A DNA stretch of 64,000 bases from Neoconidiobolus thromboides FSU 785 (Eukaryota > Fungi > Entomophthoromycota). The DNA is taken from contig MU626287.1 of NCBI GenBank assembly GCA_025603075.1, positions 1 through 64,000 of the forward strand. Reading direction: 5' to 3'. The notes beneath the pieces are model-generated. The model did not search any database and had not been told where the DNA came from. It saw only the letters and a list, made by a program, of their open reading frames with translations. Below, piece by piece: positions 1 through 64,000 of this stretch (position 1 is the stretch's first letter; each line of letters begins with the position of its first letter). The translations under genes were made by a program, and so were the position numbers.

Positions 1-237
1 ATATAGGCTAAATCATTAATTTAACTCTAATAATATAGTATTATATGTACTTCAACATTTTTTCAATTTGTAAAATATTTGTTATGTTATTTCAAAAGAT
101 AGTTTTTTTATCTCATTTTTATACTTAATAAAATTCTAAGGATAAATAATCACATTCTAAAATATTTATTTACTAAGCAGTTTACAGTTTAATATTTGAA
201 ACGCATGTTCAAGCAGATTAGCAAATTTAGTTGTAAT

Positions 238-958
238 TTAATTTTTTGTAACGTAAACATTGATAGGTTCAATAGGCTGTGTAGTAATGAAATTCTTATA
301 GCGAATTACTTTTTCATTTTCTCTTTCAAAAGTAAAATTTCGTACTAAATTTGCAGTAACTAAATATAATTCCATCCAAGCCAAACTAATAAAAATTAGG
401 TACTACTTACAACATTTCTAATTAAACTTACGTCCTACCAACACATCCTCTGGGTCCTAATAAAAATGGCATAAAATTTGGATTACTTTGGAATTTTCCA
501 TTTTTTAGCCATCTTTTGGCGTTAAAATGGCTTGGATCCTTCCAATTCGATGGCAAATTATGTATAGAATTCATGCTTACACCAACAACTACCTAAAAAC
601 AATTATAATTTTGATTTTAAAATGTTGTTTAATTACCCCTTCTGGTATGAAATAACCATCTATTACTCTCCCTCCTTTAGGTACTAATCTTGGTGCATTG
701 CCACCAACTACTGGTATCATTCTTAATCCTTCGTGAATCACTGCATTAAGGTAATGACATTCAGATTTACATTTATTGTAAGTAATTAAATCCTTACCAG
801 AGAACACTGTACAAATTACTTCCCTAACTTTCTCATATCTATCTGGTTGACTTGACAATAAATAAAATATCCTACTTGTATTAAATAATGTTTAAAGGTT
901 AATAATAACTTTTGGTTACCATGCAAGGGAACATGAAGTAGTATTTATTCCTGCGCTA
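238..958 (-). pseudogene. Cytochrome P450, 3' half only (I-helix to C-terminus, 4 exons); 5' half not found
   Basis: Spliced translation: SAGINTTSCSLAW / ...EGLRMIP... (ExxR) / ...FLLGPRGCVGRT (heme Cys) / LAWMELYLVTANLVRNF...TKN*. Intron positions match the complete paralog at 22670-24652. Upstream of the acceptor at 958 I see only MITE copies and AT-rich DNA. Confidence 0.75.
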
Positions 959-1011
959 CTGTAAAAACACTATTTTTAACATTGAACATGTGTTTACATT
1001 TACAAATATAT

Positions 1012-1111
1012 GAGAATGTTTTTTTTTGGCTTCATCACTTTTCCCATCTTCTAAGTGCTATTTAAGTAGAAAAACTATCACTGAAACTCTTAAATATAAA
1101 AACACATCCCC
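1012..1111 (-). mobile_element. ~98-bp MITE copy
   Basis: Family consensus in reverse; ATAT direct repeat on both flanks. Confidence 0.85.
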
Positions 1112-1200
1112 ATATAGTTAATTGTATGTGACCTTTTATTTATGTTTGACTTCCATTTTGATTAAGTTAAACCAAGCTATGCTTTATATAGTTTTTATAT

Positions 1201-1298
1201 GGGCATGTATTTTTTTGTTTAAGAACTTTACCAACAATCTTTCCACTCATATAGCGTTTAAAAAGTGGAAAAAGTAATGAAACCAAAAAAACATCCCC
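1201..1298 (+). mobile_element. ~98-bp MITE copy
   Basis: GGGCATGT...ACATCCCC; ATAT on both flanks. Confidence 0.85.
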
Positions 1299-1322
1299 AT
1301 ATCTTTTTTAGTAGTAGTATAT

Positions 1323-1419
1323 GGGGTTATATTTTTATATTTAAGAGTTTCAGTGATAGTTTTTCTACTTAAATAGCACTTAGAAGATGGGAAAAGTGAT
1401 GAAGCTAAAAAACACTCTC
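1323..1419 (+). mobile_element. ~98-bp MITE copy (near-identical inverted twin of 1012-1111)
   Basis: GGGGTTAT...ACACTCTC; ATAT on both flanks; shares private variants with 1012-1111. Confidence 0.85.
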
Positions 1420-2011
1420 ATATAGTTATATTTCTGTTAAATAATTTTTATACTTTTAAGCTTAAAATTTAATTTATACAAAATAGTTTTTATAATTAAC
1501 AGTACATAAAAAATTAAATTTATTAGAGAACTATAAGTTATAATGAAAATTGCTTCAATATATAAGTTTAACTTTAAATTTATATATAGTGTTAATAGTT
1601 TAAGTAATGACAATATGAGTTATTACTTAAACAAAATATATTTTATTATTTTAAATGTTTTCAGAAGTAATTTATTAATATTGGTTGATTTAAAAGTTTG
1701 GTTCAATTTTTGCTCAATTTAGATTTGATAAAAACTGGGAATTAAGCATTTTGTATTATGAAGTTATTTGCTTTTTGCTTAACTTTAAAATTATTCACAG
1801 GAACGCTTTTTTATCCAATGTTTAGAAATCTTAAATGTGTACATTACACAAAAAATGGACAAGTGAATTCGAAAATTTTAGGCTTAATTTTAACTGAGCT
1901 TTACTACCCAATATAAGAGATGATGTGTATGACTGTTTATTTTCTTAATTGTTTTGTTCATTTTTGTCCAATGTAAAAAAGTAAAAAATACTGAACATTA
2001 AAACAAAATAC

Positions 2012-2110
2012 GGGGCTGTATTTTTATGTTTGAGAATTTTACTACTAAATTTTCCGCTTAAATAGCGCTTAAAAAATGGAAAAAGCAACAAAGTCAAAAA
2101 AAACACTCCC
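2012..2110 (+). mobile_element. ~98-bp MITE copy
   Basis: GGGGCTGT...ACACTCCC; non-palindromic ATAC directly repeated on both flanks. Confidence 0.9.
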
Positions 2111-2783
2111 ATACATTTGAACTAAAATCAAATAAAATTAAGGAAAAAGTTTAATATTTATGTTGTTTATATTATGTTTATTGAAAGTTGAACCTTGAAA
2201 TTTTTATATCAGCTTGTTTAAACGTTTTTTTGATATAAGTCAATAGGTTTGAGAAACCCGTATTAAAGCTTTAGCTTTTTAATACAACTATTAATATCAA
2301 ATAAGTCAAGTTTCTTTACCCTTAAAAGGCTGAAGCCTTGTCTTTCATCATCTAAAATAAAAATAAAAAGTGGGTCAGTATACTTAGGGAAAAGAAATCA
2401 TTAAGAAGATTTATTAAATGATTTTAGTCCAAGTATAAAAATATAACTTTATATGATAGCAATGTTTCTTGTAATGCAAATTGAATTAAAAGTAGATTAT
2501 TGTGACTATAACTAAATTTTAATAGCTAGTTATTTTAAGCATAGCTAAACTAAAATAAATACATGGAATTAATTACAGAGTTTAATATCTAAATAAGGCA
2601 ATATTTGGAATGCTATATAAAGCCTCATATCGAAATTTCAACCCCAATTATCATAGCAATAAGGTTAACAAAAATATTTAATTATAAAAAAAATATAATT
2701 GTTAACTAAAATACATTAGCATTATATTTATGACTGCGTGAATCACCTCATTAGCACAAAATCGCATTATTTCTATAACAACG

Positions 2784-4535
2784 TCAGTCAATTTGAATTA
2801 GTTCCTCATCTTGAGGCAAAGTAGAATCATTTTCCTTCAATTTACTGTGGGACCTGAGCGAATACCTTGTATCTAAAAGTGTTAAAAAACAATTTGACTG
2901 AAAAATTTAAATTACTCTTGTTAATGATGACGATAGACTCAGGTTTCTTAGATATTTCTTTTCGTTTGTTGTCCAGTACTTTTGGCTTTGACATACCTAC
3001 ATCCTTTAAATTACTTTGTTCCTTTATGACCTCAACGTTCTCATCACTAAGCTCTTTGATAGACGATAATTTTCTTTTTGGGAGCTTAATACTAGTTATT
3101 TTATTGCTTATTTTAGTTGAAATTGATGAAGTGATAGAAAGCTGAGTCTTCCTTTTAACTTCTTTATCCCTTGTGTTCTCGAAACTTGCAGTGAGAGGAA
3201 GAGTTGAACTGCTTTTTCTCGATTTTAATTCTCTGTCAAGAGTCATCATTTCTTCATCAAAATCCAAATCATCTAAGGCATCGACTACTAAATCACCAAA
3301 CTGCATTGATGGTAGTCGTCCAGTAATAGCAGAGGTTGCTCTTCGATATCTATTATTACTATTTGGTGTATGTCCTGAGCGTATCGTTACTGATGGAGAA
3401 ATGTAATTACTTTCTACATTCTCTTCAATGCTGGAAACTTCTGAATTTTCTGAACTCTCAGGAATTGCAGGAGATTTCAAATCAAGAGTTTTTTTAGCAC
3501 GACACACAGTAGCTGATGCAGATCTTCTTAAAGTTGGAGCATTACAGTATTTTAAAAACAGAGGTTCAACCTTTTCTACCCAGTTATCCGTTTTGACTTG
3601 GAAATGGTAGTCTACAACATCATCCCATTCAGAACTACTTACTTCACCAAGATTAACGAATACCACCATGCCATTTTTAAAAGAGTGTACAATTTTGGCA
3701 GCTTCTTTCACTAATTTTTTGCATCCAGGAATTTTCAATGAAGTACCCATAATTAATAAGAAATCCGGTTTTTTTCTAAGGTCTTTAACTTGTAAATTAC
3801 CTATTAGATCCCCCTCTGGGTGGTGTTCATTGTATAGTACAATATCTGGCCTTAAGGTACCTTGGGGAAAAGTACGCTTCCCTCTTTCTATCCTATCTTT
3901 GGATATATTTTCGCAAGTTGGGCAAACCGGAGGTTGGCCTTTCATAAAGTCTTTCATATACTCTTTGGAAAATTCGAACTTATGGCTAACTGGTGCCAAA
4001 GTACATATTACTCTAGACATAGAACCATGCAATTGAACTACTTGGGCTTGTTGAGGATCGGGCTTTAATTCGGTATTTAGGGTCAACCCTAATTCTAAAT
4101 CATCAATGTTTTGAGTATAGCATCTTAATAACTTTTTAGAATCATATAAACGTTTTATAAATCCATGTGTTTGAGTAAATTTGCATTTCAAAATCTTGCT
4201 TTTAAATTTGCCCATAAATTTGTAAAACACATGTGTAGCCTCACGACTTTTAAATAAATTAGCATCAAATAAATCCTTTCCATGTGATATTATGTGTGAA
4301 TTCTCTTTTTTCAGGCTATTAAACAATCCATCTTTAGAGCGAAAATCCTAATTAAGCGTTTAGTTTTAAATGATGTAAAGATTAGCACCCCTACCGGTAT
4401 CCCTGCAGATTGTGATATACCTGCCCCAGTTATAACCATACATCTATTACTTTTTGACAATGCCTTGGAGACCTTTGAATAGCACTCTTCATTGAATTTA
4501 TCAAAAAGTTGCTCTCCATTTATTTTTACTACCAT
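2784..4535 (-). CDS. HST3/HST4: Sir2-family NAD-dependent deacetylase, Hst3/Hst4-like
   Basis: ITGAGISQSAGIP|DFRS across intron 4394-4348; YTQNIDDLE; QLHG; PDIVLYNEHHP; LLIMGTSLKIPG. A small terminal exon is inferred (stop at 2784-2786); the unspliced ORF ends at 2842. Confidence 0.9.
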
Positions 4536-5303
4536 CTTTGTTGGTTGATAAATATCATACAGTTATTTTCTTAAAAGGTAAATAATTAAATTTCACATAT
4601 AAGCAGTGTTTTGTCAATTTTTGCAGATGAGGAGTATCATTTATAAAACTTATTTTTTAGAATAGTTCTTAAAAGTGTTAGAGTGTACAACTATTTTATT
4701 GGTTATATAAAATAAATGAAAGCTTCAGATAAGTTATTATGGAGGAACAGGGCCGAGGAAACTGTGTAGTCCCTAAAGCCAGGATATAGTGATAACTTTT
4801 ATATCTTAGTTTTTAAGTGCTTTAAAACAAATTTAAGGAAACCTCATCTATGAAAATAATAGCTGTAATGATTAATTAATGAGTATCCATACTATTGGGC
4901 GAAATATTCTCATTTATAAAAATGAGTGCCCAACTGTTTTATTCTGTAATTTTAATTCTAGCCTAAAAACAGGTATTAATATACTAATTTTTGTATTCAA
5001 AATTTCAATTATTCACTACTATATTGCTATATTTCATCTAACTTCTCAACCATTTATATTTAAATTTGTAAGAGTATAAATTAAGTAAAAAAGTACACTT
5101 TATAGCCCTGAGTCCAAATACAAACTTTATTAATACCAAACTCTATAACTGTTAAACTTGGTCATAATGAAAACATCTTAAGATTAAGTTATATTAGCTA
5201 CCTCAAAGTAACAATAAAATTTTTACTTGAATGCAATTATTATAATATATGCTTAATAATTTTATTATCATTTGCTACTTACATATTAAATAATATAAGT
5301 GCT

Positions 5304-6469
5304 TTACTGTTTTCTTTTCCTTCCTCTTTTCTTTTTAGGTACATCCTCTTTAATAGAACTTTGATTGCCTTCTGGGTAATTATTAGCGGTTTGATCTTTT
5401 TCGATTACAAGACTATGTTCTAAATCAGGCATTATATGCGTCTCTTTTGGCTTTAATTCTATATTGGCTGCTTCCTTTACGCTTTCATATTCTTCTGAGT
5501 AATGATCAGGGCTATAGTGACGTCTATTATATACCTGTCTATGCTTCGAATAAACAGGCGTTTGATGGTATATTTCATCATTATAGTTGATATTATTTGG
5601 AGGTAGGTATGCCAGAGCCGGTGGCGGTGGCATTGGAGTGTAATAACCGTATTGTGGAAAAACCGCAGGACGATGTAATTGCTTTTCCATATCTTTTATT
5701 TGAACCGGTTTAAACTACCCAGTAAATATACAAATAAGTTACCTATGAATATATGTTTATTAGCTTCATAATTCATTATTTTGGTATTTGGCATAGAACT
5801 TTTTTTGATTTTCATTCCCTTTATAAACTATTATATAATATATCTTAACATTAAACCAATATACTTGTTTATCTGTATCATCGCTTTCATCTATTAAAGA
5901 ATTAATATTATTGCAAAACAAAAAACATTAACTACTATGTTCATCATCCTCAGTGTCAATTTCCTTATTTACTAAATCTTCTTTTATTTGTTTAACCTTA
6001 TCCGATCTCAATCTTGGTACATTATTAAGATCTGTAAAAAGTTGACGAAACTCTAGCTTAACTAAATAATAAGAATTAAAGATTTATACAATAAATTAAT
6101 ACGCTCATTTTTTATACTATTTTTTAATTCTTTGAAATAAGGATCTAAAATTGAGCGAAAATAGTTTTCTTTATTTTCCGGATTCTCAACTTTTTTGATT
6201 AATTCTTTCAAAGTACTTTTATTCCGTTTGACATCTAACCCTATTAACGAAAGTTGGTTCATTAGATAGAGATCAAAGTTAGTTTCATTTTCAGTTCCAT
6301 TTTTGTTATTATCTTTCTTTTTAGCTTTTGGCTTTTGGTCTATAACCAACTCCTTAAATAAATCCTCCGGCTTTAAACTAGCAACATATATTAAACAAAC
6401 TAGAAATGAAATAAATTGTTTATTACAACGAAAGCCTTTGGATCTCATCCTTCTTTGGCTAGAAACCAT
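5304..6469 (-). CDS. Hypothetical multi-exon protein (charged N-terminal part, Pro/Tyr-rich segment, basic C-terminus KKRGRKRKQ)
   Basis: ORFs 6062-6469 and 5304-5690 can be linked through small GT-AG exons around 5730-6050; no family recognised. Confidence 0.5.
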
Positions 6470-6703
6470 TGTTAATTGTTCTTTATAAGTAATACTTATT
6501 ATACTTTATTTTTATCTGGATTTTCCATATTTAAGGAATAAAGCTAAGGTTTTTTACGAAATGCTTTTTTAATAAATCATTGTATTAAGCCAAGTTTTAT
6601 GCAAGCTCTATTTGGCAATCGATTGCATAAAATGATTTTATTAGCATTTAAATCTAAGTTTTTAAAAGTAATTACTTTAAAATCCAAGTTCAAATTAGAC
6701 TAT

Positions 6704-6799
6704 GGGGATGTTTTTTCGTGCTTAAGAATTTCACTAACAAATTTTCCACTCAAATAGTGCTTAAAGATGGAAAAAGTAATGAGGACAAAAAACACACCC
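6704..6799 (+). mobile_element. ~98-bp MITE copy
   Basis: GGGGATGT...ACACACCC with full internal consensus; TSD ambiguous. Confidence 0.85.
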
Positions 6800-7337
6800 T
6801 ATGTTAGATTTTGAATTAATGATATTTTAATATTTTTACCAAAATTCATAATAAAAATATCAAAGTGAACTTTATATAGTACAAAAGTCTTAGATCTTGA
6901 TCTTGTCTTCGTTTCTGATTTACTTAAATTACTAGCTATAATTGTCAAAATGATTAGTTAAAAATAAAGGAAACAATAAAAATCCTCAACATATTAAAAA
7001 TATAAAAATCATATTTTATTTTGATAAAATTTTTTTAATATATATCGAAGTAGTATATAAACAATTAAAAATTTATTGATTTTAAACAATGCAGTTAATT
7101 AAAAATTTAAATCTTATTTTTAAAAACTGTTTGATATTGTAGTATTAAAAAGCAGGATTAAAAAATAAATGGAGAAGGGTCAATAAGATGACTTCCCAGA
7201 CTCATTTAAAAATATTATTAATGTAGATTTGAGCTAGAATCTAATGGGAATGAAAGTTTGGTTAAATAAAAGGTTGAAAATGAAGATAAGACGTAATATG
7301 TTCTATTGACTTGTTAATAATAGCTTAATTATTATTT

Positions 7338-10300
7338 CTAATGTAATCCTTTCCAAGCACTACTTTCTTTGATACTTGGTACAAGAAATTTAATCTTACT
7401 ATCATCACATAATTTTTCTAATTTAGCAACTTCCCTATCTTTAGGGTTATAAAGCATCGTAATATCACAATTATCTTCGAACTCTTTAATTAACGTTGCT
7501 TCGTCTGATTTTTTCAATCTCTCCTCTATGTAAGCAACAAAAAACTTTGGACCAGGTGGGAAGGGGCTAGGATATTCAGATAATGGCTCGGCTAATTCTA
7601 TCAATTGAGCTAAACTAATAGAATAAGTTGTAAGGAATAGTGACATGTAAGTAAATGCGAATGGCACATCTGAACATAAATCTTCAAGTAAAGGCATGAA
7701 TTTCTTGGCCCCTGCAATAAAATCTTCTTTAGTGACAACTCCTTCCTTATTGAGCACTTCCAAAAGTCCAGCTACGCTTTCAACCTCAGGCTTCTTCTTC
7801 TCAATTGCATAAGCAATCATCTTATTTATTACTTCATCATAGCAGTTATATCCATCAAATTCTTTAGCAGTAAGAAGTGCTTCTTTGATATCCTTTGAAT
7901 TCAAATATTCGTCTACTAATGTCTTAGCCTTTCTTTCGATGAGCTCTGGCTCCATCGATTTAGAAGTTTGCTCCTCAGTAGTTTCAGCACTTGATGGCTT
8001 ACGCAAAAGGTTAACAGAAGGCCTTGTTGGTGAAGCTTTAGGTTCATTATCAGCCAACATATCAAAGATATTACTATTTGTAATATTAGGTCTTTTTTGT
8101 TGAGTGGTAGGTTCGCGACCTACAGGTTTGCTACTACCAAGGGAATTAAACACTGAGCTAGGACCAAAGCTGAGAGTACTAGAAGCTGTTTTGGTTTTTG
8201 ATAAGTTACCAAATCCAGAAAGATCACCAATCTTAGTACGTGACGATGGTAAACTATTTCCACTTACTGAATTCCATCCATCGCTACGCTTATTATCTTT
8301 ATCAAACGATGGTTTATTTGGTGAATTAAGTGGTGGTAACCCTCTACCTCCAGAACTATGTTGACGACGGACTTTATCTTGCTTATTTTTCTCTTCGGAT
8401 TCACGAGCAGCATCATCTTTAATTTGTTGTAAAGTTTTTGGTGTATCGCTCTTACCAGTTTGCCATTTATTTTTTCTCAAGTCAATCAAATCAAGTAGCA
8501 TAAAGCGAATACGTTGTGAAAGCTTTTTGCTCTTACTAAGTTCTTGGATTTGTTCAAAATATTTGTTTACAAATGGCTTGTTCTTTATTGTATCTAATTG
8601 TTTACCAATTGTACTAAAGAGTTTTGATAAACTTTCAACTTCTTCATCATCAGGATCATCATCCAAAAGTCTTCTAATACAATAGTGCATAATTTTCTCA
8701 GTAAGCATATTAAGCTTGAAAACCTCACCAATGAATCTTATAAGACCTAATCCTTGACGTTTAGCTTTTGCAAGCTTATAATATTCATCTGACATCATAT
8801 CGCTTTCTTGTAACTCTTGCATACCCTCAACTTTCCATCCTTTTTCAAACTCTTTCTGACATCTAGTAAGAATATATTTTCTGAAAAGATTACCACCTCT
8901 GGTATATTCATTATCCTTACTACGAACTTCTTCATCAATAATATCGCTGTTAAGCTCCACTTGCATTCTTTGACATAATTTTGCATACATTGCTGAGAAA
9001 TTTGGTTCATCACATGCTTTTTCAAAGATAAGTTGAATAACAGTTTTTAATGTAAAACCGTCCTTTTCTTTAACTGATTCATTAGCAAGTTCAATAATTT
9101 GAGAAGAGATTGAATCAAATTTTTCAAGGGTAAGTTTGTTAAGTAAGGATTTAGTTTTACGCGTAACTTGGGCTTCTTTATCGTCATCATCTTTCTTCTT
9201 AGGTATCCAACGGTTTTCAGATTTTTCAAGTGGTACTACTTGATCCAAAGGAATGGTTGGGCCACCTTGTGAATTATTATGCTTTCCACCTCTACCACCA
9301 CGATTGGAACGATTTCTGGATTCTTTGTGCCCTCCTAATTGGCTAGACAAACCTGGAAGATGACCTCCACTTGAAGTACGTCCTCCCATTTGGCCTCTAC
9401 CAGATTGATCACCACGCATTTGCATGTTTGAAAGTTTAAATCTTTCTTCGCTATTACGAGGCTTAGAGAAATCGCCTGAATCATTCTTTGAGCTACCACG
9501 TGAAGAATTCATCCTACGATGCATACCACGACGATCATTACTATCTTGACGCATTTGATCATCATTTGCAATAGCATCAAGGTTCTTCATTTCTTGAGGT
9601 TTATCGATACACATCTCCTTAAATTGTAATAAAAAGGATCTATCGTATCTAAACATACCATCTGGTAAGTTAGGACGGTTGATATTTGGAGGATAGCTAA
9701 CTTGTTCAAAAAACTCTGTGGTGCGTGGAGAAGGACTAGCTATATTTGGACTATAAAGTCCAGCAGATCCGAGATTCAAAGAACCAAGTCTTTGAAGAGG
9801 AGGTTTACCTTTTGTCTCAATAGATAAACCAGTTTTATTTAACCTAGAAGAATCTGAGTCATTTCTTACAACCCCATTAAAACCTGGAGGTTTGGACCCA
9901 AATCCAGGTGGCGCACTGCTTTTAGTTCCTGTATTAATTTCGCCAGCAGGTTTTTCAGCTTCTTGTGGTACAGCAGCAGTTTCCTTTGATTCAACAGATA
10001 CCTCCTTTGACGCAGTTTCTTTTGATTCAGGCTCCTTAACTACTTCGGTTTGTTGAGCTACAGTTTCCGGTTTAGTAGGTTCAGTTGATGCGACGGCTGG
10101 CTTAGTTCCAGCTCTTACCGCTCTCTTTGGTTTAGCTTTGGTAAGAACAACAGTTTCCGTTTTAGCTGAAATTATCGTTGGCTCTTCGATCTTTGGTTCA
10201 GTCTCAGCTGGTTTAGATTCAATTGGTTTAGATTCAATTGGCTTAGATTCAATTGGTTTAGATTCAATTGGTTTAGATTCAATTGGCTTAGATTCAATTG

Positions 10301-12148
10301 GCTTGGGCTCAAGGATTTCTTTTGAGCTATTTTCATTATTTGAATCATTTGGTTGTGCCTTAACTTTATCATTAGTTTCAGGCATGTTTTTAACTGAATC
10401 TTTTGCTGTAGAACTTTTGTCTTTTAGCTCAACCTCGTTTGTGTTTTTAATTGGAGCAACATTCTCACCCTTTAACTTATCATCACTAACGTTTTTAATA
10501 GGTGTCTCAACTTTGGTATCCACGTTTTTATTTATATCACCATTGATAGAAACGCTAGCTTCCTTTTTAATGTTTTGATGAACAGCTACTTTTTCAGGTT
10601 CTTTATCTTTAGGTATTTCTTTAATTTCTGCTTCAACCTTCTTTTTAGTTTCAACTTTGTCACTGGTTTTTACTTCTTTAACTTCAGGTTTTTTCTCTTG
10701 TTTAGTTGAATCAGATTTACTTACATCAGTTAATTCTTTGGTCTTCTCTTGAACTTTATCTGAAGTCTCATTTTTAACTACAGGTGTTTCAGAAGAAAGG
10801 GGTTCTTTAGGAACTGGTTTTGATATACGAACTATTACAGGTGGTGTTGGAGTTGTTGGGGTAGTAATTGGAGTTGCTTCTTTATTAGCATTAGCAGGTG
10901 CAACAACCTGTGCCTTTGTAAGTGGATTTATAATTTTGATTGCCTTACTTGTCTTATTACCAGGTACAAATGGTAAAGCATTAGTGTTAAGATGCGGCGT
11001 TACACCTTGGTTTGGTGGTACCATATTATTGTGAGGTGGCATGACAGGATATGGCTGTATAAAGCCAGGGAAATGTGGATAATTTGGGTCAAAATGAGGT
11101 GTAGGATATCCATGGTAATAAGGAGATGACCAGTTTCCACCTGGACCATTAGGCCCAGGGTTACCTGGGCTACTATTTTGTTGGAACCCACCTGGTGAGC
11201 TATGAATACCACCTTTTCCACTTCTTTGTCCAGATGAATAACTGGATTGAGAATTAGGCGAGCCTCCTGGGATATTGTTTTGATAAGTTGGCTTAACTCC
11301 CCATTGTAGTTGACCAGGGCCTTGTGGTGAAAATTGTGGATATGGTCCCTGAGGATATGGATGATTAGTAGCAGGTACAAAAGGTGATTTGTTAAAGTTA
11401 GGTGGCATTGAATTAGGGTGTGGTGCGCCAGATGTGAAAGGTTGATTATGTGTGAAAGTATTAGGATTTGATTGTGATTGTTGTTCATTATTAATAATAG
11501 CTGGATTCTTTGAATATACACCGTGAGTTGGATCATTAACTATTTTTATTTAATTTACCATTTAATAAATATAAAAGAATTACCTTTTGGGTCTTTTTCT
11601 ATTAACTTTGATTTATTAGGCAATATAGGCGCCGTTATTATAAGTTTATCCGATACACTAAGTTTTTCTAACCCAGATCCAAAAGTAATTTTAGCAAAAT
11701 CAACTTGTTTATTTTCATAAAACTCTAACTTTGGAAAAGATTCTGCTTTAATATCATCAAAAAAACCAAATATAACTTTTTTATTTTCTTAAATAAATTA
11801 GTAAATTGTTTTTTACAAATACATTTAATTTCAATACCTATTTTTCTTTCTGGTTCTGGCAACCTTAGATTAGCCGAAGCTAAAATTTCATCAATAGTAT
11901 CATTATTACTAAAATTTATTATTAAATTGAGTCTGAGTTTAAACAATGAGTTACCTTTTCGTTTCTGATACTTGTGTTTTATTTTTATTTTCTTTTGACC
12001 TATCATTATTACTTGAAGGTAATGCTTCAGCTTTACTATTAGATGCTTTAATTTGTTTAGCAGTTTGTGCATAACTAACTAAAGCAGGCTGCTGCTTATT
12101 GACAGCAGGTATAGCTCCAGAATTGGAGGAACGATTATTTCTACTCAT
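7338..12148 (-). CDS. TIF4631/eIF4G: Eukaryotic translation initiation factor 4G
   Basis: eIF4E-binding motif YDRSFLL; MIF4G domain (LLNKLTLEKFD..., LGLIRFIGEVFK); C-terminal MA3-like helical domain. Small 5' exons between 11540 and 12148 are inferred. Confidence 0.92.
10210..10299 (-). repeat. 15-bp coding minisatellite x6 encoding (PIESK)6 in eIF4G
   Basis: GG(T/C)TTAGATTCAATT repeated six times. Confidence 0.95.
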
Positions 12149-12172
12149 GATTTTACTAAATCTTATTAGGAC

Positions 12173-12219
12173 CTATCAGAATCAATAAATTTAGATAAAA
12201 ATAGATGACAATTACTTAC
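12173..12219 (-). other. Probable 5'-UTR intron of eIF4G
   Basis: GTAAGT ... CTGAT..TAG, 47 nt, ending 25 nt upstream of the ATG. Confidence 0.5.
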
Positions 12220-12838
12220 CGAAGATTGATCTCAATGAAGTTGAGTTCAATACAAAGATCAAATATACTACTTAATTTAACCCTAATTTGTATGGGTTAA
12301 AGAGACAGATCAATTTCACTTTTTAAATTTGCTGAGTTTTTAATTCAATAGCTTAACCATTCCTGATAAAGTTACCAATCATAAGGCCTTACGCCAAAAA
12401 AAGAATTGGCTTAACCAATTAAAATTCATTTATATTATCACATTAGATTATAAATGGCCTAAACTTTCTATTGTCTTTATCCCATAAAATATTTTCTCAT
12501 AAGCTTAAATTATGAAATATTTTAATGAAATAAACTTCCAATCCCATCTCCCCAAAAATAATCGACTTATTATCATTGGTGGAATTCAAGATTAGTTTTC
12601 ATCTCATAAGTATGTTCGGACTATTGAATTTTAGTTACAAAATTAAGCATAATAAATTTAGGCTCAATAAAAATCATCATAGAAACAGAATTTAAAGTAA
12701 TCTTTAGAGTTTGACACTTTGTTTCACTGTAATTTCAAACAAAAATTAACAGGTTATAATAGAGATAGTCTACAAATGTTGGGAAGTAATTTTTCGTTTA
12801 AACTCCTAGTGTATTAACAACTTTTAATAATAATATAT

Positions 12839-12936
12839 GAAGGTATTTTTTTGGCTTTATCACTTTTTCTATCTTTTAAACGCTATTTCAGTGGAAAATC
12901 TGTTAGTAAAATTTCTAAACACAAAAATACATCCCC
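12839..12936 (-). mobile_element. ~98-bp MITE copy
   Basis: Reverse consensus; ATAT on both flanks. Confidence 0.85.
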
Positions 12937-12940
12937 ATAT

Positions 12941-13031
12941 AAAGTTTTTTGGTTTAATCGCTTTTTCCATTTTTTAAGCACTATTAGCGAAAACATTGTT
13001 AGTGAAATTTTTGAACAAAAAATATATATCC
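12941..13031 (-). mobile_element. Degenerate MITE copy in tandem with 12839-12936
   Basis: Internal consensus recognisable; separated from the previous copy by a single ATAT, with ATAT also at its far end. Confidence 0.7.
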
Positions 13032-14047
13032 ATATCACTTTTATCATATCATCCAAGCCTAATATTATCTATAAATCTATGGATAATCTATGTAAACTTC
13101 ATAATTTCATTTTGCACTACTTTTAAATCATTAATACTTCTCTTTTTTAAGTCAAGTAATATCCCACCAAAAAAGTATTTAGGTTTTTTAATGACTATCA
13201 AAGTTTAGTTCACACAAATAAATAATAGAGAAAATTCTTTTAATTTATTTATATTAGTTTATCTGATCTATACTTAAGTAGGTCTATTCAAGCCCTTTTT
13301 GTATAGAAGTGCTTATTTATTTGAATGTATTAAGTATTTATTATATTGCTTAAACGATAAAATTGTTCCGATATTTTAATATATGGAGCTTATTTCTAAG
13401 TTTAGTAAATTTAAAAATATAATAATATAAATTAAAATAGCTGAATTCAAGTTGTAAATTATCTCTATTTATAAATATGTAAGTTAACTTCAATTTCTCC
13501 TCAAAGCTGTGGTAACTGATATTTTATAACAATTGACTATCTGTTAGTTTACTATAACTCAGTGAATAAGTTATTGTCTGATATACAGTCTAGATCATAA
13601 TGTTGAAAGCCAAGTTTTTGAGAAAGTGTTATTTTTTTAAAAAACGTGTAATGTCTAAAAAGGTAGATTATGTTTTTATTGATTTCAACGGATGTTTACA
13701 ATACTCAATTATCAGTTAGTTTATTATAGTTTATTAAATGCTTATTTTTAGTCCTTATATAATCTAGATCTTTAAATTGGGAATTAATTATTAAAAAATT
13801 AAGTTCTTTGAGTTCTTTATTGTTATTTGAATTAATTAGATTATTATTGATTTTAATTATTATATGAATATGTTTCAATTGATATTGTATTCGCAATAAC
13901 AAACGTGACAATAAAGAGATTTATTATATTATTTCGATAGATATGGGAATATTATCAATATTTTCTATTAAATTTAAAGATAGACTTTTATTAACGAAAA
14001 TAAAAAATCAGCAGTTAAATGTGTCAAACTTCATATATTATTAATAT

Positions 14048-14145
14048 GAGATTGTTTTTTTAGTTTTATCGCTTTTTCTACTTTTCAAGTGCTATTTGAG
14101 CAGAAAGATTGTTAGTAAAATTCTTAAACAAAAAAATACATCTTC
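14048..14145 (-). mobile_element. ~98-bp MITE copy
   Basis: GAGATTGT...ACATCTTC; ATAT on both flanks. Confidence 0.8.
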
Positions 14146-14544
14146 ATATACTAAAAATAAGAATCTACTTTCAGCTAAGAATATTAAAACCTATCAGTTA
14201 TAAAATAAATAAGTTTAAAACTTGTCAGTTTACTATAAACCTTAGATCATAAATCTTTAAATTAATATTTATAACAATAATAATATTTAAAAATAGCAAC
14301 TAAAAAAACAAAATTTTAATTGAACCAATCAATTTCAAAACGATAATAAATGAAATGAATATAAATATTGCTTTATTAGGAAACAACATTAATAACCAAG
14401 TTAGCATCTATTAATTAGATTTTGAATTTAATATTAAATTGATTGTTACTAAAAGATAACTATACCTTTTATATAGATTTAGGTAATTTTTAACTTTAAT
14501 TTCCTTTTATTTTTTATTTATTTATTAATATAATCTATACTCAA

Positions 14545-14581
14545 TATTATTATTATTATTATTATTATTATCGTTATTATC
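14545..14581. repeat. (TAT)n microsatellite
   Basis: About 9 perfect plus a few imperfect units. Confidence 0.85.
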
Positions 14582-14617
14582 AACTAAACCTATAGATTTT
14601 TTGTTAACTTATAATCA

Positions 14618-15580
14618 ATGTTAGTACGTTGGAAGCGCCGAATTAAGATGAGCTTCATACCCCCAAATCCACCAGAGACTTCTGAACAATGGTTTAATTC
14701 CTTACAAAATGGTAAATGTACAAAAATAATGAATAAACGATTAGGCTCTCAATTAGATCAAAACGATGCTGATTTACCTTATAATCGACGAAAAAATCGA
14801 TATTCAAATATATTACCTTATGATTGTAATCGAGTTGCTTTATCCGAATTGAAGAATAGTGATGAACCAACAAATTATATTAATGCTAGCTATATTCAAG
14901 TACCAAACTGTATTCATCGATATATAGCCACTCAAGCACCTTTACCCAATACTATATTAGACTTTTGGCGTATGGTATTTGAAAATAAAAGTCCAATAAT
15001 ATTAGTATTAACTAAAGAATTTGAAGGATTAACAAGAAAATATCATTGTTATTGGCCAATAAATCAAATCGAACCATTCCATTTTGACAATTATGATTTG
15101 ATGGTCGAATTTTTAGAAGAAAAAAAACATCCATTATCTAATGAATTAACAATTGCTTATTTTAAATTATCAGGTTTTCGTCCAGGAGACGATAAAATGG
15201 CTACTCAATATGTAACTCAAATAAGATTTGAAGGTTGGCCTGATTTTGGGGTACCTAATAATCCCAGTATATTAATTACTGTATTAGATGTTTATCATAT
15301 GGAATTAGCTATGCAACAAGAAAAAGCAGAAGAAAATGGAATGGGGCCATCAGTTATTCATTGTAGTGCTGGGGTAGGTAGAACAGGTACTTTTTGTGCT
15401 ATTGATTCTGCCTTGTTTATTTTAAAATCTTGGACACCCGCAAAATCCGATTTAGTAGTTCATATTATTAATGCTTTTAGACAACAAAGGGTTTATATGG
15501 TTCAATCAAAAGCTCAATTTCATTTTATTTATAAGGTACTCAATTATTATGTCCAAACGAGACCAGATGGTTATTATTAA
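14618..15580 (+). CDS. Classical (receptor/non-receptor type) protein tyrosine phosphatase, intronless
   Basis: KNRYSNILPYD, YINASYI, ATQAP, DFWRMV, WPDFGVP, HCSAGVGRTG, QQRVYMVQ; start may be the second Met (14649). Confidence 0.95.
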   Translation: MLVRWKRRIKMSFIPPNPPETSEQWFNSLQNGKCTKIMNKRLGSQLDQNDADLPYNRRKNRYSNILPYDCNRVALSELKNSDEPTNYINASYIQVPNCIHRYIATQAPLPNTILDFWRMVFENKSPIILVLTKEFEGLTRKYHCYWPINQIEPFHFDNYDLMVEFLEEKKHPLSNELTIAYFKLSGFRPGDDKMATQYVTQIRFEGWPDFGVPNNPSILITVLDVYHMELAMQQEKAEENGMGPSVIHCSAGVGRTGTFCAIDSALFILKSWTPAKSDLVVHIINAFRQQRVYMVQSKAQFHFIYKVLNYYVQTRPDGYY

Positions 15581-15639
15581 TTAATAAATTAGTCATTAAA
15601 TTAATATTGATTTTAATAATTTATCTTGTTTTTATTATT

Positions 15640-15688
15640 AATAATAATAAATAATAATAATAAATAATAATAATAAACAATAACAATA
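15640..15688. repeat. Imperfect (AAT)n microsatellite
   Basis: AATAATAATAAATAAT... between convergent 3' ends. Confidence 0.7.
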
Positions 15689-15762
15689 CTTTATTCAATA
15701 TTTATCTATATTTTTTATTAATATATTATATTCTATATTTTTTTTATTAAAAAGAAAATAAA

Positions 15763-18700
15763 TTAAATAACTAATAATTGATCTAAAAATTTGGCCATTA
15801 TTAATATTTTTTCTTTTTCTTGATCATTAAAAGGTAAAGATTGAATTGAATTTGCTTTCATTATAAAATTAAATAAAAAGAATCGAATACCATTCAATAA
15901 CTCTTTCAACTCTTTGATTTTACTTATTTGTACTGCTAAATCTTCATCATTACTTACAAGTAACATGTTACATAATATAATTTGTAATAATAATCTAGTT
16001 CTTGATTTTAAAGTAGTAAAATTAAGGGTCTAAAAAATGAATTTATATAAATATACAATAATTACTATAAAATTATTTAAATTACTTTCAATACTGTTAA
16101 ATAAACGGAATTTTTGCCCATCATTTCACCATAAAGTTTACCTAAATTAAGGATTTTACGTACAGGTACATTTTTACTTTCATTTTGAATTTTAGTATCA
16201 AACCCGCCAATATTACTTTCTCCTAATTCTCGGAATAAATCCCAAAGAGCATATTGAAATGTGATTTTGAAACTAGTTTTATACATATTAAATTTAATAC
16301 ATAATAATGTATAATATGGATTATATATTTTTTCCTATTAATATGTTAATAATAATAACACTTAAATAATTAATACTTACATTTCCACAACAATTTAGTA
16401 ATACTCTAGGTATATCTCGCATTTGTTTTTCACTTAAATTTAATTTCAATAATTTTTCATAAGCATCGATATAATCTTCGGATCCCATAATTGTCGTAAA
16501 GATTTGTTTACGTAAATCAGTATTCATTCCTTGTTCTCTTGCTAAATTTAAAAGAGATGCTTGATTTTCTTTTATTATATCATTATCCATTTCATTTTCT
16601 TTTTTAGTCATTTGATTTTCTTCTCCATACATATTATCTTTCCATGCTGAACCCACAAGCCACCATTTACCTATTTAAAATTTTAATTTAATAATACATA
16701 TATACGCAATTTATACTTACCCTTTACAGAAGTTTGTTTAATATCCTCTAAAGAAACTCTTAAAGGTTCTGTATGACCAACTAAAAAAATGAATAAATAA
16801 TATTTATATAGAAATAAAAAAATCTTACCGTATTTTTTCTTTTTAATATTCTTTAAAAACAATTTCATTTTTTTAATAAATTCTTCATTTGTTATATTTT
16901 GTTGATTTAGTAGATTTTTTTTAACTTTGTTATTTTTAATATTGGTTAATACTTCCATCATGAATTTCATTCGACTACTAATTTTAGTTTCTTTTTGCAT
17001 TTCTTTTTGGGCTATTAAAATTATATCTTTCATTGCTGTTGGATCATCATTTCTTAATGTAGAACCAATAGCTATTTATATTATTATTATCATTATTATT
17101 ATGTATATATGTTATAATTTACCTCTTATAATTTTAAGTAAAAGTTCGACATTAACTGAATTAAGTCGCTTTAAGAACATTTTAATTAAATCATAAATTA
17201 AAACACATGAAATAACTTCCAAGTTATATAATTCAGAAATTAAAGTAATTAAATTAAGACTGATTTTAACATCACTATGCTCATCTGTATCAATTTCATT
17301 ACTATCATTATCCTTAATTAATTTTAATCCGTTTTCATAATGTTTAATAAATTTTTCAATTAATGTTTGTGTAAAATGAGCAGCTAAATTTTTTTTAGAA
17401 TTAGAGTTTGAGTGGATTAAATCATTGAAATTACCTAGTTCAACCCCAACAAGTTGATACAATGATGCAATAATTGTACTATGAAGGATAACAAAAGTAT
17501 CCAACAAAGTAGCTTTATCTGAAATAAGATCTAGTATAATATCCGTAATAGTACTTGTTACACCTTAAAAACAATAAAAACAATTAATAAATAATAAATA
17601 AATTTGATTTAGTTTCAAAACTTACTATTTCTACTATTAGTTTGATATAATGCTTCGATTTCAAATAAAATAGATTCAATATTATTTTCACTTAATCTAT
17701 TAATTAATTAATTAATCTACTATTATTTCATATTTAAATAACATTACTTATTGATTAATCCACGCATAATTCTTTGAAGTTTTTCAAGTTTATCATCTTT
17801 GTTTCTCAAATGAGGTGGTATATATTTGGTGACTATGTATTTTTTTAATCTTATTATTTTTCTAACTTAACCCGTTTATTACCTTCAGTTTTTATTTCTT
17901 TTACTTCAGGTTTGACCTCTTCTTCTTCTTCCTCATCATCTAAATCTTCTTCATCTAAATCATCCTTGTCTTCATCATCCTCGTCTTCATCATCCTCATC
18001 TATATCTTCATCATCCCCATTTATATCTTCATCAGTCTCACTTCCTTCCTCTTTCGCTTCAACTTTTGGTGCTCTAGTTGAATAATAATAAGAATTTTCA
18101 AACTCCAACTAAAATAGAAAAGAAAGTTAAAATTGAATAATTATAATTATAAAACAAATCCTACCTTTTCACCATCACTTTCACTATTACTATTAGTAAC
18201 TGTGTCACCAACCAATTTACTAGAACCCCACTTTAAGTCCAATCCATTTAACAAATCTTAGATAAACTATTTAACAACCACAATTAACTTTAAAATATTA
18301 ATAATTTACCATCAAATCCATCCTCTATAAAAGCCGAGTTCTTTAATATGTTATCTTTCTTTTTAATTTTTAGCTTCTTTTCCAATGCTCTCATATATTT
18401 CTCTTCTTCTTCTTCTGCTTTACTTAACTTTTTCATATTTTCATTGACTCGTTTGACTTCTATTTCTTCTTCACTACTTTCTTCTTCTTCTTCTTCTTCT
18501 TCTTCCTCGCTTTCAGCATCAATGATATCGTCCTTAATATTACCCTTAAACTTTTTGTTTTTTGAAATATTTGTTTGTTGTAACTTCTTTTTACCCCCTT
18601 TCCTCTTTTCTTTTCTAAGTTGTTTTCTTTTCAAACTATTGTTAACAAATCTTTTATTAAAGTTCCTTTCATCTAATAATGTAAAAAACCCAATCAGTCC

Positions 18701-18913
18701 ACTAACTTAAGCTTCAATAAAATTACAAACCAACTTACCTTTCTCTACAGGCTCTTCGATCCCTTTTTTGTTCTTTGGATTTTTATTTTTACCTTTTGTC
18801 TCCACTATTGGTTGTTGTTTCTGTAAAACAAGCTCATCCAATAGTTTTTTAGGCATATCCGTTGTCTTCCTCTTCCCCTTTTCTAAAATCCTTTTCTTCG
18901 CTCTATATACCAT
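15763..18913 (-). CDS. SGD1/NOM1: Nucleolar MIF4G + MA3 domain protein (Sgd1/NOM1), multi-exon
   Basis: Basic/acidic N-terminus; INRLSENNIESI (MIF4G start); NTDLRKQIFTTIMGSEDYIDAYEKLLKL (MA3); several GT-AG introns. Confidence 0.85.
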
Positions 18914-19368
18914 GGTTTGAAATTTTGTTCAAATTTAAATAAAAAGATTAGAATAATAGATTTATTGCTTTTTTAATATTTCCAACCAAATTTCAAAATT
19001 TGGCAAAGGATTAGCAATTTTTGCAAGGGAAGTTTGCACTGCCTTAATTTGGTATATTTTTTTATTATGAATTAGAATTTTAGAATGAAATAAGTCGTTT
19101 GTTACTGATATTGATAATCGATAGCTTAGGAGGTTATTGAATTCTTAGGTTATATTATTCCAAACTCAAAGTAGATTATATATTTTAGTATTTTATTATA
19201 ATATCTGGAAAAAATTATCTGATAAAATAGATATTAGGAAACCAGAACTTTAACATTTGTAATTTTCATTATTTTAATTTAATATACTAATATTTATAAA
19301 AGTAAAAATAAGCTATAATGTTCTTGATTTTTATTATTGATAAAAAAATATTTGAATCACATTAAACC

Positions 19369-20182
19369 TTAATTTTTAATCCATTCAGTTGGAAAGTTAA
19401 TTTGTTCCTTAGAGAGACGACGGTGAGAAGAATTAGGTTTGAAAGTAGGCAATGGGATATCTAAAAATTTATCTTCACCTTCCTAAATAAAAAATTAATC
19501 CTAATGCCTAAAAAAACATGAAAAAATCCTATTACTTTAACTTCTTTGATAATTCGGTTCCAAAGTTGAATCAAGTTCAATTTATTTTCTAAAAAGGTAG
19601 GGTATTTCTTTGAAGAAAATCGAAGTTGATTAGATTCTTGAAAATAGTGTTGAGAACAAATAAGTAATAACTTATGCATTTCTTCTTCATTAAATATTTT
19701 AGCTCCTTTTAATTTCTCCATATCAATAACCATAATACTTTTAATATCTAATGGATGTTCTTCACCCAAATGTTCAATTCTACTAAATTGTATATATTGC
19801 TGTGAAGCAGGTGGTGTAAAATCTTTTCTTAAATCTATTGAATTTAGTTTATGTTATTTAAATAATTAATTGATCGATCCTTACCTTTAAGTTTAGGTAA
19901 TTCAAATTTAGCTTTCCTTAAATAGTGACGCACATAACGAATTTGGCGAATAAATCGATGGGCTGGTGTTGTATGATCATTAAAATTAAACTCAAACTCC
20001 CTGCCATCTCTTTCCCAATCTACATCTATAGAATTACTTTGATTTTGTTTGTCACTTGAACGTGCTAATAGTGGGTTCGAGGTGGTAATGGAACATTTTG
20101 GTAAGTAAGTTAATGAAGTTGTATTCTTTAATATTAAGTTAGTATTTAACTTGACTCCTATCTTATAACTGTTTTTGAACAT
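19369..20182 (-). CDS. RSM24: Mitochondrial small-subunit ribosomal protein mS35 (Rsm24), 3 exons
   Basis: Presequence-like N-terminus; FTPP...LGEEHP; LLLICS; C-terminal FLDIPL...FPTEW. Confidence 0.75.
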
Positions 20183-20931
20183 TTTTTTGTCTATTTTTAA
20201 TTTAAAACAAAAGCTTCCCTTTTTTCTTGAATGCTACTTAAATTATGGGATTTATTTGCAGTACAAGTTGAAAGTTGCTAAAATCGAATGAGATTTTAAC
20301 TCTATTAAATTGGGAATTAATATTTCAAAAATATAAATATAAGCGCCAAAGACAAAGTTTCTCTAAAAAAAATTAAACCCTTATGAGCGAGTGGTTTATT
20401 AAACTAAAACAAATTTACGAATTAGATAGAAAGGCCATCTGACAAGGGCTTAACGTCTGAGGCGCTATTCCTCAACCTTTTGATCCCCCAGAATGGCCTT
20501 AAAATTAGAATATTTAATTAATTTTATTGCGGCTTATTAAATGACATATCCAAAATATGATTTGATTCACTTGTTTATTTTAATTACTTCTATCAATCTA
20601 TTTATATTCTAATAGAACAAAACAATAAATTAAATAGTAGCTATTGATCTCAATAAGACAAATGTCAGAGCTTTGGTAGTGATTATTAATGTTCAAAGAA
20701 ATTAAAGCTCAGTACCCTAAAGAGCCCAACTAATTGGGCAAGTGCAGTCTAAAATTGGTGCCATAATATTGACAGTTAAAATCTTCAGCTAAATTTGGGA
20801 TGGTAATTAATGTAAAGTAAACAGTTAGAAAATTAAAACAAATCAAATTCCTTAAATTTAAAATAAACTACAATAAATAATGAAATTTTCCTTAAACTAA
20901 TATTGATTTTTTTAAAACACTACAATAAAAG

Positions 20932-21677
20932 ATGGGATGTATGCAATCTAGACCTGAAGGAGCTGATGGAAGAAACGAATCTACTAGAGGAGATAGTAAC
21001 AATGGTAATTCTAATAGCTAAAAAATTAAAAAGATTTAATAATAACACAAAGATCAGAATCCACTTTAAAAGAGTTTAAAAACTATAAATGGACTTCCGA
21101 AAAGCTAATGACCTTAGAAGATGTACAAAAAGAACGACAAATATTTTGGGAAACAGAACCAAGCTATTATGGTAAAAAAGAAGTATGGGATGCTATTAAA
21201 AAGATTTGTGAATCAAAAGACTTGATGGAAGCTCAAAAGATGGCCATTTCCGTTCCTTTGAAATTTCATACTGGGCATATTAAGGATGGTTGCTACGATA
21301 ACTCTGGTATATTTTATCAGATCCCATCTTATTGCTTTGCTTTACCAGAAAATTTAGTTTCTAACGAAGTTAAAAAGCAAAATGAAACTAAATTGACCGA
21401 AATTGACGGTGGTAGTCAATTAAGTGAGGCAACAGACCTTACGATTCGTATACGACTGACTACAGCTGAGGACATCAATTTAAATGTGGCTATCAATGAT
21501 ACACTGAATAATGTATTACAACGATTATCTTTGGTTAAAGGGTGGGGCAAAGATGAACAACCTTTACCTAAAGTTCGATTTATTTATTTAGGTAAAATAC
21601 TTTCACTTAGCTCTACTTTAAGCCAACTTAAAATTACTAATGATGCGGTGGTCCAAGCTCAGGTTACTTTTAATTAA
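20932..21677 (+). CDS. Ubiquitin domain-containing protein (UBTD1/2, DC-UbP-like)
   Basis: MGC myristoylation-type start, one short intron, ER..FWET.P.Y.G..EVW, GCYDNSG..YQIP.YC, C-terminal ubiquitin-like domain (RFIYLGK). Confidence 0.85.
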
Positions 21678-22261
21678 TTCTTCCCTTTTCCTTTACTTTT
21701 AAATTATAATATATACCATATATTATAGATAAACTATTTAATTTAATCCATTTTTATCCGTTTAATTAAAAGTTACCTATAGCATCATTCCATCTTTCAT
21801 CATCAATATTTCACATAGTCTTTTGAATCTCTTATTTTTATTCTTTAACCATACTTTATAACAATAATAGTTTTGAACCATTTTTATTAAGTATAAATTA
21901 TAATTTAATATTTAGTTCTCATTAAATTCTAAAGTTAAAATATGCAATATCTACGTCTGCTTGACACCTTGGCATATATCATAGTGTTACATAATAAATG
22001 AAATTAAGGACAAGATATTTTATGAATTTGAATTACAACATTATTTATACTGATAAACTAAATTTTTATAGACTGTAGAATAATTAGAAAATAAAGCAAA
22101 CACACTATGTATACATACATTAAACACTACATTTTATTTATTAATGATAATAGCTACTCCAGAACGACATATAAACTCTAAAAAAGATAAAATTAGTTTA
22201 AGTTCTTTAATTGGGCTTAAAGGAATAATCAAGAATCAGATATAAAAGAAGATTCCAAAAT

Positions 22262-22323
22262 GTTTCTCAGCAAAGATTTAAAATCTTATTCTGTTGTCCC
22301 TATTTTGTTATTCATCATTTTAT
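22262..22323 (-). ncRNA. Candidate box C/D snoRNA (snR64/SNORD74-like guide for an LSU rRNA Cm)
   Basis: Box C ATGATGA (22318-22312), guide ATAGGGACA followed by D'-like CAGA, box D CTGA (22270-22267); lies inside a GTAAGT...TAAG intron 22355-22216. Confidence 0.55.
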
Positions 22324-22449
22324 CTTTATATTATTAGTATAAATCTTTTACTTACCTTAAATAATTAAAACTAATTTATTCAAGTTCAATAGTTTGCTTT
22401 TTATAGTTTTTGAAAATGATGTCTGGTTTTATTGGCTGGAAGTCAATCT

Positions 22450-22473
22450 AAAAAATTTTCATGAAAATTTTTT
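22450..22473. promoter_or_regulatory. Perfect 24-bp palindrome made of two RRPE-like TGAAAATTTT motifs
   Basis: AAAAAATTTTCATGAAAATTTTTT, about 95 bp upstream of the donor site of the putative snoRNA host transcript. Confidence 0.45.
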
Positions 22474-22669
22474 CCGAGTTGCTAAAAGTGAAATTAACTT
22501 TAAGTTGAAATTTTATCTTTGAATCAAATTTTCAACATTCAAAATCAACAACTTATTAAATTTAAAAATAAAATCCATCATCAATAATAGTCATTTTATT
22601 TTATTTTATTTTATTTTATCACCTTAATAAAGATTAGGTATCAATGTTTCTTGAACATTATTAAAACTA

Positions 22670-24652
22670 TTATAGCAGCTTATCATTCTCCTTTACAATA
22701 ACCTCCATTGGTTTTGTAGGTGAAGTGACTACGTAAAATTTAGATTTGAGAGTAAGTTTAGGGTCATTTAAATAAAAATCAAAGTTTCGAACTAAATTGG
22801 CTGTAGCTAAATATAATTCCATCCATGCCAAACTAATTAGGAATAGAAATATTAATATCAGCATAAATATGTATATTATACTTACGTTCTACCAACACAT
22901 CCTCTTGGTCCTATTAAGAAAGGCATAAAATTAGGATCTGATCGAAATTTGCCATCTCCTGTTATCCATCGCTCTGGATTAAATTTATCTGGCTCTTCCC
23001 ATAGAGTTGATAAATTATGTAAGGCGTTAAGATTGACACCAACAATTGTCTTATTATTATTATTTAGTATATCTCTATAGTTAATATAATGCTTAAACTA
23101 CCTCCTCTTCAATAAAGTAACCATCAATGACTTTACCGCCTTTAGGTGTGATTCTCATTGGGTTTCCAGAAACCACAGGCATAAATCGTAGTCCTTCATG
23201 TAAAACAGCACTCAAATAAGCACACTCGTTTTTGAGCTTAGTATAAGCAATGCTATTTTTATCTGGGAATACTGTTATCAATTCTTGTTTCAATTTTCTG
23301 TAAATTGCTGGGTTTTTCATTAAATTATAAAATATCCTAGAATTTTGTTAATTAGAATTTATTGGTTTTAGCAGTTTAATTTATTTTACCATATTAACGC
23401 ATTAGATCCTGTGTCTGTACCAGCAGCACTATATGAAATTTAATGTACTGTTACAGTGTTGCAAATTAAAATACTTACAGTTGTATAATGGATTCATCTG
23501 CAAGTTCCTTTCTACTTAATTTAGCACCAGTTTCCGGATCAACCGCATCAATGAGATTATTTAAAATGGTATTTCTATCAGCATGCTTTTTGGAATTTTT
23601 AATAGCATCATAAGAGAACTAACAATAATCAGATTAAATTTATACAATAAAATAAAATAAAATTACATTATATAATTGTTTGATACTGTCATATTTAAAA
23701 TGTTTTAAAAATGGAAACAAAAACAACTGTTAATTAATTATTAATTTGAATTATTATAATAAATATAGTAAATTTACCACAATACTAAGGAATAACAAAT
23801 CATGTATCCAATCTATTATTGGGTGATGACCATTTTTTATCATATTAAAAGGTTTGCCATAAACTACTTCGCCTATTACATCCTAAGAAATATTAGTAGA
23901 TGATATAATATAATATAGTATACTTACAAAAGAGAAGCAATGAAAGTAAAGGCATAACTTAAATGCTTCTTTTCTTTCAGCAAAATGTCTCATCTTATTT
24001 TTCAATTGCTCACAGGTATTTTTAACTAAATATTCTAAGTTCAAGATATTTCTCTCGGAAAATCCTACGCTCAAAATCTTCTTCTACGATCATTATTTAA
24101 ATATTTAGTTATATAGTACAAGAATTAATTTACTCTTTTACGATGGAAGTCTTTATCTCTTTAAGAAAATCAGCATTGTATTTACAAAGAGTTTTGATAA
24201 TATTACCTGGTACTAAAGCTTGCTTCTCCAACAATTTGGAATGCAGAATAAAACCCATGCTTTTGAAAATTGTAAGTGGAATAAATATCTTTGGAAGCTG
24301 TTTCGGATGCAAAGGACACCACATTTGAACCTATGTTTAAATGAAGTCAGTATAATATATATTATGCCTTAATGTATATTTACTTAATCGGACTGCCTTT
24401 CCATACTTAGTATGAAGATCGAGCATATGTAAATGGAAGCCTCCCATCAATATGTGGATTTTATATATGTTTGGTATTAAAATATATATCATTGGTCCCG
24501 GTATATTGTGCATTGGACTAAAATATAATTGATAGATTACCTATTAGTGACATAAATGTATGAATTAATTGATAGAATAACAATAAAGTTACATTGTAAG
24601 CCCAGTAAAACAAAAATAAAGATGTTATCGTTAATAAAGTATAGTAAAGCAT
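22670..24652 (-). CDS. Cytochrome P450 monooxygenase, complete, about 11 introns
   Basis: N-terminal TM MLYYTLLTITSLFLFYW; SPMHNIPGP; AAGTDT; EGLR; PERW; FLIGPRGCVG. Confidence 0.92.
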
Positions 24653-25484
24653 TTTAAGTTAAAGATAATTCTCTACCTTATCTTTTTATATATACTTTTT
24701 TTATTATTTATGGAATTATTTAATAATGCATCAAAGATTATATTGAGTTGCCAAAAATCAATAGCGAATGATATCTATTGGAGTCTATTATTTCCTAAAA
24801 CTACGTGCATTTTTATTCCTTATTGGGCATATGTTCACTTATATCCATGAGAAGATAATTGAATTTGCTCAGAACGTTCTATTTTTAAATAAATATACAT
24901 TAAATTATATTAAAGAATAGATGAGCACAAAATGATCAAATAGTACCGATTGCGTTTTTCAATTTACTCTTAAAGGACTATGTTTAAAAGACAAATTAGT
25001 TTATACATCTTATCTTACTATTATATTTTATATTCCAAAATTAACTCAAATATATTATACTTGTACCTCATCTTAATACAACATTATATTTATACTTGTA
25101 CCCTAACTCAATTTAATATGTTCTGATTATAAATGCGGCATTTTTTATTCTTTAGGGAGATAGCTTTAAAAATGAAAATTTACATTTATAAATTTTAATG
25201 ATTTTATGCTTCAAAATAAGTAGGTTACAGGTATTTGTCAAAAAATAAGAGTTTGGAAAACTTTCTGATGAACATTAATTTTCAAAAATATTATTGATTT
25301 TAAACCTTGTCATATTTCAAACTGTCACTTTTATAATAGAAACTAGTTAAAAGTAATTATTTAAACAAGTATTGTAACATAAATAAAAAGTATTTTGTTA
25401 TAAGCCAAAAATTAATCACATAAGATTTATGATGATTGATTATATGCAGCAACCATTCATTATAAAAGATATAAATCAATATAT

Positions 25485-25581
25485 GGAGATGTATTCTTTT
25501 GTTTAAGAATTTTACTAATAACCTTTCCACTTAAATAGCTCTTAAAAAATGGAAAAGTAATGAAATCAAAAAAACGTCCCT
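25485..25581 (+). mobile_element. ~98-bp MITE copy
   Basis: GGAGATGT...ACGTCCCT; flanks ATAT/ATAA. Confidence 0.8.
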
Positions 25582-25931
25582 ATAAATTTTTTTGATTATA
25601 AAATATGCTCTAGCATTGAACTTTTTTATTTTTATCTTTTTTATTTTTATCTTTATTTTTTTACAATATTCAGTTGATATTTAATAAAAATATTAAATTT
25701 TATATTATAATAAATCTCAACTCCTAGCATCACTCGTTAGACTCTATTTAAACTATATCAAAACATGTTGATAAAACTAAACCCTATACATTATAGGGCT
25801 CAGTTTATAAAGAGAAGAATATAAAATAAACAACTCGTGTAAATAACATCAATAATATGTTTGGTTGAATAGAATTCAAAAATTACATATGAAAGTTAAA
25901 TAAAAATAAAGTTGAAAGATAAATAACAATT

Positions 25932-26027
25932 GGGGTTTTTTTTGACTTCATCACTTTTTCTATCTTTTAAGTGCTATTTGAGTGGAAAAATTGTTAGTAA
26001 AATTCTTAAACACAAAAATACAGCCCC
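25932..26027 (-). mobile_element. ~98-bp MITE copy
   Basis: Reverse consensus ending ACAGCCCC; flanks differ (AATT/ATGC). Confidence 0.85.
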
Positions 26028-26099
26028 ATGCAGTTAGAAAAAAGTTATTTGAAATAAAATAATACAGCAATAAGAAACAAAACAGAAATATAAGAAGTT

Positions 26100-27098
26100 T
26101 TCAATAAAGAAAAGTTATACAAATTACATAAATTTTGTGTTGATACTCAAAAAAATATATTTAACGAAACCATTAAAAAAATAAATAATAAAAGTTGTTT
26201 AATAATTCTAGATTTCAAACAGAATATGGAAATAGGAACAAGACCAGATTCAATAAATTTAGATCGTTATAATAAACAAGCTACATCAGTATTAGACTTT
26301 GATGTTTTATATTTAAAAAATGATAAAACAATAGCCAAAGTTTACTTTGATTATTTATCTAAAATATTAAATCATGATCCAGCATATATCAGCAGATACA
26401 CGAAATCATTTTAGATCCCAAGAGTTCCTACATTATATGGGAGTGTTTTTTTTGACTTCATTATTTTTTCCATTTTTTAAGCGTTATTTAAGCGGAAAAA
26501 TTGTTAGTAAAATTGTTAGGTACAAAAATACATTCCCATATGTTTAAAGAAATTCATAAAATAAATAGTAGTTTGAATGTTAATCTTAATTTTTTTGCTG
26601 AGCATCATGGAAAAAGTATAGTTGATGGACATTTTGGAAGCCTTTCAAAATGGAAAAGTAGTTTTGAAGCATTATGTAAAATAGAAGATATCAATCAATT
26701 GATTTCAGGATTTGAGACTTTTATTTGCAAACATAATAAAATTAATAAATCGACTGTTAATAATGGGAAAACAGATATAATTTTTAAAAAGTATCAAGAA
26801 ACAAAAATACAAAAAAGACAATAGAGATACAAGACATTAAGAAGTATTTACACTTTATTAAACATAACAATAAACTGCATTGTCATTCAGTATCTGATAG
26901 ATAAAAAAAAGCGATATAGTTCTAATTAAAGTTATAGAGTCTACAGGACATAGAAGAAGTGAAAGATCGATCCCAGCTTACCTTACGAAAACAACAGAGA
27001 ATTTAAAATTTTCGATATTTACTAAGCAAGTAAGTAGTTTGTCAAATGGTAGAAATATATTATTAAATCCTAACGTTACTCAAGTTATCAATAGTTAA
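26100..27098 (+). pseudogene. Decayed DDE transposase, Sola (Sola2)-like
   Basis: IILDFKQNM...YFDYLSKILNHD and NFFAEHHGKSIVDGHFG in consecutive frames; stops and frameshifts; interrupted by the MITE at 26439-26537. Confidence 0.6.
26439..26537 (-). mobile_element. ~98-bp MITE copy nested in the transposase remnant
   Basis: GGGAGTGT...ACATTCCC; ATAT on both flanks. Confidence 0.9.
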
Positions 27099-27762
27099 GT
27101 TAATAAATAAACTATTTCAATATTTCAATTACATTATTATTATATTACTTGTACTATATAGGGATGATTAATTATAGCTTTGGGGTTAATCATTCCCTCC
27201 TATGCAGCTATTTATTGACTTAGCAATATATTAATAATGTAGTTATAACATTAAAATAGTTTATTTATTTGATATCGAATCTGTAATGTTGGTTACAAGG
27301 CAGTCAATAATAAATGTTTCTCAATAAAGTTTTGTAAGAATATGTATTCAAGATTTAGTAGAAATTCAACTAACTTACAGTATAAACTATAATAGAATAA
27401 TTTAGAACTGTGTTTGGGTACTTTTGTTTTAATAAAAGATGTGATTTTATAGAATTTTAAGCGAAGTTTTTAAAATACAAATTTTTTTAAAAATTGGATA
27501 AAATAATTAAACAAATCCCTGGAATATACTCTAATCCATAGATAATTCTGACAATAACCCCAATACTGTCTCTAACACTGACAGCAGCACTGATATTAAG
27601 GTTAAAATTATCTTTGATACCAGCTCTACCATCAATATCAATGCGACTCTATTGATAAAATTAGCACTAGAAGTGTTATTTAAGCAATTTTATATCGAAG
27701 TCTTTGTCCTATGTTATAGAGTCTTTATTATGAAATAAGTACTTATAATCCAAAGACAATAT

Positions 27763-27888
27763 GGGGATGTCTTTTTGGTTTTACTTTTCCCATTTGAGGA
27801 TGTTTTTTTGATTTCACTTTTTCCATTTTTCAAGCGGTTTGAGTAGAATGATTGTTAGTAAAATTCTTAAACAAAAAGATACATCCAC
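27763..27888 (-). mobile_element. MITE copy with a duplicated ~33-bp end
   Basis: Terminal arm present twice (27763 and 27796); ATAT on both outer flanks. Confidence 0.75.
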
Positions 27889-28642
27889 ATATGATGTATT
27901 AGGATTACTTCTAAACATAAATTACAACCATTTGTTTTATAAAAATCTAAAATGTAAACATTTAAAGCATACAGAAATAGATCCTATCCTCTATTTCTTG
28001 TGTATTTTATAGAATGTAAGCTTTAACGAAAATTTACTGTAAAAGGCTATAGAAAGCCTCCCCATATTACAGTTTGTTTGATTTTTCATGTTAAATTATG
28101 GTAAAATAAATTGTCAAGTTTTTAAAACATTTTACAATAAAAACTATAGAACAAAACAAATACAAACCATTATTTATTTTTTACAAAAATAATCTACTGT
28201 ACTCATTGCCAAGTTCTTCTCATATTAGGTCTGATACCAAGCTTCTACTGCTGATAAGATCTTATAGTCACACTAATACAATACTAAGAAACCTTTTCCA
28301 TTTCGATTTAATGTTCTGGTTACCCATTAATGGACATATATAGACATCCAAGTCCAAAATCAGCGATAAATGGGTTTATTAGCTTGGATTCAAGTATTAA
28401 ATAGCATGTACATATATCAGCTTATCGTAATCAATGTAGTCTTTATAAATTTCATGTTTACATTTAGGGATTGATTGGTTGAGCTAGATTTTAAATTGCA
28501 TAAAGTTGCTTATTTTAGTTGCAAACATCTAGGATTAAATAAAACTATTGGATAGATTTTTTGCTGCGCAATAAAGTCAAAAAGCTTGTCTAGAAATTAG
28601 ATTTAACTTTAGAATCAATGTTAAGAAATTACTTAATCACAA

Positions 28643-28736
28643 GGGAATGTATTTTTGTTTAAGAATTTTACTAAAAATCTTTCCACTCAAATAGTGCTTG
28701 GAAGATGAAAAAGGTAATGAAGCCAAAAAACACCCC
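28643..28736 (+). mobile_element. ~98-bp MITE copy
   Basis: GGGAATGT...ACACCCC; TSD not preserved. Confidence 0.8.
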
Positions 28737-30438
28737 TATAATGTTTCGAAGCAGGTAAGCTTGCTTGATATTTTAAACAGATAGAGTCGTATATTTTAAT
28801 AAGAGAATATAAAAACTCAACAAAAAAATAGTAAAATTAAACGGATATAATAAAACACTAAAATTTTAACTAAAACTTAAGCCATGAATATAAATTGACT
28901 ATTAGCCTACTATAATCAGTATCAAATAAATAATGTAATTCCATTTCTCAGCCTGAAATAATAATAAAATATTACAAAATCATGTTAAACATAACACTGT
29001 TTCAATATAATTTATTAGATAAATCACTCTATATTTTACTTGCTATTAATAACGATGAATTTAAAAAATAATTTACTAAAAATGGTAATAAAAGTTATAA
29101 GCCAAGCTTTAATTTATTTGAATTTATGAAAGGCCTTATAAAGTAGCTTTGTTAAGAGATATTGAAAACATGTTCAATAAATTAAATTATCATCCGGAAA
29201 TTTGAGCTTTCTAATACATTGATAAATAGTTCATTTTGACCTTGGTCGAGGTTTATGATGTAGATTGTTTTTTAGTTAATATATTTTGGTTACTTAAAGC
29301 GACAATATGATGATAAATAAGTTATAATAACAAAGGATTAGTTAAATCAATTAGTTATTAAAGCAACATACAGTTTAATAAAACCATAAACTATATTGGC
29401 TTGTTTATTTAGTCAAGGAATCAAATTTACTAGTACAAATAGTATTAGGTACTTTATATTACTAATCGAAAATCATATTTGCTATTTTCAATAAAGTAAG
29501 TATAATAAAGTAACAGTGCTTGACATGAACATTTAATAATGAGTCCCAACTATCAGATTTTTTAAAATCTATTATCATCATAAAATCACCCCTTTATAAG
29601 AATATCAAAATTAAACCACTTTCTTGGACAACTCAATAAGTTACTCCGAAATAATAGCTTATTCTTTTTTAAAAATGAATTTAAAATTTTCTAATGTGTT
29701 GGATTTTTTATATTAATAAAAATCCAACAAATATCTCAAATCTGTTTATTTAATGCCACTTAATATATATATGTAATATTTATAATGTTGCATCAAGTGG
29801 CTCAAATGGAACATTGACTGAAAATATATATAAAAATTAATTAATTTAGAAGCTCGAATTTTAAAGAAATCAAAGTAAATTAAAAATTGAACTTAAAAAC
29901 TTTCAATCATAAATGAATTTCACTTGAATCCAGAATGGGCAAGTTTCCGTTAAAATTTCAAATTCATTATGACACCTAGATTTTGATCTTTTATTCGCTT
30001 AAATTTGAAATTCCTCGCATTGATTAGCCAAACTTGGCTTCTAAAAATATTCTAAATACCTAGAGCTGCCCAGAATTGAAATAAAAACTAATGCTTAATC
30101 AACCTAAGGGTCAATAAAGGGTAAACAGTTAGAAAACAGCCAATTAAAATTTTAAAATGTAGTGGAGTAAATGGAGATAGTATGTTGATTGGAAGATGGT
30201 ATTTGTAACGATATATAATTGCTGATGGCTTTTTTGTAAATAGTGCCCCTAACAAATAAAGTCATTGTTCTACAGAGATTTAAAAGTTATAATTAATAGA
30301 TTTTTATGCTTCATAAATTAGGAACAAAAACTCAATAAATATTGAAATAATATTTATAAATATCAGCTTTAATTTTTTTCATTTTTTAATCTCTTTATTT
30401 TTCTTTATTTTTCATTTCAACTAGATTAATTTTATTTA

Positions 30439-32237
30439 ATGGCTTATAAAGTAATTCAGTTTTTTATTTACTTATAATTGATATTAATATTTCCCTTTTA
30501 AAGGCTGGTTTAGAACAATGGAATTTAGCTGTTCAAACTTTTGAACAAAATGATTTACACGGTTCTCTCACAATATTTGAAGTAAATACTTAGATATTTT
30601 TATAAAGGGTCTCAACTAACACAATATATAGGAAATGGGCGGTACTGCCAAAATTCATTTTAATATTGGCGTATTATATTCATTATTAGGAAATTATGAT
30701 CTTGCTGTAAGTATTTCATTTAGATGTACCAACCAGTTTATTATTATCTAGTACAGTTAACTAATAGTTCTTTATCAATAGATTTCCTCTTATAATAATG
30801 CGATTGAATTAGACAATTATTTAGCTATAGCTTATTTTGCGAGAGCATTAGCGAATTTAGAGATTAATGATATCGACTCAGCTTCAGAAGACTTTAATGA
30901 TTGTTTATTATATTTAAGAGGGAACCAACATATCGATTATTTTCAATTAGGTTTAGATTTTAAATTATATTCTTGTGAAGTCTTATATAACCGAGGTTTA
31001 TGTCAATTTAAATTAAACAATTCAGAAAATGGAATGGTAGATTTAAAAGCTGCTGCAAAAGAGAAACAGCAAGCTCATCATGATATTATCAATAGAGCTA
31101 TTGATTTAAATGGAAAAGTAATTAATTTTGCTATTATTTTAATGAATTGTAATAGTAATATTTTGATAATAGAATTCCCCAATGTTTCGATTACCAGATG
31201 GTTGTTTATTTCGACCATGTGAAAGTATGGTTAAAAATACGAAAAAAATAGACTATTTGGGCCAAGCTAAAGTCATAGCAGCTAATTCAGGTGGACCGGC
31301 TATGTTGAGTCATAGTAAAACATTAAGGAAATTTCCAGAAAAAGCACCAACATCTACATCTTCCGATATCAAACCAATTGCTACTACTTTAACCCATAGC
31401 AAATCTGTACGTAATTTTGCTAGTAAAGTGGGCGAAATCAGTACTCAAGATAACAATTCATTTTCTATTGGGTTAAGTCATAGTAAATCTATGCGAGTCC
31501 TTCCTGGTAAATCACCAAAATCTATGCTAAATTTACCAGCTAACCCAGCTTTATCTCAATTAAATCGTTCAGCTTCTGCATTGGTTAGCCCAAGGTTATT
31601 ATCTAGATCCGACACCTTACCGGCTGGTAGTATACCTGCTAGATCTTCTGCAAGATCAACAAATTTGAAACTATCTAATTCTATTGGAGATATTCATAGA
31701 TTTAATTCACAAAGAAAATCAGAAGAAAATAGTGAAAATTTAGAAGAAAGTGAAGAAAGTTATCTCAAGCCTATACCAGGTCCTGGAAAAGCAACTTATC
31801 CATTAACACCCTCCCCATTAGCTTCAAGTCCAGAAGAATCTTATTTTCTTGAATTATCCAAACCACCAAGTCTTACTCATTCCGCTTCCAGTTTTAATTC
31901 GCCAACATTATATGATTCAGAAACAATAAGATCTAGAGCACCAGTACCTAAGGGTAAAATGAAAATTAAATGTCATTTTAATGACACACGTACGTTGATG
32001 GTCAATGCCGATATTAAATTTAAAGAATTACAAACTAAAATTGTAGAAAAGTTTTCAAGTGAATTGAATTTAAAATTGAAATATAAAGATGAAGATGATG
32101 AATTAGTTCTAATTACAGATCAAGAAGATTTAGATATGGCTTTAGCTTCACTTTGTATTAATTCTGATGGCACAATGTCTCATTTAGATCCAGAATCCGG
32201 TTTTGACGGTAGATTTGAAGTTTGGTGTTCGCTTTAA
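30439..32237 (+). CDS. noxR: NADPH oxidase regulator NoxR (p67phox-like: TPR domain + PB1)
   Basis: Spliced N-terminus AKIHFNIG...LAIAYFARA...LRGNQHIDYFQLGLDFKLYSCEVLYNRGL; LFRP; C-terminal PB1 KIKCHF...KYKDEDDELVLITDQEDL. Confidence 0.9.
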
Positions 32238-32736
32238 ATTGTTTTAGTTAATAATGGTAATTGAAAGAGATTCTATATTGTCAATTAACAAACTCTTTCA
32301 TCAACCTTTCTTTTGAACTCTCTGATTTCATCCACTTTTTTCTATTATGATGGTTTTTGGATCAAACTAATTTAAGTTTATTTTTTACTTTGTTTTTATT
32401 TTGAATATTATATAAAAAAATCATACTTTTAATAAATCAATTCTTTTAAAACTATCAAGTTTATCAAATAATAGTATTCATTTTTTATTTTAATGTTTTA
32501 ATTAAAACTTGAATTAAATTAAATATGACGGTTAAATTGATTTACTAAATCTAGTATTTTTATATTAAATTTTGATGAACTAGACTTTTAATGCTGTCTA
32601 TTCCTTTTAAAATCAATGCTTAGTAAAAATATAAGTTAAAAATCACACCATTTATATTTATATTTTTACTTTTTAAATATTGAAATCAATTAACATATTA
32701 ATATATTATTATTAATAGTAGAAATAAAATTATATA

Positions 32737-34736
32737 ATGGAAAAGCGGTTGATAGATCTAGTAGTTAAATCGAGAAATAGTTTACATTTAGGAGAAGAGT
32801 TATGTTACTCCGGTACCGAATTGATTCAATCTAGTCAAGATTTATTTCAAAATTTACAGTTACTATATCCAAGGTTAATATTCATTCAAAGGTTTTTAAC
32901 CCAGCAATTGAAGGTAAGAATGTTTATACATTCATATATTATAATAATAATATAATTAATCCTATTTAATTATTTTTATAGTATTTAGAAAATGTATTAT
33001 TATTAAGTGAGACTAAGCTAACTTCATTAAATCAATTTATACAAATAAAAGAAAGAGATATTGGTAATATCTTAGCCAATTTAGATGTCTTGAAAGAAAA
33101 ATTAAAAAACACACCCATTTATAATCAAGAAGATTTTAAGTTTAAAGAAAACAATGATAATAGCGAAACAGAAACAAATACTAAAGTTAAAAATTTGTTT
33201 GATTATATTGATGATAACGCACCTAAAGAATTAGAGCATAATTTAAATTTAGAAATTAATCAATTAAAGGTAAAGTTAGAATTAAATTTATAATCTTATA
33301 CTTTTATAATAATCAATTATTTTACAGAGTTATCAGCAACAATTAGAAGAATTATTACTTGGATTGAAACAAGGTTATCAACAATTGAATATAACTTTAT
33401 ATGAAGAACATGCATCAATATCGCTGACTGAATCGGCTATTAAATATGCTCAAGATAAATCCGCATTTCAAGGTAAGCAAGCCAGTATTATGGCTCAAGC
33501 TTTATTGACCATATCAAACCATTACGATAGTGTAACAGATTGTATTAGGTAAAATATTAAGTTTATTGTTCTTTATTGATTAACAAAAATAGAGGAGTAG
33601 AAACTGATAATATTCAATATCAACCAATGGATGAAACGAAATTATTTAGTAAGTATAAATATATATAAACATAATGTATAGATATTTAATATAATCACTT
33701 CTTAGTATTAGAAAGAGACACAGAAGAATTAAGTTCACTTAAGGAAGAATTAGAATCTAGTTTACAAGTCATTGAATCTGTACATGAAGATGCTATTGTT
33801 CGCCAACAATTATATCATGTAGTTTATCAAGAAAAAGTACAATTTTTTAAGCAATTAAATATGTACAATGGTCCTATAAGTGAACTTTGTCAATTATTAA
33901 GACGAATCAATGATGAAATGGAAAATAAACCTAGGATTGAAGGTTATCTTGAAGATCTTTGGAGTTTAGGAACAAGGTAACAGAGGACAAGCAAAGGTTT
34001 GGATAGAGATACTAATAATGTTGTTTGTTTCTAGTTACGAAGACTTTATTGAGGCATATAGTAATGTGTTATTAGAATTAGAAAGAAGACAAAAAATTGA
34101 AGAACAACATTCTTTAATGATATCTCAGTTTAATCAGAAATTAGCTTCTATGTACGATGGTAAGTATAGAGTAAAATGATTGTTAGAATTTCAACTTAAC
34201 GTTTTTTTTTACAACAGATGAAAAAAGACAACGGGAAAATTTTTTATATAAATTTGCGGATTATTTACCGGGTGAATTAAGTTTATCACTTAATGTAAGT
34301 TCTTTCTCTTAACATTAAGGTGGATTATAACTAATTTTTTGGATAGATATTGCCAATAGCTTACAATATTGTAGAATTAGAACGTATTAATTATAAATTA
34401 AACGAGAGTGATAATAGTAGTACTAAATCGAAAGAGAAGGAGGATAAAGAAAGCAATAAAGATAGTAAAGGTAATGAAGAAATAAGTAAGATTATTGTTT
34501 TAGTTTATAACTAATGACTTATGTAGTTAATTGTTTAGATAATGAACAAAAAGATAGTAAGTTGCCTAATGTTGAAATCAATAGTCCTTCCAATTCAAGT
34601 TTAGATGAAAATTCAACAACGGATGCAGCATTTCAATCAGCCAATGAATCGAATGCGTCATCGGTAAGTTTAATTTACTTTAGTCTATTTGAACTCTTTT
34701 TAAATATTATTTTATTAGATTCATAGCAATTCATAA
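32737..34736 (+). CDS. ATG17: Autophagy scaffold Atg17-like protein, multi-exon
   Basis: Coiled-coil protein with KSRNSL..GEELC, LFDYID and MAQALLTISNHYD..C-type segments; about 9 short introns. Confidence 0.7.
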
Positions 34737-34963
34737 TAATCTTTAATTTCTATTTGTAATTTTAATTAAGAGTTAGTATCTTAAGATGTTCTTTTTATTT
34801 TAGTAATTAGACTTTATTTATATTCTATATTTATATCATTTTTAATAAATTGATAAATAAAATATTTAATTATTTTTTAAAATTATAAACCAGTTAATAT
34901 ATTAAAACACATAAAGTATAAAATAAATAAAAAAGTACATTTACTTTAATAACTCAATCAAAT

Positions 34964-36115
34964 TCATAATTGAATTTTAGAAACAGCATCTAAAACCAAT
35001 TTACCAGCTCTAGGCTCAACAATATCTTTAACATCATCTTCTAAGAAAACATCGTTAACACGATCAGCAAAGATCATATGAAGAGCATAAGCACGTATAC
35101 TTTTATCTAATGAACACTGAGCTAAATGATATAATTGATAACTTTCCATTTCTAAACTTAATAGATTGGGATAATGTTTTTTAATATTATCAATATGTCC
35201 TTCATTATCATCTTTAAAATGACTAGCAATACGACCTAGGAAAAGATATTAGATTGTGTATTAGGTTTTAATAAATTATAATCTTGATTTACCTTGAGAA
35301 CTATAAAAAGAATCACAAGTTACATTAAGCCCAGTAAATAATTTTTCTTCAGAGCTAGCTAATGACTTTAGCTAAAAAAATAAACCCTGTATTAATTCCC
35401 ATATTAAAATCAAAAGTATATCATAGTCCCTTACCAAATCTTCAAAAGCCTTATCACCTGGAATAGGTTTAGTAAAAATATAAGGTTCCGATGTTTTATC
35501 ACCAGTAAAATGATCATAATTTCTAATACATCCAGCAGCTTCTGAAGCTAAAGCTAAAGATCCTACACTAGCTCCATCAACTAATGAACCACATGAACCA
35601 AATCTTGATATATGATTAATTCAAATTCATTCATATAAAATAAATTATTAATAATTTCTACAACTTACCTACAAATGAAAATTGGACCATCAACAACAGC
35701 ACGAACTTCTCTAACAAAAAAATCCATCATAGCTGGACCCTAATTATTATATTATATCAACACATATTTGTTTAAAAGAGAAAATATCTTCTTCACTTAC
35801 CATACCAATAGAAATAATAGTAACAAGTACATCGTTATAATGACCAGTGATGGTAGTAAACCCTCTGCCTGAAGTAACTACCTTTAAATCTTCTTTTTTT
35901 TCTTGTAAACAAGAAGCTAATTTCCATGCACGAGTACTATCACCTACAGTAATGATACGATTGGCAACTGGGAGTTAGGGATTAGTTTTTTGAATAATAT
36001 CATTAAAATAAGATTATATATATTTACCATCTCCAGGTTTAACACCAACATGATGAACTCTACCAGCTTCATCGACTGGAAAATTAGCATTACGGACAAA
36101 GGTTTCACTGCTCAT
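34964..36115 (-). CDS. Nucleoside (uridine) phosphorylase family protein, PNP_UDP_1
   Basis: NANFPVDEAGRVHHVG, NRIITVGD, SGRGFTTITG, RFGSCG, DSFYSSQGR, LEMES. Confidence 0.85.
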
Positions 36116-36770
36116 TCTTTTTATAAAATAAATTATAGTGAAGTTTATTTGAGTTTTTTATTTATATAATATTCAGTTAATAGGTCATAAAAAACTTAAC
36201 CAATTAAACAAATACTTAATGAATTTTAATGACATTTGAGAATAGAGTATAATTTTCGAAGAAAAATGATTAAAGCTTTTGACAGCTTATAATGTGGAGA
36301 TCATAGTTGGCAATATTAAGAAATTTTTATGGACCATATGACTTTACTTTTAATGTATAACCTAAAGTAACTTTGAAAGTTCTTCTATGAAGTTATTTAG
36401 AAAAAAATTTAACCCCATCTCCGTATATTACTCTTATTGCTAAACACGTTATCTGAGTTACATACAGAAAAATCAACTTTTTGATTTTGTTATAGTTATA
36501 TTCAAGGAATGTATATAAATTTTATCTAGGTTAATATGACCCCAAACTACTGATTACAATCTAGAAGTATTGTGAACGTTACTCAAGCACAAATATTAAA
36601 AGTTCACTCTTTCGTAACGTAATTGGCTTAAATAATCACTTTGTCTTAAATCAAAAGCAATATCTAAAATTTTATTACATTCAAAAATCCCTGTTAATTT
36701 TTTGGTAGTGTCAAAAAAAATAGTTTGTCCTATAAGGGTTGCTTTTGAAATGATTAATCAGGAAATAATG

Positions 36771-36868
36771 GGGGTGTTTTTTTTGGCTTCATTACTTTTA
36801 CCATCTTTCAAGCACTATTTAAGTAAAAAAAATTACTAGTAAAATTCTAAATACAAAAATATATCCCC
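36771..36868 (-). mobile_element. ~98-bp MITE copy
   Basis: Reverse consensus; flanks AATG/AATA. Confidence 0.8.
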
Positions 36869-37783
36869 AATATTTGAAAGTCCTTGACAAGATTTTTTTT
36901 TATTGAGACAATGTCAAGATTATTAATTTTAATTTGTCAAAGCTAAACCTAACTTTTGGACAAGCGTTCTCAATTTAGGACAGTATAGTATTTCTACCTA
37001 ATAATTCGATTCAATTTTAAATATTTGCAGCCAATAAGTAAAATTTATGCAACAAAAAATCGAATTAAGTTAATCATTTTTAATGCCTAATTTGAAGTTT
37101 AAAATGCATATTTTATCCCACAATGAATATTTTTAAAACAATTTAATAGTTATATAACAAATCAAAAATTATATTTGGGCCACTGGTGGATGTTATAACA
37201 AATAAAGTATAGATTGATCTGCTATTCAATGGACAAATCAGGCTACCACTGCTGTTCTTCAGCCGTTTTTAAACCTTGAGTGTAGATGAGTCGATGATGC
37301 ATTGAACGGAAACGTAAAAGGACATTTAGTGAAGTATTAGTGGTATCATAAGATCTTTACCGAGGTGCTAGGGTTCTGAGGAGCATACAATAACCTGATT
37401 TGAGAAGGACTTGAGTGTGAACTGTCAGTTTAATTTTTCGACAAAACAAATAGTTGATTTAATGTAAAGTTAGAGTAAAAAAAATTAAAGCTACTTATTT
37501 GAATTTTAAATATGACTATAGCATATTTTTAATAATATAAACTTTAAACTATAATTAAAGGGCTCTTATATTTTAACTATACAGAAGTTTTGTTCTAATA
37601 TATAAAATGGAATCAATACTAACGTCAAATTTAAAAAAGTGAAATTATATAATAGTACTTCTACTAAATAGAAGCTGGAAATAGATTGTAATTGAATATT
37701 TAATTTTATTTTATAGTACTTTCCAAGTAAAGCTCAATGTACTGAAATTTTTTAATATCATTACATGCTTAAAAGTATAATAT

Positions 37784-37879
37784 AAGAGTGTTTTTTTTGA
37801 CTTTATTTTTTCCATTTTTTAAGCGTTATTTAAGCGGAAAAATTGTTAGTAAAATTCTTAAACACAAGAATACATTCCC
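37784..37879 (-). mobile_element. ~98-bp MITE copy
   Basis: Very similar to 26439-26537; ATAT on both flanks. Confidence 0.85.
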
Positions 37880-38328
37880 ATATGGTTTTGGTAGTAGTGT
37901 TAAAAAATAGTTTATTACTTTATAATAAAGTAAAATCAAGAAAGTAGTCAAATTTACCCAATAAAGATATATTTTGTAATGTATATGAATAAGGTCATAT
38001 ATTCATAGTATAATATAGTTGTACATTTTCTTTTCAAACTTAATTGAATTTAATAAGCTATTTTTTTATATAAAATATAATCAATAGAGTTATCTGTGTA
38101 TTTTAATTCTTGAATGAATTACATAAATTGAATATTTATCAAGGTGTTACCTTTCGTCTATTCTTTCTTAATATTTAAATTTATTTACAATTTAGCTATA
38201 TAAAATTATAAGCTTATAATTAGCCAGTTTATTACCTTTTTGTTAATATAATGTGAAAAAACGGCCGAATTTTATAAAAAAGTATACATTTTATTAAGAT
38301 CTAATATAGTTCTAAAATTCAATTATGA

Positions 38329-39154
38329 TTAAATTAAATCTTTAGCTTTAACATATTCGGTAGATTCTGGCTCTAAACTGTGCTCATCATTTCTTTTGAT
38401 TTTCGAATAATGATAAAAGGAAAAGAAAGAAACAAATATTACCAACATGATAATGGAGGATATATTATTTATACTTAATAAAAAACTTATAGATTCATCA
38501 TCCAAGTCATTGATATAAATAGAAGCATAAAACAGCAACTTGTAACCAAGCGAAAACAACAAACTACCAAGTATAGCGGAAAAGTATAATTTAAAAAAAG
38601 CTTGGAAAAAGAAACTGAAAAATAAAAATAAACCTGAAAGACTTAAACTTATGATAATGATTTGTATAAAGTTGTGTGTTAATAGTCCAATAAATATGCC
38701 TAGCAATAATCCAAAATTTATACTTAATAAAATATTAGCTAACAGTTCAATATGCGCCACTATCGATCCCATTATTATCCCTATAATTACACTACCTACT
38801 AAATTTATAATTAATTTAATATGTACCTGTCGTCGGAATTCCAAATAAGCGCTCTCTACTTCATATACATCCTCTATCGTTGGCATTTTTAACCAGTATA
38901 GCAATAGTATGTTACTCACCAATATGCATAGTATAAAAAAGAACTTGAAGCCAACGATAAAATATTGATATTTTAATGTTTTTTGATCGTATTTTAATAT
39001 GAATATTCCCAATAAAACTAGCAAGGATCCAACTACATAAACAGCTTGAAATAAACCAACTAAACATTGAAGTTAAACTTGGCTATTTTTAATCTACAGA
39101 AATACAAGTACCTGAGGACCTTAAAACGGAAATCAATATTATTCCAGCATCCAT
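38329..39154 (-). CDS. Multi-pass membrane protein, possibly DUF4203/TM7SF3-TMEM198-like
   Basis: About 7 hydrophobic Gly-patterned segments; a short first exon (MDAGIILISVLRSS) with a GT-AG intron is inferred. Confidence 0.6.
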
Positions 39155-39697
39155 TTGAAAGTTTTAATAAATGATATAAAAAAGATTTAGTTTGATATCA
39201 TTTTTCTATTTATTTATACCTTAAAGTACCCATGATTTCTACCATTGTTTTTGTCCACCTCACGTTTGCTTAAAATTAAAAAAGTAAAACTTAACCTTAA
39301 TTGAGAGGTACTATGAATTCATATCATATTAAGTACTTTAGAGCTAACAATGAGTAATGAATACTATCATTAAAAATACTTTGAACTTTAAAAGTTAATT
39401 GTTTAAAATTGATCCCATTAAAACTGTATAAGTTTGGATATACTACTAATACAATAGACTGCAATGAGTAATTAAATAAATTATTCAAAGTAAAATCTCA
39501 AAAATACAAGCTACCATGTGTAAAGTAATTCCCTTTATTTAGGAAAAACATCATTCTTTTATTCTGATCTTGGACTAGCCTTTTTAAGACGATTTTTAAT
39601 ATACTATTTAAGATTTACAAAAAATCGGAGATTTTGCAATTATAGTTTGCTTGATTAATAATTTAAATAAATATTAACAATTCAAATTAGAGAGTAA

Positions 39698-39769
39698 AGC
39701 ATCTTGGCGCAGAGGAAGCGCGCGGGGCTCATAACCCCGAGGTCGAAGGATCGAAACCTTCAGATGCTA
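39698..39769 (+). tRNA. tRNA-iMet: Initiator tRNA-Met (CAT)
   Basis: AGCATCT/AGATGCT acceptor with A1:U72; GGGG-CTCATAA-CCCC anticodon arm; T-loop GATCGAAA (A54/A60); T5 run downstream. Confidence 0.97.
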
Positions 39770-40679
39770 TAAAACTGTTTTGGACAGTCTTTTTGTAACT
39801 ATACTATCCTATCGTAAACAATTTTTTTACTGTTTTGATATAACAAAGTGTTAGATTTAATATTGTCATAAATATATATGAGTTCAATAGTTTTAAAATT
39901 TCAAAAAGTAAAGTTTGAATAAATTTAAATACGGTGTTTTTTGTTTTGATGTTTGTCAAATATTTCTTTAATTCCATGTTGTATAAAAAATGAGTAAAGC
40001 AGTAAAATACCAACCACAACCCTATAAATAAGTTGTAATATTTTATATTTCAATATAATAGCAGGTTTTTTCACTAAAGTATGCATTTTATTAAGGATAC
40101 ATACATGCAGCTTCTACTAAATTTCACTGTTTTGAAATCTTGAGAATACCCTGAATCTTTTTTTCGTTTTTAGCAACTATTTAATATAAGTGGTTTGAAA
40201 TAATCTCATGAAATTCAATAGTACATTCAAAAGGCACTATTAGTCCAAAAATTAGAACTTTATTTTAAAATAGAGCTAAATCTATTAACTCTAATCATTA
40301 AACCATCATCCCTTCACTCACAAGGTCAATTGCAGATAAACTATCGAAAAAAACTGGAATTGGCTATTCAATTAATTCATCTCCCACGGCAAAAGACGTC
40401 ATTCCAGCTTAAAATAGGTCGTTGTTTTAAGCTTGGATTACCAAATTAGTAAATATTAAGTGTAATGAATTAATATTAACTGACACAAGATTAAGGTAAG
40501 GAAAAAGTAGTGTTTTTAAATTTTGCTTTTTTATTTGTTTTATCAAAAAAATTAATAGATTCAATTATAAAAAATAAAATAACAATCATAATAAATAATA
40601 AAGTTAATAGCAGGAATAATTTTCAACTTCAAGTATAACAACAAAAAAGTCCAAAGACAACCCAACAAACTCATAAAAT

Positions 40680-42689
40680 ATGTCTTTCCCTTCTCTCAAC
40701 ACATTATTAAATACCAAGCCTGAGATAGGAGTTACGGAGGTAACTATCGAATCATTTGCAAGCTCGGATAAATCATTAAAAACTGAAGAGACACCGTTAT
40801 TATCAGGAGGTAGTCCCAACTCTTTTTTAACCAATACTCCAAGGTTACTAGATGAAAAAATAGATAAAAAATTGCATCGACGTTCTCAATCGGATAATTC
40901 ATTAGGTAATAGTGTAAAAATGAGTAATGGTTCACCCCTAAAATCACCAAGTGCGCTGGAAGCGGTAAGATTGTTGGCAAAGACGCATACGAGCGAAAAG
41001 AGAAGTGAAAGTCCAAGTGGGGGTAATGGATTTAAAATTTCAAATTTGTTTTGGAGCTTGGAAGACCCATTACCAAAAACAAGTAAGCTTATGATTAAAA
41101 TTAAGTTGTATTTTTTTTATAAATTTTAGGTAATAGTTATTCAAGTTCTGTTTTATTTTCGGGTTGGAACAATAGTTATGAGTCGTCAGCAAAGGTGGGC
41201 GGTAAGGTATTTAAAATACCTTTAAGTCAAGCGGTAGAAAATTCGATGGTTAATAAAGAAGTTCCTTTACCTGCCGTGGTTATTAGGTGTATTGAATACC
41301 TCGATAATGAAGGTAGCTTTTATTTATTTAATTTAGTAATCTATATTAAACAACAAAAATAACAATGTAGGACTAAATGAGGTTGGATTATATAGAATAC
41401 CAGGCAGTACTAGTTTAGTCGGACAACTAAAAGCGAAGTTTGATAGTGGACAAGATTGTTTATTAAATGAAGACTCACCAGACCCACATGCAGTAGCTAC
41501 TTTATTTAAGTTGTTTTTAAGGGAGTTACCAGAGACCATATTAACTAAAAAAGCTTTAACGCAAACTAATCATTTTTTAGCAAGTACAAACGTAATAGAC
41601 TCCTCAGAAAAACCATTGATACCCAGTCACATCGATAACCGTGGGATCCATTTAGCTGAACAAATTAAATTATTATTACAGGATATACCAAATGCCAATT
41701 ATTATTTATTACATTGGACTTTTAGGCATTTAAGTAGAATTGTGCAGAATAGTTCGATTAATAAAATGAATTTATCGAATTTGGGAGTCATATTTTGTCC
41801 CACTTTAGCTATTACTTCGAAATTATTTCGTATCTTAGTGGAATATAATGAGCTCATATTCCCCCTACCAAGGCCGCCTTTCGACCAAAGTAGTAAAAAG
41901 CCATCACCAAGGCCATATTCTATTTCAAGTGTACAAACGAATAATTCAACAGATAAAAGTTCGAATCAATCTTCTATCAATTCATTATCAAATTTATTAA
42001 AGTTAAAACAATTGGACTGTAAATATAAATCATCACCTTTAAAAACAGATAATAATAAAATTGAAACAAAAGAAAAAGAAAATAAAAATACATTATTGTT
42101 TGAAAATCTAGCTGCATTAAGTGAGATGTTAAAGTTTGGACCTGGAAAAACAGAGGACAAAGATAACTCAATTAATGGTTCTCAAAGAAGTCGAAATTCC
42201 ATTATATCATATCAATCTAGTCCAAGGGTAAGACGATCACAATCTATTGATTCTCCAAGGATTTCTATTATTGATGATAATAATGACAGTAGTAATGATC
42301 TACCCTCCTCTTTATTTGTTCAACCTGAAAAAGAATATGAAACTAAACCAAAAGTAATGACGGAAAAGGATAGAAAAAATAGCTCGCCTGGTATATTGCA
42401 TTTGGATTATTATGATGGTCACGGTATTGCTCAAGCGTTGTTAAATATGAAGACTAGGAGAAATCAAAGTAGTATTAATAGGCAGCCTATTCAAAAGAGT
42501 AATTTTAATTTATTAAAACAACAAGAACTAAAGGGATCGAATGCTGAAAATGGTGCTGGACTAAAGAAATCAGAGTCACCTGTATCTTCCCCGAATATAT
42601 CACACCCGTTCAAGTTAGCTACTGAGGATGAAATTTTAAAGTCAAAAGCGTTGCTTAAAAAAGTGGATAAAGAGGATACCGGAGAGTAA
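40680..42689 (+). CDS. RhoGAP domain protein
   Basis: VF..PL..AV...P.VVIRCIEYL / GLYRIPGS (arginine finger) / DPHAVATLFKLFLRELPE / NKMNLSNLGVIFCPTL; 2 or more introns. Confidence 0.9.
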
Positions 42690-43123
42690 AGGATTGCTTT
42701 GTAGGGGGATTAGAAAGTATATCGGGAATTTTTTTGTTATGTCATTTTGTCCTTTTTAAAGCAATGTTGAATTTAAAGAAATTATTAAATACCAAAACAA
42801 CAAAAAGTGGTACTATATAGTAAAGTGAATGGATTATTTATTTACGGATAAGGATGGTATGGCTGTAGGGTATGATAAGAATTTAAGGAGTTACTTTCCT
42901 TTTTAATAATAAAAATGAAGCTCCTAATTTATTTTTAATGAAGTAGTGCTTAGGTTGTAATCCTTTTCTAATTTATATTGCGTGGATTATTTTCTACTTG
43001 TATTATGTAGATTTAAATGTATTTGATTTATATGATTTGTTATATTATGTTATAAAATTTAGATTAGGTTTTAAATTTGATTTGTCATAGCCAATTTATA
43101 AGGTGAAGTTTGATTTGATATAT

Positions 43124-43220
43124 GGGGATGTCTTTTTTTGTTTAACAATTTTATTAACAATTTTTCCACTCAGATAGTGCTTAAAATATGGAAAAAGTAA
43201 TGAAACTACAAAACATCCTT
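43124..43220 (+). mobile_element. ~98-bp MITE copy
   Basis: GGGGATGT...ACATCCTT; flanks ATAT/ATTG. Confidence 0.8.
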
Positions 43221-43877
43221 ATTGTACACTTGTAATATTAAAGATCTGAAACCTAAAATTTAAAGTTAATAAAAAATCATAATGTTAATGGACTGCGGTA
43301 TAAATAGTTACTAAATTTTATTAAGTGACAATAACTCAATGACCAACGTCAAAGACCCACTTAATTTCAGATAACAAATAGTACATTTTCAAACATGCTA
43401 TTTAAAAATATTTTATATTAGTGTAAATAAAGTCTGAAAGATTAGAGGATAGAAAGCAAAAATAAAATAGATTAGCCACTAAAATTTCAAAAATTAATAA
43501 ACTCATGTTTTAAAGTTTAATAAATCTAATAGATTAATTTAAAACTTTTTTAATAAAAAGAATATAATAAATCAAAAAATGAGACTAAAAATATGCAATA
43601 TAAAATTTATTCTCATTTACTATATTCGGTAATCGTTGCTATTTTATTTAAAATGACTAATTTAAATTAAAGCAAGAGATAAAGTCAAAAGAATACAATT
43701 AAACTAAACCAAACTAAACCAAACTAAACTAGTATGCCTATTTATTCACACAAACCCAATCTACTTTTAAATAGAAAAGAATAGGATTTACATTGGTCAA
43801 CACCGTTGAGCTAAACATTCCCATCACTCCAAAATTCTTTAACATAGAACAACTTCAAAAACTTTATAACCTTCTAA

Positions 43878-44894
43878 TTAACTCGTTTTGGAAAGCAATT
43901 TCCTAATAGCATTACCAGTATAAATAAATCCTACTTCAAAGCCTCTTAAAATACTGGGATTTTTCAAAATAATTGTAATCAACACATAAAACTTGGCAAT
44001 TGAATAAAGGATAGCGTATGCATATTGAAATTGGATAGGAGACACTTGAGAGGTAGTGAGTTCATAAATAGGTAACGAAATAAAGAATAAACCAGTTAAA
44101 AAATACACTATAGTAACAGGGATATATTTAATCAAAACATCTTTTGGTGTAATTGGAGCCGTTGGGACTGTTGTATATCTTTTCTCATTGATATGAGGAT
44201 CCATGTCGTTTGGTTCTACAGGTTCTATAGAAGCTTCTGATCTTAAAACTTTTAAATTATATAACATTGGTGAATAAAATGGTAAATTTTCTTTCTTGTC
44301 AAAACGTGCCATTTTAAAGTAAGTGGATACAGTGATATAAATATGTAATATACCAGCTGCTAATTGGGATACTATGAGTAATATGGTTGATAATATAGAA
44401 ATCACTTCTTTACTATTATAACTAGTAGTACATTGTAGCTTAGAGTCTCTTAATTGAAATTGATTCATTGCGGATTGTATAGTACTAATTAGACATATAA
44501 TAGTGAAATGGAGAAAGATAACTATAGACCAATTTTTGACGTTAGGTTTACGATCTAGCACAACCGTTTCATAAAAGTAAGCGTAACGAAATATAACAGC
44601 ACCTGGGAATAAAGTGACAGCTAAATTAAGTAGGAAACCCATAGCTTGACATAAGGATGGTGGAATCCTATTATCCATAGTAGAAACCCATTTTAAATTT
44701 AATGTTAAAGTGGAGACATCATAAAACAATAATACAAAACATAGTTGAATAAGTAAGAAAGTGGCCAATCGAGAGTTGATCCTGATATCCGAGATAGATA
44801 AACTTAAAATCAATACATTAATTATAATAGAAAATACAGCAGATATTGAAATTAATATAGCAAAAGCGTAGCCTAATAAGTCCTCACTGGACAT
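43878..44894 (-). CDS. Intronless 7-TM receptor-like protein (class A GPCR-like)
   Basis: Seven hydrophobic segments; Cys at the start of TM3 (LCQAMGF) and in ECL2 (LQCTT); FRY at the DRY position; long third cytoplasmic loop. Confidence 0.6.
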   Translation of the reverse strand: MSSEDLLGYAFAILISISAVFSIIINVLILSLSISDIRINSRLATFLLIQLCFVLLFYDVSTLTLNLKWVSTMDNRIPPSLCQAMGFLLNLAVTLFPGAVIFRYAYFYETVVLDRKPNVKNWSIVIFLHFTIICLISTIQSAMNQFQLRDSKLQCTTSYNSKEVISILSTILLIVSQLAAGILHIYITVSTYFKMARFDKKENLPFYSPMLYNLKVLRSEASIEPVEPNDMDPHINEKRYTTVPTAPITPKDVLIKYIPVTIVYFLTGLFFISLPIYELTTSQVSPIQFQYAYAILYSIAKFYVLITIILKNPSILRGFEVGFIYTGNAIRKLLSKTS

Positions 44895-47704
44895 TTTAGA
44901 ATATTATGTTGGAAAAAGAGATTAAATTGATAGAAAAAGGTAGCTTGTTAATAAGATTAAATTTTAGCTATATTTGGTTTTCTTTAGTGAATTTCTTTTG
45001 CATAAAAAGCTAGGCTTGCTAGTCTATTCTTGTAAAAAACCACTAAATTATCGGTAGATTCAAAGTTTAATGCTTTGCTTTGAAATATGTTTTGAGTGGA
45101 AAAAAGAACGAAAATCCCTATTAATGTAAAAGCTAGATTCTCATTGATTTATAATTTCATTTTATAGTTAATATATAATAAAGAATTAAAGAGTACTATG
45201 AAAAAAACGCAATAAATTGACTTATTTTATTCGAAACTTCTAAAGATATTGAACCATATCTTTTTTTCATTATGATGAATAACTAGTTCATTCCAAGAAC
45301 AAAACACCTTATTTTAATAAAAACTTGAAAATTTAATAGTTTGATCAAGCTTCTATTTTGCTTAAATAGACAAATTACTTATTATAGTTAATATTAAACA
45401 TGAGTGATTAATCGAAGTGATTATACCTGTTAATTTTTATTTTTGAACTCTATTTAAATTATTTTTTAACCCTCATTTTTTTGTATTTCATTATTATTAT
45501 GGTGCTTTTATTATGGTTTGTTCTTCTACTACATAATCACTATCATACAACAACAAACGAATTTCTGCATAGTTCTATTTGTATAACAATTTAGTGATAC
45601 TTTATTTTATTTGTTTTAAAAAAAGGCTCTCCTAAATTTCAATAAAAATATTTTTTATAAAAAATCATGCAATTTACTATGATTGAATAAAATGAGTATT
45701 TTGATTGCTTACTATTTAAAAAAAATTGTTCGTGACTTGAAATTCCATTTTCTTAATGTAGAAGATTCTATTTAAGGATATTAACAACCAATAATTTCTA
45801 AATCAAATTGCGTTTAGACTTTTGAAATATTAAGCAATAAATGCAATGTGTAATAAGCTGATAAAATAATGATATAAAGTTGTAGTTTTAGTATGCAACT
45901 TTGAATCTGCTGTGTAATTCGGTGTGTATTTAACTGACGTTTGGATTCTTTATTTCATCTATTAAAATATCGGTTTATGATTATTAAAGAAAGTTGTAAA
46001 TAATTTATCTTTTTAACAAGTTAGAAATTCTTGAATAAATTGAATTATTGAAAGCATGGTAGTTATATTTCATTATTTTTACTATTATATCCAAAATTGA
46101 ATTGCATTTAAACTATTAAATATTAAACTACAAATGTAAACTAAAGAGTTGAAGAATATGATATAATAATAGTAATCCCCTATGTTTAATAAAGTTCATT
46201 AAACTAAGTTTACGTTTAATACACATATCTTTTCCTTTGATTTACTAATATTAAATGAAAGTATGGTTATACAATAAGGGTTATGAATAAATAGTATTTT
46301 TCTAGTAGTTTAAAACTATGGGTGATTTGTACTCATTGAAAATGTGGTTTATCGGCTTTTGGATGTCTTATGTTATATCTCTTGAAATTTAATTTTATCT
46401 CAATGCCAAGAGGAGTACCATATGATCTTGTAAAACAATAATAAAAGCACCTTATACTTAAGCTTTGTTCTAGTATTTACTTTGAAAAAGGTGTGTTAGG
46501 CTGTGAGCTTAATAACATAGTTAAAAATATGCTTTTTTATGTAGTTTGAAGGCTAGGGGTCCCAAGTATCTTGGTTTTAAAAGTAGAATAAAAAATAAAA
46601 AAGTGAAAAAATGAGTTTAAAGTAAACTATTAGAGTATAGGCTTGAGTCACATATACCAAATCAGAATTACTTTCTTTTTTTATAGGACATTGTATTCTA
46701 TAACTTTTACATTCATTTTAACTAAATTAGCCCGAGTTGAAAAAGATTGAGAAAGTTTCTGGGCTAAGGTCAGCTTTATTATTTTCTAAAACATTAGTAT
46801 AATAAAAAAGTTTATAACCCTATTAACATTCATTTTCAATAATAATTTAGAATGTATTATTATTAAAATAAAATAAAACAACTCAAATTGTTAAATAAAT
46901 AAATAAATAAATAATTTTTTTCGAAATATATGTTATCCTTGGTCTTATTAGTTTTTTAAGCTTGTATTTAACATGTTAGTTTTTTTTAAAAACAATTATC
47001 TAATCAATATAACTATTTAACTAATACAGCTATTCAAACATCTAAAAGTTTTAATATAATAATAATTATTTTTAAGAGTTTATTTACAAACTCACTTACT
47101 AAAATCTTTCTATAATATAGAGTCATTTGAAAGCTTAGAGTTAATTGTTATAACAGATTGTAGTTTGATATGTTTTATTATTATTAGTTTGCAGTCAGTA
47201 TTTTTTTATATGAATTAATAGCTATAGCTTTTATGATATCCTTGAATTTGTATAAAAAATAGTAGTTATAAATTTTAAATATATCTAGCTAGAACTTGTT
47301 CTACCAATTAAAAACTTTTGATTAAATTCAAGTTACTGAAAGTATACATTGCTAAACTGTCATTTTTATTACTCTAAAATGGAATGGTGCTTTTACTTTT
47401 TTATATATTTATTTTAACTACATATGCAAATGCAATAAAATTGCGGAATACTAAACAATAATAGTAATTTACTATATTTAATAAAAGCTCATTAGACTCA
47501 GCTCATGTTTAATACACACAACTATTCTTTAAGCTTATTAATATTAAATGAAACTATAGTTTACATTAATGGTTATAAATAACATTTTTAGTAGTTTAAA
47601 GTTTTGTAGCTGATTTATATTTGTTAAGGATAATAATTTTTCGGGTTTTAATAGCATTATTGTTTTGTTTTGAGATTTAATCTTATCTCAATATTAATTA
47701 AAGT

Positions 47705-47799
47705 AGAAATGTCTTTTTTTGTTTAAGAAATCCATTGTGTTTTTCCATTAAAAAGCATTTAAAAATGGAGAAAATAATATAATCAAAAGAGACATCCCC
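47705..47799 (+). mobile_element. Degenerate MITE copy
   Basis: Right end ACATCCCC-ATAT intact; left end decayed. Confidence 0.65.
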
Positions 47800-48161
47800 A
47801 TATGGTTTAGAGCTATAATAAATTTATCTCGATTTCTAAGCTCTAATCATATGTTTATTTGAGGCAAAAAGTGGTGTTAAGTAGATATTTAATATTAGAG
47901 TCAAAGGTTTGGTATAGTTTTTGATATTGATTGTATTAATAATAATTTCAAACAAGTTATCTAAAAAATAAAATAAAACTATTCGAATTTTCAAATAAAT
48001 ACGCTTTTTAAAATAGTTAATTTTTCATACTAGCTTTGACTATATTAATTTATTAGCTTATTACATAATTTTATTGAATTTATATTTAAATTTACTAGCT
48101 TTTATTTAAAAATTAAAAAAACAGTTATTTAGTTTATAAAATATTTCTATAAACTTTTGAA

Positions 48162-49480
48162 TGTCATTAACAACATCCCTCTCAACTTAGTAAAACTATT
48201 ATTCTAGATACTATAACTTAGATCATTCACTTCGATCTGACTTAATATTGGTCTCAGTTTACTAATTACTTGAATAAGTTTGTACAAGGCTGAATTTAAA
48301 ACAGTCAATCCCGTCTTATTCAGATCTAATCCAGGTACCCTAGAATTCGAGTGTCTTTATTCAATTGTGTAGTTAATTTTCTATTTGTTTACTCACTTCT
48401 CACGAACCACTTATCACCTTTAACTTGTAATCTCTTACTCTTCATTCCGCTCACTTATACTTTTAAAAGGGTTGAGTACTCCTAAATGTTTTATTATTGA
48501 GATTTTAAATATATGGAATACAATCATTTCAAACAGATACAATTTATGTAATTTTAATCATTTTTTATTTTAATTTTTCTATACTAATTATAAAGTTTAG
48601 TTATAAATTTTTTATTAAAAAGATAAAAAATCATCAAAAAGCGGCCATTTTGCCATTCACATGTGGAGTATATATTTACGAACTAGACGTATCTATACTA
48701 ACAGCAGCTCTTCCATTATTACCAGTAGAAGCCTCCTGTACCACTATCATAAAAAATCTTTGACTATTGTTCTTTTCAATTTAACCTTATAGCTCAGCTT
48801 TGAGACATTAACATTTCATTATTCTAATTCGATATGAACCCTTAATCTCTATTCTCTAGCTAACCTCAACTAATTAGGCCAATTTCCAGCTAGTTTGACT
48901 ACTCTTGTACAATTCATTTTTGTTGGTGCTAAACTTCTTGTCATCGTAACTGCATGGATTGAATAAATATTTGTTACTTTTACGTTTTCCCTCTCTTCTT
49001 CTCTTGCTATATCATTTTTACTAAGGAAATTTCCTACTTAATCTTTAAATTCAAATTAGAAGCACATTTGAAGCTAAAGCTTTGGTCGACATTGTCCCTA
49101 ATTGTTCTCCCTTACCTTTTTCTTCTTCCGTTAATCTCTAACTTAAAGAGCTTTTTCTTTTTATTTCTCTTTTAAACTAATAAAAAACCTATCTTATATT
49201 ATCCTCCATTAAATACTTCAATACATTACCTCATTGTATAGTAAACTAACGTCTTATTTGAATGTTGATCAAATTAAAATTTCTTTTCCCTTGATAATAT
49301 GAATTTGTTCCTTAATGAACTTGATTCTTTCTAATCCTAGAATAATAACTCTTTTTTCCTTTTTACCTTATAACTTGCTTTTAATTTGACTATCTTGCAT
49401 AATCAAATCCACTAACTTTGATAAAAAATAGCTTTCTTTGATTTTATCTTCCTTAGGTAATTCACACTTGTACCACTACT
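48162..49480 (-). mobile_element. Heavily decayed LTR-retrotransposon remnant (pol fragments plus LTR-like segment)
   Basis: Stop-riddled frames with RNase H-like (VIILGLER..I..KGKEILI) and integrase-like (YDSGTGGF...YTPHVNG) words; TGT...ACA segment ~48540-48162 carrying AATAAA on the same strand. Confidence 0.35.
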
Positions 49481-49650
49481 ATTTAAATAAATTAAATATT
49501 CAAAATTTCAATAAAATTCAACTGAAATAATTATTTATAAAATAAAAACAAAATAAAATAAAATTCAAATGACTTACAATTAATTAAAACTTCATAACTT
49601 AATTATATTAAATAATTTTTTATTCTTCTTTACTTTACTTTTACTTTTAT

Positions 49651-52282
49651 TTAAATTGAATCTAATGCCTTTAATAAATCTGTTTGAAACCCAACCAACT
49701 TATTTTTCTCAGATTGATGAGAACCAAGATAATATATCACATTACCTAAAGGTCTTAAGAAATAGCCATCGTTCACTTTATTAATATGCTCAATAACTTG
49801 TTTAGCTAAATTCGAAGCATAATTTCTATTTTCTGTTTTTAAATAAACTGCTAATAAAGAACCGATTGATATCACTCCGTCTACTTTTTCATGCTTAGAA
49901 ATTTCACATGTTAATGTAGTATCATATAAATCCGTAATAAATGTGCTATTATTATTATTGTTGTTGTTATTATTTTCATCTTGTCTACCAAATAATTTTT
50001 CATATTCTTTTAAACTAGCTAATGCAGCTTGACAACCAATTGGATAAGCAGTATAGGAATGGCCATGTAATAAAGAATCAATTTTATCTTCAGATAAGAA
50101 TGCATTATAAACTTTATCATTAGCTAAGGTTACTGATAATGGTAAATTACCCCCAGTTAGTGCTTTTGAAAAGATAGATATATCTGGTTGAATATTTAAC
50201 AATTGGGTTGCTGACATTTTAGATAACCTATAAAACCCTGTAAAGACTTCATCTATGATAATGAGTTTGTTTTCATGTTGTAATTTATTAATTAATAATC
50301 GTTGGAATAATGGATCAACTAATATCATACCGCCTGCTCCCATAATAACTGGTTCAATTAATAAAGCGGCTATTTCTTTTTTATTAGGAATATTATTATA
50401 TTGCTCATTTATATAGTTATTATATATTTGATATAATTCATCCTCTTCATTCATTCGTTGATTTAAATTAAATAAACTATTTAACAAATTATCTTTTGTA
50501 TTATTATTATCATTGTTATTTTCAATAACGTATTCCTTATTATTCCATTCTAACTTGACTACAATTTGGTTATTTTTAATCTTAACATTAGGACTATCCA
50601 ACCATACCCCTTTACCTGAATACCAATCTACTTTTTTATTATAAACGCTAGGATTTGATGCATCCATAGCACCAATAGTATCACCGTGATACCCTCCTTT
50701 TAAACCAATAACAATCAATTTATCAACATCTTTCTCCTTTAATTGGTTAATCTTCTTATAGCTTGTCAATGCCATTTTAATTGCTACTTCAATACCAGTT
50801 GAGCCATTATCTGAAAAAAATACCTTATTAGCCCATCCTTTACCAACAGTAGATAATAATTTGTGACTCAAATCATAAGCTGGCTCATGGATATTTTCTG
50901 GAAATAATAAATGACCATATTTACTATTGGCATATACCATTTCCATACCAATTTTATAATTCCCATGACCTAAACCTTGGGTCCACCATGAGGCATTAGA
51001 ATCCTGTTTTTTACTTAAACTGTTATCTTCTGAGTTATGAAATTTGATATCATCTTTATACGCAGATTCTATTACCCCAATCGATTTTAATGTTTGATGT
51101 TGAGTAAATGGCCACCAAATAATATCTTTACTTTTATCTTTCATTTCATTTAGTTTGGCATATCTAATATTAATTACAATAAATAAAATAAATTAACTTA
51201 ATACTATAAACTTACTTTTTTTCATAATATTCCATCAACTTTTGATTAATGTTTACAAAACTATCTTCATTTTTTATAAAATAATTCTCCAAATTTTTTT
51301 CATCTTTAATCTTATCTTCTAACATACTTGGTGGTTTTTCAATTGAATGAACTTGAATTCCTTCTTTATTAAAGTATTGTTTTAAGTATTCATCATTTTC
51401 ATATTTAACATCTTGAAACAAACAACATTGAATTACGTCATACCCTCGAATTTTTAAACTTTCATAACTACTAATAGTAGTACTAATTCCACCAAGACGA
51501 CTATCACCAATCAAAATTACTGGGTAACGTAAGGAGCGATATAAATCAGCTTGTAAACCACCTAACAAGAATTGAATTAATTGTTCTACTTTATTACTTT
51601 TGTTTATAAATAATTAATAATTACCTGATAAAGTAGGAGATAATACACCTAAAATAAAGTAATTTTAAATTAATTTTAAATTAACTATTAAAAATATATA
51701 GTTTTTTACCACCTGCAGATTCAATAAACAAAGTAGCTAAATTATTATCTAATTTTTTATTATAACTGTTAATATTTAATTCAATTTCTTGTAATACTTC
51801 TTCATCTTCAACTATTCTATCTCGTGCTAAATGTGGACTCACTGCATTTGGATATTTAAATAATGTTTTGCCAGTAAGTAATGGATTATTTCTATTATAT
51901 TTCAATATATGTCTATAAATAAAATATTAAAAATTAAAATAATAAATAATAAATAATAAATAATAAATAATAAATAATAAATAATAAATAATAAATAATA
52001 AATAATAAATAATAAATAATAAATAATAAATCTTATTAGCACCTCAATAATATATTTGATCAATTATATAAACATAAAAATCTAATAATTATAATGTTTA
52101 ATTTACCTGGTATCTGAATCTTCTGGATATCCAGTTTGTACTGGTTTTAAATAAAGAACAGGTTGATTTAATTTTAATGCTCCTCGTACTAATAAATTAC
52201 TAAATATTGTTTTTCCAACTTCAGTATTATTAGATAAGATTAAATATTTATTTAATCGTTTGTTAAGTAAATTATTTAACAT
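49651..52282 (-). CDS. BIO3-BIO1: Bifunctional dethiobiotin synthetase / 7,8-diaminopelargonate aminotransferase
   Basis: NTEVGKT P-loop, YLKPVQTG, FIESAGGV, LGGISTT; ASWWTQG, GYHGDT, DEVFTG, SKALTGG (PLP Lys), HGHSYTA; 4 introns. Confidence 0.93.
51937..52031. repeat. (AAATAAT)13 heptamer tandem repeat in intron 1 of BIO3-BIO1
   Basis: About 13.5 perfect units. Confidence 0.95.
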
Positions 52283-53162
52283 GGCTGTGATAAATGCGAG
52301 AAGAGAAAGCTGAAAAAGTGAAAAGAAGAGAAAGTGAAGATGAATGATGTTTTATTTTCGATTTTTAATTTTTGATTTTTTAGCAAACTACTTTAGTTGG
52401 AAGTTTTTGATTGGTGAATACACGCCTTTATCTAAATTTCTTCAAAGAAAATAATATCTGTGTTTTATTGGTAGAGTTTTTGATTAATAGTTTAAATATC
52501 AAAATAAAATAGCCTTATTTTATTTTCTATTAGTTTGATAAGTTAATCAAATTTAGATGTACATAATATTTAATTTAGTTAAAGGGATACAAAATCCTTA
52601 GTTTATTACTGAAAAATTTAATCAATATGATATGTTAAAATTCAAGTATTTAATATTATAATGTGAATTTTTTGACTAGCATTGATTCTGGAATAAAAAT
52701 GCTCTAGTTTATCCCAAAATTAAAATTATAATACTTAAATTTTACATTCTTTAAAAATACTTGTTTTGAGCTATTTCAAAATTAGTAATAAGTTACTGCT
52801 ATTTACATATTTATATGTTGGAATTGACATAAATAACATGTAGCAAACTATCCGATAAGATAAGTTAATGAAGCCTATCACGATACAACATTAAACGTCA
52901 AGTGATACAATTCTTAAATTATTGTTATGATTTAATTTAACTCAATGTCTTCATAAAGTATATGCTAAAAGTTTGATATTGGAATATTGTTCTAAATTTC
53001 ATGGATTTAAATTCCATTTACGTCACATTATTTGGCTATTTTTAATTTTCCATTGTAAAAAAATGGCTAAATTTTCCCACCCTAAAAAAAGAATTATAAA
53101 AAGCAACAATCAAGAACATAAAATGTAAAAAAAAAAATACAAATATTAGCTTTCAAAACAAA

Positions 53163-55639
53163 ATGAAACAAATGGATTACGTATTACAACAACGTAAAGA
53201 TATAATACAAGCTAGATCAGAAGGAAGTATTGATATTGATGAATTAACATCTATTATCTATGATAAAGAGTTTATTGATTCTAGACTAGAATTTGAAGAT
53301 ATATTGAAGAATGAATCTTTATTAGATTTAAGTAAAGATGTTCATTTATCTAGACCTGAGGTAAGAAATGAAATAGAATAACATATATAGTTTTGTTGTT
53401 TTATGATAGATAATGATATTAAAATAATTCCTTTAGAGATATTTAGAAACTTTAAAAGCATGTAAAAGATTAGTGGAATTAAAATATGAAAATAATCTAA
53501 ATGTTCAACAATTTGTTAAATTAATCAATTATTCCGATCTCATTAATCCAGTAAGTTTAACATTTATCTTAACTAACAATTAGCACTTAATTAGTAACTA
53601 ATATAAAGTTCCATTTTTTTAATATTTATTTTTTTATCTTAGCTTATGCTTGATTTTGGTATGTTTGAAACAGCTATTCGTACCCAAACTTCAAGTGAAC
53701 AATATGATAAATGGTATAAAGACGTATTAGATTTTAAAATGTTAGGATGGTAAATACAATTAAATGTTAATTTATAAAAAATGGAATATTAAAAATCAAA
53801 TTATATTTTACTATATAGCTATGCTCAAACTGAATTAGGTCATGGTAGTTCCTTATCAAATTTAGAAACCACAGCAACATTAGATAAATCCACTGATGAA
53901 TGGGTGATCAATTCACCTACATTAAGTGTAAGTTATTATATTATTATATTATTAACTTAATTTAATCCCTTCTTTTTTTATTTTATAGTCAGCTAAATTT
54001 TGGCCTGGTGCTTTGGGCAAATTTTCCAATCATGCTATTGTTTATGCCCAGCTTATTATTGATAACAAGAGTTATGGACCACACGGCTTTTTAACTCCAA
54101 TTCGATCTTATGAAGATCATAAGCCATTGAAGGGGATTATACTAAAAGACATTGGACCAAAATTAGGTTATGAGGGTATGGATAATGGTAAGTTAAATTG
54201 ATTTTATCATTTCAATTAAAGTTGGAAGTAAAATAACTGATACATTATGATTAGGTTATGCTACTTTTAATCAAGTACGTATTCCAAGAGAAAATATGTT
54301 AATGGGGTTTTCTACTGTAAGTAAAGAAGGTGTTTATAAAAAACCCCCTCATTCAAAGATCGGCTATGCTGTTATGGTAATTATCTATTTTAAATCATTT
54401 TTTTGTTTGATATAAATATTTAATCTCTCAAAATAGACTCAAACAAGAGTAGGCATCACTCAATACAGTGCAATTTCTTTAGCAAGAGCTATTACTATTG
54501 CCATTCGTTATTGTTTAGTACGTCGCCAAGGAGTTGATAACAACAAATTGGAGCCTCAAGTAATTGATTATCCCCTCGTACAATATCGCTTATTCCCTAT
54601 ACTTGCTAGTACTTTCTCATTAATGTTCGTATCTCGATGGATGTTAACTACATATCAAACAATGATGTCTAATATAGCTGAAAAAAATGATTTTTCATTA
54701 TTACCTGAAGTGCATGCCATTAGTTCTGCCTTAAAAGGATATTGTTCTGAAATGGCATCCAACATGATTGAAGAAGCAAGAAGAGCCTTAGGTGGTCAAG
54801 GATATTTAAAAGCATCTGGTTTATCGGAATATTATAATAGTTTTATACCTAGTATGACATATGAAGGAGAGAATGGATTATTAACACAGCAAACAGCTAG
54901 GTTTTTATTGAAGCAATATAAAATGGCTAAAAATGGTCAATTAGTAGATATTACTAAAACTTCAAGTTATATATTGAAGTTTATAGATAATGGAAAACCA
55001 GAACTAAAACAGAATGTTTTAGAATTAAACGAGAATGATTTATTAATTGAATTAATTGATCTATTTTCTTATAGAGCTTACTTTTTGTTAAAGAAATTAA
55101 ATTTAGCTAATCAAAATTTACCTTGGGATGCATTGTCTCTTGATTGTTATAAATTAACTAAAGCTCAATCCCAATATTTAGTTATCTTACAAACTTATAA
55201 TGGAATTCAAAATCTTCCTTCAACTGTGAGCCAATGTAATATTAATATATTAAAAGTATTATTAATAGTTCATATTATTACCATTCTTGATCAAAATATT
55301 GGTGATTTTTTTGAAGCTGAAATTATTACATCTAATCAATTAACTGGACTTCGAGTGCATATGACTGAATTATTTAAAACGATTCGACCTGAAGTTGCTA
55401 GACTAACCGATGCTTTTAAATTTACGGATCGTTACTTGAAATCGGATTTAGGCCCCTTTGAGGGTAATGTATATGAAAAGATTGTTGATTCATTAGATAA
55501 AAATCCATTAAATACAATTTATTCCGAAAATGAAGTTATTAAAGGATATAAAGAATATATTCAACCGTTAGTACATGGGGAAATTAAAATGAAATATGAA
55601 AGGGAAGCACCAGTTAAGAAGGTAGTGTCAAAACTTTAA
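53163..55639 (+). CDS. POX1/ACOX: Peroxisomal acyl-CoA oxidase
   Basis: [27 protein letters not shown]...MDNGY, RRQG, TYEGEN (catalytic Glu), C-terminal PTS1 SKL; about 6 introns. Confidence 0.95.
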
Positions 55640-57178
55640 AGGGAGAATGATTTAATAAAATATTAGTAATGGTTATGATTGGCTTATTTTTGTATTTTTA
55701 GTTTGAAATTAATAATAGTATTAATTGTGATAATTAAAATCGACTTTTTGCTATTATTGCCATTAATCTAATAGTTTCAAAATTAGTCGATTGTGATAAA
55801 TATAAGATTAACAGAATTTATTTAGAATTATTCTAAAATGAAATTAATAAACTTAATATTATTATTTCGTTTCAATTTTATAATTTTTTAAATTTCTATA
55901 TATTTTTTTTCACTTCACAAGAAACTTTAGTTGCTTTTGAAATAATTTGAATCTTTGTTTATTTAGTGAGTTAACAATTGAAATTTCAATCAAATAAAAA
56001 GCAAACGATATAAAGTTTAATACGATAATTGGAAGAGTAGAATGAATTTAAGTAAGTTTAATGTAATAGTTTTATTAATTTGTTGATTAGATAGAATGAA
56101 TTCGATTCATTAAAACAATAATAATTCAAGCCTTAGTCAGATAATTAACATTAAAAATAAAACTCATACCAAAGATAGAATTCATTTATAAATATAACAT
56201 TCACTTTTGTAATTCAGTAAATTGTATCTAATATTTTTAACAGACTCAAAGATTATACTATGATAATCATGAAATAGTAATGTGACCAATATAAGCAAAA
56301 GCAGCTGTCAATAGACATAGCTTATGATTTAAGTCTCACATTATTATCGTTGGTAAGCAACTCTTAGATAAATGCTCTTTCTTTTCTAATTACAGATTCT
56401 CTAGAATCGAAATTGAGGATTAAAATAACATTAACGAGTTATAAATCAATCAATCAACTTTAAAGGGTGAAACTACCAAAGGCTAATTAACACTAAATCT
56501 AAAAGGAACATCATAGCAATATTATAGTTGTTATAGATACTTATAATTTTAATCTTTATAATAATGAAAATGGATTGATATTTAGGTAAGGAATTTTATT
56601 TTTAGATTTTTAAATTCAAGATTTAAAATTATTATGTTTATTAAGTTGAAGTAAAATAATAGGGAATATGTTATCAATAGTAATAATGAAAGTAATTCAA
56701 AAAACAATTTATTGAATTTGAATCAATGAATCATTGAGAATAATAAGTTGTACACGCTTATGAGAATTATATCAGCAAGTAATACACTTCAATCTTAAAT
56801 TAAAAACTAACTCATCAATTATGTCTTTGATTGTAGAAGTAAGTGATATGGTTTTAGTAAGTTCGACGCTTTAAAAAATGTTGATAGACAATTGACAGAA
56901 AAAAACTAGAATGTCGATTTTTAATAACGTATTTTTATGGTTGTATAGATAATCTAAAACGACTGATACTTAGTTATTAAATACTCAATCCAATCTATAT
57001 ATATTTAAAAGCTTTAGCTCAAGGAAATTTACCTTAACTAATGACAAGCTCTAAAATTCTTTTGTTCCTGGTTCATAAGGTAATTTGTTAACTTAATAAA
57101 TAACTTAATTTGAGTGATTAGTCGTAGTCTTATCGGATTTTTATTACTGATTTATTTGAAGATGGAAAGTGAAAACAT

Positions 57179-57443
57179 GGGAATGTTTTTTATTGCCTAT
57201 TACTCATTTTTACTACTTTTTTAAAACTCAACTAATTTACCTATTTAAGTTCGAATGTATGGTAGCAAATGATGAGTTTTGTAACTAGCTATCTGTTCTA
57301 TCATGCTGTTTGATGCTTGTTGATTTAGTTTTTATTCTAAAATGAATGATTAACTGCACATATTCAAACTTAAACAGCATATTAACTAATCAAGATTTAT
57401 TTTAAAAGTAGTAAAAAAGGGCAATAGAGGAAAAAACATCTTC
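57179..57443. mobile_element. Longer (~265 bp) element with MITE-like termini and ~45-bp imperfect inverted arms
   Basis: GGGAATGTTTTTT...TTTTTACTACTTTT mirrored at 57400-57443; flanks ACAT/ATAT. Confidence 0.5.
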
Positions 57444-57533
57444 ATATGGTTTGAATTTCTCAAAGGAAGTGATTTTAAGTAAAATGGTAAATAAGGATTA
57501 CTTTATTAAGGCTTTTTTTGAGATTTAGTATAT

Positions 57534-57631
57534 GGGAATGTTTTTTCGGTTTCATTACTCTTTCCATTTTTTAAGCGCTATTTGAGCGGAAAATTTGTTA
57601 GTAAAATTCTTAAACACAAAAATACAGCCCC
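57534..57631 (-). mobile_element. ~98-bp MITE copy
   Basis: GGGAATGT...ACAGCCCC; ATAT on both flanks. Confidence 0.9.
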
Positions 57632-57810
57632 ATATTATTTGAGTTTTTGTTTAATAGGGAAAGAAAAGTTGGTAGTTTTAAATAGGATTTGTTGCAGATA
57701 CTGAATAGGCTTTAGAGGGTTAAAAAGGAATAAAAAATAACTTAATAATTCAGTAGAGACAGCTTTTTTTATTAACTTTTTTTTATAATTATAAAGTTAA
57801 ATAGTCATAT

Positions 57811-57904
57811 GGGTATGTGTTTTTGTTAAGAGTTTTACTAACAATCTTTCTATTTAAATAGCGCTTAAAAATAGAAAAGTAATGGAATCAAAAAAAATAT
57901 CTCC
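57811..57904 (+). mobile_element. ~98-bp MITE copy
   Basis: GGGTATGT...ATATCTCC; flanks ATAT/ATTT. Confidence 0.85.
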
Positions 57905-57908
57905 ATTT

Positions 57909-58007
57909 GGGGATGTATTTTTGTATTTAAGAATCTTACTAACAAATTTTCCGCTTAAATAACACTTAAAAAGTGGAAAAAATAATGAAGTCAAAAAAGA
58001 CACTCCC
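57909..58007 (+). mobile_element. ~98-bp MITE copy, head-to-tail with 57811-57904
   Basis: GGGGATGT...ACACTCCC; ATTT directly repeated on both flanks. Confidence 0.9.
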
Positions 58008-59806
58008 ATTTCTTGTTTCTTCCATTAAAGCAGAGCTTAAATTTAACTACACTAAATGTACATTGTAATACGATTCACTTCAGCATTATCTCTTAATTTA
58101 CGACTGTTGCTCAATTAGATCGAACTCAAAAAACCCGTACAAAAATAGCTTCTTGATTTATTAAAAAGCAAACTTTAGAATTTCTATTAATTATTATAAT
58201 TAAAGGGTATCCGCGCGAACGCGTTTACCCCACCACCAAAAATTGTCCAGTGTTATCAGAGTTAACTGACATGGAAACTCTCAAAGCCGAGGTGCAATGC
58301 AAAGATTGTTCCCAGCCCCTTTGCCTTTATGATCACAAAGAGACCCTGGCAGGTAAGTAAAGAATTACTAATATTGATAGCTGAAATTTATAGCCCAGTT
58401 TGATACTTTAGAAATGCTTAGTTGTGGGATTGTTTCATTTTAGTATGAATTTTAATTGGTTGAAAGTAAAACAAACTTTTTTGGACAAGAATAAATGGGA
58501 AATAGAAATTAAATTTGATATTGAATTTTTGCTAATAGTATCTTGGTTTTTAATTTAACTACTTTTTTAATTGTTTAGATTTAATAGACATTCTTTGCTT
58601 ATTGCTTCTATTGTTTTAAATGAGTAGTTTATTTTTTTAATTTACATGTGATGTGTGAAATTATTTAAACTTACTTTTTTTACTAGTAAACTTGAGGTCA
58701 ATTGAGTGAAGAAATTCTTTTTGAATAGTTGCTCCTCTTTAAAAATAAAAGGTAACATTGTCTTATTTTAAATCTTTCCAATTTTTCAGTTTTCAAGTTT
58801 CAAAGTTTTAAGAATTAATAGTTTGTACTTTGAACAATAATAGGGCAAGAAAATATGGTACAATTAATCACAAAAGAGTATAGACTATAATCTCAATAGT
58901 GGTTTTTATTTATTTTAAATTCTAGTCAAAATCAAGTACATCATTAAATGATATTGGATATTCAAATTACAATAAAAGGTTTTGAATTATACAATAAATA
59001 ATAAATAGAACACTAAATGCTTAAAATATCTTTGTTTTATAATAGTAGATATCAGAATTACTAGTGTTCTTGATTTACATAAAAACATTTTAACAGTTAA
59101 AAGTTCTTGTATATGTTATAACGTGCACTCTATAGTTAGATGAATGTTTTAAGATAAATAGTAGATGAAGTCGTAAAATTTCAATTTCAACAATGAACAT
59201 CATTATATTATATAAAGCGAATTTTAAAATATGAATGAAATTTTACGACAATTGGTGATAGTTTGCTTTTAATGATTTTACTCTAATATATACACGTAAA
59301 TCAGCTTTTAGGAGTTAAAGATACCTATACCTTTTATAATTCAGTGAAATGCTATGAAAATTTGAATGATATAATCAATGGTCCATGTAAAACATATTTC
59401 TTTAATTAAATTTATGAAATGTAGCAATTTCTGTTTAAAAACAATAAAGTATAGTGAATGAGTGGATCTCTCTCATATTCTCAGCTGTATTTTCATAATT
59501 TGCCTGATTAAAGCAGTGACATATTATACTCAACTGAAAGTACTACGGCTTTTAATAAGTCATAATTTAAAATAGCCAAACATAAGTCAATTGAATTGAA
59601 AGCTATCAAGATTTTTAATCAGCTGCTTTGAACTTATAAAGTAAAAAATTTAAGGATTTGTATATATAAATAATTAGATTACTTAAAACGGATGTTTATC
59701 TTCCATTATATAAGTGAGTAATATTTACCTCTATCTGACCAAGATGTATCTTTGAATAGTTCTTTAAATTAAGAGTTCAGTAGAAGCTATAGAGCTTGTA
59801 ATATAT

Positions 59807-59904
59807 GGGGATGTATTTTTGTGTCTAACAATCTTACTAATAAATTTTCCGCTCAAATAGCACTTAAAAATGGAAAGAGTAATGAAACCAAAAAAAACAT
59901 TCCC
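59807..59904 (+). mobile_element. ~98-bp MITE copy
   Basis: GGGGATGT...ACATTCCC; ATAT on both flanks. Confidence 0.9.
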
Positions 59905-60092
59905 ATATTTAATTTGCATTCACATTAATTTGAACAATTTTAAGTTAGTACTTATAAGAAGATTTTTTGTCCATTAATCGATAGGCTTAAAACTAATTAA
60001 AAAAACAAGTTTAAAAAACAAGTTTAAGCATTGTAAGTGATTCAAAAATTCAAAAATTCTCCTTTTTAAACTTCAACTACTTTCTAGCTCCG

Positions 60093-61346
60093 ATGCAACA
60101 AACCAAAGAACAGCCATTGTTTCAAAAAGCATCAATAAAGAAAACAATTTTTAATTTATTTTTTGTAATTGTATTAATTTATGGATTTATAACCGATGCG
60201 ATTACTACAATTAAACAAGAAATTAATACGGCTATCTCTTCAATCAAAACGACATCTCATTATGATCGCATTGTATTTTTGAACTCAACTGTCACCCATT
60301 ATAATACTGCATTTCATCCTAAAGGGATCCGTTATAAAGGAGAAATAGTTGTTTTTAAAGATGGCTGGTTTGAAACATGGGAAATACATGAGGGGTTCCT
60401 ACCAGGGTTTGCGTTTAAAAAGGAAAAGAGCCAAACGATATGGGGTAGCAAAATAAAGAAATTGAAAACCAATTTAAAAGAAGAAGGCTATAGAAAAATA
60501 ATTATAAAACAGTTACATTTTAAATATGCAAATGATCCGTTTTATTTTAATATGAGTAGCAATTCAATTGAGTTAAAACCAATTGTTCAACATGAGCTTT
60601 TTGATATCCTTCAGATAGACAGCACACTTTTAACTAGGTTGGATGAAGTGATTAAAACTATGGCTTATTATTTTAGCGCTAGATCTATTAACGCTTATGG
60701 CGAAAGAGCAATGGGTATTCTCTTTGGTAAAAATTTTCCACTTTATAGTGAAGGTTTAATTTGGGCAGTTAAGCACCGATTTATTAGTCATTTATTTGAA
60801 ACTATTAGTAGAGATGAAATTATCCCCAGTATCACTGATCTACAAGATTGGATGGAATCCTTTTTATTTACAGAATTTTATAAATTTATTTATTGTGAAC
60901 GAGTGGATGGTTCATGCGATGCTATTAAAAATGCGTTTGGTTATGGTTGTTTTTATGATCAAAACTATGATACGAATTTGATCAAAATATCCTTCCCCTT
61001 TATACAAAAAAGTTGTGGTGCATTGCGTCAAATTATTCACTATGATAACCCATATCTTGCTATTTTTAATGTACAAGATATCCATTCCCCCTATGGTCCT
61101 AAGTTTGTTTTTAAAGATATACATCGACTTGTTCATAATCCTAAATTTAATAAGGATTCATACAAATCTTATGAGAAAGTATATAATGAAGTTGTCAAAA
61201 ATAAAGCCCTTGCTAAAAAGAAACTTCGGCCTAAAAGTTATTTCAAGGATTGGCTTAGTTGTAAGAGTAGTTATTCATTTAAAGAGCCTTTTTATATATC
61301 TGCTTTTTATTTACATCGAACTGTTCCATTTGATGATGATTATTAG
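60093..61346 (+). CDS. Hypothetical intronless 417-aa protein with one N-terminal hydrophobic segment
   Basis: Long uninterrupted ORF, unlikely by chance in DNA this AT-rich; aromatic-rich; no recognised domain. Confidence 0.7.
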   Translation: MQQTKEQPLFQKASIKKTIFNLFFVIVLIYGFITDAITTIKQEINTAISSIKTTSHYDRIVFLNSTVTHYNTAFHPKGIRYKGEIVVFKDGWFETWEIHEGFLPGFAFKKEKSQTIWGSKIKKLKTNLKEEGYRKIIIKQLHFKYANDPFYFNMSSNSIELKPIVQHELFDILQIDSTLLTRLDEVIKTMAYYFSARSINAYGERAMGILFGKNFPLYSEGLIWAVKHRFISHLFETISRDEIIPSITDLQDWMESFLFTEFYKFIYCERVDGSCDAIKNAFGYGCFYDQNYDTNLIKISFPFIQKSCGALRQIIHYDNPYLAIFNVQDIHSPYGPKFVFKDIHRLVHNPKFNKDSYKSYEKVYNEVVKNKALAKKKLRPKSYFKDWLSCKSSYSFKEPFYISAFYLHRTVPFDDDY

Positions 61347-61634
61347 TGGGGTGGAAGTTTTAAGTAGATGCGCTTATTTCATAAGTTTGTAACTTTAATT
61401 TATTATTAATTTTCTAATTGCTTTATTAAATATTATCCTTTTAATAATATATTTTCGTGTTTTTATTGAGTTATTGCTTTTTGTTGATTTTGCTTTGTGA
61501 ATATTTTTAAAATTTGCTAAGTCCAAAGGTCTATTTAATGCTTACATAATAATATGAAAACAAAATAGTTAATTGACTAATATTAAAATTAAATCTTTGG
61601 AAAGTTTATTTTATTATCTGACCAAATCAACAAG

Positions 61635-61728
61635 GGGGATGTATTTTTTTGTTTAAGGATTTTACTAGCAATTTTTCCACTTAAATAGCGCTTAAAAAAG
61701 TAAAAGTAATGAAATCAAAAACATCCCC
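61635..61728 (+). mobile_element. ~98-bp MITE copy
   Basis: GGGGATGT...ACATCCCC; TSD not preserved. Confidence 0.85.
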
Positions 61729-61822
61729 AATTAATCATATTACTATAATTAAAATATTATTTCCTCTCTCAAAAAAAGAAAGCTCAGTTTGATACTCGTG
61801 TAAATGCAAAATGGCAACAAAT

Positions 61823-61921
61823 GGGGATATTTTTTTTAGCTTCATTACTTTTTCCATCTTTTAAGTACTATTTGAATATAAAATTTGTTGGTAAAATTCC
61901 TAAACATAAAAATACATCATC
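61823..61921 (-). mobile_element. ~98-bp MITE copy
   Basis: GGGGATAT...ACATCATC; AAAT directly repeated on both flanks. Confidence 0.85.
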
Positions 61922-62134
61922 AAATGCCAATTTTTCTAAATTTACTGGTAAATTTTGGATATATAAGCTTAAAAGTTTTAATGACATAGCTATTAAATCC
62001 CATTTATGAGTAGTTATTTACATATTCTAAAGATAAAAAACGACAAATAACTTATTAAATCCCTATGTTTAAAAAATTATTACTTAAAAAATTACTCCTA
62101 ATAGTACATGATTGAACTTTGATAATTTAAAATC

Positions 62135-62203
62135 ATTAACAATCTTTCCACTCAAATAGTGTTTAAAGGATGGAAAAGTAATGAAGTCAAAAAAAACATC
62201 CCC
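62135..62203 (+). mobile_element. 5'-truncated MITE copy
   Basis: Right two-thirds of the consensus ending ACATCCCC-ATAT. Confidence 0.75.
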
Positions 62204-62279
62204 ATATGACTAAATTTAATAAATTTTTTGATTTTGAGTTAAGTTTGAAATTATTAAATATAGAAATACATCACCATAT

Positions 62280-62377
62280 GAGGATGTTTTTTTTTGTTTA
62301 AGAATTTTACTAACAATCTTTCCACTTAAATAGCGCTTAAAAAATGGAAAAATAATGAAATCAAAAAAAACATCCCC
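62280..62377 (+). mobile_element. ~98-bp MITE copy
   Basis: GAGGATGT...ACATCCCC; ATAT on both flanks. Confidence 0.9.
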
Positions 62378-62668
62378 ATATAATATACTAATTTAATACA
62401 ATAGCAGATTTATTTAATAATTTATTATTTAAGTTATATAAAATACAGAAGTAGAATTTTTAGTTAAAATTAAGTTTGACTGGATTTTTTTGCTATAGTT
62501 AGTTAACTTTTTTAATAAGCTATTTAAATATATTTGGCTATTTCTTATGAACTTTGATTTTATTTCCAAATCTTATGAATTGTAACAAGACCCAAAAAAA
62601 CTTATAGCTAAAATCGTATTAATCTTTTTATATTATATAAAAAGTTATAGCTAAACTATCTGATATTT

Positions 62669-62761
62669 AAGGATGTATTTTTTAAGAATTTTGCTATCAA
62701 TTTTTCAGTTCAAATAGTGTTTAAAAGATGGAAAAAGTGATGAAGCCAAAAAAACACTCCC
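62669..62761 (+). mobile_element. ~98-bp MITE copy
   Basis: AAGGATGT...ACACTCCC; ATTT directly repeated on both flanks. Confidence 0.85.
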
Positions 62762-62991
62762 ATTTGACAGATAGCTTTAAAATATTTAAAAAAGGATAAA
62801 TTTGCTTAAACTTTGAGCAATTATAACTCTGTTCGTATTGATGCTATAAATTCGATACTAGCAGTATCGTTTAATAGCTCTCAACATAAGCTACATTTTA
62901 AGAAAAAAGCATCTAATTTTATTAGGTTTTAATAAAAACAGGCTATTTTTTCTAAATCGGACTTTTTTCTAAACAAAAAGAGTATAATAAT

Positions 62992-63091
62992 GGGGATGTA
63001 TTTTTATATTTAAGAGTTTTACTGACAATTTCCCACTCATATAGCACTTAAAAGATGAAAAAAGTAATGAAGCAAAAAGAAAAACATCACT
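62992..63091 (+). mobile_element. ~98-bp MITE copy
   Basis: GGGGATGT...ACATCACT; flanks TAAT/ATTT. Confidence 0.8.
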
Positions 63092-64000
63092 ATTTATTGA
63101 TTAACTAAAATCTAAATCTTGTATGATAGTGTCAATAACATCAATATAAGCTATTGATCATTTTTAGCTATCTAAACCGATCGATTCAATTATCTACCAT
63201 CCTTTGCCTATTCTTACAATCATTAAAATTGGTCAAAATTTTGCTATAAAAGTAAAAACTATAATAAGTCAGATTGAGAAGATTAGAGTATCAGTAAACG
63301 GATGCTATTATAAGTGTCTCATAGTCCATTAGGCGCTTGGGGGATAAAATGCGCTTCTTGAATGTGATCCGTGAGCAAGGGCTAGGTGAGACCATATTAT
63401 TTGAAAGGGTGATGCGAAAGTATACTTTTGTAAAAATTCAAAAAGTAGAATCATTTGAGAATTAAATTGTTTGAAAAGTTACTATGCTAAATTAGTTTTT
63501 GATTTGTAAAAAAGCTCACTAATTTTAATCTTTTAGTATTATAGCTAAGTTAAATCGATTTGAACTTATCTTATTTTGTATGTTGATGGTAGCATTATAT
63601 GTCGCATAGCAATTGCTAATTAATTTTTAGTTCAAGTGCATCTAAGATATATCAAATAACTGGTTATTTTATCTTTTGAATCTTTAATGTATTAACTCTA
63701 GTTCAATAGTATAATGATATGCAGCTAGGACAGTATTTTTCAACTCAATAAAAAGGAGTAACAACATAAAATTGATACTATAAAATGGTATGATAATCCC
63801 ATTGTTTAAAAAGTCACCAAGCATAGGGCTTTTTGATTGAGCTATTACTTTGTAATATTAAATTTAAATAATTTAATAAATGAAAAGAGAATAGTAAGGT
63901 AGAATTTAAGAATATGTTCTATTTAAATAAAAAAATTCACTTATTTAATGATCGAAATCTTTGCTCAAAACCCTTACCCCAAAAATTCAACTCAAGCCAA

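Follow-up and report, generated by a model that had tools for sequence, protein, structure and literature searches.

The window, a 64,000-nucleotide stretch of DNA, is contig C30 of the assembly of the entomophthoralean fungus Neoconidiobolus thromboides FSU 785, which comprises 24.6 Mb in 799 contigs with about 25% G+C. On its forward strand, positions 26028 to 27519 are homologous to paralogs elsewhere in the genome and represent a broken, 5'-truncated transposon copy, accompanied by two MITEs (Table 1). When the window is mapped on four paralogs, homology covers 26028 to 26397 and 26384 to 26439, is interrupted by one of the MITEs, and then covers 26541 to 27516. An earlier note on this DNA had described a decayed Sola2-like transposase at 26100 to 27098; that extent is too small in view of the homology, whereas the description itself holds, as we detail below.

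Table 1. Features of the transposon copy and of the two MITEs (positions are those of the window).
Feature	Start	End	Strand	Content or basis
Second MITE	25932	26027	+	96 bp; 5' end short by ~3 nt
Transposase fragment A	26028	26438	+	~residues 222-360 of the ~565-aa protein
Left ATAT target-site duplication of nested MITE	26435	26438	.	Flank comparison
Nested MITE	26439	26537	+	99 bp; interrupts the transposase reading frame
Right ATAT target-site duplication of nested MITE	26538	26541	.	Flank comparison
Transposase fragment B	26542	27098	+	Third catalytic Asp codon and C-terminal region
3' non-coding tail	27099	27519	+	~420 bp; ends in the damaged right terminal inverted repeat

What remains of the transposase is spread over several reading frames, in which all the peptide strings quoted previously are found. 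Frame 0 of 26037 to 26414 encodes LYKLHKFCVDTQKNIF, CLIILDFKQNMEIG, and YFDYLSKILNHD; NLNFFAEHHGKSIVDGHFGSL is encoded downstream of the nested MITE, in the frame starting at 26540; and the C-terminal part lies in the two remaining frames, down to a stop at 27096 to 27098. This stop is secondary, the original one, five codons upstream, having mutated. Fragment A contains the first and second catalytic Asp codons, the point of a 68-bp deletion, two in-frame stops close to the start of the copy, and small deletions. Compared with the majority sequence of 13 paralogs, which we employed for measuring identity and lesions only, the copy shows 91.7% identity across 1,377 aligned bases. It has lost 2 bp after 26054, 3 bp after 26106, 68 bp after 26383, 1 bp after 26794, 1 bp after 26902, and 11 bp after 27108; the two 1-bp deletions are the frame breaks of fragment B.

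The 68-bp deletion is flanked by short ATAT-containing repeats and cost the protein about 22 residues (AGDCLIDLISTELLFKKFTKIN). Since 68 is not divisible by three, the block around the second catalytic Asp, ISADTRNHFRSQEFLHYM, which is present at 26386 to 26436, is read in another frame (ORF at 26374). The second Asp had been reported as missing around the insertion; its codon is there, at 26395 to 26397 (ISADTRNHF), out of frame, and it is the 68 bp upstream that were lost instead. The first and third codons are likewise kept, at 26211 to 26213 (LDFKQN) and 26624 to 26626 (HHGKSIVDG), so that all three survive, each in its own frame. The element's first ~900 bp are absent from the whole window. 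About 9 bp of the right terminal repeat are also gone, because the window reads AATTAAACAAATCCC where the paralogs read AATGAAACTAATTCAGACAACCCC. Given the 5' loss, the indels, the stops, the MITE insertion, and the damaged terminal repeat, the copy at 26028 to 27519 is neither autonomous nor mobilizable. It is dead and could mobilize nothing, and the locus should be masked as a dead transposon without gene annotation.

The nested MITE, whose ends read GGGAGTGTTTTTTTTGAC ... AAAATACATTCCC, is a genuine insertion and is bounded by a 4-bp target-site duplication. As the earlier note had proposed, a MITE has hit the copy: 13 of 13 aligned paralogs carry a single ATAT at the empty site (CATTATATGTTT; CTACAYTATATRTTT), and excising the MITE together with one ATAT restores the reading ...FLHYMFKEIHK.... 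The second MITE ends precisely where the truncated transposon copy begins. Its flanks, ...ACAATT in unrelated sequence on the left and ATGC on the right, form no matching duplication, and the right flank, ATGCAGTTAG (ATGC), is the counterpart of ATACAGTTAG (ATAC) inside intact paralogs.

Both MITEs belong to an abundant family with a 99-bp consensus (GGGGRTGTTTTTTTTGGCTTCATTAC ... AAAAATACATCCCC). There are 27 matches to it in the window, or about 1 per 2.4 kb, and the genome search gave ~3,579 candidate places, 40 of which were scored, all being 93 to 96% identical to the nested copy. Identical 4-bp flanks surround 13 of the 22 full-length MITEs in the window (10 with ATAT, one with GTAT, and two with AAAT). 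Taken alone, the ATAT pairs are weak evidence of duplication, since under this target preference 27% of mismatched pairs agree as well; GTAT/GTAT and the two AAAT/AAAT pairs are the informative ones.

The transposon itself is a high-copy repeat. The DNA of 26067 to 26430 has at least 40 other matches in the genome at 85 to 91% identity (E values down to 1e-121), and a paralogous 230-aa ORF has 159 protein-level matches, mostly with stops or frameshifts, which gives a family of at least 150 fragments in 24.6 Mb. End probes recovered at least 42 left ends and at least 40 right ends at 93 to 97% identity, a degree of conservation among copies indicating that the family was recently active. An alignment of 20 to 21 left ends and 20 to 21 right ends shows sharp boundaries at ATAT followed by GGGG, with GGGGCTGTCCTAATTGGTTTCAGAATC after the ATAT on the left and, read inward, GGGGTTGTCTGAATTAGTTTCATTATT after the ATAT on the right. 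The terminal inverted repeat (TIR) is 22 bp long and imperfect, with 18 of 22 positions matching (GGGGYTGTCYKAATTRGTTTCA); read inward, it is GGGGCTGTCCTAATTGGTTTCA on the left and GGGGTTGTCTGAATTAGTTTCA on the right, and the termini start with GGGGYTGTC. The target duplication of the transposon is 4 bp, ATAT.

The reconstructed intact element measures ~2.4 kb and has one ORF, whose protein, assembled from natural ORFs, has ~565 aa. The best-flanked copy, on contig C11 (C11:75995-78349; L023 2495-4849), is bounded by ATAT on both sides and has ORFs on either side of a 490-N assembly gap. Position 5193 of L023 (...GGACATCTCT followed by ATAT) was considered as the right end of this copy and rejected, as the alignment of 20 right ends places that end at 4849; the 340 bp beyond 4849 belong to an older, incomplete copy of the transposon 5' region that lies in inverted orientation. 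The search of the assembly revealed no intact transposase ORF; the longest one has 413 aa, with Asn in place of the first Asp. The genome also holds older copies, with ~75% nucleotide and 40 to 55% amino acid identity and heavily decayed ends. The N. thromboides FSU 785 proteins that have been deposited from the paralogs are annotated as hypothetical.

The MITE and the transposon have related termini. The MITE starts with GGGGRTGT, sharing seven of its first eight terminal bases with the transposon (GGGGNTGT), and past these 8 bp it is ~65 to 70% identical to both transposon ends. Read inward and aligned without gaps, the transposon right end and the MITE 5' end agree at 31 of 45 positions, and the left end and the MITE 3' end at 29 of 45; the two transposon ends agree with each other at 26 of 45, so the MITE is as near to either of them as they are mutually. 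Target site and duplication length are equal as well (ATAT, 4 bp). Because of these common termini, the subterminal likeness, and the identical target site, an autonomous/non-autonomous pair is well supported at the family level from sequence comparison. The MITE seems to have arisen by the joining of ~50 bp of either transposon end, with divergence afterward. The paralog termini are thus related to the MITE ends given previously (GGGGATGT), and the proposal of a candidate mobilizer stands for the family, on the strength of termini and target, but fails for the window copy, which is dead.

The best alternative to this pairing is that some other autonomous element nearer to the MITE, perhaps of another Sola2 subfamily, mobilizes or mobilized the swarm, and that the likeness of the ends reflects common ancestry only. 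Past the terminal GGGGNTGT, the transposon right end and the MITE 5' end (positions 9 to 45) match at only 24 of 37 bases, as such an alternative would allow; still, none of 100,000 shuffles reached 24, the null from random 37-mers of the window being 11.9 +/- 2.9. In the older copies, too, the ends (AGGGACGCCTGAATTGG..., GAGGGTGTCTGAGTTAG...) are similar to those of the transposon and of the MITE, and the MITE siblings, at 93 to 96%, are younger than the window's transposon copy, at 91.7% to the consensus. On the other hand, the MITE stands no farther from the transposon ends than these stand from each other, target and duplication length are the same, the conserved transposon ends speak for recent activity of this very family, and our searches returned no other transposase families with GGGG-type ends. 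We therefore regard a different mobilizer as unlikely and favor the pairing of the MITE with the transposon family described here.

To characterize the protein, a profile (A1) was built from 17 natural ORF pieces and run against 1.84 billion representatives. It retrieved 769 proteins at an E value of ≤1e-3, 361 of them at ≤1e-10. Its named members come from Smittium angustum, Smittium megazygosporum, Dentiscutata erythropus, a Thalictrum assembly, Heterostelium album PN500, Monocercomonoides exilis, and Diplonema ambulator, and all are annotated as "hypothetical." A Pfam scan of six natural ORF pieces yielded no meaningful match; with the 413-aa ORF as query, a word-index protein search returned three N. 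thromboides proteins and nothing else; and the same kind of search with an alignment of 49 diverse members found unnamed, Smittium, and Dentiscutata proteins only, with no named Sola2 among them.

In the 49-member alignment, D281, D364, and D406 are invariant (at least 90% conserved among 106 sequences) and are separated by 83 and 42 residues. The D and K of DFK[EQ]N, the D of WxDxGxHFR, and the H, G, D, and F of HGKxxxDxHF are invariant residues in this alignment. The order of motifs that the earlier note had given for Sola2-type transposases is that of the family consensus, DFK[EQ]N ... SxxLxHDS ... NFFxExHGKSxxDxHF. An upstream TDxCxxC...H motif is nearly invariant in the same 49 members and is probably an N-terminal zinc-binding DNA-binding module.

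An AlphaFold2 model based on the 106-sequence alignment reached a pLDDT of 88.0 and a pTM of 0.79; a model based on a shallow alignment restricted to copies from this genome reached a pLDDT of 50 and was discarded. Residues ~170 to 320 of the retained model run beta1-beta2-beta3-alpha-beta4-alpha-beta5-alpha, with the first Asp on beta1, the second where beta4 ends, and the third at the beginning of the helix that follows beta5. Among 48,161 PDB representatives, VIA-align found its best match in a lentiviral integrase core (Z 12.5, rmsd 2.9 Å, 144 residues), with Metnase (Z 11.8), Mos1 (11.4 to 11.5), IstA (10.1), and Sleeping Beauty (9.8) among the other top matches, and the top Foldseek match was IstA (E value of 9e-5). 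According to the model, then, the family has a DDE/D-type transposase fold of the integrase-like RNase H kind.

Two of the retrieved proteins connect the family to Sola2. The Sola2 elements DFa-2 of Dictyostelium fasciculatum and PPa-1/4/5 of Polysphondylium pallidum have been described, with their transposases in Additional file 3 (PMC3627910), and Bao and Jurka (2013), the defining authors of Sola, aligned DFa-2 and PPa-1 with Sola2 transposases and classed both as Sola2 (PMC3627910). Of six short motifs taken from Sola2_PPa-1, protein P0136 (PPL_04538 of Heterostelium album PN500, the same organism as P. pallidum) has every one, and P0085 has all three of those taken from Sola2_DFa-2. Profile A1 retrieves the two proteins with E values of 7e-20 and 5.6e-23, respectively. 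In BLASTP, the natural ORF L012:1285-2427 matches P0136 with 28% identity over 333 aa (E value of 1e-26) and P0085 with 35% identity over 230 aa (E value of 2e-28). The two larger open pieces of the window align collinearly with P0085 at E values of 2e-11 and 6e-6; the 21-residue piece with the second Asp is below usable BLAST length. A decayed Sola2-like transposase is thus what the window holds.

The fungal and dictyostelid proteins have in common STF[YF]K..P, TDxCxxC, HK.F, DFK[EQ]N, LNH.S, W.D...HF[KR]S, and HGKS..D.HF. Dictyostelid Sola2 elements carry imperfect TIRs of 12 to 22 bp and make 4-bp AWWT duplications (ATAT, AAAT, ATTT) (PMC3627910), and both groups share AT-rich 4-bp duplications and short imperfect TIRs. 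In contrast, the dictyostelid elements are 10- to 15-kb chimeras with a Fanzor1 gene, encode transposases of 888 to 1,060 aa, and end in GGAATATTTATTTCT and TGTTAAATTTT, whereas the fungal element is compact (~2.4 kb, ~565 aa), has GGGGYTGTC ends, carries no passenger gene, and is accompanied by a very large MITE family. In a quick FastTree reconstruction with midpoint rooting and many unlabeled metagenomic rows, which is indicative only, the N. thromboides copies group in a long-stemmed clade of their own within the fungus-rich half, where the Smittium and Dentiscutata clades are also found, and the published dictyostelid Sola2 proteins sit in the other half.

Sola2-1_HM, from Hydra, is reportedly the Sola2 type element of Bao et al. 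2009. Its core, as printed by Majorek et al. (2014), has D-84-D-41 spacing (PMC3985635), and comparison by eye shows the same order of blocks with nearly the spacing of the fungal family, D-83-D-42. The corresponding blocks are DFAEN and DFKQN, ..SDD..HD and SEILNHD, and NFFATSHG and NFFAEHHGK, and a DDD triad and 4-bp duplications are common to the two; the second-Asp block differs in register, FTDGCAGQYK in Sola2-1_HM versus IWADTGNHFR (WxDxGxHFR) in the fungal family. The printed cores of Sola1 and Sola3, also compared by eye, are unlike the fungal family in order and spacing. Judged by sequence likeness, the family belongs to Sola2 as its authors use the name, and since the type elements Sola2-1_HM, Sola1, and Sola3 were compared by eye only, the label rests on how Bao and Jurka classified the dictyostelid elements.

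A second alternative concerns this label: the family may not be Sola2 proper, the dictyostelid elements having been loosely classified, and may represent a separate DDD lineage near DUF7869 or another Sola group. The comparison with Sola2-1_HM by eye and the different register of its second-Asp motif are consistent with this, as are the protein-language-model neighbors, which are mostly arthropod clusters of DUF7869 (22 of 30 hits), the two nearest clusters having no Pfam family. DUF7869 (PF25273) is also the only Pfam model with any signal, matching five of the 49 members at an E value of ≤0.01 over the region from the second to the third Asp (best, 2.3e-4). Yet in two members scored the match amounts to 13.7 and 13.6 bits, far under the gathering cut-off of 26, and the model matched nothing in the six-frame translation of the genome or in the N. 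thromboides ORFs; membership in DUF7869 was dropped on both grounds. Motif order and Asp spacing fit Sola2-1_HM (DF.EN, ..HD, NFF...HG), unlike those of Sola1 and Sola3, and the classification of DFa-2 and PPa-1 comes from the authors who defined Sola. We consider a lineage outside Sola2 improbable and retain the Sola2 assignment. A decayed host gene or domesticated transposase, a reading for which the missing Pfam annotation might be cited, is hardly conceivable here given more than 150 dispersed, mostly broken copies, defined TIRs with target duplications, and the stops, frameshifts, and truncation of this copy.

Taken as a whole, 26028 to 27519 is very probably a fossil Sola2 copy interrupted by a MITE of its own family. 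By analogy with other DDE/D transposases, the element would be cut out by a transposase bound to its terminal repeats and inserted at AWWT, mostly ATAT, with catalysis presumably performed by the RNase H-like DDD core (DFK[EQ]N, WxDxGxHFR, HGKxxxD). Staggered cuts 4 bp apart would account for the 4-bp duplication. A MITE that keeps the terminal GGGGRTGT and the target would be expected to move in trans, and we infer that a transposase of this Sola2 family moved it. A plausible order of decay at the locus starts with one MITE entering an ATAT that lies between the codons of catalytic Asp two and three, and another entering an ATAC located ~900 bp inside the left end. The loss of all sequence upstream of the latter MITE would have followed, most simply through a deletion or MITE-MITE recombination. 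The history would also include the 68-bp deletion, at least three further frame-breaking indels, the two stops, and the loss of 9 bp from the terminal repeat.

Such an arrangement recalls the classical pairs Stowaway-Tc1/mariner and Tourist/mPing-PIF/Pong, in which a short non-coding element keeps the TIRs and the target-site duplication, far outnumbers its source, and inserts into the latter's decayed copies. It differs from them in superfamily (Sola2), in host (an early-diverging fungus), and in target, which is ATAT (4 bp) rather than TA or TWA. This is a known kind of system and the locus an ordinary fossil, notable as a solid fungal record of Sola2 with a dense MITE derivative. To our knowledge, biochemical or structural data are lacking for the Sola2 superfamily, for which the present case provides a clean autonomous/MITE pair.

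Among the fungi surveyed by Muszewska et al. (2017), Sola2 was recorded in one Aspergillus case, and Sola elements were suggested to enter fungi by horizontal transfer (PMC5751038). The host range of Sola2 is widened here by a Zoopagomycota genome with more than 150 fragments and thousands of candidate MITEs, and by homologs in Smittium (Kickxellomycotina) and the glomeromycete Dentiscutata (Glomeromycotina). In N. thromboides, Sola2 and MITE repeats account for much of the intergenic repeat content and of the contig breakage of the assembly. Speculatively, and with more doubt than confidence, Sola2 might have lived in early-diverging fungi for a long time, in some cases with great success, rather than being a rare horizontal acquisition; in N. 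thromboides the MITE would make up ~1.4% of the genome, and the family may still be active from the C11 copy hidden by the assembly gap.

A cysteine- and histidine-containing motif, TDxCxxC...H, is nearly invariant in all of the Sola2-like proteins found (alignment A2), where it precedes the first catalytic Asp by approximately 70 residues. The motif probably represents a zinc-binding DNA-binding module; a limited literature search found no description of it. The window copy has no equivalent of the motif, which is gone with the 5' truncation. Outside N. thromboides, one of the proteins most closely related to the fungal transposase is P0006 (KAF5186493.1), annotated on a 1.9-kb contig of a genome assembly of the plant Thalictrum thalictroides; it could be either a genuine plant copy or the product of fungal contamination of that assembly.

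Within the N. thromboides genome, the same transposon lineage is also represented by an older layer, which is approximately 75% identical to the main family in nucleotides and 40 to 55% identical in amino acids. Several of the older copies have in common a repeat of approximately 470 bp, inside or adjoining the coding region, which is 80 to 95% identical from locus to locus. Downstream of the transposon remnant in the window, an extra arm reading GGGGATGTCTTTTTGGTTTTAC... follows an ATAT and precedes a MITE. This arm matches the transposon TIRs at 16 to 17 of 30 positions and the MITE end at 17 of 30, that is, about equally, and could be an intermediate end or a rearranged one.

Locations of the features of the Sola2-type transposon family (G000:Cn:x-y, genome, contig, and coordinates; L, genome stretch)
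Feature	Location	Within
TDxCxxC...H motif residues	D212/C214/C217/H253	P0011 (family protein), alignment A2
Older-layer copies	L067-L074	e.g., G000:C11:96000-104000, C53:1-6500, C13:4500-12000
Extra arm after ATAT, then MITE	27763-27893	Window
Transposon ends near contig ends (examples)	G000:C129:91-274, C301:50-219, C348:78-291, C77:34-247	
Best-flanked copy (C11)	L023 2495-4849	G000:C11:73500-81000
Inverted piece of the 5' region	L023 4850-5193	

A large share of the left and right ends of the transposon lie less than 300 bp from contig ends, and the repeat family is likely to be a main reason why the assembly is fragmented. The best-flanked copy, on contig C11, has both TIRs and an ATAT duplication at each side. 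Immediately past its right end starts an inverted, internally deleted piece of the transposon's 5' region, which terminates in AGAGATGTCCAAATTGGTTTCAG (reading inward). This piece is approximately 80% identical and lies directly at the C11 right end; an older partial copy therefore adjoins a younger one. The C11 copy has 344 open codons ahead of an assembly gap of 490 Ns and 54 beyond it. If the strain has an intact transposase gene, the C11 copy is one site where the assembly would hide it from view.
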